Below are positions 1 through 64,000 of a stretch of 64,000 nt of DNA, in pieces. The position numbers and the translations under genes are program-made. Location: assembly GCA_027317865.1 (NCBI GenBank), contig DAHVQG010000010.1, positions 32,001 to 96,000 on the forward strand, read 5' to 3'. The DNA comes from Bdellovibrionales bacterium (GTDB lineage: Bacteria > Bdellovibrionota > Bdellovibrionia > Bdellovibrionales > UBA1609). The notes beneath the pieces were generated by a model, which worked only from the letters and a program-made list of their open reading frames with translations, was not told the DNA's origin and did not search any database. The stretch's first letter is position 1. The number at the start of each line of letters is the position of its first letter.

Positions 1-2
1 AC

Positions 3-872
3 GTTTCCACAATTTCGACGGTTGCGCAAAAAGTGAAGCCGATCAAAGAGAAAACCTCAAAAGTTCCTACAACTTCAACGACCGCGGCGAATGCTGCGCC
101 AACTCCAACCGAATATCGTTGGTATGAACCATTGCCGCCGGGGATATATCCAAAGGACGAGCGATATAATATTGCGGATATTTCAATTGCTCCGGGAGTA
201 TTTTACGCTTCTGCCGCTAGCGCCTATTGGTATCGCCGTTACTTCACGAGCAGCCCTTCGGTAGACGCGAATATTGACCTATGGTTTAACCCCAGCTTTG
301 GTTTGAAGTTTAATTACTTCACGTCTCTGGGAGCATCGATTCACGATTCGCCAACAAGCGATCAGTCGGCGCCGGCTACGACTCAAATTTACAATGGGGG
401 GGTGAATTTTCGAAAATATTTTTCACCTTCAAGACGCTCGCCGAGCGTGACCTTTTCGTTGGCGTATAACCAATACAATTTGAACGTGCCAAGTGCTGAT
501 AAAAATAGAATTGATTTAAATACTTCAGGGCCCGATTTTGGGTTTTTACTTAAATACCCGACCTCAGTTTCGCAGGCATGGCTTTTAAGCTCTGACATTA
601 TGCCAAGCCTCACTGAATCGGAGCACACAACCGGAATTTCGGTCTCAAGCGGCGACAGCCCGAGCGCTTACGCTGTTAAGATCGGGTTTGGAAAAGAATT
701 TATGTTAAGCCGGGGCGAACAAGTCTTTTGGAAGTTATCTGAGCGCTACGACAAAGTGATTTACTTGGGCACGGCAAGCCAAGCTGACCCGGCTTCTGGG
801 GGCACTCCCAGCGGAGTGGATGTTTCGACAAGCACGACGATTTTCGAAGTCGGTATCACGTGGGGCGATTAA
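3..872 (+). CDS. Putative outer-membrane beta-barrel protein, 5'-truncated
   Basis: The frame is open back to the window edge. A P/T/A-rich linker is followed by alternating hydrophobic/aromatic beta-strand patterns, ending FEVGITWGD. Confidence 0.55.
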   Translation, partial: VSTISTVAQKVKPIKEKTSKVPTTSTTAANAAPTPTEYRWYEPLPPGIYPKDERYNIADISIAPGVFYASAASAYWYRRYFTSSPSVDANIDLWFNPSFGLKFNYFTSLGASIHDSPTSDQSAPATTQIYNGGVNFRKYFSPSRRSPSVTFSLAYNQYNLNVPSADKNRIDLNTSGPDFGFLLKYPTSVSQAWLLSSDIMPSLTESEHTTGISVSSGDSPSAYAVKIGFGKEFMLSRGEQVFWKLSERYDKVIYLGTASQADPASGGTPSGVDVSTSTTIFEVGITWGD

Positions 873-912
873 ACGCGCCGAATACACAAGACTTAGGCTG
901 TCGATTTAATTT

Positions 913-1593
913 CTAATTTTGGTCTACTTCACTGGGGATCGGCGGTTTTTCGGACTGTTCAAGAAGCTTACGTTCATGCCGCGCAACGAGCACTTTAAAC
1001 CAAACGTAAAGAGCAAAGAGCGCAATGACGGCAACAATAAGATAGCGTTGCATGCGCAATGCAAAATCGAGCGACTGGTCGAGATTGCCGCCAAAAAACC
1101 AGCCGATATAAAGCCAAATCGGGACCATGATAAGTGCCGCGCAGAAATCTAAAGCAAGAAATAAAAGTGGTCTTACACCCATTATTCCTGAAGTTAAATA
1201 AATGGCGGCGCGAAGCCCGGGCAGAAAGCGCGCGGTAAAGCAGATAAACTTTGAATTGCTCAATACCTTTTGACGTGCGATTTGAATACGCGCCTCTGTA
1301 AAAATTGAGCGAAATACGGGCAGCCGAAAAACCCGATAACCAAAAGCCCGACCGAGAAAAAACAAAATCGAGTCGCTGGCTAAAACTCCAAAAATGCAAA
1401 CGCCGATTGCAATTGGCATTTGGATGCTTCTGAGTGCGGCCAATACTCCAGCTGATATAATTGTCAGGTCTTCAGGTATCGGCACTCCGAGACCACAAGA
1501 CACAAGAAAGCCAAAAATCAGGACGTAAGCCCTAAAGCCTGAAAATCCAGACAAGAAAGTTATGAGTTTAATGGTGAATTTGGAGTGTTTCAC
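913..1593 (-). CDS. DedA family membrane protein
   Basis: GLGVPIPED, DSILFFLGRAFG and ARFLPGLR motifs. Confidence 0.92.
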   Translation of the reverse strand: MKHSKFTIKLITFLSGFSGFRAYVLIFGFLVSCGLGVPIPEDLTIISAGVLAALRSIQMPIAIGVCIFGVLASDSILFFLGRAFGYRVFRLPVFRSIFTEARIQIARQKVLSNSKFICFTARFLPGLRAAIYLTSGIMGVRPLLFLALDFCAALIMVPIWLYIGWFFGGNLDQSLDFALRMQRYLIVAVIALFALYVWFKVLVARHERKLLEQSEKPPIPSEVDQN

Positions 1594-1621
1594 AATAGGG
1601 GCTCAGAGTATAATAGTTAGC

Positions 1622-2026
1622 ATGGGTTTCAAACTCGTTATAGTTGATGATGCGGCGTTTATCCGCGAGGCGATGAAATCGTTGTTGCAAGATACTGATT
1701 TTGAGTGCGTTGGCGAAGCCGCAGATGGCGAGCAGGCGCTAGAAGTAATCGATCAGTGTAAACCCGACGTGGTGATTTTAGATTTAATTCTCCCCAAAAA
1801 AAACGGAATCGAAGTTGCCGCCGAGCTTTTAAAGCGAAAATCACCGGCGCAAATTATTGCGTGTTCGACCGAGGGGCAAGAGGGATTAATGATCCAAGCC
1901 ATCGATGTGGGTTGCCACAATTTTTTAACTAAGCCATTTACCGCAGACACTCTCAAAAGAGTGCTTCGCGCAGCGGCCGTGAAACCGGAAAAACCAATGA
2001 AGGAGGGGTCTAATGGAGGCATTTAG
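1622..2026 (+). CDS. Single-domain CheY-like response regulator
   Basis: LVIVDD, PDVVILDL (phospho-Asp) and LTKPF motifs; start moved to ATG 1622. Confidence 0.9.
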   Translation: MGFKLVIVDDAAFIREAMKSLLQDTDFECVGEAADGEQALEVIDQCKPDVVILDLILPKKNGIEVAAELLKRKSPAQIIACSTEGQEGLMIQAIDVGCHNFLTKPFTADTLKRVLRAAAVKPEKPMKEGSNGGI

Positions 2027-2300
2027 CTTCGTCATAAAGACAACAATTTTAACTATTATTGTGGTTTTACTTTTACAGATAAAATGGGGACATCGGACAC
2101 TTGAACATTATGCGATGCAAGCCCTGACTTCTTCAGAAGTTGTGCAGCCGCTTAATCAAACAGCTCATGGAGCAGTGATTTTCGCTCGCTCCGCCTGGGA
2201 CCGATTTATTCTTTCATTTCACAACGAACCAGGATTTCGGCGTATATTGCCGTCTGAATTCACCCACCGCTCGCATGCGGCGCAGTCCAGAGAAAACTAG
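2013..2300 (+). CDS. Small membrane-anchored hypothetical protein
   Basis: Strong RBS (AGGAGG), N-terminal hydrophobic helix, overlaps the regulator stop. Confidence 0.7.
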   Translation: MEAFSFVIKTTILTIIVVLLLQIKWGHRTLEHYAMQALTSSEVVQPLNQTAHGAVIFARSAWDRFILSFHNEPGFRRILPSEFTHRSHAAQSREN

Positions 2301-2365
2301 AGAACCTCTCGAACATGATGTCGATTGATTTGAGACCGGCCCTGTGTACGGCGAAATTTGGGCAG

Positions 2366-2515
2366 TTACTGTGCGCTGCCGCCAGTGGCACCCGATACGA
2401 CGGTGGTTACAGCGTTGGGGTTTGATTGGCTATATAATTGTCGTGAACTGCAGGCGAATGCCTGAGCAGCAGAAAGCCCTAGCAATAAAATGATGGCAAT
2501 GGTTAGAGTCTTCAT
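2366..2515 (-). CDS. 49-aa secreted peptide, not in the ORF track (MKTLTIAIILLLGLSAAQAFACSSRQLYSQSNPNAVTTVVSGATGGSAQ)
   Basis: ATG 2515, RBS AAGGGAG 8 nt upstream, classical signal peptide, TAA stop at 2366-2368. Confidence 0.75.
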   Translation of the reverse strand: MKTLTIAIILLLGLSAAQAFACSSRQLYSQSNPNAVTTVVSGATGGSAQ

Positions 2516-2544
2516 GTTCGTTTCTCCCTTTAAAGTACCTAGAA

Positions 2545-2561
2545 TGCGAAGCGTATGCCAA
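2545..2561 (-). promoter_or_regulatory. Putative sigma54 (-24/-12) promoter for the 49-aa peptide gene
   Basis: TTGGCATACGCTTCGCA has GG-N10-GC spacing and lies just upstream of the RBS. Confidence 0.55.
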
Positions 2562-2585
2562 ACAAGCCCATGTGATTTTCAATAG

Positions 2586-2870
2586 TTATCGGCTTTGGGC
2601 CTGGCGGTCTTTAGCTAAACTTTTGACAGGTGTCGAACGAAAATCGTCGCTTAAGTACTCGCGCGCAAGCTCGGCCGTCGGGATGTTTGTCTGTTTAAAC
2701 AAACTCAAATTTGAAGCTGAGTTCGAAGGACTGATTTGAGCCGTTGTGATGGTGGCCTCAGGGGCAATTTTCTTTGTCTCATTTTGAGACACAAGGCCGG
2801 CAAAACTAACGCCGGTGATCCCGGCTACGACAAGATTAGCGAGAATATTGTTCAACATTTTGCGCGACAT
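2586..2870 (-). CDS. 94-aa hypothetical protein with N-terminal hydrophobic segment (hit-locus position)
   Basis: RBS AAGGGAGG before ATG 2870; signal/TM-like N-terminus and polar body; directly downstream of the RHS gene. Confidence 0.65.
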   Translation of the reverse strand: MSRKMLNNILANLVVAGITGVSFAGLVSQNETKKIAPEATITTAQISPSNSASNLSLFKQTNIPTAELAREYLSDDFRSTPVKSLAKDRQAQSR

Positions 2871-2902
2871 GGGGTCCCTCCCTTTATTACTCAAGCACAA
2901 CG

Positions 2903-4633
2903 TCAGATATTTGTGATATCGGCGGTGGCGGGCGAGATGAGATCCACAAGATTGCTAAAGACGTTTGCGACTTGCAACTCAGTCACCAGATTTTCGTGTT
3001 TCACTGCCGCCATTCGATTAATCGAACCATTACTGTTGTAGGTAAATCGAATGGCGCCGAGACCGGGGCGGATAATCAATGATGGCTTACCAAATTGGTC
3101 GTTATATTTTATCAACACAAGGCGCTTGGCCTGATCTTCTATGGAGCTGATCCGGCCCATGTAATCGTAGCCGATTTTTGCAAATTGCCCGTCTGAATTT
3201 TTCACAACAGTTAGATTGCAGCGAGGAGCATTATAAAAAAACTGCGTGGTGATGGTTTTGACGTGATACCGTCCGCTACTGGGCTCTCGCTCATTAAATC
3301 TCGCAACCGTTTCAGACAACTTATGGCAACTGTTATCGTAAGAATAGACCTGAGAAAAATTACCCGAGGACTTTGATTTGAGATTACCGTCCGGATAATA
3401 AGCAAAGCGTGTGACTTGATTGTTATGCCGGATTTCGATGGGGCTGCCAAATAGAGGATGGTAAAGTGTTTCAGTCGTGTCAGTTTTAGCGATTGTTCTA
3501 ACAAAATGCCTTCCGTGCTCGATCACGGGCACGCGGATAAACCTGTGCACAACGGCGAGGGTTTTGGCCAAATAAAGGCCCTTTTTTGAATTTCTGTACC
3601 AAAAAGAGAAGTAACTCTTGTTTGTAACAAGATTATGGCAAGTTTTAACAACGCTTGAACTGTAGTGATTTACATCGCGTGGATTAGCGTCGTAGGCGTA
3701 CCGCTCCAGGCAGCCGTGACGATCGCGGTAACTGGTAATCCAGTCTCTGGCGTTATTGTACGTCATGGCTTCAAATGTTCGATCCGGAAAGAGTACGTGA
3801 GTCATGTTTTCATATTTATTGTAGGCATATCTGTATGTTTTATGTTTGGCATTGTTTACGGCGACGAGGTCTTCGCCCCGGTAATAATAGTGACTACTCA
3901 TCCCATCCGGTCCGGTTACAAAACTCACATAATGAGTGTGCGGCCAATAGTGAAATTGAAGCGATTTTCCGGTGTTGTCGAATACACTGACAATCAGGCC
4001 GTTACGGCGGTTGATTCGCAAATAATTGCCGTCGCGATCACCCATTCGGATCAAATGTCCATTGCGGTCAAAAATTTGCGTCGACCCGTTGGCAAAGGTT
4101 CGAACGTAGTCGTTGCCGTTAAACACGATCGTGTCGTCGGCCCGGCCTTCGGCAAAATATTTAACGCCTCTATCGACTCTTGCCGGTAAGTGCAGTTGTT
4201 TGGCCATTTCATCGCGCAAATCCGGATCGATGCGCAGTTGTCTTTCGATCGCATTAAAGTAGTCTTGGCTGCGTCCGGGATGTCGCTTTCGAATGGCCGC
4301 CATAATGGCCGTTATACCGGCGTTTGGTTGCTCCGATCGATTATTTAAAAACACGATTTCGTTACCCGAGCCTGTGTGAACTCGAAGAGTATTATCAACA
4401 GTGACCCTAAGGCTTGTTTCAAACTCAGTGCGCCAGCCAAACCCGAACATTCCATTGTGAAGCGACCGGCTGTTGTAGGTGCGCGTGATGCGCAGGCTGT
4501 ATCCGCCCGATGGCGCCACAAGGTCGGTCCACGTTTGCGAAAAGTTGGCGTTTCGCATATCGATGACCGCGTAAGCGGGAACAGTGACAATAATAAACCC
4601 GATGATTAACAAAATATGACGGCAAGACTTCAT
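2903..4633 (-). CDS. Secreted YD/RHS-repeat protein (Bd0109-like)
   Basis: Signal peptide, RTYNSRS..GMFGFGW N-terminal RHS-associated motif, many YD-type repeats (YDYMGRI, YYPDGNL). Confidence 0.85.
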   Translation of the reverse strand: MKSCRHILLIIGFIIVTVPAYAVIDMRNANFSQTWTDLVAPSGGYSLRITRTYNSRSLHNGMFGFGWRTEFETSLRVTVDNTLRVHTGSGNEIVFLNNRSEQPNAGITAIMAAIRKRHPGRSQDYFNAIERQLRIDPDLRDEMAKQLHLPARVDRGVKYFAEGRADDTIVFNGNDYVRTFANGSTQIFDRNGHLIRMGDRDGNYLRINRRNGLIVSVFDNTGKSLQFHYWPHTHYVSFVTGPDGMSSHYYYRGEDLVAVNNAKHKTYRYAYNKYENMTHVLFPDRTFEAMTYNNARDWITSYRDRHGCLERYAYDANPRDVNHYSSSVVKTCHNLVTNKSYFSFWYRNSKKGLYLAKTLAVVHRFIRVPVIEHGRHFVRTIAKTDTTETLYHPLFGSPIEIRHNNQVTRFAYYPDGNLKSKSSGNFSQVYSYDNSCHKLSETVARFNEREPSSGRYHVKTITTQFFYNAPRCNLTVVKNSDGQFAKIGYDYMGRISSIEDQAKRLVLIKYNDQFGKPSLIIRPGLGAIRFTYNSNGSINRMAAVKHENLVTELQVANVFSNLVDLISPATADITNI

Positions 4634-4694
4634 TTGCGCACTCCCTTGCAGCAAATTTCAATTTCATGAAAATCGCACGGAGCACAGGCCCCGC

Positions 4695-5591
4695 TTATAC
4701 TTTAATTGTAACAATTTTTTTCATCATGAGACCACCCATCACTTGCAGACCTATCATAAAGAATAGGGCGAGCCAGCCCAAAGGCCGGGTGAAAAGTGGC
4801 ATAACAAAGCTTGGGTCGCCGATAAAAAACATAATGAGAAGCGCAAACGGTACGCAGGTCACAATGATCGCCTGCATTATGCCCTGCGAAGTCATCGCCT
4901 CTATTCTCCGTTCGATTTTTTGCCTCTCCCGAATGGTCGTGGTTATCGTTGCAAATGTCTCGGCTAAATTACCGCCGGTTTCTTTTAAAATGTTAACCCC
5001 TGAAACGAACATTTGAACATCCGGTCGCGGGATTCGATCGCCGAATTCGTTCAATGCCTCTTCAACCGAGCGGCCCAAACGAATTTGATTTAAAATCAGA
5101 GTAAACTCTTGTGTGATCGGGCCCGACATGTTATCCGTTACGCGCTCCATAGCTTGAGGCACGCTCAATCCGGCCCCGACACTGTTTGCCATAATGGTCA
5201 TGCCGTCGACCATTTGATCGACGATGCGGTTACAGCGTTTCTCCCACATATTGCGAAGTATGATTTTGGGAGTGGACCACCCCGCCATGGCCATAACGGT
5301 GCCGAAAAACAAACCCGCCACAACGTTCGGCCAAAGAGCCAGAAAGAATATAAAGCCAAGGCCAAAACTAATAAGTAAAACTGAGGCGAATAGCTTTTTG
5401 CGATCAGTTTCGACGTACAATTTATCGAGAAGTTCGTAGAGGTCTTCGCGCTGGCCAAGTGTTCGCCGGTGAATGATGTTTAAAAGTTTTTCGCTGTATA
5501 TGTACGAGAGAAAAAAAACAATGGCGCCGACCCATATGATGACCGCGAGTTGATTGCCAAACAGAAGGTGCCAAATTTCATGTGCCATCAT
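4695..5591 (-). CDS. tadB: Flp pilus assembly inner-membrane protein TadB (T2SS-F domain)
   Basis: GLSVPQAM, ETGGNLAE and RRIEAMTSQG motifs; follows tadA. Confidence 0.9.
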   Translation of the reverse strand: MMAHEIWHLLFGNQLAVIIWVGAIVFFLSYIYSEKLLNIIHRRTLGQREDLYELLDKLYVETDRKKLFASVLLISFGLGFIFFLALWPNVVAGLFFGTVMAMAGWSTPKIILRNMWEKRCNRIVDQMVDGMTIMANSVGAGLSVPQAMERVTDNMSGPITQEFTLILNQIRLGRSVEEALNEFGDRIPRPDVQMFVSGVNILKETGGNLAETFATITTTIRERQKIERRIEAMTSQGIMQAIIVTCVPFALLIMFFIGDPSFVMPLFTRPLGWLALFFMIGLQVMGGLMMKKIVTIKV

Positions 5592-7849
5592 GTGCCTCCG
5601 CTTGCCTTTTTAATCGGGTTTGCTTTGGCTACAGGATTTGGCTTAGCTGCCGCGCGGGCGACGGCCCCAGATCCAGCACTTGGCGCCGGTGCATGCGACG
5701 AATTTGTGGTAAATAAGTTTCGGGGAATTTTAATCCCACGATTTTCAAATTTCTCAATAAACGTGGGGATAAGGCCCATCGCTTGAAACTGCCCCATCAC
5801 TCGACGATTTTTGTCAAAGCCTTCTTCTTTAAACCGAAAAATTTCTTGAAGGGTCATGGCTTCGCCGGTCATCCCAACGACTTCGGTAATACTCGAAACT
5901 TTTCTGCTCCCGTCGGAGTAGCGCGAAATCTGAACAATCAAATTGATGGCTGAGCCGATTTGTTCACGTATCGCGCGTGCCGGCAACTCCATTCCCGCCA
6001 TCAAACAAAGGGTTTCAAGCCGTGAAGTGGCTTCACGTGGAGTGTTTGCGTGTACGGTTGTCATCGATCCGTCATGACCGGTATTCATTGCCTGAAGCAT
6101 GTCGAGTGCCGCGCCATCACGGCATTCACCAACGACGATTCGATCAGGGCGCATGCGAAGGGCGTTTCGAACGAGGTCGCGAATGGTAATTTCGCCTGAA
6201 CCCTCCATGTTCGCGGGTCGTGTTTCAAGCCGCACGACATGATCTTGTTTGAGTTGCAACTCTGCTGCGTCTTCGATTGTAACAATGCGCTCAGCAGACG
6301 GAATAAACCCGGACAGCACGTTGAGAAGTGTTGTTTTACCGGTGCCAGTTCCACCAGAAATGATAATGTTCAAGCCTTCTTCAACGCAGACCTTTAAAAA
6401 ATCCGCCATAGGTTGCGTAAGTGACAAGTACCGGCCTACATAGTCTTCCATTGTTATGCGCTCGGCGGGGAATTTTCGAATGGTGAGGGCGGGTCCGTCG
6501 ATCGCAAGCGGTTCAATAATGGCGTTCACGCGGCTGCCGTCTTGTAAGCGGGCATCACAATAAGGAGTTTTTTCGTCAATGCGACGGCCAAGCGGGCTCA
6601 CAATTCTTTCAATGACGTTTCGTAGTTGCAGATTTGAGGTAAATGTTATGGGTGAGAGCTGTAGCCGCCCGCTTTTTTCAATGTAAATGCGATCCGAACC
6701 GTTGACCATAATTTCTGTCACAGTGGGGTCGGCTAATAACTCCTCAAGTGGCCCAAGCCCAAGAGCTTCATCAAGAACTTGTTTGATCACAGCGGCACGA
6801 TCTTCTCGGGTAAGAGACCCCCCAATGCGATCGACAATTTGCGAGATTGCCTTTTGTGTTTTGGTGCGAAGTTCCTTTTCTTTAACCGGATCGCCTTGCG
6901 TGCCACTGAGATCTTTTTTGAGATCCATTTCGCGAATGAGTGTGGAATGAACTTGTAGTTTCAGATGAATGAGTGGCGACAGCTCCCGCTGCTTCGATTT
7001 GATTTTGGTCTCACGCGAAACATCGCGCAGTTCAAGGAGATTTGTTGTTGAGCCGGGTCCTGGTTGCAAGCTTTTTGGTTTAGACAATGTTTTAAGTTTT
7101 TGAAGAATGCCACCGGTAAGGCGGCGAACTAAATCGAAGTATGCCTGCGCCAGCGGAGTTTGGGGCGCCGATAGCACAAAAGGCGTGGAGCGTTGAACAG
7201 ACGCATAAGCTGTAATTTCGTCTTGCGGCACGAGCGCCAGCACGGGCCGGCCGAGCGTTTGTGAAATAAGTCGTGGGTCTAATCCGGTTCGGCCAACATT
7301 ATTGACGACCAGTTGGAAAAACTCCTGCGGAACTGTTCTTGCGACTAAATCCTGCATCAACCTTTTAGTCTGATTCACCGCGAGCACTTCGGGGGTCGTA
7401 AGCGTCATAATGACGTTACCTTCTTCGAGTGCGGCGGTTTGCAAATCGTTAATTTCGTTGCCGCAGTCAGCGACGATAAAATTATAATACTGGCTTACAG
7501 TTGAAATCTGCTTTTTAAAAAGTCCAATCGGAGCGGCAAGCGACTGATCACTTGAAGTTACGGCGCCAATGTAGTGAAGGCCGGACGGATGCGCGGTGAT
7601 TAAACTCTCAAGTGATTGCGCTGTAATAACGCCCGTGTAATTTGTAAACTCGGCGACCGTTTTTTTCGGTCGAAGGCCGGTGATAATATTTTGATCGCCG
7701 CAAGAACGCGCGTCCAAATCAATTAGCAAAACTTTGGCGCGCAATTCGCTCATGAGGGCAAAAGCCAAGTTTGCCGCAAATACACTTTTACCAACGCCGC
7801 CTTTGCCGCCGATAACTGTTATAAAGTGGCAGTTGGCATGAATAGACAT
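5588..7849 (-). CDS. tadA: CpaE/TadZ (MinD/ParA-like) fused to TadA/CpaF assembly ATPase
   Basis: N-terminal [10 protein letters not shown]-terminal [22 protein letters not shown] and AMNTGHDGS. Confidence 0.92.
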
Positions 7850-7859
7850 AGCAAATCAC

Positions 7860-9344
7860 TCACTCTCGAAGTTGAAATCTGTGAATAATGCGCCGGCTAC
7901 CTGAGCTGGCCGACGATTTAATAACAGGTGTTACAAACACGACAAATTGACTTTGGTTACTATTAAAATCTTTCGACGCATATAACGACAAAATTGGGTT
8001 GGGATCCGCCCCCGCCGGCTCCCGGTTAAAGGCGGTGTTATTGGTCGACCTAACGAGGCCACCAATTGCGGCGCTTTGTCCGCTTTGCACAACGACTTCG
8101 GTGTTAACCGTGTCTGTTGAAAACATCGGGCCAGCTTGGGTGTTACTGATTAGGTTAGATACCGTAAACTGGAGATTGAGTTCAACGCTATCGGATTCCG
8201 CGCCGATTATTTTAGGAGTGACCTTGGTCGTAATCCCAATTTTCGCAAAATTTGTCGACTGCAGTGCTCCGCCAGTTCCTGTTGTCACGGATTGATAGGG
8301 AACATTTGTCACATCGTTTATTTCACCCTGCTTGCCATCCTCCACGATCATGCTCGTGCTTTCTAAATCTCGCGCATGACCGTGTTCTTTAGCCCAATTT
8401 AGTTTAGGTATAAGATTTGTGATTGTTCCTGTGATGACAGAAGTGAGGCCGGGTGTAGTTGTGCCAGAACTCGTCGGCTGACCTGTCGTGAAGTTAATTG
8501 CACTGTTTTGGCCGAGATCAGGAGTCCATTGAAAGCGAAAACCTTTTGTGTAATCCTTTTGTAATTCCACATAGTGTACAATAACTTGAATAGTTTTTCC
8601 GGGCTGCGCGGGAGGCGGTTTGGCAACAGTGATTAAATCTATAACAACTTGGCTTACGCGTTTTTGCACCTTTTTATCCGCGACCGCTTGGTCGACCACA
8701 ACATCGGGCACGTAGGTTTTTGCTAATATGACGGCGCGGTCCTTTTCTTTTTGGCTTTGTGCCACACCCGTTAAGAGATACTTGCCGTTGACAGCTTTAA
8801 CGTGAATTTGCGGATCGTTGATTGCGCGTTCAATAAACTGTGCAATTTTCACTTGCGCCTCGGGGCTAAGACGCGCAAGAGACGCCGCAAGTCCGGGGAA
8901 CTGTCTGACGACGTCGTGGATTCGCTCCATATCCGAGGGCAAAAGTATTTCGCCGTCGACGACGACTTTATGGTTCACGATTTCGATTTTCACGCCGTCA
9001 ATTTCACGCAGCAGGTATTTAATTTGGCGTGCGACGTCTTGCAAATTGGTGCGCCGGACATCGACGGTAAAACGGTAAACCGGGAGATTGTTGTACGTAT
9101 TAAAAATTTCAAGCGTGCCAAATCCAGGATATTTAGGGATAATCCTAAGTGTTTTAGTTGTACGATTGTATTCAAGTCGCACATAACGGCCAAAGGTTCC
9201 AGCAAGTCTGAAATGTAGTGGCATGTCGGGCAGAAATTCGTCGTGGATCAGACCGACTGACAGCGGAATATTTCGAACATGGGCAAAACACACCGATGAC
9301 GCAACAGTGATTGTAAATGCGATCAACAGCCATTTTTTTAACAT
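7860..9344 (-). CDS. cpaC: Tad secretin RcpA/CpaC with BON-like domains
   Basis: Signal peptide, BON-like segments, C-terminal secretin motifs SGQSAAIGGL and VVFVTP. Confidence 0.82.
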   Translation of the reverse strand: MLKKWLLIAFTITVASSVCFAHVRNIPLSVGLIHDEFLPDMPLHFRLAGTFGRYVRLEYNRTTKTLRIIPKYPGFGTLEIFNTYNNLPVYRFTVDVRRTNLQDVARQIKYLLREIDGVKIEIVNHKVVVDGEILLPSDMERIHDVVRQFPGLAASLARLSPEAQVKIAQFIERAINDPQIHVKAVNGKYLLTGVAQSQKEKDRAVILAKTYVPDVVVDQAVADKKVQKRVSQVVIDLITVAKPPPAQPGKTIQVIVHYVELQKDYTKGFRFQWTPDLGQNSAINFTTGQPTSSGTTTPGLTSVITGTITNLIPKLNWAKEHGHARDLESTSMIVEDGKQGEINDVTNVPYQSVTTGTGGALQSTNFAKIGITTKVTPKIIGAESDSVELNLQFTVSNLISNTQAGPMFSTDTVNTEVVVQSGQSAAIGGLVRSTNNTAFNREPAGADPNPILSLYASKDFNSNQSQFVVFVTPVIKSSASSGSRRIIHRFQLRE

Positions 9345-9371
9345 CGCAAAAATCCTCCCTACGTCGACGCC

Positions 9372-10280
9372 TTAATTGACGTTGACAAACCCGCCCCGGC
9401 GATAGACCCGTCGCACTGGACGCACGATTCGCGGTTGCACCGGTCTTGGCATTGGTACTGAAGCTGGCGTACGTACGTTGTTAGGTACGAGGCTTGGGTT
9501 CACACGGTCTAAAACCGTATTGAGATCGGAATCGGTCAAAATGGCTTCGGTGTTATCCGTCGGATGCCGGAGCGTTATAAAAAGCGAACCTGGGGAAGTG
9601 GCCAAAATATAGATCAAATTTTGCGCCTGCTGAGGCGATACCTCGACGGTGATAGTGCTGTATTTAGTATCGCCTTGAATATTTTTAATAAATGCTTCGT
9701 TGCCGACGTCTTCTAATAAGCGCGGCAATTGATTGATAATGCGAAGACCCGTGGCAAGTACCGGTACGTTTTGCATGATCGTGCGGACAACTTTGTGCGC
9801 CGTCGGTCCGCTGCCGACGTTAACAGCCGCGACGAGATCAATGTGATCGCCAGGTTTGATAAGTTTTGAAACTCCGTGAACCGAGTCAATTGGTATGGCC
9901 ACGGCCCTCTTGCCGGGAGTTACTTGTAAAGAAAGGCCGGTGATCGGGCCGGGCTCCATAATTTTATTTCGCAAAATTTGTTCGCCTTTTCGAATGGGCG
10001 CAAGCGCCACCATCCCAACGGCGCCATTGGGCTGCGAAAGAGCACCGGGCTGTATGTAATCAACGGGTATTGATTTGATAGCGAGCATGGTGGCATCAAT
10101 TGTTTGCATCTCGTTTATGTTTTTTGTCGCCACAACGACGGTGCGGCTTGCCGCAAATTTTTGCGCCATTTCGCTCGTGCGTTCATTCGTGTAGCTATAT
10201 AGCAGAAAAACGGCAAAAAGAGCCGCTCCGATTGATACCCAAAGTGTGCGTGTCTCATTGTGATTCATATAAAAAATCAC
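9372..10280 (-). CDS. cpaB: Flp pilus assembly protein CpaB/RcpC
   Basis: N-terminal TM, SAF domain (VVVATKNI), PGKRAVAIP and IKPGDHIDL. Confidence 0.9.
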   Translation of the reverse strand: MIFYMNHNETRTLWVSIGAALFAVFLLYSYTNERTSEMAQKFAASRTVVVATKNINEMQTIDATMLAIKSIPVDYIQPGALSQPNGAVGMVALAPIRKGEQILRNKIMEPGPITGLSLQVTPGKRAVAIPIDSVHGVSKLIKPGDHIDLVAAVNVGSGPTAHKVVRTIMQNVPVLATGLRIINQLPRLLEDVGNEAFIKNIQGDTKYSTITVEVSPQQAQNLIYILATSPGSLFITLRHPTDNTEAILTDSDLNTVLDRVNPSLVPNNVRTPASVPMPRPVQPRIVRPVRRVYRRGGFVNVN

Positions 10281-10296
10281 TCCCGCCTAAGCCGCG

Positions 10297-10818
10297 TTAA
10301 ATGTCGCCGCAATTGGCGTCTAAACAAATTCCGTATCCGACCATGACCCAAGCCGGTGATACACCTATTTTTCTATATCGGTCTTGAATGGGTTTTTTAT
10401 AAATTGTGTCGTTATGAAGTGTGACTGGGTCTTGTGAGCCCGACGTTGGGACAGAAGCAATTGACCTAAAAGCGCCAAAAAGAATGGGCCGTGCTGTCGC
10501 GTAAGTATGTTTTATTGACGTGTTTTCGCCTGAAACCGCGTGAAATCGCGAGCCCCAGGTGTAAGCGTACGGAGTCGTGCCAGGGTCTGTCGTATCACGA
10601 AAAATTGTGAGATCGGCGCGATTTCGAAAGGTTTCAAAAGCGTACGTGCGCGCCGCCATCGAGTTCATAATGGCTGTTTGAATGACGCCGAAAAACCCGA
10701 GGCCAAAGCCAAGTAGAACAATAAAAATCATAAGCAGTGGAACAGTCTCGATCATAGCCGAGCCTCTTTCGTCTCGGAGGCGGCTGCTTTTGGTTTTTAC
10801 GTGAAAGTTAGCAACCAT
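10297..10818 (-). CDS. TadE-like pseudopilin
   Basis: ERG|SAMIE prepilin motif, hydrophobic helix, AAR. Confidence 0.75.
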   Translation of the reverse strand: MVANFHVKTKSSRLRDERGSAMIETVPLLMIFIVLLGFGLGFFGVIQTAIMNSMAARTYAFETFRNRADLTIFRDTTDPGTTPYAYTWGSRFHAVSGENTSIKHTYATARPILFGAFRSIASVPTSGSQDPVTLHNDTIYKKPIQDRYRKIGVSPAWVMVGYGICLDANCGDI

Positions 10819-11482
10819 TGTCTAACTCCACTAAAACTTTAGTTGTGCTGGCGTTTGCGCCCGCAGGCAGATGGTAGCCGAGCTTTTGAATATTAGCCCA
10901 GCGGTCCTCCCAATATTGTCGACATTCTTGAAACGATGGTTCGCGCCCAAGAAATGAATTAATATTAACTTGAAATGTTTGCTTTGCCCCCGAAGTGCCG
11001 CTTTTTACTGTTGAACCAAAAAACGGAACGTGAAAATCAAGAAGGTTTGCTTGAAATGGAATAATGACGCCCTCAAATGTCCCGTAGGGGCCTTGTTCGC
11101 CGCCGCCATATCGTTCAAATTTTGAGCAAATGGGTAGATTGTTTGAATTCGGACCGCCGCAAATCACTGGCGCACTCGCGGTAAACCATCCATTCGCTAA
11201 CAGTGGCGCTATAAATTGATTATTTAACACGGTACTAATGGCCGATTGAGCGGCATTTGCTTGGTCGCCGAAGTTATCATTGCCGGCAAAAAAGCGTCGC
11301 GCACCCGCAAAAGCCGCGTATTGTACCACTTCAACCGTTGCTAGGGTTGTCGAGAAGGCCATGACCACGGCGGCAAACCCTAAGACAAGTATAAGGGCGA
11401 ATAAATAATCAATTGTAAGTGAGCCGCGCTCAGAGGCGAGATGAGAAAGTTTTAGACTGCGGTTGGCTTGAGGTGTTTTCAT
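10808..11482 (-). CDS. TadE/TadF-like pseudopilin
   Basis: ERG|SLTIDY prepilin-like motif, hydrophobic helix, AAFAGAR. Confidence 0.7.
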   Translation of the reverse strand: MKTPQANRSLKLSHLASERGSLTIDYLFALILVLGFAAVVMAFSTTLATVEVVQYAAFAGARRFFAGNDNFGDQANAAQSAISTVLNNQFIAPLLANGWFTASAPVICGGPNSNNLPICSKFERYGGGEQGPYGTFEGVIIPFQANLLDFHVPFFGSTVKSGTSGAKQTFQVNINSFLGREPSFQECRQYWEDRWANIQKLGYHLPAGANASTTKVLVELDNGC

Positions 11483-11772
11483 TAGTTTATGGGGTAACCC
11501 GTTATTTTTGGTGAACTGACGCGGCTCCAACTTTCGGGGTGTTCACTTGCCATTTGCATGACGGTTTGGCCCGGCGCTAAGGGCACACCATTTTGAATAA
11601 TCGATGCGAGATCATTCCACGGGCCGCTAACCAGATCGGCGAGCCATTGGTTTTTACGGGCCGCCGTTGACACGGCAAGAATAATCCCGACCGTCACGAC
11701 AAGCATAAGCACAATTTCAACGGTAATTTGCCCGGCTTCGGGATCTAATTCTTGAAGGCGATTTTGTTTCAA
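11482..11772 (-). CDS. Minor Flp-like pilin
   Basis: AG|QITVE motif followed by a hydrophobic helix. Confidence 0.7.
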   Translation of the reverse strand: MKQNRLQELDPEAGQITVEIVLMLVVTVGIILAVSTAARKNQWLADLVSGPWNDLASIIQNGVPLAPGQTVMQMASEHPESWSRVSSPKITGYPIN

Positions 11773-12278
11773 AAAAAGCCTCCTTGGCTAAAGCCGATAA
11801 CCAGATAAGTGACCCAACCCAAAACGAGCGCCACAGTGTAAGGCACTTTTTGAAACTCCGTGGAGTCACGAGTTTTGCCCGTTAGAATCCCAAGAGTATT
11901 ACCGAACAACCGCTTGGTTTGGCCCTTCATAATGGCGCTCGCAATGCCGATGACCGCCCCCCAAAGAATCGAAAAAACCAAAACTGAAAAAATCTCTTGA
12001 AATGTACTGGCGAGCGCAAAAGCAAAAAGAATTTTCATGTCGCCGGAGCCAAGCGCGCCGATTAGTACCAGTGGAATCATAACAATAAGTACGACAAGGC
12101 TTGCAACGGCCCCTTCTTGCAGTCCTGTCCAGCCAAAAAAATAAAACGTATTGCACACTGCCAGCACGATCGAAATCATGACCCAACTATTTAAGATTTT
12201 ATGAGAGCGAAGATCGGTCACAAGAGCCCCAAGCAGGATAACAGAAGGTATAACAGTGGCTAAAATGGAGCGGCTCAT
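11769..12278 (-). CDS. cpaA: Prepilin peptidase CpaA/TadV (A24 family)
   Basis: TDLRSHKI, LGSGDMK and VPY motifs; multiple TMs. Confidence 0.88.
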   Translation of the reverse strand: MSRSILATVIPSVILLGALVTDLRSHKILNSWVMISIVLAVCNTFYFFGWTGLQEGAVASLVVLIVMIPLVLIGALGSGDMKILFAFALASTFQEIFSVLVFSILWGAVIGIASAIMKGQTKRLFGNTLGILTGKTRDSTEFQKVPYTVALVLGWVTYLVIGFSQGGFF

Positions 12279-12541
12279 TGTGCCCCCTGAGGATTGTGCC
12301 AAGTAAACATTGGGGCGCCCTGCGCACACCAAATAAACGCGCAGCCGCTACCATCAGCCTTGTTTTCTCCAATTGAAATTTCTTCTTCTATTTTTGCGCC
12401 GAGGTGCGGGCCCGATTTTTCAAATGCCTGGATTGGGCCGTGCCGCAAAAACACAGCCAGCAAAATGAATGCGTAGAGCGCTAAAATCAAAACATATTCT
12501 GTTGTCATCGTTCACCTCGAGTCGCCTTGAGGAGCAATCAA
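12275..12541 (-). pseudogene. Flp-like minor pilin with an in-frame TGA at the prepilin Gly(-1) position; may instead be expressed leaderless from ATG 12508
   Basis: RBS GGAGGAG, then TTG 12541: MIAPQGDSR*TMTTEYVLILALY. Confidence 0.55.
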
Positions 12542-12607
12542 AATTACAGACTCCTCCGGCGTGCTTTAATTTCTCGAGGGAGAATTATGAAAAATCACAC
12601 AGCAAAG

Positions 12608-12799
12608 TTAGTTATGAGACGAGATGGTGCCGATATTCGAGCTTAAGCTTTTCAGTTTAGTTGAAATAATTTGACGGATCTGAGTATGGAAAATCATAAC
12701 CAGTCCCACAATAATCACAAGTAGCAAAATGTACTCAGTCGCGCCTTGGCCCGATTCGTCTTCGATGAGATAATTTAAGATTGCCTTAAGATTTTTCAT
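12608..12799 (-). CDS. flp: Flp/Fap type IVb major pilin
   Basis: 63 aa with the DESG|QGATEY Flp motif and a hydrophobic helix. Confidence 0.92.
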   Translation of the reverse strand: MKNLKAILNYLIEDESGQGATEYILLLVIIVGLVMIFHTQIRQIISTKLKSLSSNIGTISSHN

Positions 12800-12818
12800 A
12801 TTTTTCCCCCTCTAAAAT

Positions 12819-12826
12819 TTATCGGC
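12819..12826 (-). promoter_or_regulatory. Sigma28 (FliA)-type -10 element upstream of flp
   Basis: Exact GCCGATAA about 20 nt upstream of the flp start; the -35 element is not canonical at standard spacing. Confidence 0.45.
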
Positions 12827-13098
12827 ATTCAACAAAAATAATAAAGCTTTGGCCGCACTATGGGCCAGGGCCTGGCTTTGCCAAAACCCGCCAGCAGCGC
12901 CAAAGCGTACGTGAAGAAACGGGAGAATTTATATTCATTATCGTCATTGTTTAGAAGTTACGCAAATTTCGTCTAAATTTTGTTTCAAAATGAGACACAA
13001 CGGGGGGCATCGCCTTCGAGCTTCAAGTGACCAGGCGTGGTGTCGTTAGATTTTATGGCGCATCATTTTTTTCCAGACCCCTTCCGAAAAGAGATCTG

Positions 13099-13941
13099 AT
13101 GAAAACGACCTCAAGAAGCGAGCCAGTGGTTGCGGTCGCAATCAATACATATGGCCAGGCCACGACCGAATATATTTTAGTTCTCGTAGTAGTTGTGGGT
13201 ATTATTTTGGGCGCGCTTTGGCAGTTTAATAAAGCATTTGCAGCTTGGGCAGAAGCCTATTTTGGGCCAGGCGGCTACATCGCGTGTTTACTTGATACGG
13301 GCACGCTACCGAATTTCGGCGCTTTAAATAGCGGGCAGTGCTCGCTCAGTCAATTTTCACCGTCGAACGGCAATTCTCTCGCGAACAGTACAAATGGCGG
13401 CGCAGGTAACGGCGGTAAGAGCGGCTCCAATTCATCTACCGCTTCTTCTGCGTCCTCGTCAGCACCTGGTGGCAATGGCAATCTCACGATGTTGCCGGGT
13501 TTTGGTGGTGGCGCGTTCGGCACGGGCGCGACGACTTTTCGGGCCAATTCAGGGAAAAATTCCAAAGGTAAAGGTTCAGGCGGCCAGAATCAATTGGGCG
13601 GCGATTCAATTTCTAATCTTCAAGGCTATCAAGGCGTAACCGTCATTCGCATACCGCTTGATGAGCAAGGTTACTATTCGTATGGCTGGGGCGGCGGAGA
13701 AAATCAAAAAAAGACAAAAATTCCAGTGAGTTCAAAACAGATAAAAAAGGGTGAAAATGCAAGCTCAGCGAGTCCGCTAATTAAGGCGAATCGAACAGTT
13801 GCTTCGGTAAAAAAGAAGTCTCATGGGAGCGGGTTTAACTTTGGGTACCTGCTACGGTATTTCATTATCGCAATTATTATTATAGCCATTGTCATTTTTA
13901 TCGGCGGGCAAATCCTACAAGTTTCAAAATCGATGGAATAA
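13099..13941 (+). CDS. Pilin-like protein with Flp-type N-terminus, G/S/N-rich linker and C-terminal TM
   Basis: YG|QATTEYILVL motif, Cys pair, low-complexity middle, C-terminal YFIIAIIIIAIVIFIGG. Confidence 0.7.
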   Translation: MKTTSRSEPVVAVAINTYGQATTEYILVLVVVVGIILGALWQFNKAFAAWAEAYFGPGGYIACLLDTGTLPNFGALNSGQCSLSQFSPSNGNSLANSTNGGAGNGGKSGSNSSTASSASSSAPGGNGNLTMLPGFGGGAFGTGATTFRANSGKNSKGKGSGGQNQLGGDSISNLQGYQGVTVIRIPLDEQGYYSYGWGGGENQKKTKIPVSSKQIKKGENASSASPLIKANRTVASVKKKSHGSGFNFGYLLRYFIIAIIIIAIVIFIGGQILQVSKSME

Positions 13942-14034
13942 TTTTTAAAAAGAGCATTATTTGTTGAACCATGGGCAAAAACCTGTTTTTTTGCACTTGA
14001 ATCTTCGGGCATTTTAGAGGGAACGGTAAGAAAT

Positions 14035-14421
14035 TTGGGGGGCGCTTTGCTAAACCGCGATGTTTTCAGGGTTTCACGTCAGGGTCCGTTTGAACTGGAC
14101 GAAGCAACAGAACTGGTGCGGTTACTCAATCAAATTACCCATAAATACAGTGAAAAGGTTAACGAGCTTGTCGAACAACTCGAAAGCTTGCCGTCGCACG
14201 AGAGGCAAAACGTAGTCGAGATAGAAAATACGATCGGTCAGCTCATCAACGAGTGGAATGGTAAGGTTCGACGACTCGGGGCGATTCCCAAAGGCTTATG
14301 GTTAGTAGACATCGATAACGGCCAAGGGTATTACTGCTGGAAGTACCCCGAGCCCGGCATTGAATTTTGTCACGATTATAACAGTGGCTATGCAGGGCGG
14401 GTTCCAGTTGAAGAAAAATGA
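14035..14421 (+). CDS. DUF2203-like protein
   Basis: Coiled coil followed by KGLWLVD..YYCWKYPEP..H....GYAGR. Confidence 0.75.
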   Translation: MGGALLNRDVFRVSRQGPFELDEATELVRLLNQITHKYSEKVNELVEQLESLPSHERQNVVEIENTIGQLINEWNGKVRRLGAIPKGLWLVDIDNGQGYYCWKYPEPGIEFCHDYNSGYAGRVPVEEK

Positions 14422-16049
14422 AAATCGCTCTTGCGCAAATCAATTCACGACTCGGCCACTTTGACGGCAATGCCGCTAAAATCATTGCATTTAGCCATAG
14501 GGCCCAGGCAATGGGGGCCGATATTGTCGTCTTCCCCGAAGCGTCGCTTTTTGGCTACCACCCCATGGATATGCTCGAGAGGCCTTCGGTTATCAATAAA
14601 GAGCTGAAGGCACTGAATCAGATTTGCCGAAAACTCCCGCGCGACATATTGGTTCTTTTTGGTGCCTTTACGTTGAACAAAAAACCCAACGGTAAACCGT
14701 ATTTTAACTCAGCCGTTTCCGTTCATGCCGGCCGAGTGAAGTTTTTTAATAAAACGCTACTGCCAACCTATGACGTCTTTGATGATGCCCGGCACATTGA
14801 GCCGGGCGATATGACAAAAAACATTATTCGTTTTAGAGGTAAGAAAATTCTCATTACCGTCTGCGAAGATATTTGGGCCTGGCCGGTAGAGGGTCAAAAA
14901 AGACCATCTTTTTATGATGAAAACCCGCTTCGCCGCATTCGGCCCGGCAGCGTTGATCTCGTTTTAAACTTAAGCGCTTCGCCATTTTTTCAAAACAAGT
15001 GGCAACATCGGCTTGAAGTGACGCGCCAAACAGTACGCTATTTCAAAGCGCCGATCGTCTATGTGAATTTGGTTGGAGCGCAAGACGAGTTGATTTTTGA
15101 TGGCGGCAGCTTTGCGCTAAACAAAAAAGGTGAAATCATAGCTCATAGCCCGCATTTTAGCGAAGATCTACGGGTTGTTGACGTATTAGAGGCGAAAAGG
15201 AAATTGCGCACAAAAATCAGTGCGCGCCCGCAAGGGCTAGAAAGTCTCAGGCAGGCACTCGTCTTAGGAGTACATGATTTCGTAGAGAAAATTAATTTAA
15301 AGCGCGTGCATATTGGCCTAAGTGGCGGCGTTGATTCGGCCGTTGTTGCGTGTCTGGCTGTCGACGCGCTCGGCGCTCAAAATGTTACAGCAATAGCCAT
15401 GCCCGGCCCCTTTAGCGCCGGCGAAAGCCTAACGCTTGCCGAACAACTTGCGCGAAACCTGGGCTTGGAATTCAAAGTCATCAGTATGACGAAAGAATAC
15501 GAGATCATCGAAAACCTCGTAAAAGAGGAATTATCGCTTCAAACTTTCGGGGTCGTTCATGAAAACATACAGGCTAGAATCCGGGCGATGATATTAATGG
15601 CCTACGCCAACATGAATAGCTCACTTCTTCTCAATACGACGAACAAAACGGAAATGGCCTGCGGTTATGGGACTCTTTACGGGGATCTTTCGGGCGGCCT
15701 TTCAGTGATCGGCGATCTTTTAAAACGCGACGTTTACGCTTTAGCGCGGCACTATAACCGCGAGCGAGAAATCATTCCAAACGGGATTATTACACGGGCG
15801 CCTTCGGCGGAGCTTCGACCGCACCAAACCGATCAAGACACTCTGCCGCCATATGAGAAGCTCGACACGAGCGTAGTTCGACTAGTTGAAAAATCGCTCG
15901 ATGCCCGTTCCGAAACCGATCGATTTCTGCTTTCAGCGCTTTTGAAAAATGAATTCAAAAGATGGCAATCGCCGCCGATTTTAAAAGTGCGGGCCCATTC
16001 ATTTGGTCAGGGCCGGCGTATGCCGATTGCAAACGCGGCAGTTTATTGA
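14418..16049 (+). CDS. nadE: Glutamine-dependent NAD+ synthetase
   Basis: Nitrilase domain (FPE, K, CED) plus GLSGGVDSA, ENIQARIR and PSAELR. Confidence 0.96.
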   Translation: MKIALAQINSRLGHFDGNAAKIIAFSHRAQAMGADIVVFPEASLFGYHPMDMLERPSVINKELKALNQICRKLPRDILVLFGAFTLNKKPNGKPYFNSAVSVHAGRVKFFNKTLLPTYDVFDDARHIEPGDMTKNIIRFRGKKILITVCEDIWAWPVEGQKRPSFYDENPLRRIRPGSVDLVLNLSASPFFQNKWQHRLEVTRQTVRYFKAPIVYVNLVGAQDELIFDGGSFALNKKGEIIAHSPHFSEDLRVVDVLEAKRKLRTKISARPQGLESLRQALVLGVHDFVEKINLKRVHIGLSGGVDSAVVACLAVDALGAQNVTAIAMPGPFSAGESLTLAEQLARNLGLEFKVISMTKEYEIIENLVKEELSLQTFGVVHENIQARIRAMILMAYANMNSSLLLNTTNKTEMACGYGTLYGDLSGGLSVIGDLLKRDVYALARHYNREREIIPNGIITRAPSAELRPHQTDQDTLPPYEKLDTSVVRLVEKSLDARSETDRFLLSALLKNEFKRWQSPPILKVRAHSFGQGRRMPIANAAVY

Positions 16050-16681
16050 TGAGACGCGACGTCGGGCTTATTGCCCTTGTTTCGGTTTTTATCTCCGCCC
16101 TTATAACCTCAACTTTAATCGGATCTAAGCTTTTTTCTTTAGGCCCGCTGACGCTCTCGGCCGGGATCATTGTATTTCCATTTACGTTTTTAAGTCTTGA
16201 TGTCATCGCCGATTGTTACGGCCGCGCGATGGCCAACGCGACCATTAAAGTGAGTATCGTGATTCAACTATTTGTGCTTTTTTTTGTTTGGCTGGGGGGC
16301 TGGCTCCCGACTTCGCCGCTCAGGCAAATGGGGGGCGCTTATCAAAAAATGTTTTCTCTTGCCCCAAGGATGGTTTTAGCCTCGATCACCGCATTTTTTA
16401 TATCGCAGCTGTTCGACGTTACCGTTTTTCTGTCGGTTAAAGAAAAGACAAACGGTAAACGTCTTTGGCTTCGCACTAACGTTGCTACATTTATTTCGCA
16501 AGCGATCGATACTACGGTTTTTTCAATTGTGTTTCTCGGCGGGGTGATCCCTGCTTACGAGATTTTAAAGGCCGGCGTTACGGTTTATTGCGCGAAAGTT
16601 TTTTTGGGGTTAATTAATACGCCCTTTGTTTATCTCGGGCGATATTTGATTTTCAAGCGAAACGGCCAAAAATCATGTTAA
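16049..16681 (+). CDS. Queuosine precursor transporter (VUT/YhhQ family)
   Basis: FPFTFLSLDVIADCYG, ASITAFFISQLFD and WLRTNVATFISQAIDT; translationally coupled to nadE. Confidence 0.88.
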   Translation: MRRDVGLIALVSVFISALITSTLIGSKLFSLGPLTLSAGIIVFPFTFLSLDVIADCYGRAMANATIKVSIVIQLFVLFFVWLGGWLPTSPLRQMGGAYQKMFSLAPRMVLASITAFFISQLFDVTVFLSVKEKTNGKRLWLRTNVATFISQAIDTTVFSIVFLGGVIPAYEILKAGVTVYCAKVFLGLINTPFVYLGRYLIFKRNGQKSC

Positions 16682-17391
16682 CGGTTGAAAGCATTAAAAC
16701 GCGAATATTCAAAACGGGCGATGTGATCTTGCCATTTTTGATTGATGCTTTGAAAGTTTGCCCGCCAAAAGAAAACGATATTGTTTGCGTCACCTCAAAA
16801 ATAGTATCTTTGTCAGAAAATTGCGTAGTCAAAAAGCAGGGCATAGAGAAAAAAGATTTAGTGAAACAAGAAGCCGATCACTATCTTGCCGACGGGCCTT
16901 ACGGAGTTTCTCTTACAATTAAACAGGGGCTTATGATTCCATCGGCGGGGATCGATGAGTCAAACGCGGGCGGCGATTATTTTATTTTGTACCCGCTTGA
17001 TCCGTTTAAAAGTGCTAATGAAATTTGGAGCGGTTTAAAAAGTCATTTTCAACTAGCTCACGTCGGGGTCATTATTACGGACTCACATACGCAACCGCTG
17101 CGATTAGGCGTAACTGGTGTGGCACTTTCGTATTGGGGCTTTCAGGGGGTTAAAAATTACGTGGGGCGCGCCGATTTATTTGGCCGAAAACTCAAGTATA
17201 CGACCATTCATGCCGCTGATGCATTAGCCTGCGCCGCAGTTTTTGAAATGGGCGAATCGGACGAATCTAGACCGCTCGCAATTATTCGCGGTGCCGGCGT
17301 TCACTTTCAAGACAAAATCGATAGATCAGAAGGCATGATTGCGCCTAAAGATGACCTTTATTTTTCGCTCTATCAATCAAAGATCAAATAG
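16675..17391 (+). CDS. CofE-like gamma-glutamyl ligase (F420-0:L-glutamate ligase family)
   Basis: VTSKIVSLSE, SAGIDESN, IITDS, DLFGR and MGESDE motifs. Confidence 0.85.
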   Translation: MLTVESIKTRIFKTGDVILPFLIDALKVCPPKENDIVCVTSKIVSLSENCVVKKQGIEKKDLVKQEADHYLADGPYGVSLTIKQGLMIPSAGIDESNAGGDYFILYPLDPFKSANEIWSGLKSHFQLAHVGVIITDSHTQPLRLGVTGVALSYWGFQGVKNYVGRADLFGRKLKYTTIHAADALACAAVFEMGESDESRPLAIIRGAGVHFQDKIDRSEGMIAPKDDLYFSLYQSKIK

Positions 17392-17991
17392 CCCGAGTTG
17401 TTTCGGCTTTGGAGTAATTTGCGGAAAGCGCAATTCCGTTTTGCCCGAAAGAGTAATGAGATTTTCAATTGGAGGCAGTAATAAGCCGCCGGTCATTTTT
17501 TCGATGAGTCGAATAAATAACATTCCACAATACGAAGCATCTTCTTCGGCACGGTGAAAGTTCGAAGCTGGAATTTGCAAATGTTGTACAAGAGTGCCCA
17601 GTTTATAATTAGGTAAGCCAGGTATGATTTTGCGAGCCATATTGCATGAATCCAGAACGACCCCTTTGGGCGCGGGCGTCTCTAGCCGAACTACGTCTGA
17701 GACTAGAAATTGAAAATCAAAATTAGCATTGTGAGCAACTAAAATGTCGTCGCCACAAAATTCCGCAAAAGCGGGAAGTAATTTCTCAATCTTGGGTTGT
17801 CCCCGTACCATGTCCTGTCGAATTCCATGAACGGCCGACGATGCTTCCGGAATTTCTATGCCCGGGTCAACAAGGGTGCAAAATTTGGCCTCAGCCACGC
17901 CGTCAACATAGCGGATGGCGCCGATTTCAACGATGCGGTCGACACCGGCAATAAACCCTGTTGTTTCTAAATCAAAACTGATAAATCTCAT
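17377..17991 (-). CDS. DEDDh 3'-5' exonuclease (DNA Pol III epsilon-like)
   Basis: FDLETTG, VAHNANFD and HRAEEDA. Confidence 0.92.
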   Translation of the reverse strand: MRFISFDLETTGFIAGVDRIVEIGAIRYVDGVAEAKFCTLVDPGIEIPEASSAVHGIRQDMVRGQPKIEKLLPAFAEFCGDDILVAHNANFDFQFLVSDVVRLETPAPKGVVLDSCNMARKIIPGLPNYKLGTLVQHLQIPASNFHRAEEDASYCGMLFIRLIEKMTGGLLLPPIENLITLSGKTELRFPQITPKPKQLGLFDL

Positions 17992-18045
17992 GAAGATTTG
18001 ACGCTAAGACTGAACAATACGTTTTTCAAACATTTTGTGAGGCTA

Positions 18046-18381
18046 ATGGGTAGCGTATATTTCTTGCCTGCCGAAATCGAGTGCACCATAAAAAATGAAC
18101 AGTCCATTTTGGAGCTGGCACTTAAAAATAAAATTCCTCTTGACCACTCCTGCGGAGGGTCGGGCAGCTGCAGCACGTGCCGCGTATTTTTGAGTTGGCG
18201 CACCGATGTGGCAAATTCGTCCAAAGTTGCAGTAGATCCCTTGGTAGAATCGGCGCAGGTATATCCGCCTCGCGGTGATGCCGAGCAAGCGATGGCCGAT
18301 GATCGAAATTTTGCTCCGCACGAACGGCTCTCCTGTCAAATTGAACCGCTTGACGGAATGATTATCACCGTACCGGATTAA
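18046..18381 (+). CDS. 2Fe-2S ferredoxin
   Basis: CGGSGSCSTC...RLSCQ. Confidence 0.9.
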   Translation: MGSVYFLPAEIECTIKNEQSILELALKNKIPLDHSCGGSGSCSTCRVFLSWRTDVANSSKVAVDPLVESAQVYPPRGDAEQAMADDRNFAPHERLSCQIEPLDGMIITVPD

Positions 18382-19619
18382 TTTGGGCCAGACGGTTTAT
18401 GCACATAAATAGGATTAGTTAAAATCCAGTTAATCCATTTCGTGCCATCCGGCCACGGCAAAGGTACACGTAGCCGCACAAGCGAGCGATAAACTCCTGC
18501 GGCAACAATCGGAAATTTCGTGTCGATCGCCGTCGATGTCGATATAACCTGGCCGTCTTTATAAATATAAGTTTTAAACGGGACAAGCGGCCGATTCGGT
18601 AAATTCACATGGTAGACAAGATGTGGGATAAGTTTCGTGACTCCGCCAAGCGGTATCACCTTTCGGCGCGGGGCTGAAGCATAAGCCACGAAACCTCGTG
18701 GGTTAGCGAGGATATCAAGGCTAATGTAAAACTGTCCGTTTCTTAGAGCATTTGAGATTTTTCGGTGATCGGCTGCGGCTTGGCCAGTAAGCTCCGAGCG
18801 AATGAGGACGTGATTTTTCACTATTGAAAATAAAGTTTGATAACTTGGAATCGCCAAGTAATGACTTCCCCATAGCCGAATTTTAGCATCCGCATCGGTA
18901 CCGGCAAAGCCGAGCGTGGGCCTTAACGAATTGAGTCGATCCCACAGCGCCATTTCTCGATCATTGCTGGTTTCAGTAAAAAGCCGCAAATAAGACAGAG
19001 TTGTGTTGTAGGGAAAGATACCCAAACTCCAAAAGAATGAGGCCTTTGACTGCAGCCAATCTTGCTGCCAAAGCTCTTTCAAATTGTAGATTTCGATACC
19101 GTCGAGACCTGGCGGATAATTGCCAGTCCAATGATAACCATGCTGAAAGGGATGCGCTAAAACAAAAAGACCAGCCGATCGATCGCGATCGGCTGTTGAA
19201 AGAAGGTCCGCAAACGCCGTTTGAGAACGGCCAGGTCCCTGTAAATGATTGGTCGTTTTCATGTCAAAGTTAAGCAAGACAGAGTCGAGATAGTTATATT
19301 CCCCTCCGACAAACACAAGAACGCGGTCATAGTAGCGATTTTCGTCCATGGGGGGGTGAAAATCATTTAGGTCATTGAGAATCAGAAAATCAAGATGGTC
19401 AGCGGTTGCCGCACGCACAATCGTGGCAAGACTTCCGCTCCCCGTACTGCGGTTTGTATGAACGTCCATCACTCCGGCGTAATCGTAAAATAATTTTTGT
19501 TCTGTCACGCGAAGGGGCGATTCGGGTGCGAAAGCTTCAAATGTCCATTGACTGATAAAAGTACCGTAAGCGACATCGAGAAATACAAGAAATAAAAAGG
19601 CGTATATCAGTCGGCGCAT
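18378..19619 (-). CDS. Membrane-anchored PHP-like metallohydrolase-fold protein
   Basis: GVMDVHT, DFLILND, LAHP, DGIEIYN and GTDAD; N-terminal TM. Confidence 0.65.
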   Translation of the reverse strand: MRRLIYAFLFLVFLDVAYGTFISQWTFEAFAPESPLRVTEQKLFYDYAGVMDVHTNRSTGSGSLATIVRAATADHLDFLILNDLNDFHPPMDENRYYDRVLVFVGGEYNYLDSVLLNFDMKTTNHLQGPGRSQTAFADLLSTADRDRSAGLFVLAHPFQHGYHWTGNYPPGLDGIEIYNLKELWQQDWLQSKASFFWSLGIFPYNTTLSYLRLFTETSNDREMALWDRLNSLRPTLGFAGTDADAKIRLWGSHYLAIPSYQTLFSIVKNHVLIRSELTGQAAADHRKISNALRNGQFYISLDILANPRGFVAYASAPRRKVIPLGGVTKLIPHLVYHVNLPNRPLVPFKTYIYKDGQVISTSTAIDTKFPIVAAGVYRSLVRLRVPLPWPDGTKWINWILTNPIYVHKPSGPN

Positions 19620-19638
19620 GCCACAAATAGCTCGTTGG

Positions 19639-20601
19639 TCATGGGTATCGTAACGTTATGGGTTTACCCAGCTGACCTGGTACGCCGAGGTCATGGCCAT
19701 TTTTAATAATGTCGATCATCCCTCCGTCCGTTGCGCTTATAACGACGCGTTCATTCGTTTTGATCGTGTGAACAGCTTGCGGCACCAATTGAATGGTTTG
19801 CGGCGGAGTCTTACCGACTTGAAGGGTCACGGTTACATTATCAAGCGCTTCAATTATAAGCTGTAGGGTTGGTTGAGGTGGTTTCACCGGCACAATTTTT
19901 TGCCGTGTTGAAATATTAGTTGTCGGTTTCGCATTTGTATTAACCGAGGTTTTCGTGGTGGGTTTTTGAGTCGATTTGATAGGCGCGGGCGGTTGCTTTT
20001 GAGTTGTTAGCGGTTTTTGAGGTGTCGAATGTAACGACTGTGTATTTGCTTGGCCGTTGCGGGTTACCGTTTCAACTGGGGGAGCCAGCACCCCGTGTGG
20101 CAAAGTTGTCGTAACTGTCGGAGTGGTTTTTTCGCGCTCATATTTATCTTTGAGTTTTTTAACGAAAATAACGAGTCCAACGAGTATAAAAATGGCGGCA
20201 AATATCATTATCCGTGAAGCCAAGGAGCGCTCATTCATAGAGCTTTTACTAATGGCCTGCGGTTTATTTTCTTGAGGGCGAGACTCATGAACTACGCCCG
20301 CTTCGTTAGCAGAGGCGGTATCGGGCTCGTCGGCAAAGCGGGCACGACCACTATCCGTGCGCATTGCGCCATAAGCGGCCAAAATCGGTTCGGCATCGAT
20401 TTTCAAATATGCGGCATACGAGCGGATAAACCCGCGGGCAAAAGATTTCGCCGGAAGGGCATCTCGGTCACCCTCTTCGAGCGCTTTTAAAATACGCGCA
20501 TTGATTTTTGTCGCAAGGGCAACGTCTTGCAAAGATAATCCCAAGCGCTCACGGGTCGCGCGCAGTTCTTGACCTGGATTTTTAATTTCTGTCTCTGTCA
20601 T
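19639..20601 (-). CDS. rodZ: RodZ-like helix-turn-helix membrane protein
   Basis: HTH (ALEEG..LP..FARGFIRSYA), TM, P/T-rich linker, C-terminal NG..LG.PG domain. Confidence 0.85.
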   Translation of the reverse strand: MTETEIKNPGQELRATRERLGLSLQDVALATKINARILKALEEGDRDALPAKSFARGFIRSYAAYLKIDAEPILAAYGAMRTDSGRARFADEPDTASANEAGVVHESRPQENKPQAISKSSMNERSLASRIMIFAAIFILVGLVIFVKKLKDKYEREKTTPTVTTTLPHGVLAPPVETVTRNGQANTQSLHSTPQKPLTTQKQPPAPIKSTQKPTTKTSVNTNAKPTTNISTRQKIVPVKPPQPTLQLIIEALDNVTVTLQVGKTPPQTIQLVPQAVHTIKTNERVVISATDGGMIDIIKNGHDLGVPGQLGKPITLRYP

Positions 20602-21404
20602 TTTAAAATCTCCAACATTTTTTGAGCCTGCGCCGCATATCGACTTGTCGGGAATAGACTCACAAGTTCTTTAAATCGCGCGCGTGCCTGGTCCATTTCT
20701 CCGAGTTTATAAAAGCTCATGCCACTATAAAAGTGCGGTTGATCGAATTTGGACTTTCCGCAGATTCGAATTGCCTGATCGAGGCTCTCGGCCGCACTTT
20801 TGTAATCTTTCAGGGAATAAAGGGTGCGTCCGTAAATATCCATTGTTTTGCAGCTATCATGGCGAGCCTGCAAACTGTTTTCTAAAGCCACTTTAGCCTG
20901 TTTGTATTGTCGGTCGTAAAAGTAAGCTTGGCCCAAATTTGACCACGATTTGGCCGGATGATTGTAAGTAAGATCAGCCGTGGCAAGCTTTAGCTCCCGA
21001 ATAGCCTTTTTGTATAATCCCACGGTAATGTAGAGGCGGCCTAAATTATTTTCAGCTTCGGTAAACTTGGGGCGAAGTTCAAGTGCGCGTTTAAAATGTT
21101 TTTGTGCATGATTAAAACGCCGGCGTACATAGTAGGCTAATCCAAGATTGTTTTGTGTGGAGGCATTGTCGGGATTAAGTTTTTGGCTTCGAAGAAGTGC
21201 TTTCAATGCGAGAGGATAATCGCCGCGAACGAGATAAGTTGTACCGAGTTCGAGATACAGATTGGCCTTTTCGCGGTCACGGGGGCTCACGGTTGAGCAA
21301 GCCGTGAGCGTGATGCTCGTGACCAAGCAAAACAATAACGCTGCAGATTTAGGCATCCTACTTAATCGCATAACTTTTGTGCTCCGCGTGGCAGAAATAG
21401 GCAC
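20598..21404 (-). CDS. TPR lipoprotein (PilF/PilW/Tgl-like pilotin)
   Basis: Lipobox LTAC, multiple TPRs (NNLG), ndk-rodZ neighbourhood. Confidence 0.8.
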   Translation of the reverse strand: MPISATRSTKVMRLSRMPKSAALLFCLVTSITLTACSTVSPRDREKANLYLELGTTYLVRGDYPLALKALLRSQKLNPDNASTQNNLGLAYYVRRRFNHAQKHFKRALELRPKFTEAENNLGRLYITVGLYKKAIRELKLATADLTYNHPAKSWSNLGQAYFYDRQYKQAKVALENSLQARHDSCKTMDIYGRTLYSLKDYKSAAESLDQAIRICGKSKFDQPHFYSGMSFYKLGEMDQARARFKELVSLFPTSRYAAQAQKMLEILK

Positions 21405-22537
21405 ACTATTTCAAGATATTCCGTTTGCGGGAACATATCAATTGCCGTGACCTCCTCAAGCGTGAAAGTGTCGAGCAGAAGTCCCACATCGCGTTCCAGT
21501 GCTCCAAGATCACACGAGACTAGGATGACGCCTCGGGGATGCACGCGTGTGAGTTCAAAAATGACTTTTTTGCCAAGACCCGCGCGGGGCGGGTCGAGAA
21601 TAAAAACAGATTGGGAGGCATCATTTTGCCGAAGTTTTCGAAGGTATTGAAGGGCGTCGCCTGGTATAAATTCGGCCCGAGATTGAAACCCGCTGCTTTT
21701 TGCGATTTCGCGAGCTCGAGTAACGGCTTCAGGGGACGACTCGACTCCGGTTGCCGCAAGCGATTCAAAGCGCGTCAGAACCGGAAAACTCAGGTTGCCG
21801 CTACCGCAATAGAAATCGAATAAGTGTATTGGCTGTGGAGAGATTTGTTCTATATATCTCAAGACAGACTCTTGTAGGGCCCCATTTTGTTGGGTATTCA
21901 CTTGAGAAAAGGCCGGCCCAGAATCGTCAATCCGACGTATGTGCCGTTGACTGGAGCCGTCAAATGATAGCTCATAAGTCCCGTCGTCTAGATTTTTGGG
22001 GAAGTGTTCAAGAAGCGCCTTTTCGGCAATTAAACAATCGTTGATTGCGACTAGGTTGCGAGAGTTCTTTTCGTAAAAGCCAAAACTTGAGTTTTTCACG
22101 TGTACTTGTACGCGGTTTCGATAGCGAAATTCTTGAGGTGCCGCGATCATCTGAAAATTGTAGGCTGTTGAACGGTTCGCTTTTTTAATCGCAAGGTCGA
22201 GATTGCGTTTCAAAAGTTGCTCTTTTTGCCTGAGCTGTTCGTCGTAATGAATGTGTTGCCATGTACACCCGCCACATTTTTGAGCCACTGGGCAGGGCGA
22301 TTCGCGTCGATAAGGCGAAGGTTCGATAATTTGTAGAAGTTGTGCTTCGGCAAAGTTCTTTTTAATTGTCGTTATTTCAACTTCGGCGAGTTCATCAGGG
22401 GCCGTATCGGACACAAACACGACAAGACCGCCATCAAAACGGCCGACCCCGCGGCCACCGTTATATGATAGCCGGTCAATTTTTAAACGAATTTTGTCAC
22501 CGATTTTAACTGGCACCTTAGCGGTTAACGAACTCAT
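21362..22537 (-). CDS. rlmD: RlmD-like 23S rRNA (uracil-5)-methyltransferase
   Basis: TRAM domain, C-x5-CGGC Fe-S motif, FSQVN, DPPRAG, VSC and DMFPQT. Confidence 0.85.
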
Positions 22538-22943
22538 CGGGCCTAAAAAAAAGTTTAAGCTCGCGCTCGGCGCTTGTCGCACTGTCGCTGCCGTGCACTG
22601 CATTTTCGCCAACGCTATCGCCCCAAAGAGCGCGAATGGTTCCGGCGGCGGCCTTTTTGGGGTCAGTCGCGCCCATGATTTCGCGGTTTCTCGTAACGGC
22701 GTTTTCACCAGTTAGAGCCATCAAAAGGACTGGGCCAGAGGTCATAAAGCGAACCACTTCGGGGAAAAACGGACGAGCCTTGTGTTCGGCATAAAACTCT
22801 TCGCACTGTCCTTTTGTGAGCTTCACAAGCTTTGCCGCAGCGATTTTGAGCCCATTTTTTTCAAATTTATCGATGATTGCGCCAATGGCGTTTTTTTTCA
22901 CAGCGTTTGGTTTAATGATACTGAATGTTGTTTCTACGGCCAT
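22518..22943 (-). CDS. ndk: Nucleoside diphosphate kinase
   Basis: TFSIIKP, FMTSGP and NAVHGSDS. Confidence 0.98.
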
Positions 22944-23136
22944 AATTGCTCCTTCGGTTATTCATGGTCCAATAATCACTGTCGAACAGCTCGAGGATTT
23001 ATCAAATAGTGCGTGTGACGTCACCTAGTGGTTGCCGAGTTTGCTGACTCAGCACAAGCGAAGCGTCAGGAGAAGATTTGCTTTGACAGCCACCGTATGC
23101 CCCGCGGTATGTGCTAATCTTGTATAGGGGAGAACT

Positions 23137-24003
23137 ATGAAAGCATTAAAGTCACTAGTATCATTTAAATTGCTACTTGTTTTAGGACTCACTTCATTAA
23201 TGACGACAGGGGCTTGGGCAAGTGGGCAAAGCGCACCAACTGTGGCCGCGACCACGGTCAATATAAATTTGATCAACAAGGAACTCGCGAGTCTTCTACA
23301 GAAGTACAACAATAAGACGACAAAAATGAGCGCCACCCTCGATGGGGCCACCGTTGACGCCAATCGCGCAACGGGTTTAGCTGTGACAGTTAAAGTTCAA
23401 AAAAACGGCGCGATCCCCGCCGCATTAACCGCGAACATCAATTATTCGTACCCGGAGTCAAAATTAAATCCGCTACTTGGTTTTGGAGCCAATTTAGCGA
23501 CGCCAAACGGGGGGCTGCGAAAGATTCTTGTAAATCTTGGCATGCAACCGCAAAAGATCGACGCGTTTATGAAGCAGTTGCCGGCCATTCTTCAACAACA
23601 GATTTTGTATATGCTGAGTCATCAATATGGCGACGCGGTTGCCGTTTCAGCGCACGCTGAAGGGGTTCAAAAAGATAAGGCGAATCATTACGTTGCGGAG
23701 AATATTGGGATGCGGGTCACAACAAATCCCGCTAAATTACCTCCCGAATTGGGTGCGGATGAGCTTGCGCTGACTTCTGCAAATCTAAATTTATATGTAA
23801 ATTTAAAAAATGGCGCCAAGGTATCAGGGGTGGTTGTACTGAACCCGAAATTTATTGATTTTCAGCCCAATCGATTGGGCTTGAAGCAATATATTGAAGA
23901 ACTAGAAAAAAATGACCCACAAGCTCTCGACACGATTAAAACTTATGTGCAAGAAGCCGACGATTTTTTGGATGCAGCATTGCATCCTAACAACGGCTAT
24001 TAG
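23137..24003 (+). CDS. Secreted hypothetical protein
   Basis: RBS GGGGAG and AWA signal peptide; family not recognised. Confidence 0.7.
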   Translation: MKALKSLVSFKLLLVLGLTSLMTTGAWASGQSAPTVAATTVNINLINKELASLLQKYNNKTTKMSATLDGATVDANRATGLAVTVKVQKNGAIPAALTANINYSYPESKLNPLLGFGANLATPNGGLRKILVNLGMQPQKIDAFMKQLPAILQQQILYMLSHQYGDAVAVSAHAEGVQKDKANHYVAENIGMRVTTNPAKLPPELGADELALTSANLNLYVNLKNGAKVSGVVVLNPKFIDFQPNRLGLKQYIEELEKNDPQALDTIKTYVQEADDFLDAALHPNNGY

Positions 24004-24026
24004 ATCTCTAAAGTATGTTGTGGATT

Positions 24027-24896
24027 TTAGCCGAGCGCTTCTTTTAAAGTACTGCCGAGTGTGGCAGGGCTTTTGGCAATTCGGCAACCGGCCGACTCAA
24101 GAGCCGCAAATTTAGCTGCAGCTGTGCCTTTTCCGCCACTAATAATAGCTCCGGCGTGACCCATTCTTTTGCCAGGCGGCGCGGTTGTCCCGGCTATAAA
24201 GGCGGCGACCGGTTTTTTAAATTCACGTTTAATGTATTCCGCCGCTTCTTCTTCTGCCGTTCCGCCGATTTCGCCGATCATTATGACCGCGTCGGTGTTT
24301 GCGTCGCGGTTAAACATTTCAAGAACATCAATAAAATTGGTTCCATTCACTGGGTCACCGCCAATACCGACACATGTCGATTGGCCAAGGCCCAAATTTG
24401 TAAGCTGCCACACGGCTTCGTAGGTAAGCGTGCCAGAGCGAGAAATAACACCGATGCGGCCGGGTTTATGAATGTGCCCTGGCATAATGCCGATTTTACA
24501 TTCACCAGGTGTGATAACGCCTGGGCAATTGGGTCCGATGAGGCGAGATTTTGATCCTTGCAGATAGCGTTTTACTTGAACCATATCCAGAACAGGAATG
24601 CCTTCTGTGATGCAAACGATGAGTTCAAGTTCTGCGTCAATGGCTTCCATTATTGAGTCGGCCGCAAACGGCGGGGGAACATAAATCACAGACGCCGTAG
24701 CGCCCGTCTTCTTAACGCATTCTTCAACCGTGTTAAATACCGGAAGGCCCAAATGGGTTTGGCCGCCCTTGCCTGGCGTTACGCCGCCGACCATTTTAGT
24801 GCCGTATTTTATAGCCTGCTCCGAGTGAAATGTTCCGTTTTGTCCGGTAAAGCCTTGGCACAAAACCTTCGTGTTTTTATTAACAAAAATAGACAT
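24027..24896 (-). CDS. sucD: Succinyl-CoA synthetase alpha subunit
   Basis: [15 protein letters not shown] and MGHAGA. Confidence 0.98.
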
Positions 24897-24944
24897 GTAA
24901 TTTTGCTCCCACAGTTGTGGCTTTGCGTTTTCGCCCAGCCAAAA

Positions 24945-26114
24945 TTATTTAACCGCCCGTACCGCAGCCACGATTTTTTTGGCGGCATCGTCCAAATCGT
25001 CGGCCGGAGTAATGTTAAGGCCGCTTTCTTTTAAGATTTTTTTGCCGAGCTCAACGTTGGTGCCTTGCAATCGAACAACGAGCGGATGCTTCAGCCCAAT
25101 TTCTTTGGTGGCTGCGATGACGCCTTCTGCGATCACATCGCACTTCATTATTCCGCCAAAAATATTAACCAAAATTCCTTTTACGTTCGGGTCTTTGAGG
25201 ATGATTTTAAACGCCGCCGTAACACGTTCTTTGTTGGCGCCGCCACCAACATCCAAGAAATTGGCAGGCGTTTCACCGTTGAGTTTGATAATGTCCATCG
25301 TTGCCATGGCTAGCCCTGCGCCGTTGACCATGCACCCGATAGTCCCATCAAGTTTTATGTATGAAAGCTCATGCATTTTGGCTTCCGTCTCGGTTGGGTT
25401 TTCTTCAGACAAATCCCGGTATTCTAAAAGATCGGGATGGCGAAAGAGCGCGTTGTCATCAAGATTCATTTTCGCGTCGAGCGCCACGATGTCGCCTTCT
25501 TTTGTCAGTACGAGCGGATTGATTTCAGAAAGACTGCAATCGGCTGACACAAAAGCCCGGTAAAGGCCAATAAAAGCTTTAACCGCTTTATTGACGGACC
25601 CAGCGGGAATTCCAATTTTAAACGCGAGTTGCCGTGCTTGAAAAGGTTGAAGACCGACGGCGGGGTCAACGATTACACGATGAATTTTTTCTGGAGTTTT
25701 AGCGGCAACTTCTTCGATTTCCATCCCGCCTTCGGAGCTAGCCATCAACGTAATTCGTCCATAGTGGCGATCGACGAGTGCTGAGACGTAATATTCTTTT
25801 TGAATATTGCATCCCTGCTCAATGAGCGCTTTAAGCACTTTTTTGCCTTCGGGGCCGGTTTGATGGGTAACAAGGTTCATGCCTATAATTTTTTTGGCAT
25901 TCTCGCGCACTTCATCGAGTGATTTGGCGAGCTTCACGCCACCGCCCTTGCCACGACCGCCGGCGTGAATTTGCGCTTTGACTACCCAAATCGAGCCGCC
26001 GAGTTTTTCGGCGGCGGCTACAGCTTCATCGGCATTGGCGGCGACAACTCCTTTTAAAGTCGGCACGCCGTATTTACGTAAAATTTCTTTTGCCTGATAT
26101 TCGTGAATATTCAA
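24945..26114 (-). CDS. sucC: Succinyl-CoA synthetase beta subunit
   Basis: [20 protein letters not shown] and [11 protein letters not shown]. Confidence 0.98.
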
Positions 26115-26126
26115 AACGGCTCCTTT

Positions 26127-27813
<1,687 letters not shown>

Positions 27814-27830
27814 TTTTTAAAGATTAAAAT

Positions 27831-27855
27831 AAAAAACCCTCGGGATTACCGAGGG
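27831..27855 (-). terminator. Rho-independent terminator of the 26-aa basic peptide gene
   Basis: Stem CCCTCGG/CCGAGGG with a 5-nt loop, followed on the minus strand by U6. Confidence 0.8.
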
Positions 27856-27883
27856 CCATTTCGTTTCGAAAAAAGCGCGACCG

Positions 27884-27964
27884 CTATTTTCTTTTGCGTG
27901 TCGTTTTACGAGTTGTTTTTTTCGTAGCTTTTTTCTTTGTAGCTTTTTTCTTTTTTCTTGCCAT
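27884..27964 (-). CDS. 26-aa protamine/histone H1-tail-like basic peptide MARKKKKATKKKATKKTTRKTTRKRK (not in the ORF track)
   Basis: RBS GAGGGG 5 nt upstream of ATG, repeated KKAT/TTRK units, TAG stop, own promoter and terminator. Confidence 0.78.
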   Translation of the reverse strand: MARKKKKATKKKATKKTTRKTTRKRK

Positions 27965-27988
27965 GTGATCCCCTCACTTTCTTCTTTG

Positions 27989-28018
27989 ACTATAGAGTGT
28001 GTAGAAAAAATACGTCAA
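27989..28018 (-). promoter_or_regulatory. Sigma70-type promoter for the basic peptide gene
   Basis: TTGACG-N18-TATAGT with A/T-tract-rich upstream DNA. Confidence 0.65.
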
Positions 28019-28151
28019 ACGATTTTTTCATAAAAGTTTCGATTTTTATTTTTTGTCGCACAAAATTTCTTTTTATCGCGCATGTTTTTTGCATTTCTTT
28101 TTTTTCGAGACGAATTTCACGCGAAAAATTGTTCGCGCGACGGAGTTTTGA

Positions 28152-28907
28152 GTGCGACACGCGATTGTTTTTATCGAAATGTCGGCCGGAATGATCACTT
28201 TAGTCCGAATTTTTGCACAAATTCGGAAAAATTCGCTCGTGTCCAACGAAGCGATGACAAAAATTGTCGCTGCTTTTTTTGTCTGCGAGTGTTTGCTCGC
28301 GCTTGTGCCGGCGCGATCAATGATTGCATTCACTATCTGTTGGTCTGTACCGATCGCAGTTGCATCTTTTTTGCCAACGATCATTCGACGCCGTCGCCGT
28401 CAGCACTTTTTGCGACACCGGATTTGGATTTTAAACTGTCTGATTTTAAATACACGCTTAGGAATTGGGCTTCGCCGCGCTCTTGTGCAGACGAGTGACC
28501 GTGCCGATTTCTATATCAAAACTCGGCTCCGCCAACTTCACGATCGCTTGATCACAGAAACTAAAGGAAGTTCGAGTCATGCTCCAATGGACCCTGTTTT
28601 GCACGAATTGTACGAAACTCTTTGGCTTTGCGAGAGCGAAGCTCATCTCACGGTTCAAAGATTGGTGAATTATCGCCAGAAAATAGAAATTTATGAAGAA
28701 TTTCGCCGCAAATCGGATCAGGCTTTGCACCAACTTCGCGCTCAAGCTTATGTGCTAACCGGACTTTATGCGGGGCTTTTGTTGTTTGTTATATCGCGGT
28801 TCGGTTTTACCCAACACGAAAGAGCCATAATGCTGTCGGCAATGTTGTTTTTACTTGGTGTATTTATAACTCTAAGACAGGGGCGAAATATAAAATGGAG
28901 CGTTTAG
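28152..28907 (+). CDS. Divergent TadB-like (T2SS-F-like) membrane protein; start uncertain
   Basis: N-terminal TMs, G.GLRRAL, and FRRKSDQALHQLRAQAYVL before two C-terminal TMs, as in TadB. Confidence 0.55.
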   Translation: MRHAIVFIEMSAGMITLVRIFAQIRKNSLVSNEAMTKIVAAFFVCECLLALVPARSMIAFTICWSVPIAVASFLPTIIRRRRRQHFLRHRIWILNCLILNTRLGIGLRRALVQTSDRADFYIKTRLRQLHDRLITETKGSSSHAPMDPVLHELYETLWLCESEAHLTVQRLVNYRQKIEIYEEFRRKSDQALHQLRAQAYVLTGLYAGLLLFVISRFGFTQHERAIMLSAMLFLLGVFITLRQGRNIKWSV

Positions 28908-29329
28908 CCCCGCCGCTTGAATTGTGCATTTCGCTACGTCTTGGTATCGAAAGCGGTCAGTCGGTCATGCGAGTCATTAAAAAGTTTAAAATGCACGGCC
29001 GAGATGAAATGTCGTGTGATCTTGCGATGGTGCTTGCGGCCTTTGAGCGCGGCGAAACGGTAAAACTTCGTCCCGAAACCAATAATTTGCTCTACCGACG
29101 TGCGCTATTAGAATTAATCGAGGCGGGGCTAAGGGGCGAACCGATTTTAAATCAACTCAAAGAACTTGAGACCGAGATCCTAAAAGCCTGCCACTCGGAC
29201 ATCGATAAATACGTGGCGGCATTGCCGATGCGTACGATGATTCCGCTTATGTTGATACAATTTCCGGCTTTTTTGTTGTTACTGTTGGGTCCCATTGTAA
29301 GCGAACTCATTAGGGGGTTAAGTTCATGA
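28895..29329 (+). CDS. Short TadC-like protein
   Basis: IESGQS, G.PI...L and C-terminal LPMRTMIPLMLIQFPAFLLLLLGP resembling the TadC C-terminus. Confidence 0.6.
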   Translation: MERLAPPLELCISLRLGIESGQSVMRVIKKFKMHGRDEMSCDLAMVLAAFERGETVKLRPETNNLLYRRALLELIEAGLRGEPILNQLKELETEILKACHSDIDKYVAALPMRTMIPLMLIQFPAFLLLLLGPIVSELIRGLSS

Positions 29330-29766
29330 ATAAACTCGTTGCGGGGGTATTTGTAACTATCAGCATCGTTTCTCTTTCATCAAAGGTCAGATGTGAATCT
29401 CGACTCGACATTCATCGGCTTGAAATTCAGGCAATGACCACGGCACAAACTGTTGCGGAGTTAAGAGGCCGCCTTGCAACGATTAAAAAATTGGCCACCG
29501 AAGAGTTGGCGTGCCGGATGCAACTAAAATATAAAATGCTCCCATATAGCTGTTATCGGGCGCGCGCATTGCGAATTGTAAACAGATGGCCTTTAGATGG
29601 CCGGATTTACAGTAATTTAAACGATCGTTGCTTACAAATTGCGGGGCGCACAAACGAACTTGATCTTAAAAAAATCCGGGTATTGCCGTCAAAATGTCGC
29701 ACAGTTGCGCGCTCGCGCATTCAAATTAACCGCTACAAAGCCGGACGGAGTTGGCAAGGAATTTGA
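29326..29766 (+). CDS. Secreted, basic, Cys-containing hypothetical protein
   Basis: Signal-like N-terminus, several Cys, translationally coupled. Confidence 0.6.
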   Translation: MNKLVAGVFVTISIVSLSSKVRCESRLDIHRLEIQAMTTAQTVAELRGRLATIKKLATEELACRMQLKYKMLPYSCYRARALRIVNRWPLDGRIYSNLNDRCLQIAGRTNELDLKKIRVLPSKCRTVARSRIQINRYKAGRSWQGI

Positions 29767-29781
29767 TAGACTCCAGCGCTG

Positions 29782-30855
29782 ATGGAGTCCGTTCTGACTA
29801 AACCATATCAGTATCGCATTGTGGAGTGCCTTGGCGAGGGGCTAAACAGCTGTGTTTACCGGGCTTTTAAACAATCAAACGAACTCAATGTGAGATTTGA
29901 GGTCGCGCTTAAAATTCTTAAGTCCAAGAATTTGGAAGCACTTTGGAGAAATGAGTTTGAGCGGCTCATCTGCGTCAAGTCGCGGCACTGCGTGGCACTT
30001 CATGGTTGGGAGTTAATTAACAACTCTCCCGCACTTGTTCTCGAATATGTACGAGGGGTCAATTTGGCCGAACTTGTGAAGTATGTCGAACTAAACAAAG
30101 AAAATATCGACTGCATCTATGGACAAGCGCGCCGCGGCCTTAGAGATTTGGCACAGGTGGCACTTTTTCACGGCGATTTAAATCTCAACAATATCATGGT
30201 TGATGACACGGGCGTCGTGAAGCTTGTGGATTTCGGCGTCCGAAACGGGCACAAAGACTACCTTGTCACACCTAAATTTGCCGCTCCTTCAGTACTTATG
30301 GGCGAAGAACCAAATATCGAAACCGATATATTTAGCCTCGAGGCAATTTGTCTAGAGATCGAGCTTAATCACTCAAGCCATGTGCCCGACGACGGCAGTG
30401 TAGGAGGTCCAAAGCAAGTTGGTAATGCACCGGAGTTTGCGACCCATGATCTGGCCAAAAAGGTTCGGATCGCCATGAAAAGGCGCGAGAATGGGCGGGT
30501 ACGAACGAACGCATACAAGGCGCCGCGTTCGTTCCGGTTATCGCGGCAAACATTATTTCAAAGTATTGGAGTCGGATTTATATGCCTATTTTTTTCTATT
30601 TTGTCTCAGGGTGATTCCACCCGGCATTTGCCGACGCCGCCAGCTCGTCTCATCGTGCGAACAGTGAAATGGGTGAAAATCGCTGTGAACGGGCACGACT
30701 ATGGATATTCGCCGGTAAACATCTCACTATCAGCGACGCGCATGGTTCATTTGCAATGGTTCGGATCGGCGGGCCAAGGGGGGCGCACGATTGCGCTCAT
30801 CCCAGGGCAAACTAAATTCTTAACAGACAATTTTTTTAGTCCTGACTCAAAATAA
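29782..30855 (+). CDS. Membrane Ser/Thr protein kinase with C-terminal PEGA-like domain
   Basis: LGEG, VALK, HGDLNLNN and DFG; TM; VNG..YGYSP. Confidence 0.85.
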   Translation: MESVLTKPYQYRIVECLGEGLNSCVYRAFKQSNELNVRFEVALKILKSKNLEALWRNEFERLICVKSRHCVALHGWELINNSPALVLEYVRGVNLAELVKYVELNKENIDCIYGQARRGLRDLAQVALFHGDLNLNNIMVDDTGVVKLVDFGVRNGHKDYLVTPKFAAPSVLMGEEPNIETDIFSLEAICLEIELNHSSHVPDDGSVGGPKQVGNAPEFATHDLAKKVRIAMKRRENGRVRTNAYKAPRSFRLSRQTLFQSIGVGFICLFFSILSQGDSTRHLPTPPARLIVRTVKWVKIAVNGHDYGYSPVNISLSATRMVHLQWFGSAGQGGRTIALIPGQTKFLTDNFFSPDSK

Positions 30856-30917
30856 ATTTCTTCACCTCACTAGTCTTTTGTGCTCAAATTCTAGGCTGAG
30901 AGGCGGGTCGAAGTAAA

Positions 30918-31121
30918 ATGACCAAAGAGGACCGCATATCGACGTTGGGCGCTTTAGTTGATGAAGTCACAAAAGATGACTACGACAAGAGACTTGTGCG
31001 AAGTTTAATGGAACGGCTCAACATTCCGTATTGCGAAGATCCTATGCAACTCCTCAATAATGTATTAAAAGGCATTCACGTTATTGAGGCACCTCAAGAT
31101 GACAGTTCAACACAACAATAA
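30918..31121 (+). CDS. Small hypothetical protein
   Basis: 67-aa ORF filling the gap and overlapping the metB start. Confidence 0.55.
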   Translation: MTKEDRISTLGALVDEVTKDDYDKRLVRSLMERLNIPYCEDPMQLLNNVLKGIHVIEAPQDDSSTQQ

Positions 31122-32280
31122 AATCGACGACAATAGCAGCGAACTTGGTTTTGATACGCGCGCCATTCACGCCGGGCAAAAACCAGATCCCACGACAGGT
31201 GCGATTATGACGCCTGTTTATCTCACGAGCACTTATGTGCAAGAATCGCCCGGGCAACATAAGGGATATGAATATAGCCGCACTAAAAATCCGACGCGCG
31301 CAACTTACGAGCGCTGTTTAGCGAATCTTGAAGCTGGCGAGTTTGGTTTTGCTTTTGCCTCAGGGTGTGCGGCAACAACCACGGTTCTACATTTGCTCAA
31401 AGCTGGGGATCACGTAATCGCCGGCGACGACCTTTATGGCGGAACAGTTCGACTTTTTGATCGCGTGTTCACGCAAATGGGCATCGAGATTACTTATGTC
31501 GATCTTTTGCGGCCAGAAAATTTCGATAAGCAAAAAAAGCCCAACACAAAACTGGTTTGGATTGAAACTCCGACCAATCCACTCCTTAAGATAATTGACA
31601 TAAAGGCGGTTTCAGAAAGGGCCCATGCGGCGGGAGTCATGGTTGCGGTCGATAATACATTTATGAGCCCGTATTTTCAGCGGCCACTTACGCTTGGTGC
31701 AGATCTTGTTGTACACTCGACCACCAAATACATTGGTGGCCATAGTGACGTCGTGGGCGGAGCTGTTGTGACGTCAAATGCGGCGTTAGCTGAAAAACTT
31801 GCGTTTTTGAGCAATTCAATGGGCGCGATAGAATCACCTTTTGACTCATTTATGTGCCTACGAAGCCTCAAAACGCTAGGCGTGCGGATGCGTGCGCACG
31901 AACAAAATGCAAAGGTAATAGCCGAGCATTTATCCAAGCATCCAAAAGTAAAAAAGGTGATTTATCCGGGACTTTCGAGCCATCCGCAACACGAACTGGC
32001 AAAGCGCCAGATGAACGGATTCGGCGGCATGATGACTATTTATTTGAATGGCGATTTGTCGGCCACAAAGCGGTTTGTAGAAAGGCTCAAAATATTTTCG
32101 CTAGCTGAGAGTTTGGGTGGCGTTGAGTCACTAGTGGATCATCCGGCAATCATGACTCATGCAAGCGTTCCTGTTGAACGGCGCAAGCAACTGGGTATTG
32201 ACGATTCACTCGTCAGGCTTAGTGTTGGTATTGAAAATGTTGAAGACCTCATTTCTGATTTAAATAATGCATTGAGTTAG
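31099..32280 (+). CDS. metB: Cystathionine gamma-synthase/lyase (PLP)
   Basis: YEYSRTKNPTR, ETPTNP, DNTF, HSTTKYIGGHSD and AESLGGVESL. Confidence 0.93.
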   Translation: MTVQHNNKIDDNSSELGFDTRAIHAGQKPDPTTGAIMTPVYLTSTYVQESPGQHKGYEYSRTKNPTRATYERCLANLEAGEFGFAFASGCAATTTVLHLLKAGDHVIAGDDLYGGTVRLFDRVFTQMGIEITYVDLLRPENFDKQKKPNTKLVWIETPTNPLLKIIDIKAVSERAHAAGVMVAVDNTFMSPYFQRPLTLGADLVVHSTTKYIGGHSDVVGGAVVTSNAALAEKLAFLSNSMGAIESPFDSFMCLRSLKTLGVRMRAHEQNAKVIAEHLSKHPKVKKVIYPGLSSHPQHELAKRQMNGFGGMMTIYLNGDLSATKRFVERLKIFSLAESLGGVESLVDHPAIMTHASVPVERRKQLGIDDSLVRLSVGIENVEDLISDLNNALS

Positions 32281-32404
32281 TTAATGGTTGTCGACCTACC
32301 TTCATGCGGTCGCGAATTGACTCTTTTTAGAGCCGCCAGTACCAATAATGCTTTTAATTGTTAGCTGCTTTGGCCGGTTTCGCCGGTGAACAAGCGGTTC
32401 AAGT

Positions 32405-32480
<76 letters not shown>

Positions 32481-32516
32481 TTGATGGCGCACAACAAATT
32501 ATTTATAGATATCCGG

Positions 32517-33566
32517 ATGGATTTAATAGAAGAGCTTAGAAAAAATCCGTTCGTTCTGGCGCCGATGGCCGCGATCACGGACTGTGCGTTTCGTTCATTT
32601 ATGCGCGAAATGGGCGCGGGGATAGTTACAACAGAACTGGTATCGGCCACCGGCCTTCGACACTCAAGTGAAAAAACAAGACGCATTATGCAGTTTACTC
32701 CAGATCAACATCCCGTAGGAGTGCAATTGTTTGGCGACAACCTTGACGATTTGCAATTGGCGGCAAAAGACGTGGAACAAATGGGGGCCAATTTTGTGGA
32801 CCTCAATTTTGGTTGTCCTGTTCAGAAAGTCGTAAAAAAAGGCGCGGGGTCGGCGGCCTTAAAAGATCTTGTACATTTTCGTGATATTTTGCGGGCCGTG
32901 AAATCGGCGACCCAGTTGCCAGTGACGATCAAAGTGCGAACGGGCTGGGATTACTCCTCAAGAAATACCGATCAAGTGGCGCAAATTGCTTACGATGAAG
33001 GCATCACTTGGGTCGCAATTCATGGCCGGACTCGTGCTCAAGCCTATGAAGGCGAAGCCGATTGGAATTATATTGCTGAAGTAAAATCTAATGCGCCACT
33101 ACCGATTATTGGTAACGGAGATGTGACCAGCGCACAGAAGGCCTGCACTCGGCTTAAAGAATCCGGCTGTGACGCCGTGATGATTGGACGCGGATGTTTA
33201 AAAAATCCGTGGATATTTCAAGAAGCGCAGGCACTCTGGTCGCAGCAGGAAGCTAGCGGTCGACCTGGCGCTCCCGTTGGCGGGGATGGGCGAAGTATTC
33301 AGCGCGACTTCGTGTGGATGATCGAGCGGCTGCGATTTCATCTTGAGAGTTTTTGGGATGAGCGAATGATCGCGCTACAAGCAAAGAAATTTGCAGCGTG
33401 GTTTTCGACCGGTTATCCTGGCGCCGCGCAGTTTCGTAAAGGTGTTTTTCAAATCAAGACCAAGGTTGAAGTCTTCGAATACATTCTAAACTATTTGGAT
33501 TCAATTCGTGAGCATGCTCAAATAGACACAAGTCATGAGCGATTTCTCATGGGCGGCCACGGTTAA
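32517..33566 (+). CDS. dusB: tRNA-dihydrouridine synthase
   Basis: LAPMA, DLNFGCP, HGRT, IGNGDV and VMIGRG; start moved downstream of the tRNA. Confidence 0.92.
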   Translation: MDLIEELRKNPFVLAPMAAITDCAFRSFMREMGAGIVTTELVSATGLRHSSEKTRRIMQFTPDQHPVGVQLFGDNLDDLQLAAKDVEQMGANFVDLNFGCPVQKVVKKGAGSAALKDLVHFRDILRAVKSATQLPVTIKVRTGWDYSSRNTDQVAQIAYDEGITWVAIHGRTRAQAYEGEADWNYIAEVKSNAPLPIIGNGDVTSAQKACTRLKESGCDAVMIGRGCLKNPWIFQEAQALWSQQEASGRPGAPVGGDGRSIQRDFVWMIERLRFHLESFWDERMIALQAKKFAAWFSTGYPGAAQFRKGVFQIKTKVEVFEYILNYLDSIREHAQIDTSHERFLMGGHG

Positions 33567-33599
33567 GTCTTTTTGCGCGCAAAAAATACGGTAAATAAA

Positions 33600-34514
33600 A
33601 TGGAATTTGTCATAGAAGCCAACGATCTTGTTAAAACATACGGTGATCATCGTGCGGTTGATGGCATTTCATTTCAAGTTCGCGAAGGGGAGTGTTTCGG
33701 GCTTCTTGGGCCAAATGGAGCCGGCAAAACAACAACTTTTAAAATGTTCTACGGCAGCTGTCGCGCTACTTCAGGCGAGCTTCATGTGCTCGGAATGAGC
33801 GCCCGCGATCGCATGCGGGATATCAAAGCGGCAATCGGTGTTGTCCCTCAAGAAAACGGGCTCGACAATGACTTCAGCGCGCTTGAAAATCTTCTTATTT
33901 ATGCAAGTTATTTTGGGATGACCCGCGAGGTTGCAAAAAGTCGAGCGATTGACCTTCTCACGATGATGCAACTTGAAGATTATTCTAAGAAAGAAATCGA
34001 AACTCTTAGCGGCGGCATGAAACGCCGGCTCGTGCTGGCGCGCGCGCTTTTGACCCGCCCGAAGGTTTTATTTCTCGATGAGCCGACAACGGGACTTGAT
34101 CCCCAGGCGCGTGCTTGGCTGTGGAGCGAACTTCGAGATCTCCAAAAGCAAGGTGTTACTTTATTTTTGACAACACATTATATGGAAGAGGCCGAAGAGC
34201 TTTGCAACCGGCTCCTCATTATGAATAAAGGCAAGTCAGTTGCCGAAGGGGCCCCGATGGATTTGATTCAAACTCATGTTGGCCGCGAAGTGGTTGAATT
34301 TGATATCGAGCCAGCTGAGATGGATCGCACAGTTGCGCGGATAAAAAGTAAATTTGATTTTCAACTGATGCGAAATCGGCTGAAATTATTTTTGCGCGAG
34401 AATCAAACCTTAAGCGACGCCATGGCCGAAGTGTCGAACCGGAATCTGACCCTTAGAAAAGCGTCGCTTAACGATGTATTTTTAAAAATTTCAGGAACCG
34501 ATCTCAATGAATAA
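33600..34514 (+). CDS. ABC-2 exporter ATP-binding subunit (NodI-like)
   Basis: GPNGAGKTT, LSGGMKRR, DEPTTGLD and TTHYMEEA. Confidence 0.92.
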   Translation: MEFVIEANDLVKTYGDHRAVDGISFQVREGECFGLLGPNGAGKTTTFKMFYGSCRATSGELHVLGMSARDRMRDIKAAIGVVPQENGLDNDFSALENLLIYASYFGMTREVAKSRAIDLLTMMQLEDYSKKEIETLSGGMKRRLVLARALLTRPKVLFLDEPTTGLDPQARAWLWSELRDLQKQGVTLFLTTHYMEEAEELCNRLLIMNKGKSVAEGAPMDLIQTHVGREVVEFDIEPAEMDRTVARIKSKFDFQLMRNRLKLFLRENQTLSDAMAEVSNRNLTLRKASLNDVFLKISGTDLNE

Positions 34515-35313
34515 GCTCGCAACACAAACGCTGAAAGACTTGTTTCATCTGCCGCACGTCGGTCGCGGAATCATTTGTGTTTGGCGTCGGAATTTTTTGT
34601 ATTTTCGCTATACGCTGATCACTACATTAGCGTGGATTTTTATCGAACCCCTCCTTTATGTTTTTGCGTTTGGTTACGGACTGGGCCACTTTGTCTCAAA
34701 AATCAACGGCACAAGTTATGTGGAATTTATTGCGCCTGCAATGATGGCCACATCGGGGATGTTTGTCGCCTTTTTTGAAGGCACTTACGGTACTTATACA
34801 AAGCTCACAAGACAAAATACGCTTGCAACAATTATTCTAACACCGGTGAGCCCTGACGAAGTGACACTTGCCGAAATACTTTGGTGCACATCAAAGGCGT
34901 TTTTAAGCGTTGTTTCAGTGGCGATTGTCTTGTTGCTAATGAAGTTATTGCCGGTGCGGCCGCTTTTTCCAATGCTCGCCGTTTTATTTTTGAATTGTTG
35001 GGTTTTTGCGGCATTGGGCGTGTGGCTGGCGAGTCTCGCGCGCTCTTATGAGTGGTTTACCTATGCACAGTCGGGATTTATTTTGCCCATGTCGCTATTT
35101 TGTGGGACGTTTTTTCCGCTTTCGCAATTGCCCCCGACGATTCACCGTTTCGCCATGTTTTTGCCGCTCACTCACGCTATGCAGAGTGTGCGCATGTTTG
35201 CGGCCGGCGAGTTTCACGCGCAATTTGCGATAAACATGTTGTACTTAATTTTTCTGGGAGTTGTTTTCACCAACTTGGCTGCCGCTCGTTTTGACCGTCG
35301 ACTGGTCGTTTGA
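34507..35313 (+). CDS. ABC-2 exporter permease (NodJ-like)
   Basis: EPLLY, GTFFPL and LPLTH; six TMs. Confidence 0.88.
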   Translation: MNKLATQTLKDLFHLPHVGRGIICVWRRNFLYFRYTLITTLAWIFIEPLLYVFAFGYGLGHFVSKINGTSYVEFIAPAMMATSGMFVAFFEGTYGTYTKLTRQNTLATIILTPVSPDEVTLAEILWCTSKAFLSVVSVAIVLLLMKLLPVRPLFPMLAVLFLNCWVFAALGVWLASLARSYEWFTYAQSGFILPMSLFCGTFFPLSQLPPTIHRFAMFLPLTHAMQSVRMFAAGEFHAQFAINMLYLIFLGVVFTNLAAARFDRRLVV

Positions 35314-36081
35314 AGCCGACGCGTTGATCATGGGCGGTAAGTTATTCCAGGGGAACAAATCGACTTCAAGTCTTGCAAGCTCATATTGATCTGTCGAAAT
35401 TTTTCCCATTCTAAACATTAAATAGCAAAGATCCAAAATCTTAAATTTCGCATACGGCGTGAGCTTTTTCAGCCGAAAGGTATTTGAAAAACCACGCGGA
35501 TCGGGAATTAAATAGGTCAAATAAGCGGATTGAAGAAGATCTAAATCGGCCGGAGTCGTGTTGAAGTAATATTTTGCGGCCGCCTTTATACCGTAAATTC
35601 CCGCACCAAATTCAATAACGTTTAAGTATTTTTCTAAAATTTGATTCTTCTTCAAGAGGGCATTAATTTGAATGGTCAAGATTGCTTCACGTATTTTTCG
35701 AATAATGGTTCGATTTTGGTTTAAAAAAACATTTTTTGCGAGCTGCTGCGTAATTGTAGAACCACCCCGGATGATGCGGTCGGCGGCCATATCCTCATCA
35801 AAGCTTTTGTGAATTTCTGACCAATCAAAGCCGTCGTTTTGATAAAATGTGGAATCTTCAGAAGCGATGACGACCGATCGCATAATGGGGCTGATTTGAT
35901 TTAGCGGCACATAGTTTGGATTTTTATTGCACAACCAAACCTTAAAAATAGATGTTCGCATGCAACCCTTTATCGGGGCCGCACTCGGAGTCGTCACAAT
36001 AACCCAGACGGCGAACGCAACAAGAAGAGTTAAAAGCAACGTAAATATTTTCAATTCAACAATCCTTGATTGCGCATCCAC
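35245..36081 (-). CDS. mtgA: Monofunctional peptidoglycan transglycosylase (GT51)
   Basis: SEDSTF, GGSTITQQLAKN, RKIRE and YLNVIEFG. Confidence 0.9.
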   Translation of the reverse strand: MDAQSRIVELKIFTLLLTLLVAFAVWVIVTTPSAAPIKGCMRTSIFKVWLCNKNPNYVPLNQISPIMRSVVIASEDSTFYQNDGFDWSEIHKSFDEDMAADRIIRGGSTITQQLAKNVFLNQNRTIIRKIREAILTIQINALLKKNQILEKYLNVIEFGAGIYGIKAAAKYYFNTTPADLDLLQSAYLTYLIPDPRGFSNTFRLKKLTPYAKFKILDLCYLMFRMGKISTDQYELARLEVDLFPWNNLPPMINASASNDQSTVKTSGSQVGENNSQKN

Positions 36082-37040
36082 TTGACGCTTTCGTTGATCG
36101 CCTCGCGTGCGGGTCGAGGGTGAAAATTCAGCTCTTTTGTCGCCTTTGCGTGATCAAACCAATGATAAAGTATCGAGGCGCGCGCCGACTCGGAGCTGAC
36201 CAAACCTTTTCTGCCAATTGATTCGAATACTTCGCTTAAGTTGGCAAGTAGTAAAACGGCTAAATTGGGAAGATACATGCCCGGAGGTTTAACCCCGGCT
36301 GCTTCTGCAATCATCTGAAAAAGTTTTTTTATTGCGATATTTTCACCGGAAAGTATGTAGCGCTCGCCGTTTTTGCCGACTTCGCTTGCGCGAATTGTCG
36401 CCGCCACAACGTCTTCTATGTGAACAATGCTTACTCCTCCAGACGTATAAAACGGGAACTTACCCCGCGCGACTTCAAGTTGGGTTGACCGGCTACCTTT
36501 CTGCGCGTCACCGGGCCCATAGATATTTGATGGATTAAGTATGACGGCGTCAATCTCGCCGCTTCGACAGGCGGCAATCACTAAATTTTCTGCCCGACGT
36601 TTCGTTTCAAAATAACCCAAATTGAGGTCGGCTAAATTATACGGCGAATTTTCATTTAACGGCTCGTGTCCGTTAAAACTTGCTCCCACAGTTGCCACTG
36701 AACTAAAGTGCACAAGCCTGCGACAGCCACTTACTTTACATGCCGAGATGACATTTGCCGTACCGTTAACGTTAACTTGCTCTAACTTCGCCCGGTCGCT
36801 CTTTTTGTAGCCGATAAAACCGGCAAGATGAAAGACGATTTCAATTCCTTTTAGCGCCGATTTTAATGTTGAAGGCTCAAGAATGTCGCCGATCACAAAA
36901 TCGCCAGCGGGAGCGTCATGATTCAATCCCGCCGGGCGCAATTCTCGAACCAGCGCGCGGACTTCGAAACCCCGTTTGATTAAATCACGGCAGAGCCATT
37001 GCCCGACAAAGCCGCTTGCGCCGGTCACCAAAACTTTCAT
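36051..37040 (-). CDS. NAD-dependent epimerase/dehydratase (dihydroflavonol reductase-like SDR)
   Basis: TGASGFVG, HLAG and YFETK. Confidence 0.9.
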   Translation of the reverse strand: MKVLVTGASGFVGQWLCRDLIKRGFEVRALVRELRPAGLNHDAPAGDFVIGDILEPSTLKSALKGIEIVFHLAGFIGYKKSDRAKLEQVNVNGTANVISACKVSGCRRLVHFSSVATVGASFNGHEPLNENSPYNLADLNLGYFETKRRAENLVIAACRSGEIDAVILNPSNIYGPGDAQKGSRSTQLEVARGKFPFYTSGGVSIVHIEDVVAATIRASEVGKNGERYILSGENIAIKKLFQMIAEAAGVKPPGMYLPNLAVLLLANLSEVFESIGRKGLVSSESARASILYHWFDHAKATKELNFHPRPAREAINESVKWMRNQGLLN

Positions 37041-37044
37041 TGCG

Positions 37045-37683
37045 CTATTTTACACGAATGATTTTAACGGTTTTAATGTAAACCGGCTTTAGCGGCTTTA
37101 ATGTCAGCATGTTAATCGGGACCTCGCTGATTTTTCGCACAACATTTAAACCCGAGACGACCCGGCCGAAAATAGGATACTGGTTGTCATAGTAGGAGGC
37201 CGGTCGAAGCGTAATAATAAACTGGCTTGCTTCAGTACCGGGCTTACCCCGCACCATTGATAAAAGTCCGGCTCGATCATGGTGCAAATCGTGGTCAAAT
37301 TCATCGGGGATAGTATATCCCGGGCCGCCATCGCCATTGTTTAGGGGATCACCCGTTTGAACGAGAAAATCTCTTCGAACGTTAAAAAATTTCAGTCCGT
37401 TGTAAAAAGGGCGTGTGACGTGAGATTTTGTTTTGGGGTCGATCCACTTTTTTGTTCCATCAGCGAGGCGGACAAAATTTTTGACGGTTTTGGGCATGCG
37501 GGCAAAATAAAGTTTTACTTTAAACGAACCCATCGTTGTATTGAATATCGCATATCTCGGGAAGCCATTAAATTTACCTGGATTTTTATTGGCCGCGTGA
37601 CCGCGAAGAGAAAAGACCAAAAAAGCCAGTGAGTAGATCAATACGACAAGGCCCAATCGTTTGATGCGTGGATTTAAATTCAT
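37045..37683 (-). CDS. Exported cyclophilin-type PPIase with a degenerate active site
   Basis: PKTVKNF, QTGDP..GGPGY, SQFIIT and IFGRV; signal peptide. Confidence 0.85.
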   Translation of the reverse strand: MNLNPRIKRLGLVVLIYSLAFLVFSLRGHAANKNPGKFNGFPRYAIFNTTMGSFKVKLYFARMPKTVKNFVRLADGTKKWIDPKTKSHVTRPFYNGLKFFNVRRDFLVQTGDPLNNGDGGPGYTIPDEFDHDLHHDRAGLLSMVRGKPGTEASQFIITLRPASYYDNQYPIFGRVVSGLNVVRKISEVPINMLTLKPLKPVYIKTVKIIRVK

Positions 37684-37719
37684 TTGCACCCCCAAAATCT
37701 GTCCAATCAAAAAACGCTA

Positions 37720-40212
37720 TTAAGACCTTCGTCTGGGGTCAACTTCTTTTAAAATCTCGTCGCTTTCGGTCAATAGAAGACAGATGGATTTAAAGTAATC
37801 AGATGGGCTTTCATTGCTTAGACGGGCTGCGCGTTCGACGATTTCACTGTCTGCAGCAAGTTCGGTGGTCGAATATTCGGCCACAAGTTGAATCAATTGC
37901 TCCGTTTCGCGGAGTTTTTCATAGATTTGACAAATTCGAAGATGCCGCGGGTCACTTGAGGGCAGAAACGCGCCAACGGTTTGCCCGTCCCACTCTGCAT
38001 TTTGATTCTGCATAACTAAAATTTGTCCACAAAATTCAATGTCAATAAGGCCGCCCGGGCAGTACTTAAGATCAAGCCAACCAGGACGGGACGGTTTTAC
38101 TAATGCTTGTCGAATGCGCGCCAACTCATGAATATCGCACTTCTGGAGTGGATGACTTAAGCAAACTTTTTTAATTTCATTTATGAAAGCCCGCGAGGCA
38201 ATGGCGCTTTTTGCATTGACCGCACGGGCCCGTAAATACGATTGACGCTCCCAGGGGGCGGCTTGCGATTTTAAATAGGTCAAAAGAGAATTTGCTTCGA
38301 CAATTATTGGTCCCGCGTTACCGGATGGGCGCAGGCGCAGGTCGACGTTATAAATGGCGCCGCCGCGATGTTGCTCTGTTAATCTTGATATGAAACGGCG
38401 TGCGGCCCGATGGTGTGACGGTTGAATTTCGGACCCGGTCACAAAAACAAAATCAAGATCGGATCGTAACCCAAGCTCACGTCCACCCCATTTGCCGAGC
38501 GCGAGTATCGATATATCGTCGACTTGCGCGGTTTTAAACGTTTGGTTGAAAATGTTTTGCGCTATGCCGTCGGCCGTTGCCGTTAGCGATGCGGTCATCG
38601 TATTGACATTTCGACTACGAAGAAACTGGCTTGCTGATACAATTTCAGACAAAAGACGTTCTTCGGCGAGATCCTCAAGTTGCACTTCAAAGCTTTGAGC
38701 ACCGTTATTTTTTGTCGAGTTTGCGGTTTGTCGATATAAAAATCCGTCTAGCAGTTCGGGCCGCGAAGCGATGACGCCGCCTAAATACCGGGAACATCCA
38801 AAGAGTCGGCTCAACTCAATAAGAATCTTATTTTCGTGAGCTAGGAGCGATAAGAGGCTTGAGCGGGCGCGAATCGCTTGCACAAAATCAAGCACCATTG
38901 CCAGCGCAAGATCTTTATCAAGAGCATTTATGGCACACGCTTCAACCAATTCGCGCAGGACCTTTTGTCTAAGCTCAGAGTCCTTAAACGTTTTAGCTGT
39001 CGACTCCAAAACACGAATAAGATTTGGCCATAAATCCGTAATTGTTCGAATAGAAAATCCAAGCTTGCTGAGCCACTCGGCCTGTTCTTCGATTGACTCA
39101 GGCAAAGCTTTGATTTTAGCCGGCTGGCCCAAAACTGTTGCGACAATTTCGTTTACTTGGGCGGAGCGGGTTGCAAATTCGGCGTATTCGTTAGGGTTTT
39201 GCGTCTCGAAAATCTCGTGAGTTTGCCGATCATCAATCGCCTGGAGTTGATTTTCAAATTCACGAAATAGCCAATATGATTCAATTAAAAAACTAATGTC
39301 GTTTGAAGAAAAATGCCCGCCGGCAAGAAGATTTTGCGCTGCCTGATCGGTCGAGGTCGTGCGAACGTTGCGGTCGCGGCCACCGTGAATGATTTGAAGC
39401 GCATGCAAGAAAAGTTCAATGTCCCGAATTCCGCCAGGCGCTAACTTTAAATTGACCGAACGCGAGTTGGAGATTTCCTTTTCGGCGTTGTGAAAATGAA
39501 TTTGTGATCTTAAAAGTTTGAGATCTTCGAGAAGCCCGTAGTCGAGATAGCGGCGATAACAAAAATGACTGGCGACATCATAAACGGCGTTAACCAAATC
39601 TTCAGGGCCGGCTACGGCGCGAAGTCGCACAAGAGCTAAACGCTCCCACGTTGCCCCGAGAGACCAATAATAATCTTCAAATTGTTTAACTGAAGAGATG
39701 ATGGGTGCAAATCGGCCGCCCGGCTTTAAATCTGTGTCTACGCGGTACGCAAACGCCCATTGCGTCGGCTGCGAAAGAAGCTGGATAAACTCGCGGACAA
39801 GCTTGAACTGTTCGCTTGTCGGCGTTTGGCGTGCGATAAATATCACGTCGATGTCGGAGCTTAAATTGAGTTCGCGAGCTCCCCACTTACCCAAGGCGAA
39901 AAACGCGAGGTCATGACCGGACATATTCAGTTCATTCCAATATCGTGCAAGAATTTGATCGGTCGCCTGTGACCATTGCGCGCAAATTGTTTTTGCGGGC
40001 GAATTTTTGAGAAGTGTCGCAATCGCTGCCTCACACCACGCCTGATGACGGTCAAAGCGTAAGCGATCGCTTGTAGAAGCCGGCAATTTATCGAGAAGCT
40101 TCAAATGGTGATCAAATGCCGGCGATAATCGCGCAATTTTTGCGATATCGCCCGGCGGATAAGATCGCAAATCGGGAACGTTTACGGCCCCCATTTGGGT
40201 TGGTAGTACCAC
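37720..40212 (-). CDS. glnE: Glutamine synthetase adenylyltransferase GlnE; start uncertain
   Basis: Two NTase domains (LGKWGARELNLSSDID; LGKWGGRELGLRSDLD), NLKLAPGGIRDIE and DLRLRPSG. Confidence 0.9.
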   Translation of the reverse strand: MVLPTQMGAVNVPDLRSYPPGDIAKIARLSPAFDHHLKLLDKLPASTSDRLRFDRHQAWCEAAIATLLKNSPAKTICAQWSQATDQILARYWNELNMSGHDLAFFALGKWGARELNLSSDIDVIFIARQTPTSEQFKLVREFIQLLSQPTQWAFAYRVDTDLKPGGRFAPIISSVKQFEDYYWSLGATWERLALVRLRAVAGPEDLVNAVYDVASHFCYRRYLDYGLLEDLKLLRSQIHFHNAEKEISNSRSVNLKLAPGGIRDIELFLHALQIIHGGRDRNVRTTSTDQAAQNLLAGGHFSSNDISFLIESYWLFREFENQLQAIDDRQTHEIFETQNPNEYAEFATRSAQVNEIVATVLGQPAKIKALPESIEEQAEWLSKLGFSIRTITDLWPNLIRVLESTAKTFKDSELRQKVLRELVEACAINALDKDLALAMVLDFVQAIRARSSLLSLLAHENKILIELSRLFGCSRYLGGVIASRPELLDGFLYRQTANSTKNNGAQSFEVQLEDLAEERLLSEIVSASQFLRSRNVNTMTASLTATADGIAQNIFNQTFKTAQVDDISILALGKWGGRELGLRSDLDFVFVTGSEIQPSHHRAARRFISRLTEQHRGGAIYNVDLRLRPSGNAGPIIVEANSLLTYLKSQAAPWERQSYLRARAVNAKSAIASRAFINEIKKVCLSHPLQKCDIHELARIRQALVKPSRPGWLDLKYCPGGLIDIEFCGQILVMQNQNAEWDGQTVGAFLPSSDPRHLRICQIYEKLRETEQLIQLVAEYSTTELAADSEIVERAARLSNESPSDYFKSICLLLTESDEILKEVDPRRRS

Positions 40213-41594
40213 AAATTATCGTGGGTGATTCGTCGTTCGTTGTCGCCATTTGTGTCGACAATATAGAGTTGATTATTTCCGCTGCGGTTGCTTACAAACA
40301 CAATTTGGCGGCCGTCCGGCGTAAAAATGGGGTCAATATTGTTCGCCCATCGGCCGTTCGGTTTATGGGCCGAAGTCAGACGTAAAACCTGACCCGTTCC
40401 GTCGGCATTCATGATAAAAATATCAAATGCTTGTTTATGTTTGTCATAGCTTGCAAACGCCAGCTTTTTGCCGTTTGGCGACCATGCGGGAGTGGCATTA
40501 TATTGCCCCAAGAAAGTGCGTCTTTTTACGTCCGTCCCGTAACTCGTCATTGTATAGATCATCGGTCGGCCGCTCCGGTCAGATGAAAAGGCAATTTCTT
40601 TGCCATTAGGCGAAATTGCCGGTTCGACGTTTAAAGACATTCCGGGGCCGTGGGTGAGCGCCACAAGTGTATGGCCATTTCGAGACATTTTATAAATATC
40701 CGAGGCGCGACCGTGAGTGAGCGAAACAAGCAAGTACCGGTTATCCGGAAAAAAATCCGCGCCCATGTTATTGCCGTTTCTCGACGAGACGATCCATGTG
40801 TGATGTGTTTTAGCGTCATACATGAGTAGATCAAGGTTTCGGCGAATCAAACCGCGAATTCGCCGTCTGATAAAGCAACTGTAGGCGATGTACCTTCCGT
40901 TCGGCGACCACGAAGGTGATACCGCGATTGAGTGAAAGAAACTGATTCGGTGCTTGTTATAGCCATCCCAGTCCATCGTGTAAATTTCGCGGTGAGTTTT
41001 CGGGCCATGATCGATTGCAACGACGAGATGGTGAAGAAAAAACGAGGGCTTTCCGGTAACGGCTTTAACAAAGTCGTTGGCAAAAGTGTGGGCGAGCCGG
41101 CGTAAGGCAAATTGGCTTGCGGTATAACGGCGGCCCAAAACCAAATTTCCTTTAGGCACATAATAGGCGTAAATATTCAGAATGACCTGGCCGCGAAGGA
41201 CTTGATATCCGCCTTTAATGAGAAATTCAGTCCCGATTGCCGACCATTTTTTAAAATCAAAGCCATTTTTCTCAACGCCCGAGGGGCGAAGCCCGGTTTT
41301 CATCGGATTTTCTAAAAATGCGCTAGGTTCAATTTGCCTAAAAAGCCCCGTCGTTAAGAGGTCGTTATCGATAACGGCGTAAAGTTCATCGCCTTCACGT
41401 TCTTGTTGCGCGGTAAATGCTGAGCCCAACCGTTTCAGGGCGGGGAACGCAAGCAAACTTTTTCGGACGTGGGCCTTACCCACGTCGATTAGGAATTTAT
41501 TTTGAGCAACGGCTATCGGCGCCGCAAGCACAATTGCGCAAACACCGAAAAACAGAATTGCCACTGTTATTGGATTTTTAATTTTTCTCACCAT
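40182..41594 (-). CDS. tolB: Tol-Pal periplasmic beta-propeller TolB
   Basis: TolB N-domain and PD40 repeats (PSWSPNG, FSSDRSG). Confidence 0.9.
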   Translation of the reverse strand: MVRKIKNPITVAILFFGVCAIVLAAPIAVAQNKFLIDVGKAHVRKSLLAFPALKRLGSAFTAQQEREGDELYAVIDNDLLTTGLFRQIEPSAFLENPMKTGLRPSGVEKNGFDFKKWSAIGTEFLIKGGYQVLRGQVILNIYAYYVPKGNLVLGRRYTASQFALRRLAHTFANDFVKAVTGKPSFFLHHLVVAIDHGPKTHREIYTMDWDGYNKHRISFFHSIAVSPSWSPNGRYIAYSCFIRRRIRGLIRRNLDLLMYDAKTHHTWIVSSRNGNNMGADFFPDNRYLLVSLTHGRASDIYKMSRNGHTLVALTHGPGMSLNVEPAISPNGKEIAFSSDRSGRPMIYTMTSYGTDVKRRTFLGQYNATPAWSPNGKKLAFASYDKHKQAFDIFIMNADGTGQVLRLTSAHKPNGRWANNIDPIFTPDGRQIVFVSNRSGNNQLYIVDTNGDNERRITHDNLWYYQPKWGP

Positions 41595-41608
41595 ACGCCT
41601 CCTGCATC

Positions 41609-42325
41609 CTAAAATGGGAACTTAATCAACAAAATGGCATTGGCAACTTGAGCCGGCGGCGGGGCAAAAGGGCTTGCCTGTTGCACGGCTGCCAAACACG
41701 AATTGTCAAACATCGAATTGCCAGACGAAACATAAATCTGACTGCGTGTGACCGCGCCGCTTGAGTCAAGCGTCACGATGACCTGGGCCTTGAGATTTGA
41801 ACCGCTTAACCATTGAGGCAGAGACCAATTTTGGTGAATTTTTTTTTTGAGCGCCGAAAGGTATTGATTTACTTCGAGGCGAGCGAGTCCGTTAAAACTA
41901 TCCCCCGAAGAAATAATATTGCCTTTATATACCTGTTTTTTCGGCGGAACGGGTTTGGTTTTTCGGTCGGCAAGCTCTTTTTTCATCTTCTCGATGGCCT
42001 CCATGGCCTGAAGTTGGGCAAAGGCTTGTTGTTGCTGCGCTAAAAAATTCGGCTTTGGTTTTGTAGGTTTGTGCTGCGTCACCTTCACCGGCGGCGGCGG
42101 GGGCTTTACTTGCGGAATTGGTTTTGCGCGCTCAATTTTATCGGGGAGCGCGACCATGTCGACACGAATCGCTTCGGGAATAATAATTGTTTTACTTGGC
42201 ATGAGCCAGTGTTTTAAAAGTGTTCCCGAAATCAAAAAAAAGTGAAGGGCGATTGATAAAATTAAAAAAGTCCGGAATGCATCGTCTTCATTCTTATTAA
42301 AAGTCAGTATCGAGCGAGCCGTCAT
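41609..42325 (-). CDS. tolA: TolA/TonB-like energy transducer
   Basis: S..LH TM motif, Pro/Lys linker, C-terminal SSG..FD..ASPF domain. Confidence 0.82.
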   Translation of the reverse strand: MTARSILTFNKNEDDAFRTFLILSIALHFFLISGTLLKHWLMPSKTIIIPEAIRVDMVALPDKIERAKPIPQVKPPPPPVKVTQHKPTKPKPNFLAQQQQAFAQLQAMEAIEKMKKELADRKTKPVPPKKQVYKGNIISSGDSFNGLARLEVNQYLSALKKKIHQNWSLPQWLSGSNLKAQVIVTLDSSGAVTRSQIYVSSGNSMFDNSCLAAVQQASPFAPPPAQVANAILLIKFPF

Positions 42326-42741
42326 TTGACTTTTGGCAAGGTGACAAGGCTGATGTCAAAAATTCCGGCGCTACGCGCCTCAGCCAATACCGATGCGACC
42401 CAACCATACTCCGTTCGTTTATCGGCTTGAATGTAAAGTTGTTTATTTCGGCGTGTTTTAAAAATGGCCTTCAGTTTTTTGCTTAAGCCCGCAAGCTGCA
42501 GCGGGACACGATCGGCTGAAAGCTGGCCGTTTCGGTTAATAACAATGATGAACGGCTTATCGGTTGCGCGGATACCGCTGGGAGCTGTGCGCGGCAATTC
42601 AACTTGAAGTCCCTGTTGCATTAATGGCGTGGTAACCATAAAAATAATAAGTAAAACCAGCATCACATCCACAAGCGGCGTGATATTAATGTCACTCATG
42701 GCGCGCGGCTTTTTCGAATTCGAATTAGGGCCCATCGCCAT
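42322..42741 (-). CDS. tolR: TolR/ExbD
   Basis: INITPLVDVMLVLLIIFMV and ADK. Confidence 0.92.
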   Translation of the reverse strand: MAMGPNSNSKKPRAMSDINITPLVDVMLVLLIIFMVTTPLMQQGLQVELPRTAPSGIRATDKPFIIVINRNGQLSADRVPLQLAGLSKKLKAIFKTRRNKQLYIQADKRTEYGWVASVLAEARSAGIFDISLVTLPKVK

Positions 42742-42745
42742 TGCC

Positions 42746-43470
42746 CTACTCCTTAAAAAAGTTTCGTTTCGCGATATTTAAAAAATCAGATGAAAAGCTA
42801 TTAAGCTCGACTTCTTCGTGTTGTACGATTGTCATAAAATGGTTAAACGCAATGGTTGCTGGTATCGCGACCACAAGGCCAATGGCCGTCGTAATGAGCG
42901 CCTCAGAAACTCCTGGGGCGACTATGGCAAGACTTGCCATGTTCGTTGCGCCGATACGGTGAAACGCTTCCATAATTCCCCAAACCGTTCCAAAAAGTCC
43001 AATGAACGGGCCGGTACTCCCGCATGTGGCTAAGAAATTAAGTCGCGAAGTTAATCGGGCTGATTCGAGATCACTCGCTTTGCGAAGAGAACGTTCTAAA
43101 TTATCAAGTCCTGAAAGCGCGGGGACGCGGGTCTTGTCGCCCTTGGCAAGGCCGGACTCCGCCATTTTTCGAAGCTCCATATACCCTGAGCGAAAAATAC
43201 GGGCGATACTGCTGTCCGGATGTTTTTCGGATTTCGTAAAAATATCGTCGAGCGAAGATGAAGACCAAAACATATCTAAAAAAGGTTTATTTGAGGCACG
43301 AAGCAAGTCTATTTGCGTTTTTTTGTGAAAATAATGGCCCAACAGACCGCCGACATCCCAATCAAAATCAAAATAACAAGTTTAACGGTAAAACTTGCGT
43401 CGAGTATCGCTGTGAGAGCATTAAATTGAATTCCAGATGTAATTGCGTGTGAAGCCGCCGCGTGTGTCAT
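42746..43470 (-). CDS. tolQ: TolQ/ExbB proton channel, split by a -1 frameshift at the A7 run 43318-43324
   Basis: N-terminal frame 43470-43309 carries TM1 (VKLVILILIGMSAVCWAIIF). The remainder (PFIGLFGTVWGIM, APGVSEAL) is in the -1 frame. Confidence 0.88.
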
Positions 43471-43530
43471 TCCCATAATTCAGAAAAGGGTAGCATAAGC
43501 TCAGAATTTGGCAACTTTCGGGACGTCTGG

Positions 43531-44820
43531 CTACTTGTGCGGGTAAGAGTGCCAGTCACCAGCTGTGATCAGTCGCGCCCCTTTCTGAAACGTCAGATAA
43601 GACCAAGCCCATTCAAGCATTACCATGACGCGATTTCGAAAGCCGATGAGGTAATAAACATGAACCGTGAGCCATGTTAGCCACGCTAAAAACCCGTTGA
43701 ATTGCAATGGCCCGGCTTGAACAACGGCGCAGCGGCGGCCAATTGTGGCCATTTGTCCTTTACTCGAATATTCAAAGCGCTTAGTTTTTAGACCAGCTAT
43801 CTGCAACAAAATATTTTTTGCCGCATGCCGGCCTTCTTGTATGGCTACGGGCGCAAGTCCCGGCAAAGCAGTATGTGGGGCTATTTCAAAATGCGCTTGA
43901 TCACCAATGACAAAAACGCATGGGTGCTCAGGTAGAGACAGGTCGGGGTTTACAATGACTCGGCCGCTTGAGTCCATATTAACGTTCAACATACGATTGA
44001 GGCTTGAGGGTTGGACCCCAGCAGCCCAAATCGTTGTACGGGTCGCAATGAATTCATCGCCCAGAAAGACACCCAAGGGGGTAATATTAGTGACACGCGA
44101 TTGCGTGCGCACCTCAACGCCGAGCTTTGCCAGACTACTTGCGGCGTGCGTTGAAATTCGGGATGAGAACGAAGGTAATATCCGCTCGCCCGCTTCAACG
44201 AGTATTACGCGACTTTGGTTGGGGTGAACGTTGCGAAAATCGCGCTCGAGGGTATAGCGCGCAATTTCACCGATTGCGCCCGCGAGCTCCACCCCGGTTG
44301 GTCCGCCGCCGACGATTACAAAAGTCAACAGGTCGGTTCTGGCCTGCGCGTCCGTTTCTTTTTCAGCTCTCTCGTAAGCGAGCAATATTCGGCGGCGAAT
44401 TTCGGTTGCTTGTTCAAGAGTTTTAAGGCCGGGAGACAGGTCTTCCCATTCGGGATGTCCAAAATAGCTGTGCTTGGCTCCGCAAGCGAGAATCAGATAA
44501 TCGTATGAAATTTCGCCAGCGGCAATTTTTAACCGATTTGCAGATAAATCAACATTGGTTACGTTGTCTAAGCGAACACGAATATTTTTTACGTCTGTAA
44601 AAATTCCGCGAATTGGTGTCGCAATTTCGGCCGGAGACAGCGCTGCTGTTGCGACCTGATAGAGAAGTGGTTGAAACAAATGGTAGTTGCGGCGGTCGAT
44701 TAATGTCACTTCAATATTCGGTTTGTTCGCAAGCTCTTTAGCCGCGTTGAGTCCGCCGAAACCTCCGCCGACAATTGCGACGTGTTTGGTTTGCGACGAA
44801 TTGGGCTTAGTGTTTGACAC
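43531..44820 (-). CDS. ndh: Type II NADH dehydrogenase
   Basis: GGGFGG, FQPLLYQVAT, GGGPTGVELAG and WAAGV. Confidence 0.93.
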   Translation of the reverse strand: MSNTKPNSSQTKHVAIVGGGFGGLNAAKELANKPNIEVTLIDRRNYHLFQPLLYQVATAALSPAEIATPIRGIFTDVKNIRVRLDNVTNVDLSANRLKIAAGEISYDYLILACGAKHSYFGHPEWEDLSPGLKTLEQATEIRRRILLAYERAEKETDAQARTDLLTFVIVGGGPTGVELAGAIGEIARYTLERDFRNVHPNQSRVILVEAGERILPSFSSRISTHAASSLAKLGVEVRTQSRVTNITPLGVFLGDEFIATRTTIWAAGVQPSSLNRMLNVNMDSSGRVIVNPDLSLPEHPCVFVIGDQAHFEIAPHTALPGLAPVAIQEGRHAAKNILLQIAGLKTKRFEYSSKGQMATIGRRCAVVQAGPLQFNGFLAWLTWLTVHVYYLIGFRNRVMVMLEWAWSYLTFQKGARLITAGDWHSYPHK

Positions 44821-44950
44821 GCGAATGCTCAGTTAAAAAAGTCGAGTAAATCATGACGTCGACCTCCTGAAAATCAAAGCTCAAAGTCAGCATTGCCAGA
44901 TGCGCTGTTTGATCGCAATTAAAATAGTTTCCGGTAAAAAAAGCAAAACG

Positions 44951-45802
44951 TTAGGGGAGCGCGTTTGACGGGAATATTGCTCCTGTAGCCAAATGGTCTT
45001 CGACCAATTGTTCGGCAAGCTTCGGGTCGTTCGATCTCACAAGAACGAGGATCTTTCTTTTTTTAAGTTCTTTAAGGAGTCGAGTCTGTGTTTGTCGGGT
45101 CATTTCGACAGCGAGAGAATCAAAAAGCGATTTTGTGTGCGACGGAAGCGGCGATACAGGTAAAGTAAATTCATCACAATTGAGAGACATGATGGGCTCG
45201 AGATACATTGAGGACATTAACCACGCTTTAGCAATATCGGCCGTATAGGCGCCGACGAGCCAGTTTGGATTGGCATTTCGAATCATATGAACGGTGTCTT
45301 CAAAAGGCGAAGTCAAAACAAAATGGTCGGCAAGATGCGCGCGCTCAATGTCGTTAAAAAATGACTTCAGAAGCGGCGTTGCCGGATCCTCGATTTGTAC
45401 GTAGTAATTGGCTTTGGGCAAAGCTTTAATGAGAGTCGAAAAGCGTAAAATTCCTTTGAGCTGCTTTGAGGTCGCATGACTGATCCAGCCGGTTCCTTTG
45501 TGTAGCTGTGCCAGTTTGTCCGTCGAAGCGACAAACCAAACACCGTCTTTTGCCGCGTGTACAAGTGCGCCAAGTACAAAATGTTCTTTAGCCGCGCGCT
45601 GATATGCTTTAAGCGAAAATGCGGGCGCGCGTGTCGAATCACCGCCCCAGGCCACGTCAAACGGTTTAATCTTGAGGAGCCGATGTGGCGGGACAGTGTA
45701 AACCTGCTTTTCGCCGACCATTCTTAAGCTTATAACGATAATAAATATCGTAAGAACCGAGGCAATCGCGATCACAAAGAGCCGGAAGAATGCAAAAACC
45801 AT
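44951..45802 (-). CDS. Membrane-anchored GDPD-like protein, degenerate
   Basis: N-terminal TM; VAWGG, FSLKAY..A and VHAAKDG resemble GDPD IAHRG/ENT/DV..TKDG. Confidence 0.5.
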   Translation of the reverse strand: MVFAFFRLFVIAIASVLTIFIIVISLRMVGEKQVYTVPPHRLLKIKPFDVAWGGDSTRAPAFSLKAYQRAAKEHFVLGALVHAAKDGVWFVASTDKLAQLHKGTGWISHATSKQLKGILRFSTLIKALPKANYYVQIEDPATPLLKSFFNDIERAHLADHFVLTSPFEDTVHMIRNANPNWLVGAYTADIAKAWLMSSMYLEPIMSLNCDEFTLPVSPLPSHTKSLFDSLAVEMTRQTQTRLLKELKKRKILVLVRSNDPKLAEQLVEDHLATGAIFPSNALP

Positions 45803-45906
45803 ATACGCCTTTTTTTACCTTATTTTAATTGCCATCGCTTAGTTCGGCGCATAGGATAGGCCGGCTTGTATGGAATTTTTTAATAGCTTTCGATTGGTTA
45901 GATATT

Positions 45907-46323
45907 GTGACTCGACTCAACCGTAATGTTGAATACGCATTTATTGCCCTTAAATACATGAGCGGTAAGTACGCTGGGCAACTGACGACGGTCAAGGAGA
46001 TTTGTGACCATATCGGAATTCCGTTTGATGCGACTTCGCGGGTCATGCAACAGTTGGCTCAAGCGCGAATTTTACAGTCTGAGCAGGGCGCCCACGGCGG
46101 CTATATGCTGGCGCGAGATTTATCAAAAGTATCACTGCTTGACGTCCTTGAAATCACCTCCGGTGCCGTTGAGGCTGTCCGCTGTGTAACGGATAAAAAG
46201 GATTGTGAATTTTTTGGCGGCTGTAATGTTACGGCGCCGCTCAAAAATCTCAACGGGCGGCTAAATGAATTTTATCAAACATTGTCGGTTGCCGAAATTC
46301 TTGAAGGTCGAGGTCCGTCATGA
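45907..46323 (+). CDS. Rrf2-family Fe-S transcription regulator (IscR-like)
   Basis: EYAFIAL and S.QGAHGGY.LAR motifs, three C-terminal Cys; heads the suf operon. Confidence 0.9.
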
Positions 46324-47798
46324 GCGAGCAGGCAGCCGGCAAAAAAGAAAAAAATGCGAATTCGTCAACCGAAAAGATTTTAGCCGATTCGGGCGAATAT
46401 AAATATGGTTTTGTCACTGAAATTGATACTGAATCCGTGCCGGCTGGTTTGAATGAAGAGATCATTCGTTTTATTTCGGCAAAAAAAAATGAACCCGAGT
46501 GGATGCTGGAATATCGGCTCAAAGCCTACCGGCATTGGTTGAAACTAAAAGAACCGGCGTGGGCGAATGTTCATTATGCGCCAATTGATTACCAAAAAAT
46601 TCGTTACTATTCGGCGCCCAAAAAAGCGGCGGAGAAAAAGAAATTTGAAGACCTTGACCCAGAACTTATTCGAACGTTTGAGCGCTTGGGCATTCCGCTT
46701 CTTGAGCAAAAGCGAATTTCGGGTGTGGCGATTGACGCCGTGTTTGATAGCGTCTCAATTGGCACTACACAGCGAGAAGCCTTGGCAAAGCATGGCGTGA
46801 TTTTTTGCTCAATCTCAGAGGCGATTCAGGAGCATCCCGAGCTTGTAAGAAAATATTTTGGATCGGTTGTGCCGTATGCCGACAATTTTTTTGCCGCATT
46901 AAACGCCGCTGTTTTTACCGACGGCTCCTTTTGTTACATTCCAAAAGGGGTGCGCTGTCCGCTGGATCTTTCAACTTATTTTCGCATCAACGCTAAAGAA
47001 ACGGGACAATTTGAGCGCACGCTGCTCATTGCCGATTCGGGGAGTTTCGTTAATTACCTCGAAGGTTGTACGGCGCCGATGCGCGACGAAAATCAACTTC
47101 ATGCGGCGGTTGTGGAACTCGTGGCGCTTGAAAGTGCTGAGATTAACTATTCGACCGTGCAAAACTGGTATACCGGCGATCAAAACGGCGTAGGCGGTGT
47201 TTATAATTTTGTGACCAAACGGGGCAAATGCGTCGGTAAAAAATCTAAAATTTCGTGGACACAGGTGGAGTCCGGTTCGGCCATTACATGGAAGTATCCA
47301 AGCGTGATTTTACAAGGTGATGAGTCGGTGGGGGAATTTTATTCCGTCGCGCTCACGCACGATTACATGCAGGCCGACACCGGAACCAAGATGATTCACA
47401 TCGGCAAAAATACAAAAAGTACAATTTTATCCAAGGGCATTTCAACGGGGCATTCGGTGAATAGCTACCGCGGCCTTGTTAAATTTTTGCCGTCTTCAGA
47501 TGGCGCGCGTAACTACTCACAATGCGATTCTATGCTCGTGGGCAGCGATTCGCGTGCCTGCACGTTCCCGACGATTGAAAGTAAGAATCCGGCGGCTGTC
47601 GTTGAGCACGAGGCTTCAACATCAAGAATCAGCGAAGAACAATTGTTTTTTCTGGAGTCGCGCGGAATAGACAAAGAAAATGCGGTTTCACTTCTTGTGA
47701 ATGGATTTTGTAAGGATGTATTTAACCATTTGCCCCTTGAGTTTTCGGTTGAGGCGGTAAAGCTCATCGAATTGAAACTTGAAAATAGCATTGGGTAA
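46320..47798 (+). CDS. sufB: Fe-S cluster assembly protein SufB
   Basis: [28 protein letters not shown] and HEAS. Confidence 0.97.
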
Positions 47799-47830
47799 GT
47801 CGCATGAGAAACCGCTAGAGGAGAGGCTGC

Positions 47831-48580
47831 ATGCTTAAAATTTCAAATCTCAGTGTTCGGGTTGATGGCAAAGAGGTTTTACGGGATCTCTCATTTGAAG
47901 TGAACGCTGGCGAAGTGCATGCCATAATGGGGCCAAACGGGTCGGGCAAAAGCACATTGAGTAAAATCATTGCCGGTCATCCAGGTTATAATGTCACTTC
48001 AGGCAAAATTGAGTACGAAATTAACGGTCAATACCGTTCACTTTTGGACATGGACCCTGATCTTCGCGCAAGAGAAGGTGTGTTTTTGGCGTTTCAATAT
48101 CCGGTTGAAATTCCAGGCGTGTCAAACTTATCGTTTTTAAGGATGGCGTTTAATTCCATCTGCCGACACCAGGGCGCGCCTGAAATGAGCGAAGAAAAAT
48201 TTCGTAAATTTGCGCTGGAGAAGTCGAAGATTGTCGAAATGGATCCTGAGTTTCTTGATCGCGGTGTGAATGCTGGATTTTCGGGTGGTGAAAAAAAGCG
48301 CAACGAAATTTTGCAAATGGCGGTTTTATCGCCGCGCCTTGCGATTCTTGACGAGACCGATTCGGGGCTTGATATCGACGCGCTTCGCATTGTTGCGAAC
48401 GGAGTAAATCAATTGCGCTCCCCGGAGCGCGCGATCGTGCTCATTACGCACTACCAGCGGTTGCTCAATTTCATTGTACCTGATTTCGTACACGTTTTGG
48501 CAAATGGTCGAATTGTACGATCGGGCGGCCGCGAACTTGCATTGGAGCTTGAAAAGAATGGATACAATGCTTACCTCTAA
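47831..48580 (+). CDS. sufC: Fe-S assembly ATPase SufC
   Basis: GPNGSGKS, FSGGEKKR and DETDSGLD. Confidence 0.97.
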   Translation: MLKISNLSVRVDGKEVLRDLSFEVNAGEVHAIMGPNGSGKSTLSKIIAGHPGYNVTSGKIEYEINGQYRSLLDMDPDLRAREGVFLAFQYPVEIPGVSNLSFLRMAFNSICRHQGAPEMSEEKFRKFALEKSKIVEMDPEFLDRGVNAGFSGGEKKRNEILQMAVLSPRLAILDETDSGLDIDALRIVANGVNQLRSPERAIVLITHYQRLLNFIVPDFVHVLANGRIVRSGGRELALELEKNGYNAYL

Positions 48581-49583
48581 ATTCAGCTTACCGGCCGAGC
48601 TGGATAGTTTCATAAGCACCGATCAGTGTGGGGCCGACGCCGTGATGTGTTTTTATAACGGCGAACTCGTGCCGCAAAACTCACATTTTGACGAGCGCGT
48701 TCAGTTGCAAACAAATACACTGTTTGCACAACTCGACGTGCGGGCGGGGGGCGAGAAGCCTTTTCGCGTCTCAGTGGTTGAACTTTACGGGAACCAGCTT
48801 GGCGCGCAACGGCAAGAACCTTTTGCGGTCTCTTGCCGGCATCATTACCATATTCAGAATAAAGCCGAAATTATCGAAACGCACATCGCACTTAACGAAA
48901 TCGCCTTTACAATTAATAATGCTTCGAGTTTTGAACTTGATGAGGGCGCCACAGCCGACTACGCGCAAACATATTGGGTCGGGGATGTGGCGACCGTAAA
49001 CAACAAAGTGCAGTCGCGGCTTCGGGCCAACTCCCAAATGAACGGGTTGATGTTAAACGTAGGCAGCGAGCAAATCCGTAACAATTTGAATGTCGACCTT
49101 GCCGCGCAAGGCGCAAAAGCGAGACTGCAAGCGCTCGTGCTGGCAACTAATGAACATCAAATCGAGACGGTTTCTCATATTCGGCACCTCGCTCCCGAAA
49201 CGAAAAGCGAACAACTGGTGAAATCAGTGATAAACAAAAGCGCGCGATTTTCATTTACAGGGCATATTGAAATTGCAAAAAAAGCGCAAAAATCGGATGC
49301 GAGTCAGTTAAGCCAAAATTTACTTCTCAGCCGTGAGGGGACAGTCAAAACAGAACCCCAGCTTGACGTCGGTGCAGACGACGTCAAAGCCACTCATGGC
49401 GCGACAGTCGGGCAACTTGATGAGAGCCAGCTATTTTACTTAACAAGCCGGGGGGTGCCGCGAGCTGACGCGCGAAATATTCTGGCGCTTGCCTATCAGC
49501 GCGATGTTTTGGAGCGCCTCAATCGCGGCTTTGTTCGTAACCATATTGAGAAGATTCACGCACGATTTGCAGGGGGCGGATAA
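48558..49583 (+). CDS. sufD: SufD
   Basis: PQLDVGADDVKATHGATVG and FYLTSRG. Confidence 0.88.
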   Translation: MDTMLTSKFSLPAELDSFISTDQCGADAVMCFYNGELVPQNSHFDERVQLQTNTLFAQLDVRAGGEKPFRVSVVELYGNQLGAQRQEPFAVSCRHHYHIQNKAEIIETHIALNEIAFTINNASSFELDEGATADYAQTYWVGDVATVNNKVQSRLRANSQMNGLMLNVGSEQIRNNLNVDLAAQGAKARLQALVLATNEHQIETVSHIRHLAPETKSEQLVKSVINKSARFSFTGHIEIAKKAQKSDASQLSQNLLLSREGTVKTEPQLDVGADDVKATHGATVGQLDESQLFYLTSRGVPRADARNILALAYQRDVLERLNRGFVRNHIEKIHARFAGGG

Positions 49584-49586
49584 AAT

Positions 49587-50819
49587 ATGTTGAACCCACG
49601 CTCCGCAAGAAACGAGTTTTTGGCGCTTGTGAATAATAAAACAACAATTGATTCGCAAAAACCGCCACTTGTTTATTTAGACAGTGCCGCAACGACTTTA
49701 AAGCCGCGAACAGTAGTCGACGCCGTGTCGCATTTTTACTCTTATGAAGCCGCCAACATTCATCGGGGGGCGCATACCCTGGGTGACGAGGCGACTCAAA
49801 AATTTGAGACGACACGCAGCCAAGTTGCGCGTTTTATAAACGCAAAATCGGCGGATGAAATTGTTTTTACTAAGGGCACGACCGAGTCTATTAATCTTGT
49901 TGTGCAGTCGTGGGGGCGAAGATTTTTGCGCGCTGGGGACGCCATAATTTTAAGCGAGATGGAGCATCACGCGAATATTGTCCCGTGGCAGATGTTAAAA
50001 GATGAGCTGGGTTTTGAAATTCGCTACATACCAGTTACCGAAGCGGGAGAGCTTGACTTTACTGAATACGAAAAATTGCTTGATGAAAAAGTCAAAATTG
50101 TAAGCGTCGTGTTCGCTTCAAACAGTCTTGGAACAATAAATGACATTAGAAAAATAATTGCCAGGGCGAAGTCGGCCGGCGCGATGACTCTCGTTGATGC
50201 CGCACAGGCGATGACCGTCGAAGAAATTGATGTCCAAAAGCTTTCTTGCGATTTTCTGGTTTTTTCAGCTCATAAATTATACGGCCCGTTTGGCGTCGGC
50301 GTATTATATGGACGAAGTGAAGTGCTTTCGCAAATGCCGCCGTATCAAGGCGGGGGCGCAATGATTTCAAGAGTGACAAAAGAAAAGACCACTTTTTTGC
50401 CGCCGCCACAGCGCTTTGAAGCGGGAACGCCGAACATTTCTGGCGTAATCGGTTTTCATTCGGCGCTTGAGTTTGTTCGCGAGATTTCTATAAACGCGCT
50501 TCGCGAGCACGAGCAAACGTTGACGAAGCGGCTTCTTGAAAAGTTGTCCGATCTTTCTTTTGTACGCGTCGTGGGCGAATCGCCTTCACGAATAAATATT
50601 GTAAGTTTAATTGTTAAAGGGGCGCACCCATCGGATATTGGGCAGCTTCTTAACCAACAAGGGGTGGCTGTTCGAACCGGGCATCACTGTAATCAGCCCC
50701 TTATGGACAGGTTTGGAATTCCAGGCACCATCCGTGTTTCGTTTGGCGTGTATAACACCGAAGACGATGTGGATATTTTTATCGATGCGCTTAAAAAAGC
50801 GCGGGAGTTACTTTCATGA
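49587..50819 (+). CDS. sufS: Cysteine desulfurase SufS
   Basis: YLDSAAT, EHHAN, SAHK and RTGHHC. Confidence 0.95.
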   Translation: MLNPRSARNEFLALVNNKTTIDSQKPPLVYLDSAATTLKPRTVVDAVSHFYSYEAANIHRGAHTLGDEATQKFETTRSQVARFINAKSADEIVFTKGTTESINLVVQSWGRRFLRAGDAIILSEMEHHANIVPWQMLKDELGFEIRYIPVTEAGELDFTEYEKLLDEKVKIVSVVFASNSLGTINDIRKIIARAKSAGAMTLVDAAQAMTVEEIDVQKLSCDFLVFSAHKLYGPFGVGVLYGRSEVLSQMPPYQGGGAMISRVTKEKTTFLPPPQRFEAGTPNISGVIGFHSALEFVREISINALREHEQTLTKRLLEKLSDLSFVRVVGESPSRINIVSLIVKGAHPSDIGQLLNQQGVAVRTGHHCNQPLMDRFGIPGTIRVSFGVYNTEDDVDIFIDALKKARELLS

Positions 50820-51409
50820 CCCAACTCATTCCAATCGCATCTGACGACATTATGATTCGCATACAAGACACGCCTAATCCTCTAGCGATTAAATTCATTG
50901 TTAATTTTGCGCTTAAAAACGTAGGTAATGCCACTTTTACCGCTAAAGAACAGTGCGCGCATTTGCCGTTAGCGTCTGCAATGTTTGAAATTCCCGGAGT
51001 CGTTCAAGTTTACTTTTTTCAGAACACGCTTACAGTGACCCACACGGATGAGCTGCCGGTGAGTATCGTAAAGAATAGTGTTATGTCGATAATAAAAACG
51101 CGCCTTACGGTGCACGATCCGGATTTTACTATAAACGATGAGACTCCTGACCGGCCCAAAGTAGATCGATCTGGACTTTCGCCCGAAATCAGGCAAATCG
51201 AAGAAATTCTCGACCGAACAATTCGCCCGGGGCTGCAATCCGACGGTGGAGATCTCCAAATTGTTGAATTTAAAGATAATCGTCTTAAGATTTTCTACCA
51301 AGGAGCATGCGGGGGCTGCCCGAGTGCAATGATGGGAACCCTCGATGCCATTCAGGGCATTTTGCGAAATGAACTTAAAAATGACGAAATCACGGTTGAG
51401 CCGGTTTAA
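50816..51409 (+). CDS. NfuA/NifU-like Fe-S carrier
   Basis: TPNP Nfu-N domain, IRPGLQSDGGD and GACGGC. Confidence 0.9.
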   Translation: MTQLIPIASDDIMIRIQDTPNPLAIKFIVNFALKNVGNATFTAKEQCAHLPLASAMFEIPGVVQVYFFQNTLTVTHTDELPVSIVKNSVMSIIKTRLTVHDPDFTINDETPDRPKVDRSGLSPEIRQIEEILDRTIRPGLQSDGGDLQIVEFKDNRLKIFYQGACGGCPSAMMGTLDAIQGILRNELKNDEITVEPV

Positions 51410-51434
51410 CCCTTAAATTCAACGAATTTGATTC

Positions 51435-51701
51435 ATGAGAGGCACGATGCAAAAAGGGTTTAACTCCGACATTCTGTACAAGGGAGCAACTTATCACGTG
51501 CAAACAGAAGATTGGGGTGTCGATAATCCCTTTTTTGTCAGCCAAGTTTTCTTTCGAGGCGCGGTGCTGCGAACGATAAAAATTCCCTATACAAAAGTTT
51601 TACCGCGCGGAACGCAATCTGACGTAAAATCCATTTGCGTGGCGCTTGAAACGCAACATCAATCGATTCTGGACCTGCTGATTGCGGGTGAACTGCTTTA
51701 A
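51435..51701 (+). CDS. Small hypothetical protein upstream of ftsE
   Basis: 88-aa ORF (GFNSDI..YHVQTED) closely spaced within the operon. Confidence 0.7.
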   Translation: MRGTMQKGFNSDILYKGATYHVQTEDWGVDNPFFVSQVFFRGAVLRTIKIPYTKVLPRGTQSDVKSICVALETQHQSILDLLIAGELL

Positions 51702-51710
51702 TATAAATGA

Positions 51711-52379
51711 ATGATCGAATTTGCTCATGCGTACAAGGTTTACCCGGGTACAAGCGCGCCCATTCACGCGTTAAAAGATGTCAATTTAAGAATTGAAAAA
51801 GGGGAGTTTGTTTATCTAACGGGCCCGAGCGGTGCCGGCAAGACGACTCTTTTTCGGCTGCTCTCGGCATACGACCGAGCGACTTCAGGCAATGTACGCG
51901 TCTCCGGTTATGAGCTTTCAAAAATCACCAAACGAGAGGTTCAGCTTTTTCGCCGGCATCTCGGCGTAGTTTATCAAGATTTTCGCCTTCTTAAGCGCCG
52001 AACGGTTTATGAAAACGTATCACTGCCGCTTGAAATTCGCAGTGAACGGCAACGCTACATCAAAGAACGCACTGAAGAAGTGCTCGACCAAGTTGATTTA
52101 TTACATAAGAAAAGTGAGTTCCCAAGCCAGTTGTCGGGCGGCGAACAACAACGGGTCGCCATTGCCCGCGCGCTCATTCATCACCCGGATGTTTTATTGG
52201 CGGACGAGCCGACGGGGAATTTGGACCCCGAGCTTAGCCGCGAAATAATCGCAATATTTGAAAAAATCAATGCCCAGGGGACAACCGTTTTTGTTGCGAC
52301 TCATGATTTTGAATTAATTAAAAATCGTGCGCGCCGAACGGTTGAAATTCAAAACGGCGTCATCGTGAGGAGCGAATGA
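51711..52379 (+). CDS. ftsE: Cell division ATP-binding protein FtsE
   Basis: GPSGAGKT, VYQDFRLL and LSGGEQQR. Confidence 0.93.
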   Translation: MIEFAHAYKVYPGTSAPIHALKDVNLRIEKGEFVYLTGPSGAGKTTLFRLLSAYDRATSGNVRVSGYELSKITKREVQLFRRHLGVVYQDFRLLKRRTVYENVSLPLEIRSERQRYIKERTEEVLDQVDLLHKKSEFPSQLSGGEQQRVAIARALIHHPDVLLADEPTGNLDPELSREIIAIFEKINAQGTTVFVATHDFELIKNRARRTVEIQNGVIVRSE

Positions 52380-53281
52380 AGCAATTTTTTCGCTCGCTTC
52401 AATTTCAACCAATCACCCAATTAACAACTTTGGGTGTATTAGTGAGTAGTTTTGTTTTGCTTTTGAGCGCGGTTTTGGTGCAGCAAAACTTGACTGCACT
52501 TTTATCGCATTGGGGCCGCGAGGTAAAAGTTGACGTCTATCTTAAAAATGGCGCGTCAGACGCGCAAACCGGCGCCCTTAAGAATCTATTTCGAAGATCA
52601 GGTTTATTTTCGAAGATAACGTACTTTTCAAAAGCCCAAGCCGAGGCGAGTTTCAAAAAACGCATGGGGAATTATCTGCCGGGTTTGCTCGATGATTTGG
52701 GTTCGGATAACCCGCTGCCTGCGAGCTTTCAACTTGAAGTTAAAAGCGGGATGGAAACACAATTCGATTACTCAAAACTTGTTCGGTTTGCAGGGATGTT
52801 GAAGAAACACGCGGGTGTGGACGATGTTTCGTACGGCCAGGGCTGGCTTAAAAATTACACGTCGGTCCTGCACGTGTTTTCTATTTCGATAATCGCGGTT
52901 TTGTTCGTTATGCTTACCGGGAGCCTTTTTGTGATTGGCAATTCCATCGGGAGTTCGATCATGCAAAGGCGAGACGAAATTGAGATTTTGGAATTGTTTG
53001 GCGCCACAAGCGAAATGATCATCAAGCCCTATGTGGTTGAAGGATTAATTCTAGGGTTTGTGTCTGTCGTTTTTGCGATCATTGTAACTTATTTTTTATA
53101 TTCTTGGCAGGTCCGCATGATCAATCACAGTATGACGTTCTGGAGTCTGCCGTCGACATTCGAATTTTTATCTTGGCCAAGAATCGCATTCGCCATAGTT
53201 ATCGGAACTTCTCTGGGCGGTTTGGGCGCATTTGTATGGACGCGAAAGGTGACAACGGGATGGTCCGCCGCCGAATCATAA
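52376..53281 (+). CDS. ftsX: Cell division permease FtsX
   Basis: NPLPAS, RRDEIEI..LFGA..I.KP and four TMs. Confidence 0.92.
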   Translation: MKQFFRSLQFQPITQLTTLGVLVSSFVLLLSAVLVQQNLTALLSHWGREVKVDVYLKNGASDAQTGALKNLFRRSGLFSKITYFSKAQAEASFKKRMGNYLPGLLDDLGSDNPLPASFQLEVKSGMETQFDYSKLVRFAGMLKKHAGVDDVSYGQGWLKNYTSVLHVFSISIIAVLFVMLTGSLFVIGNSIGSSIMQRRDEIEILELFGATSEMIIKPYVVEGLILGFVSVVFAIIVTYFLYSWQVRMINHSMTFWSLPSTFEFLSWPRIAFAIVIGTSLGGLGAFVWTRKVTTGWSAAES

Positions 53282-54345
53282 AAATATTAAGTCTGTTATT
53301 TTTCGCAGTCGGACCTCTCGCGCATGCGTCGACTCTTGCCCAAAAATTTATCGATACTGACAAAAAGATGCAAAAGCTCGATTTGGGTAGCGAAAAGGTA
53401 ATGGGTGAGCTTTACAAAATTGATTACACAATGAACCGGACGAGCAAGATGCGTGACCGATTTAGCCGGGAGCTTGCGTCCGTGCAAAATCAAGCCGCAG
53501 GTTTGGCCCTGTCAATCGTACGGCTTGAGCGGCGGATAAAAAAGCAAAAGCATCAGCTTTCGATACGATTGCGGGCCATGTATATGATTAGTAACGAGGG
53601 CGTCGTGCGAGCCATTTTCTCGTCAACAAGCGCGCTCGAGCTCGATCAAGATCTTAAATACTTGAAATTGATCAGCGAGCACGACCTCAAACTCATTGCG
53701 AATTTTCATCGTAACATGGCGGACTTGTCGAGAAAAAGAGTGCAGTTGGATAATTTAGCGGCGCATTTGCTACGCGTTCGGCACCGGCTTAAAATAGAAG
53801 TGAACCAACTTGCGCAGAGCCAGAACGAGAAGTCATCTATACTTAAAAAGTTGTCACGGGCTGAAGCTTCTGCGTTAAAAAAATTCGCGGAATTACGCGC
53901 GCGGGCCGGCAATCCGCAGCTTGCTAATCTTATTAATCTGAATTTTTTTGAACACAAGGGCGAACTGCCGTGGCCAGTGAATGCTCCGGTGTCAGAGGGG
54001 TACGGTTACATTAAACCGCGGCACTATAATTTTGTGCTTGAGCATAAGGGGTATGATTTTTATTTAAAGAGCCCCACGAAAGTGAGGAGCATTTTTTCTG
54101 GACGAGTGGCGTTTCTTGGCCGGCTGCCGGGTTATGAAAGGGTTGTCATATTGAATCATGGCGATCATTTTTACTCGGTTTATGCAAAGCTGAATAAGAC
54201 GATGGTGAAAGCCGGGCAAAAAGTTACCAAAGGTCAAGTCTTAGCGCTGGCCGATCATGACCTCTATTTTGAAATTCGTCACTTTTCGGATGCGATAAAC
54301 CCAAAACCGTGGCTCAATAAAAGAACAATGCGAGGTCAGCTATGA
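53260..54345 (+). CDS. envC: EnvC-like murein hydrolase activator (coiled coil plus degenerate M23)
   Basis: Signal peptide, coiled coil, LPWPV and LYFEIR; follows ftsX. Confidence 0.85.
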   Translation: MVRRRIIKILSLLFFAVGPLAHASTLAQKFIDTDKKMQKLDLGSEKVMGELYKIDYTMNRTSKMRDRFSRELASVQNQAAGLALSIVRLERRIKKQKHQLSIRLRAMYMISNEGVVRAIFSSTSALELDQDLKYLKLISEHDLKLIANFHRNMADLSRKRVQLDNLAAHLLRVRHRLKIEVNQLAQSQNEKSSILKKLSRAEASALKKFAELRARAGNPQLANLINLNFFEHKGELPWPVNAPVSEGYGYIKPRHYNFVLEHKGYDFYLKSPTKVRSIFSGRVAFLGRLPGYERVVILNHGDHFYSVYAKLNKTMVKAGQKVTKGQVLALADHDLYFEIRHFSDAINPKPWLNKRTMRGQL

Positions 54346-55688
54346 AGCAAAGCGTTTGGATCAAGGCGGTTGTTCTGTGTCTCATCGTTGCAGTGACAAC
54401 GGTTTTGTTTTCAATTACGCCATGGGGATCGGCTCAGGCTCAAGCCGAAGATCACAATTACAAAGACATTCAACTGTTCGCAAAAGTGCTAAGTCTTGTT
54501 CAGCGCTATTACGTTGATAAGGTCAACACGAAGAAATTAATTTACGGAGCAATCGATGGGATGTTGACTGAGCTTGATCCGCACACGAATTTTTTGCCGC
54601 CAGAAATTTTCAAAGAATTCGAACACGAAACATCGGGTCAGTTTGGCGGTCTTGGAATTGAAATGACGGTTCGAGGTGGAGTTTTGACCGTTATTGCGCC
54701 TATTGAAGATACTCCGGCGTATAAGGCGGGGATTAAAGCTGGCGACAAAATTGTGAGTATCGACGGCAAATCGACAAAAGGCATGAGTCTTGTGGACGCA
54801 GCCGAAGCGATGAAGGGCCCTTATGGAACTAAAGTCGTTTTGGGCGTTTATCGTCACGGGTTTACGGTTCCGAAAGACTTTTTTGTTCGCCGGGGTATCG
54901 TTAGAATTCATTCTGTCAAATATGTCGATATGGGCGACGGTTACGCCTACATCCGTCTTACAAGTTTCATTGAAAATTCAGCACGCGACATGCGCCGCGC
55001 GCTTCTTGCGCATATTGCGCGTCATCACGGGATTAAAGGTTTGATACTCGATTTGCGCGGTAACCCGGGCGGACTTTTGTCTCAAGCCGTGGCGATCAGC
55101 AATCTTTTTATCAAGAAAGGAGTAATCGTTTCGACAATTGGACGTAATCGCGCCAAAAAAGATGTCATGTATGCTAATCCCAAAGATGCGCTCCCAGAGA
55201 AATTTCCGATGATTGTTCTTATCAACGGATCAACGGCAAGTGCTGCTGAAATTACAGCCGGAGCGCTTCAAGATCACCACCGTGCTTTGATCATGGGGCA
55301 ACGTAGTTTTGGCAAAGGCTCAGTGCAAACTGTAGTTAAACTTGGCGGCGGGGCCGGATTGAAATTAACGGTGGCTCGATACTACACTCCAAACGGTCAT
55401 TCCATTCAAGATGAAGGGATCATGCCGGATGTGATCGTGCCCGATTTGAATACAAAGGTTTTGCGAAAAGCAATAAGTAAAATTCCGGTGGAGCGCGAAG
55501 CCGACATGGAAGGGCATTTGCTCAATCAAGACAAAACGCACCCCTTCATTCTCATGCATTTGTTTTGGGACGAGAATAATTCACAAAAGATGAACCATTC
55601 GCCGCTGGCAAAAATGTTGCGAAACGATTTTCAGCTTTTACAGGCTTACAATTATTTGCGCAGTTGGCACGTCATTAAGTCGTTTTGA
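54342..55688 (+). CDS. ctpA: S41 carboxyl-terminal processing protease
   Basis: PDZ domain, DLRGNPGG, TASAAE and FGKGSVQ. Confidence 0.93.
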   Translation: MKQSVWIKAVVLCLIVAVTTVLFSITPWGSAQAQAEDHNYKDIQLFAKVLSLVQRYYVDKVNTKKLIYGAIDGMLTELDPHTNFLPPEIFKEFEHETSGQFGGLGIEMTVRGGVLTVIAPIEDTPAYKAGIKAGDKIVSIDGKSTKGMSLVDAAEAMKGPYGTKVVLGVYRHGFTVPKDFFVRRGIVRIHSVKYVDMGDGYAYIRLTSFIENSARDMRRALLAHIARHHGIKGLILDLRGNPGGLLSQAVAISNLFIKKGVIVSTIGRNRAKKDVMYANPKDALPEKFPMIVLINGSTASAAEITAGALQDHHRALIMGQRSFGKGSVQTVVKLGGGAGLKLTVARYYTPNGHSIQDEGIMPDVIVPDLNTKVLRKAISKIPVEREADMEGHLLNQDKTHPFILMHLFWDENNSQKMNHSPLAKMLRNDFQLLQAYNYLRSWHVIKSF

Positions 55689-56991
55689 CCGCAGCGGCCG
55701 GACTCACTTCGTGGACGTCCGCTTTTTCAAGCAAGAAATTCACGACCTTTTCTTCGGTGATTTGATACATGAGGCGGTTCAAGTGATTGCTGTCTTCAAA
55801 ATAGTATTTCCGCAGTTTTGCGATCTCAAGTCCCGTCTGTTTCGACCAGCGTTCAAGTTTGATATCAATGTCTGCTCTAGAGGCTTGCAGTCCGTGCTTT
55901 TCGGCAATGGCATCGACGAGAAGACTTGAGCGAATCATAAACTCAGCCATTTCATCAAATTCCTTTTCCCATTTGCGCTTGTACTCTTCGCGTTCGGATT
56001 GCGGCATCCCCTCTTTGGTAAGCCGCTCTTCGGTGTCGGCTAGCAGCGCCTTTTTTTGTTCGGCTTTGAGCGCCGGGGGCACTTCAACCGGATTTTCATT
56101 AACCAATGCATGAAGCACATTGTTTTTGACTTGGTCTTGAATGCGGTGGCTCTCTTCGTGAACGATATCGTCTTCGATTGTTTTTCTAAGATCGGCAACT
56201 GTTGAAACGGGGCCGCCAAGCGACTTCGCAAAATCGTCATTTAACTCGGGCAACTCTTTTCTGAGAAGTGCTTTAACTGTAATGGCAAATTGTACCGGCT
56301 GGCCGGCTAATTCGGCTTTATTGTAGTCGGCAGGGAAGGTCAGATTTAAAGATTTTTGATCACCGGCCCGCGCGCCTATAAGGCCATCTTCAAAACCGGG
56401 AATAAAATTACCGGAACCGAGTTCGAGTTTGTAACTTGACGCTGTGGCGCCTTCGAGGGCCTGACCGTGAACTGTTCCCGCAAAGTCGATTTCAATTGTG
56501 TCGCCCTTTTGGGCCGCACGGTCTTCAAAAATCGGGACAAAAGTCGCGCGGCTTGAGCGGATTTGATCGAGCACGGCATTTATACGTTCTTCTGAAACGT
56601 CGAGCTTTTCTTTATCAACGTGAAGGTTTTCGATCTTTTTTAGTTCGATTTCGGGATGAACATCAAATTCAGCGGTAAATTGAAATGGAACGGCCTCTTC
56701 AAGTTTTTCAAAATTCACCGTCGGTTCGGTAATGGGTTTAAGCGAATGTTCGTTCAGTGCTTGTGAATAAGATTTACGGATCAATTCATTTAAGACATCG
56801 CTTTTGGCGCGATCCGCATACATGTTTTTAATCATGGTTAGCGGCACTTTGCCTTTGCGAAAACCTTTTATGTTGGCGTTTTTTTGAATTCCTTTGTAAA
56901 CTCGGTCAAATGCTGAAGAGACTTGCTCCGCCGGTATCTCAATGGTCAATTTGCGTCCCAGAGAACCTTTTTTTTCAACGGATGTTTTCAT
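55675..56991 (-). CDS. tig: Trigger factor
   Basis: GFRKGKVP and FKBP domain FIPGFE. Confidence 0.96.
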   Translation of the reverse strand: MKTSVEKKGSLGRKLTIEIPAEQVSSAFDRVYKGIQKNANIKGFRKGKVPLTMIKNMYADRAKSDVLNELIRKSYSQALNEHSLKPITEPTVNFEKLEEAVPFQFTAEFDVHPEIELKKIENLHVDKEKLDVSEERINAVLDQIRSSRATFVPIFEDRAAQKGDTIEIDFAGTVHGQALEGATASSYKLELGSGNFIPGFEDGLIGARAGDQKSLNLTFPADYNKAELAGQPVQFAITVKALLRKELPELNDDFAKSLGGPVSTVADLRKTIEDDIVHEESHRIQDQVKNNVLHALVNENPVEVPPALKAEQKKALLADTEERLTKEGMPQSEREEYKRKWEKEFDEMAEFMIRSSLLVDAIAEKHGLQASRADIDIKLERWSKQTGLEIAKLRKYYFEDSNHLNRLMYQITEEKVVNFLLEKADVHEVSPAAAVKTT

Positions 56992-57077
56992 ATAATTTCC
57001 TTCCCAGCTTGCGGTATTGTGACAGACACTTATAAATAAGCCATGCTGTGATGACAAGCGTTAAGGTTGGTAAAGGC

Positions 57078-57971
57078 ATGCAGTTTCCAAATGAAGCGCA
57101 GAAAATCACAATGGTAACCGGAAAAGGCGGGGTAGGTAAGTCAACTGTTGCCGCGGGTATTGCCGAAGTTTACGCCAAACGAGGCCTTAAAACCCTACTT
57201 GTTGAGCTAGGTGAGCATAGCTACTACCAGTATGTTTATCAGACGCCCATCCATTACGAACCAACCCAAATATCAAATAATTTTCATATTTCACTGTGGA
57301 GCGGTGAAAGCGCATTGCGAGAATATGTTTACCATCTGCTAAAAGTGCGAAAGATAGTGGACTTATTTTTCGATAACAAGATTATGCGAACGTTCATCCG
57401 CGCGGCCCCGGCGCTTAAAGAACTCGCGGTTTTAGGTAAAATTACAAGCGGCATACGGCAGTGGGGTCCGCCGCTTGAGTTTGATCGAATCGTCGTCGAT
57501 GCGTTTTCAACAGGACATTTTTTGGCCTTATTGCAAGCGCCGATCGGCATGGCGGACCTCATCGAAAGCGGGCCGATGGGTGAACAGTCGCGCCGCATTC
57601 GAGATGTCATAGAGCGCGCCGATTTATGCCAATACGTGATCGTGACACTCCCCGAGGAATTGCCCGTAAGTGAGGCGATTGAACTAAATGCGGATCTCAA
57701 ATCGCGTTACGGAGTCAATGCTTCAATCATCTGCAATCGCGTATACGAAGCGGGCCTAAACAGGGACGACTTTTTGCAAATTAAAAGATCGGACCCATCG
57801 AACTCGTCAGATGCGTTTGCTGAATTTGTGCTCAATACGATTCAAAGCCAGGCGCGCCAATTAAAGGAGCTTGAGCGGGCACTCAAAGAGTTTCACGTGC
57901 TGCCTCTTGTGTTTTCTGATGCCAGTCAAACGGTGATCGAAATGCTTTCGCAGAAACTAAATTGGGTGTGA
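57078..57971 (+). CDS. ArsA/Get3-like ATPase, subunit A
   Basis: [23 protein letters not shown] and LPEELP. Confidence 0.88.
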   Translation: MQFPNEAQKITMVTGKGGVGKSTVAAGIAEVYAKRGLKTLLVELGEHSYYQYVYQTPIHYEPTQISNNFHISLWSGESALREYVYHLLKVRKIVDLFFDNKIMRTFIRAAPALKELAVLGKITSGIRQWGPPLEFDRIVVDAFSTGHFLALLQAPIGMADLIESGPMGEQSRRIRDVIERADLCQYVIVTLPEELPVSEAIELNADLKSRYGVNASIICNRVYEAGLNRDDFLQIKRSDPSNSSDAFAEFVLNTIQSQARQLKELERALKEFHVLPLVFSDASQTVIEMLSQKLNWV

Positions 57972-57975
57972 ACAC

Positions 57976-59052
57976 GTGATCACAAATCTTTTGCAAGATA
58001 ATAAAATCATAATTTGTGTGGGTAGCGGCGGGGTTGGCAAAACGACTTTAAGCGCGAGTTTTGCCGTTGCCGCTGCAAAAATGGGCCGCCGAGTTTTGGT
58101 CATGACGATTGATCCATCAAGACGGTTAAAAGTGGCTCTGGGGATTGAGTCTCGTGGCTCGGCCACAATCACGCGTGTGCCAAACCAAAATTATCAAGGA
58201 GAAATCTTTGCGCTATTACTGGATGCGGAATCGATTTTTCGCGAATTTATAACCTCTTCGTCAACAGATGCAACTGTTGCAGACCGGTTACTAAAAAATC
58301 GGCTATATAAGGAACTCTCGACGACCCTTAGCGGCTCGCAAGAGTTTACGTCACTTCTACAACTTTCAAAAATTGCAACCGACGAGCGATTTGATTTGAT
58401 TATTTTAGACACCCCTCCCGCGCAACATGCCATTGACTTTCTTGAGGCGCCCGAAAAAATTGGTGCGCTTTTTCAAGATAAAATCGTGCGCTGGTTTATT
58501 GGCGACGAGGCCGGCGGGGGGATCATTCAGCGCCTGATTTCAAGTGGTACGCGCACCGTTTTATCCGCTCTTGAGCGAATTACAGGCAGCGGGTTTATGC
58601 GTGAGCTTAACGACTTTTTCGCAAGCGTGCGCACTGTGCAGGCGCGAATTGGCCAGAAAACTCAGATGGTACAAGAGCTGCTTCATTCAAAAACCACGGC
58701 GTTTGTTCTTGTGACGGGCTTTAATGAAGCTAAGCTCCACGAAGCTGAGGAGCTCAATACTTATTTGCGTTCATCAGGGTTTCGCTTGGAGCTGACCGTA
58801 ATCAACCGCGCTTTTGTCGAAATCTTAGGCGGTTTGGGTGAGCCAGAAAACGAAAAATTAGCTATTGAATATAAAAAATGGCGGGATTATCACGCGGGGC
58901 GAGAGAAGCTTTATCTGGAATATGTGGAAAAATGGCGGCAAAATTTAACAGTTATTCGCATTCCTGACCTGAATAGAGAAATGTCAGGGCTTTCGAGTTT
59001 GGAGGTCATTGCCGATGAATTGGTTGAAGCCGCTCGCGTTCATAATAAGTAG
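57976..59052 (+). CDS. ArsA/Get3-like ATPase, subunit B
   Basis: GSGGVGKTT, TIDPSRRL, SGSQE and DTPP. Confidence 0.88.
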   Translation: MITNLLQDNKIIICVGSGGVGKTTLSASFAVAAAKMGRRVLVMTIDPSRRLKVALGIESRGSATITRVPNQNYQGEIFALLLDAESIFREFITSSSTDATVADRLLKNRLYKELSTTLSGSQEFTSLLQLSKIATDERFDLIILDTPPAQHAIDFLEAPEKIGALFQDKIVRWFIGDEAGGGIIQRLISSGTRTVLSALERITGSGFMRELNDFFASVRTVQARIGQKTQMVQELLHSKTTAFVLVTGFNEAKLHEAEELNTYLRSSGFRLELTVINRAFVEILGGLGEPENEKLAIEYKKWRDYHAGREKLYLEYVEKWRQNLTVIRIPDLNREMSGLSSLEVIADELVEAARVHNK

Positions 59053-60169
59053 TTTGTTTCTATTTAGTTGTGCTCATATGCAAGGAACCGGCTACTACAA
59101 ATCATATCGAGATCATCAGCAAGAAATGGTTCAGAAATTCAGCGCTGCAAATCAACTTCTTGGCGAAGGTGATTATCTCGAGGCGGCGCGCGCATTTGAC
59201 GGCATTACGTTAAGCGCGCCCATTAACCAGCTTGACCTAATTGTGATCTATAACGCCGGCCTTTCTTATTACGAGGCGGGTGAGTGCAAGATCGCAAGCG
59301 AACGGTTACGAAGAGTTGTAAGGCTCTCACGAAATGTGGCCCCGCAAATTGAGGGGCGAGCCCTCATTCAATTGGCCGATATCTATACGTGCCTTGGGCA
59401 AGATTCAATGGCGATTCCGACCTTGATCGAAGCCGCACAAGGGAATTTTAATTTTCCGCCGGATGTGACATTGGCTGAAATCCCCGCCCGGTTAGCTGCG
59501 GCGTACGCGCGCATAGGCAATCGTCGTGTGGCCCGGCATTATTATGCAATTGCTGAACAGGGTTTGGGTCAAATTTACAACTCGATCGAATCAGATCGTG
59601 ATCGAGCTAAATATATCGCTCAAATTCTATTGGGGATGGGCAATATGCAAGAGCTTAACCCGCGAACGATGACGGGAGAGCAGTATATCGCGAGTCTTCG
59701 CGCGCTACAGAAATATCTTTTTAAAGTTGTCGAGTTGGATGTTCGAAATTCGTCGCAATCGGCCGCCAATCAAATTATCAACGCGTATAACGGCGTCTGG
59801 TATTATATCGACAAAGTAAATAAAAAAAGGTTGAACGATTTGGCCAGGCGGCGAATTGCGCGGCGCAAACTACAGTTGGCCGAACTTGCCGTGCAAGCAT
59901 TGAGAGATCTTAACCGGCAACACATTCCGGACCCCGATGATCCGCCGATCGTGACTCAGTTTTTGCGGCAGATGAGCCAACGCAAACTTGAGTTTCGCAA
60001 CTACATTGCCACAAATATTGTGGGTACGAATTTGACGCGAGAAGCACTGCGTGCGCAAGGTTTAAAGCGGGGCGGTCGCGTGCTTAATCCAAACCCGATT
60101 TTGGAGCAAAAGGCTCTCGCAAGAATGCGAAATGTGATGCAGAAAAAGAGAGCGGCATCGCATCCATGA
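59015..60169 (+). CDS. TPR-repeat lipoprotein
   Basis: LFSC lipobox-like motif and helical TPR-like repeats. Confidence 0.7.
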   Translation: MNWLKPLAFIISSLFLFSCAHMQGTGYYKSYRDHQQEMVQKFSAANQLLGEGDYLEAARAFDGITLSAPINQLDLIVIYNAGLSYYEAGECKIASERLRRVVRLSRNVAPQIEGRALIQLADIYTCLGQDSMAIPTLIEAAQGNFNFPPDVTLAEIPARLAAAYARIGNRRVARHYYAIAEQGLGQIYNSIESDRDRAKYIAQILLGMGNMQELNPRTMTGEQYIASLRALQKYLFKVVELDVRNSSQSAANQIINAYNGVWYYIDKVNKKRLNDLARRRIARRKLQLAELAVQALRDLNRQHIPDPDDPPIVTQFLRQMSQRKLEFRNYIATNIVGTNLTREALRAQGLKRGGRVLNPNPILEQKALARMRNVMQKKRAASHP

Positions 60170-60831
60170 TTCGGCGGTTTTGGCTCGGCTTTACCTTTGT
60201 GTTTGCTGGTTTTAAACAGTTTCGCGAACGGCCGGGTCTGAAAAGGTGGGTCATACTGCCGCTTATTCTTGACCTGCTAATTTTTATTCTAGGTATTTAT
60301 CTCGGGACGAAATACATTCACGGCCTGCTTCTGCGAATTTTATATTTCATTTTCTATTTATTTTTTGTTTATGTGTCGGCGTCTATAATCGGCTCTCCGT
60401 TTTATAGGATTCTCGCGTCAAAAACTCTCGATCAACTTGGATATACACGCGACTATAAAGACTTAAACTCGCGCTTAGCCCACTCAAGCCGAATGATGAT
60501 TGCGTCGTTTGGGCGCGCGGCGATTCTAATTTCTTGCTCCGCAATATTATTTATTTTGTCATTTGTGCCGGTGCTCAATTTTTTAGCTGCTTTTGTTGGC
60601 TTTGTGCTGATTGCGTTTGATTTGACTGATTACACATTTGCGTTGAAAGGTTACCACTTGGTTAAACGGTTTCGATTTTTGCTCCAGGCATGGGCTGAAT
60701 ATTTTGGGATGGCTGTTTTCATCGGCTTGACAGCGTTCATCCCAGGCCTCATCGTCTTGTGCATGCCGTTTGGGATTGTTGGCGCAACAATTGTCGCACA
60801 CAAAGCGAGCGGCTCGGCAGCAAGTTCTTAG
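60166..60831 (+). CDS. EI24/CysZ-like membrane protein
   Basis: IIGSPFY..L, FVPVLN and P...VGAT; multiple TMs. Confidence 0.75.
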   Translation: MIRRFWLGFTFVFAGFKQFRERPGLKRWVILPLILDLLIFILGIYLGTKYIHGLLLRILYFIFYLFFVYVSASIIGSPFYRILASKTLDQLGYTRDYKDLNSRLAHSSRMMIASFGRAAILISCSAILFILSFVPVLNFLAAFVGFVLIAFDLTDYTFALKGYHLVKRFRFLLQAWAEYFGMAVFIGLTAFIPGLIVLCMPFGIVGATIVAHKASGSAASS

Positions 60832-60840
60832 CGGGGTAAC

Positions 60841-62082
60841 GTGTACATTCAGGATGAGATTCATAATAAAATTGTCGAAAACTGTTCCCGCGTAACGGAG
60901 TGGTATCACGAGCGCGCAAAGGGTTTAGAATTTCCGGTTTACGCGAGTTTTGACGTGCGGGATTCTGGCGAAAAAGTTGTGCCTGTGGATGCTAATTTGT
61001 TCCCGGCCGGGTTCAATAATATTTGTCCCACTGACAAAGAGGCGGCTCACGAAATTGTCCGCCGGTATGTCAGTAACCATTATGGGGAAGTTAAAAGCCT
61101 GGCGCTTCTTTGCGAAGAGCATACCGGCAATGTTTTTTATTGGGAAAACATTCGAACGCTTTTAAAAATTTTTGAAGCGGCCGGCTATTCTATTTCGGCC
61201 TGTCTCCCGAGGGAAATGAATCAGCCCGTCACGGTCGCAACATCTTCGGGCGCAAATGTTGTTGTTCATTCAGCAATCAATCGCGACGGTCAGATGTGGG
61301 TAGACAATCAAAAAATTGATCTTGTTATTTGCAACAATGATTTTTCTGTTGATTACGAACAATGGTACGAGGGGATTCGAACTCCGTTTAACCCTCCGCG
61401 CGAGTTGGGATGGTATCGGCGCAAAAAATACAGTTTTTTTCAACAATATAACGTGTTGGTAACTGATTTTGCCAAATTAATAGACATCAATCCGAATTGC
61501 CTGCAGGTGGCCACCGACGTCTTTTCTCCGTTTGATGCGAATGATGTTGATAGCCGCGATCAACTTGCGAAAAAGGTAGATGAGTTTCTGGATCGGATCC
61601 GCGAACAGTATAAAATTCAAGGGATAAAAAGTGAGCCGTTTTGTTTTCTGAAAAACAATTCGGGGACTTATGGATTGGCCGTTATGCAGGCTCGTTCAGG
61701 CGCCGAAATCCAAGATTGGAATAACAAAGTAAGAAAAAAAATGCGCGCCGCTAAGGGCGGTCGCGAGGTGACGGAGCTGATTATTCAAGAGGGTATTCCG
61801 ACTCGTTATCATGAACCCGACGGTGGTGCCGCCGAGCCTTGTATTTATACCGTGGGCGACGATCTCGTGGGCGGATTTCTGCGTTCGCATTCTGAAAAGG
61901 GTCCCGATGAAAGTTTGAATTCACCGGGCGCCGTTTACAAGCGCCTTTGCGTTTCGGATCTACAAATTAAAATTGCAAACTGCCCAATGGAGAATGTTTA
62001 TGGTTGGGTTTCACGATTAGGCGTTCTAGCGATCGCGCTAGAAGCCCAAGCTGGGGATATCAAATTTTATGGATATCGCTGA
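60841..62082 (+). CDS. gshA: Glutamate--cysteine ligase (ATP-grasp GshA type)
   Basis: YASFDVR, PVDANLFPAGFNN, GTYG, QEG, EP and SLN.PG. Confidence 0.85.
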   Translation: MYIQDEIHNKIVENCSRVTEWYHERAKGLEFPVYASFDVRDSGEKVVPVDANLFPAGFNNICPTDKEAAHEIVRRYVSNHYGEVKSLALLCEEHTGNVFYWENIRTLLKIFEAAGYSISACLPREMNQPVTVATSSGANVVVHSAINRDGQMWVDNQKIDLVICNNDFSVDYEQWYEGIRTPFNPPRELGWYRRKKYSFFQQYNVLVTDFAKLIDINPNCLQVATDVFSPFDANDVDSRDQLAKKVDEFLDRIREQYKIQGIKSEPFCFLKNNSGTYGLAVMQARSGAEIQDWNNKVRKKMRAAKGGREVTELIIQEGIPTRYHEPDGGAAEPCIYTVGDDLVGGFLRSHSEKGPDESLNSPGAVYKRLCVSDLQIKIANCPMENVYGWVSRLGVLAIALEAQAGDIKFYGYR

Positions 62083-63639
62083 TTAACTAAAAAGTTTCGC
62101 AAGCTCGACAAATGTTCGAACCATCACGCCCGAGGCACCTTTCTTTGCACTATAATTAAGTCGGTTCCCGACGTGCCAGGCTGTACCGGCAATATCAAAA
62201 TGCGCCCAAGGGATTTCTTTATCGACAAATTGTTCAAGAAATGCCGCCGCAGTTGATGCTCCGCCGCCTTTAAACGAAGAAATGTTTCTTAAATCGGCAT
62301 AAACGCCCTTCATATCACTCACATAATCGTCGTGAATCGGCATGGGCCAAACCAGTTCGCCGGAATTTGCCGCGGCCTCTAAAATTTTATTTCGCAATTT
62401 TTCATTACGCGTAAACATTCCGGTATAAGTATTACCAAGGGCGACAACACAGGCGCCGGTCAATGTCGCGGCGTCAAAAATGGCGCTGAGTTTCTGCTCG
62501 CTGGCGTAAGAAAGCGCATCCATCAGTATGAGCCGACCTTCGGCATCAGTATTGTCAACTTCTACTGTTTTTCCATTTCGTGCTCGTAAGACATCACCCG
62601 GTTTATTGGCCAAGGGGCCCGGCATATTTTCAGTTGCCGGCACAAAACCAACGGCATTTACCTTGAGCTTTAGTTTTGCGATCGCAAGTAGCGTGCCGAT
62701 TACTGCGGCCCCACCACACATGTCAAATTTCATTTCTTCCATCGCGGCGGAGGGTTTGATACTGATGCCACCAGAGTCAAAGGTCACGCCTTTGCCGACA
62801 AAACCCACGGGCTTTTTTGATTTGGCGCCGCCATGATACTCCATGATTATAAAACGGGGATCAACGGCGCTACCGAGTGAAACTCCGATCAGTCCGCCAA
62901 AATTTTCTTTTTTTATTCGTGCGCGATCCCATACCGTAACCTTTAATCCAGTGCCCTTGGCTGCGGTCGCGACGGCGTCGGCTAAAATTTCGGGGGTCAT
63001 TAAATTACTTGGGGTGTTACCGAGATCGCGTGCAAAATTGACGCATTCGCAAAGCGTTGCCGCAGTTTCGACGGCCTTTTTTATAGTTGCGGAGTTGGTC
63101 TTCTTTTCGACAACAAGATCGATCTGTGAAAGTTCAAACGGCGCGCCGTTATGCTCGTCTTTTTTGGTTTTAAATTCGTTAAATTCGTATTCAGCAAGGT
63201 ATATTCCTTCGGCGAATGCTTGAGCTGTGGCAGCCGAATTTTTCATTAATTGAACCATTGGCTCAAACGCCACATCAGCTGCTTTAATTTTATTGGCCTT
63301 AAGACATGAATAAACAGAGGCGCCGAGGCGGCGAACATCCTCGGCCGTCTTTGTCTTTTCGTCGACCCCAAAGACAATCACGTTTTCATAACCGCTAACT
63401 CCAGCCATTCGTATTGTTGTTCCTTTATTTAAGTCTTCAAACTTAAGACCGTTTTTTAATAGCGAACTGATTAGATCACCCAACTCCGGTGTCGGTGGCG
63501 CCCATGGGCCGCGGCTAGGCGCTTTTCGAGTAAAAACGACAATGGTCGAAGATTCACTTGGTTTGGCAGTAAATGCACGGACGTTGATCTGGATTCCGTC
63601 GGGTTTTCTTGTGGTGTTACGGTCTTGTGGCATGGTCAC
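62083..63639 (-). CDS. pepA: Leucyl aminopeptidase (M17)
   Basis: VGKGVTFDSGG, MKFDM and NTDAEGRL. Confidence 0.96.
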   Translation of the reverse strand: MTMPQDRNTTRKPDGIQINVRAFTAKPSESSTIVVFTRKAPSRGPWAPPTPELGDLISSLLKNGLKFEDLNKGTTIRMAGVSGYENVIVFGVDEKTKTAEDVRRLGASVYSCLKANKIKAADVAFEPMVQLMKNSAATAQAFAEGIYLAEYEFNEFKTKKDEHNGAPFELSQIDLVVEKKTNSATIKKAVETAATLCECVNFARDLGNTPSNLMTPEILADAVATAAKGTGLKVTVWDRARIKKENFGGLIGVSLGSAVDPRFIIMEYHGGAKSKKPVGFVGKGVTFDSGGISIKPSAAMEEMKFDMCGGAAVIGTLLAIAKLKLKVNAVGFVPATENMPGPLANKPGDVLRARNGKTVEVDNTDAEGRLILMDALSYASEQKLSAIFDAATLTGACVVALGNTYTGMFTRNEKLRNKILEAAANSGELVWPMPIHDDYVSDMKGVYADLRNISSFKGGGASTAAAFLEQFVDKEIPWAHFDIAGTAWHVGNRLNYSAKKGASGVMVRTFVELAKLFS

Positions 63640-63820
63640 TCCTTGGTGTGCAAAAGCTTTCGAATAGCACAGGGGGTATTATAGATAAAGCGTTTTTGAT
63701 AATCTCCCGAAAAGACCGTATGGTTGGGCATGTTCTACGGATTAAATTTGCGATAAAATGAAAATGAGTCGATTATAGCGTTAAAATGATGATCTTTAAT
63801 GACCAGAGATTGGAGTTCTT

Positions 63821-64000
63821 GTGAGTTACAACGGATATCAGTCGACATTAATTCCGATGGTAATTGAGCAAACACCGCGCGGCGAGCGCAGTTACGACAT
63901 CTATTCTCGGCTGCTCAAGGACCGCGTGATTTTATTGGGAACACCGGTTACCGAAGATGTAGCAAACAGTATCATTGCACAGATGTTTTTTCTTGAAATG
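63821..64000 (+). CDS. clpP: ATP-dependent Clp protease proteolytic subunit, 3'-truncated (not in the ORF track)
   Basis: GTG start after GGAG; translates to [31 protein letters not shown]. Confidence 0.95.

Follow-up and report, generated by a model that had tools for sequence, protein, structure and literature searches.

Hc2 (HctB) and Hc1 (HctA) condense the chromosome of the non-replicating developmental form in chlamydiae. In histone H1 tails and protamines, threonine and serine serve as phospho-switches. Among very small ribosomal proteins, bTHX, bS22 and bL37 are ~24–33 residues long, very basic and often missed by annotation. ScvA of Coxiella burnetii has an arginine- and glutamine-rich composition. 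Both ScvA and Hq1 are described, in the part of PMC4766238 available to us, as small basic DNA-binding proteins with enrichment in the SCV, the form of this bacterium that is condensed and does not replicate. The lysine-rich disordered C-terminal domain of AlgP localises to polyphosphate granules and spaces them, according to the available portion of PMC9239181.

The peptide described here, from the order Bdellovibrionales, is a minimal, stand-alone form of the bacterial H1-like polycation theme, with a function that we infer. Its family shares with Hc2 and Hc1 a lysine/alanine-rich, repetitive, disordered polycationic character and a variable repeat number. The chlamydial proteins are, however, five to ten times longer, whereas the micro-gene for our family keeps one syntenic position and belongs to another phylum. 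The closest precedent is ScvA, a peptide-sized DNA binder from a bacterium with a biphasic life cycle, although the likeness is one of description (from the accessible text of PMC4766238) and the phylum is unrelated. AlgP and PhaF of Pseudomonas also carry a lysine-rich, disordered, H1-like repeat of variable number, and the AlgP domain binds DNA-derived peptides and polyphosphate granules; unlike in our family, their KPAA repeat is proline-rich and joined to a folded N-terminal domain, and the role shown is granule spacing (PMC9239181, available portion). The H1 C-terminal tail and the protamines likewise combine lysine (or arginine) with Ala/Thr/Ser spacers, charge neutralisation and DNA bridging, but the peptide has neither a globular domain nor homology to H1, and protamines are arginine-rich. 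Closer to home, lysine-tailed SWIB and histone-fold proteins of Bdellovibrionota contain the same (KKKAT)n repeat starting with MAKKK, which in our case stands alone without a folded domain. In contrast to bTHX, bS22 and bL37, which have a fixed length and a clade-specific sequence, the family varies six-fold in length, and the 26-aa peptide matches no model.

The window, by which we mean the whole 64,000-nucleotide stretch analysed, contains a micro-ORF of 26 codons and a TAG stop (27886–27884) at 27884..27964 on the minus strand, identified by strand reading and in the ORF list. Its product, MARKKKKATKKKATKKTTRKTTRKRK, consists of 12 Lys, 4 Arg, 6 Thr, 3 Ala and 1 Met, with zero acidic or aromatic residues and a net charge of about +16. 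Read from the sequence, it has no signal peptide and no hydrophobic residues. A consensus search placed a −35 hexamer, TTGACG, at 28013..28018 (−) and a −10 hexamer, TATAGT, at 27989..27994 (−) with an 18-nt spacer; this TTGACG-N18-TATAGT arrangement (28018..27989) matches 10 of 12 consensus positions and gives a predicted transcription start near 27982. The Shine–Dalgarno sequence GAGGGG (27970..27975, −) was read 5 nt 5' of the ATG. Hairpin search and RNA folding located an intrinsic terminator at 27825..27857 (−), comprising a stem-loop (27857–27835; 9 pairs, 6 of them G-C, loop of 5) and then the T-run TTTTTATTTT (27834–27825). The predicted 159-nt transcript, with the terminator hairpin present, folded better than 200/200 shuffles (z = −3.96). 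An earlier sequence-only reading of this DNA had claimed a Lys/Arg- and Thr-rich ORF at 27964–27884 (−) without acidic or aromatic residues, together with this ribosome binding site, promoter and terminator; every one of these elements was found in place. In the 2 kb around the gene, promoter-like sites number 3 (2.7 expected) and terminator-like sites 5 (3.3 expected), so that neither single-window signal is above chance. The promoter and terminator of the window count for more than chance because they are conserved across orthologous loci.

The micro-gene is monocistronic, since its downstream neighbour is convergent and its upstream neighbour divergent. The divergent operon (28152–30855, +) comprises orf251 (28152–28907, +), orf144 (28895–29329, +), orf146 and a Hanks-type Ser/Thr kinase gene (Pkinase 9e-22). 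The first two, taken from the ORF list, form the syntenic anchor pair, and orf144 has a weak Pfam match to T2SSF (18.7 bits, below the cut-off). The kinase follows orf144 in 23/53 related loci and is not found there in the genus with complete 3.6–4 Mb genomes. The convergent neighbour is a 257-aa ORF (27040–27813, +) from the ORF list with no Pfam match. From its hydrophobic N-terminus and aromatic C-terminal end (…VYYF), its product looks like an outer-membrane β-barrel, and homologues occupy the same site in 31 of the 53 related loci. Because the 5' end of this ORF runs into the mdh ORF in its long reading, mdh probably starts near 27071.

A DNA search of 40 relatives returned two same-genus genomes at 90% identity, limited to the interval that begins at the −10 box and ends with the stop codon; the flanks had no match. 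Small K-rich ORFs were nevertheless seen in many related loci, always divergent from orf251/orf144 homologues, and orf144 served as the anchor for synteny. A profile of orf144 identified orthologues in 78/79 other genomes of the order and in the one genome (1/1) of the same class, and elsewhere in the phylum long T2SSF paralogues only. The anchored set comprises 79 loci (the window's genome, 77 other genomes of the order and one of the same class, with G035 left out), and a K-rich ORF was present at the same relative position and orientation in 79/79. A regular expression found 78 of these ORFs, the 79th (L163) being broken by an N run. Besides this one, two are cut by contig ends, leaving 76 complete ORFs, all of which run from ATG to stop and which represent 67 distinct nucleotide sequences. 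The family thus keeps both its frame and its one site beside orf144 in relatives, the two comparisons that the sequence-only reading had proposed for its peptide gene. Among the reduced genomes (1.2–1.6 Mb, same family), the ORF was found in all four that have orf144; a fifth had no orf144 match.

We also tried mdh as a syntenic anchor, which proved poorly linked. Of the loci anchored on mdh, 80 in all and drawn from named MAGs (Bdellovibrionales, Pseudobdellovibrionaceae, Bdellovibrio sp. and outgroups), 6 contain orf144, and the K-rich ORF was present in 6/6 of those. One further, contig-truncated mdh locus also carries the ORF, bringing the total to 7 of 80. The association is therefore with orf144 and not with mdh. 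A position directly 5' of mdh on the same strand was seen in some genomes, two of them from the window's genus. Direct detection by protein profile was insensitive, with 11 of 151 genomes of the order matched and 0 candidates in G007, a genome with a known member.

Expression signals accompany the ORF throughout the family. An SD-like motif was found 4–18 nt 5' of the start in 75/76 complete ORFs, TTGAC[GA] at ≤130 nt upstream in 68/76, and a hairpin (≤ −8 kcal/mol) with T-run at ≤110 nt downstream in 75/76, the sole miss lying at a contig end. The promoter TTGACGAAnAnAGTCACnnnGnTAAACT is common to many genera. Outside the window's genus (L114–L191), the 5' UTR is ~50 nt long and contains a conserved AACAACAA(C) motif and CATCCTAGGAGGA; the leader is shorter in the window's genus. 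In these same L114–L191 loci the promoter spacer carries a conserved AGTCAC. Candidate roles for the three motifs (AACAACAA, CATCCTAGGAGGA and AGTCAC) are enhancement of translation, an Hfq-type (ARN)n site and operator function.

Selection was tested on 9 phylogenetically independent close pairs of equal length, which differ at 103 nucleotides in total. In the lysine frame 75/103 differences are synonymous (73%), compared with 20% under random mutation (binomial p 1.3e-30), and the other five frames gave 7–53 synonymous differences. In the pair L166/L170, every one of the 13 differences within 75 nt is synonymous, and identity over the 40 nt upstream is as low as 30%. The highest count among the other frames (53 synonymous) belongs to a co-phased antisense frame. 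In the window this corresponds to an ORF in the ORF list at 27894–27968 (+) that encodes a hydrophobic F/V/A/L peptide, MRVVLRVVFFVAFFFVAFFFFLAM, and whose third codon positions coincide with those of the lysine frame. It is automatically open because lysine codons complement to Phe/Leu codons, and synonymous-site tests on poly-lysine genes can in general be misled by a co-phased open antisense frame of this kind. Discordant sites separated the two, with 23 synonymous in the sense frame only and 1 in the antisense frame only (p 3e-6). As judged from these substitutions, the lysine frame is the one under purifying selection.

These data bear on whether the ORF is incidental to a small RNA, to a leader or attenuator for mdh–sucCD, or to a type-I-toxin-like antisense partner of the 27894–27968 (+) frame. 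The RNA is purine-rich with ARN-type triplets, the position directly 5' of mdh recurs in the genomes noted above, and the plus-strand frame is open and co-phased. Against this stand the synonymous excess in the lysine frame and its 23-to-1 advantage over the antisense, the orientation of the SD, promoter and terminator T-run, which all face the lysine frame, and the placement of the terminator after the stop in 75/76 ORFs. The convergent gene separates the micro-gene from mdh in the window and in the 31 of 53 loci that have it. Rfam 15, searched at a permissive E-value, returned 15 matches, all with E ≥ 0.65, the best of them scoring 20.3 bits where 60 is the gathering threshold. We consider an incidental ORF improbable in the extreme. 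A leader peptide or attenuator was rejected as a candidate on the convergent next gene, the terminator in 75/76 and downstream neighbours that differ between lineages. On sequence grounds, 27825–28018 (−) is a real, complete, conserved, monocistronic micro-gene with the translation given above.

The gene is effectively unannotated. All 28 of 28 family sequences examined (21–121 aa) were absent from ~15 billion predicted proteins, and a 46-aa relative used as query yielded 1237 word-sharing candidates with no protein of 25–81 aa at E ≤ 0.01. One 43-aa member is present in the ESM Atlas as an exact match, and the clusters closest to it are unnamed 42–46-aa 'hypothetical proteins' from other phyla. 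No Pfam or NCBIfam family, ribosomal-protein models included, matched the 26-aa peptide at E ≤ 10, and neither Hc1/HctA nor the linker-histone H1/H5 globular domain appeared among Pfam matches at that threshold. For longer relatives HC2 (PF07382) was the sole Pfam family to appear, below its cut-off; a 124-aa relative scored 15.9 bits against the HC2 cut-off of 40 and 12.1 bits against the NF038052 cut-off of 135, which leaves it outside both. The family's motif strings had no occurrence in the literature searched, and searches on Bdellovibrio lysine-rich or small proteins, sORFs and Ribo-seq found nothing relevant. The sequence-only reading had called the gene a monocistronic unit below gene-caller size, a description that order-wide frame conservation and purifying selection and the absence from the 15-billion-protein collection bear out. 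A gene under clear purifying selection can stay unannotated in a well-studied lineage, and micro-genes for polycations may be overlooked repeatedly.

Family members are 21–124 aa long (21–121 aa for the 76 complete anchored ORFs), and this six-fold variation arises through the number of repeats, (K-K-K-A/T-T)n. They contain almost no proline and no folded domain. Lengths are 23–26 aa in the window's genus and 28–55 aa in the genus with many complete 3.6–4 Mb genomes, B. bacteriovorus has an orthologue of 36–55 aa at the syntenic site, and the MAKKK start and KKK end are retained across lengths. Because the repeat number is freely variable between lineages, a function by charge dosage is suggested rather than one by a fitted binding pocket.

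Across the phylum, 300 genomes were searched for an SD with MAKKK behind it, and 30 loci from this search were read individually. In these the same repeat forms an N-terminal tail on SWIB proteins (PF02201 at 1e-29 for two tested) and a tail on histone folds of the DUF1931/HBb type (L205–L209, L226; PDB 9qt0 at 3e-8, 8cmp at 4e-5), and the loci further include long H1-like proteins and more stand-alone peptides. A similar lysine tail occurs on a fumarase-like enzyme (L197). Among 20 further pattern matches in other families, 11 are stand-alone peptides of 15–24 aa located between pyrD and a flagellin gene, without the orf251/orf144 operon. In the genome of the window there is also a SWIB protein (C3:14175–14497, −) with a 27-residue K/T/A-rich N-terminal tail, MAKKKTTKKTTAKK…, whose SWIB domain is 67% identical to that of a SWIB protein from another family. 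The 72 closest database proteins to a 97-aa member of the family, weak and compositional matches with E from 2e-6 to 1, comprised 35 with SWIB, 8 with topoisomerase C-terminal repeats, 7 with HC2 (5 of them also SWIB), one with IF2_N, one with DUF2934 and 25 with no domain. Common descent of these low-complexity repeats cannot be shown; all of these matches are compositional.

The stand-alone members also inform the question of whether the peptide could be exported into prey or the medium as a polycationic effector that attacks membranes or DNA. The host organisms are predatory, polycations can be antimicrobial, and the conserved neighbouring operon encodes T2SSF-like membrane proteins. That operon is, however, divergent and not co-transcribed, the members between pyrD and the flagellin gene do without it, and the peptide has neither a signal peptide nor hydrophobic residues. 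Export is accordingly very improbable.

A lineage-specific small basic protein associated with the ribosome or RNA, filling an rRNA cavity or stabilising RNA as in bTHX, bS22 and bL37, deserves closer consideration. The peptide has the size and charge of the tiny ribosomal proteins, and its gene is monocistronic with a strong SD and a near-consensus σ70 promoter. It is also kept in genomes reduced to 1.2–1.6 Mb, and one look-alike tail is carried by an IF2 N-terminal domain. Yet no Pfam or NCBIfam ribosomal family was matched at E ≤ 10, and a spread of 21–124 aa within one order sets the family apart from proteins that fit one constant pocket in rRNA. The look-alike tails sit mainly on DNA-linked domains (35 SWIB and 8 topoisomerase) as opposed to one translation-linked protein among the 72. 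We regard a ribosomal or RNA-binding role as unlikely.

The peptide might instead be a general counter-ion for polyanions, either organising polyphosphate granules like the AlgP C-terminus or acting as a target-free 'proteinaceous polyamine'. The physical chemistry is the same, and the repeat number is variable as in AlgP (PMC9239181, available portion). The locus and its neighbours have no link to ppk, ppx or granules, and AlgP tails consist of proline-rich KPAA repeats on a folded domain, whereas the family is almost proline-free and domain-free. This makes a general counter-ion role distinctly improbable.

The reading we favour, with about even confidence, is that the 26-aa peptide may be an abundant nucleoid-associated polycation, like an H1 tail or Hc2. 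The sequence-only reading had proposed a minimal nucleoid-condensing or RNA/ribosome-binding peptide; DNA or chromatin is favoured as the target by the composition and by the domains that bear look-alike tails. The peptide would be made in large amounts and have no fold, and would bind the phosphate backbone of nucleic acid through bulk electrostatics. Its likeliest target would be the chromosome. There, much as a protamine, chlamydial Hc2 or the C-terminal tail of H1 does, it would bridge DNA itself, or DNA with a coat of the tail-less bacterial histone, and neutralise its charge.

The sequence-only reading had further connected the peptide with nucleoid compaction in attack-phase Bdellovibrio cells, a link that the promoter does not uphold. 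The available text of PMC3627812 reports the TTAAG-N16-CCGATA promoter type for 92/140 attack-phase promoters of B. bacteriovorus and, in addition, eight attack-phase sRNAs. The promoter of the micro-gene is σ70-like and lacks this FliA-type motif, and since it is not of the attack-phase type, a role specific to attack-phase compaction is not indicated. A σ70-like promoter would fit the late-growth peak reported for bd0055. Bd0055 is given as the most abundant nucleoid protein in the portion of PMC10627809 available, which with that of PMC10634947 (both on Bdellovibrionota chromatin) contains no mention of a protein such as ours; the peptide is also missing from the list of nucleoid-associated proteins in a 2025 preprint. 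The nucleoid proteomics of Bdellovibrio used LysC/trypsin digestion (PMC10627809, same portion), which would cut the peptide to very short fragments.

Beyond a nucleoid polycation in general, a free-standing 'histone tail' acting in trans, or bacterial protamine, can be proposed, and we offer it as a speculative, rather doubtful extension. Here the peptide would be synthesised in large quantity as growth ends and would bridge DNA that carries a coat of tail-less HBb of the Bd0055 type, whose filament exposes an acidic surface. The outcome would be the extreme compaction of the non-replicating Bdellovibrio nucleoid that known nucleoid-associated proteins, transcription and translation leave unexplained. 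The threonines could form a phospho-switch for decompaction, operated by the Hanks-type kinase present in the neighbouring operon of about half of the lineages; it is conceivable that a Thr-rich peptide is a substrate of such a kinase. For the exceptionally compact nucleoid of non-replicating Bdellovibrio cells, the peptide offers a concrete testable candidate, conserved in every genome of the order examined with the orf144 anchor (the genus with many complete 3.6–4 Mb genomes among them), equipped with strong expression signals and missed by gene callers.

A match to the Bd0055/HBb-type histone was found in 278/301 sampled genomes of the phylum, and the window's genome encodes a tail-less 64-aa histone fold of this type (C9:39607–39798, −) along with three HU/IHF genes. 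Histones of the order that were read were tail-less in 30/30 cases and 62–68 aa long. Lysine-tailed histones were seen in only two genera (g163, and g201 with a short tail). Apparently 'long' histone frames in other families were considered as lysine-tailed forms and rejected, being zinc-ribbon fusions, upstream non-coding frame or spurious. The argument for a 'detached histone tail' is thin on account of these two observations. The fusions themselves (L262, L268, L271, L275, L279 and L281) join a histone fold to an N-terminal Cys-rich (CxxC…CxxxxC…CWDxH) zinc-ribbon-like domain and occur in several families, including one genome of the window's own family. Another family (L294–L299) contains ~100-aa proteins whose N-terminal half is rich in K/A/P; a hydrophobic stretch rich in Gly/Ala follows, and the end is acidic, …(G)EDEE/EE.

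Some minor observations concern the lysine codons and read coverage of the window. At 27946–27955 (−), the codons AGA AAA AAG contain the heptamer A-AAA-AAG in frame, which we take to be of the classic −1 slippery sequence type, as in dnaX; most relatives alternate AAG and AAA. A search for RNA runs that cover the locus returned none. In four metagenome runs, covered as contigs only and at low depth, there were 0 variants in 27825–28018, five at 28031–28119 and one at 27657, with foreign low-complexity contigs stacked over 27903–27964. Over this last interval, runs X3 and X4 showed very deep piles of 31–59-nt low-complexity contigs representing DNA of other organisms, and lysine-codon repeats appear to be abundant in these mine-drainage metagenomes.
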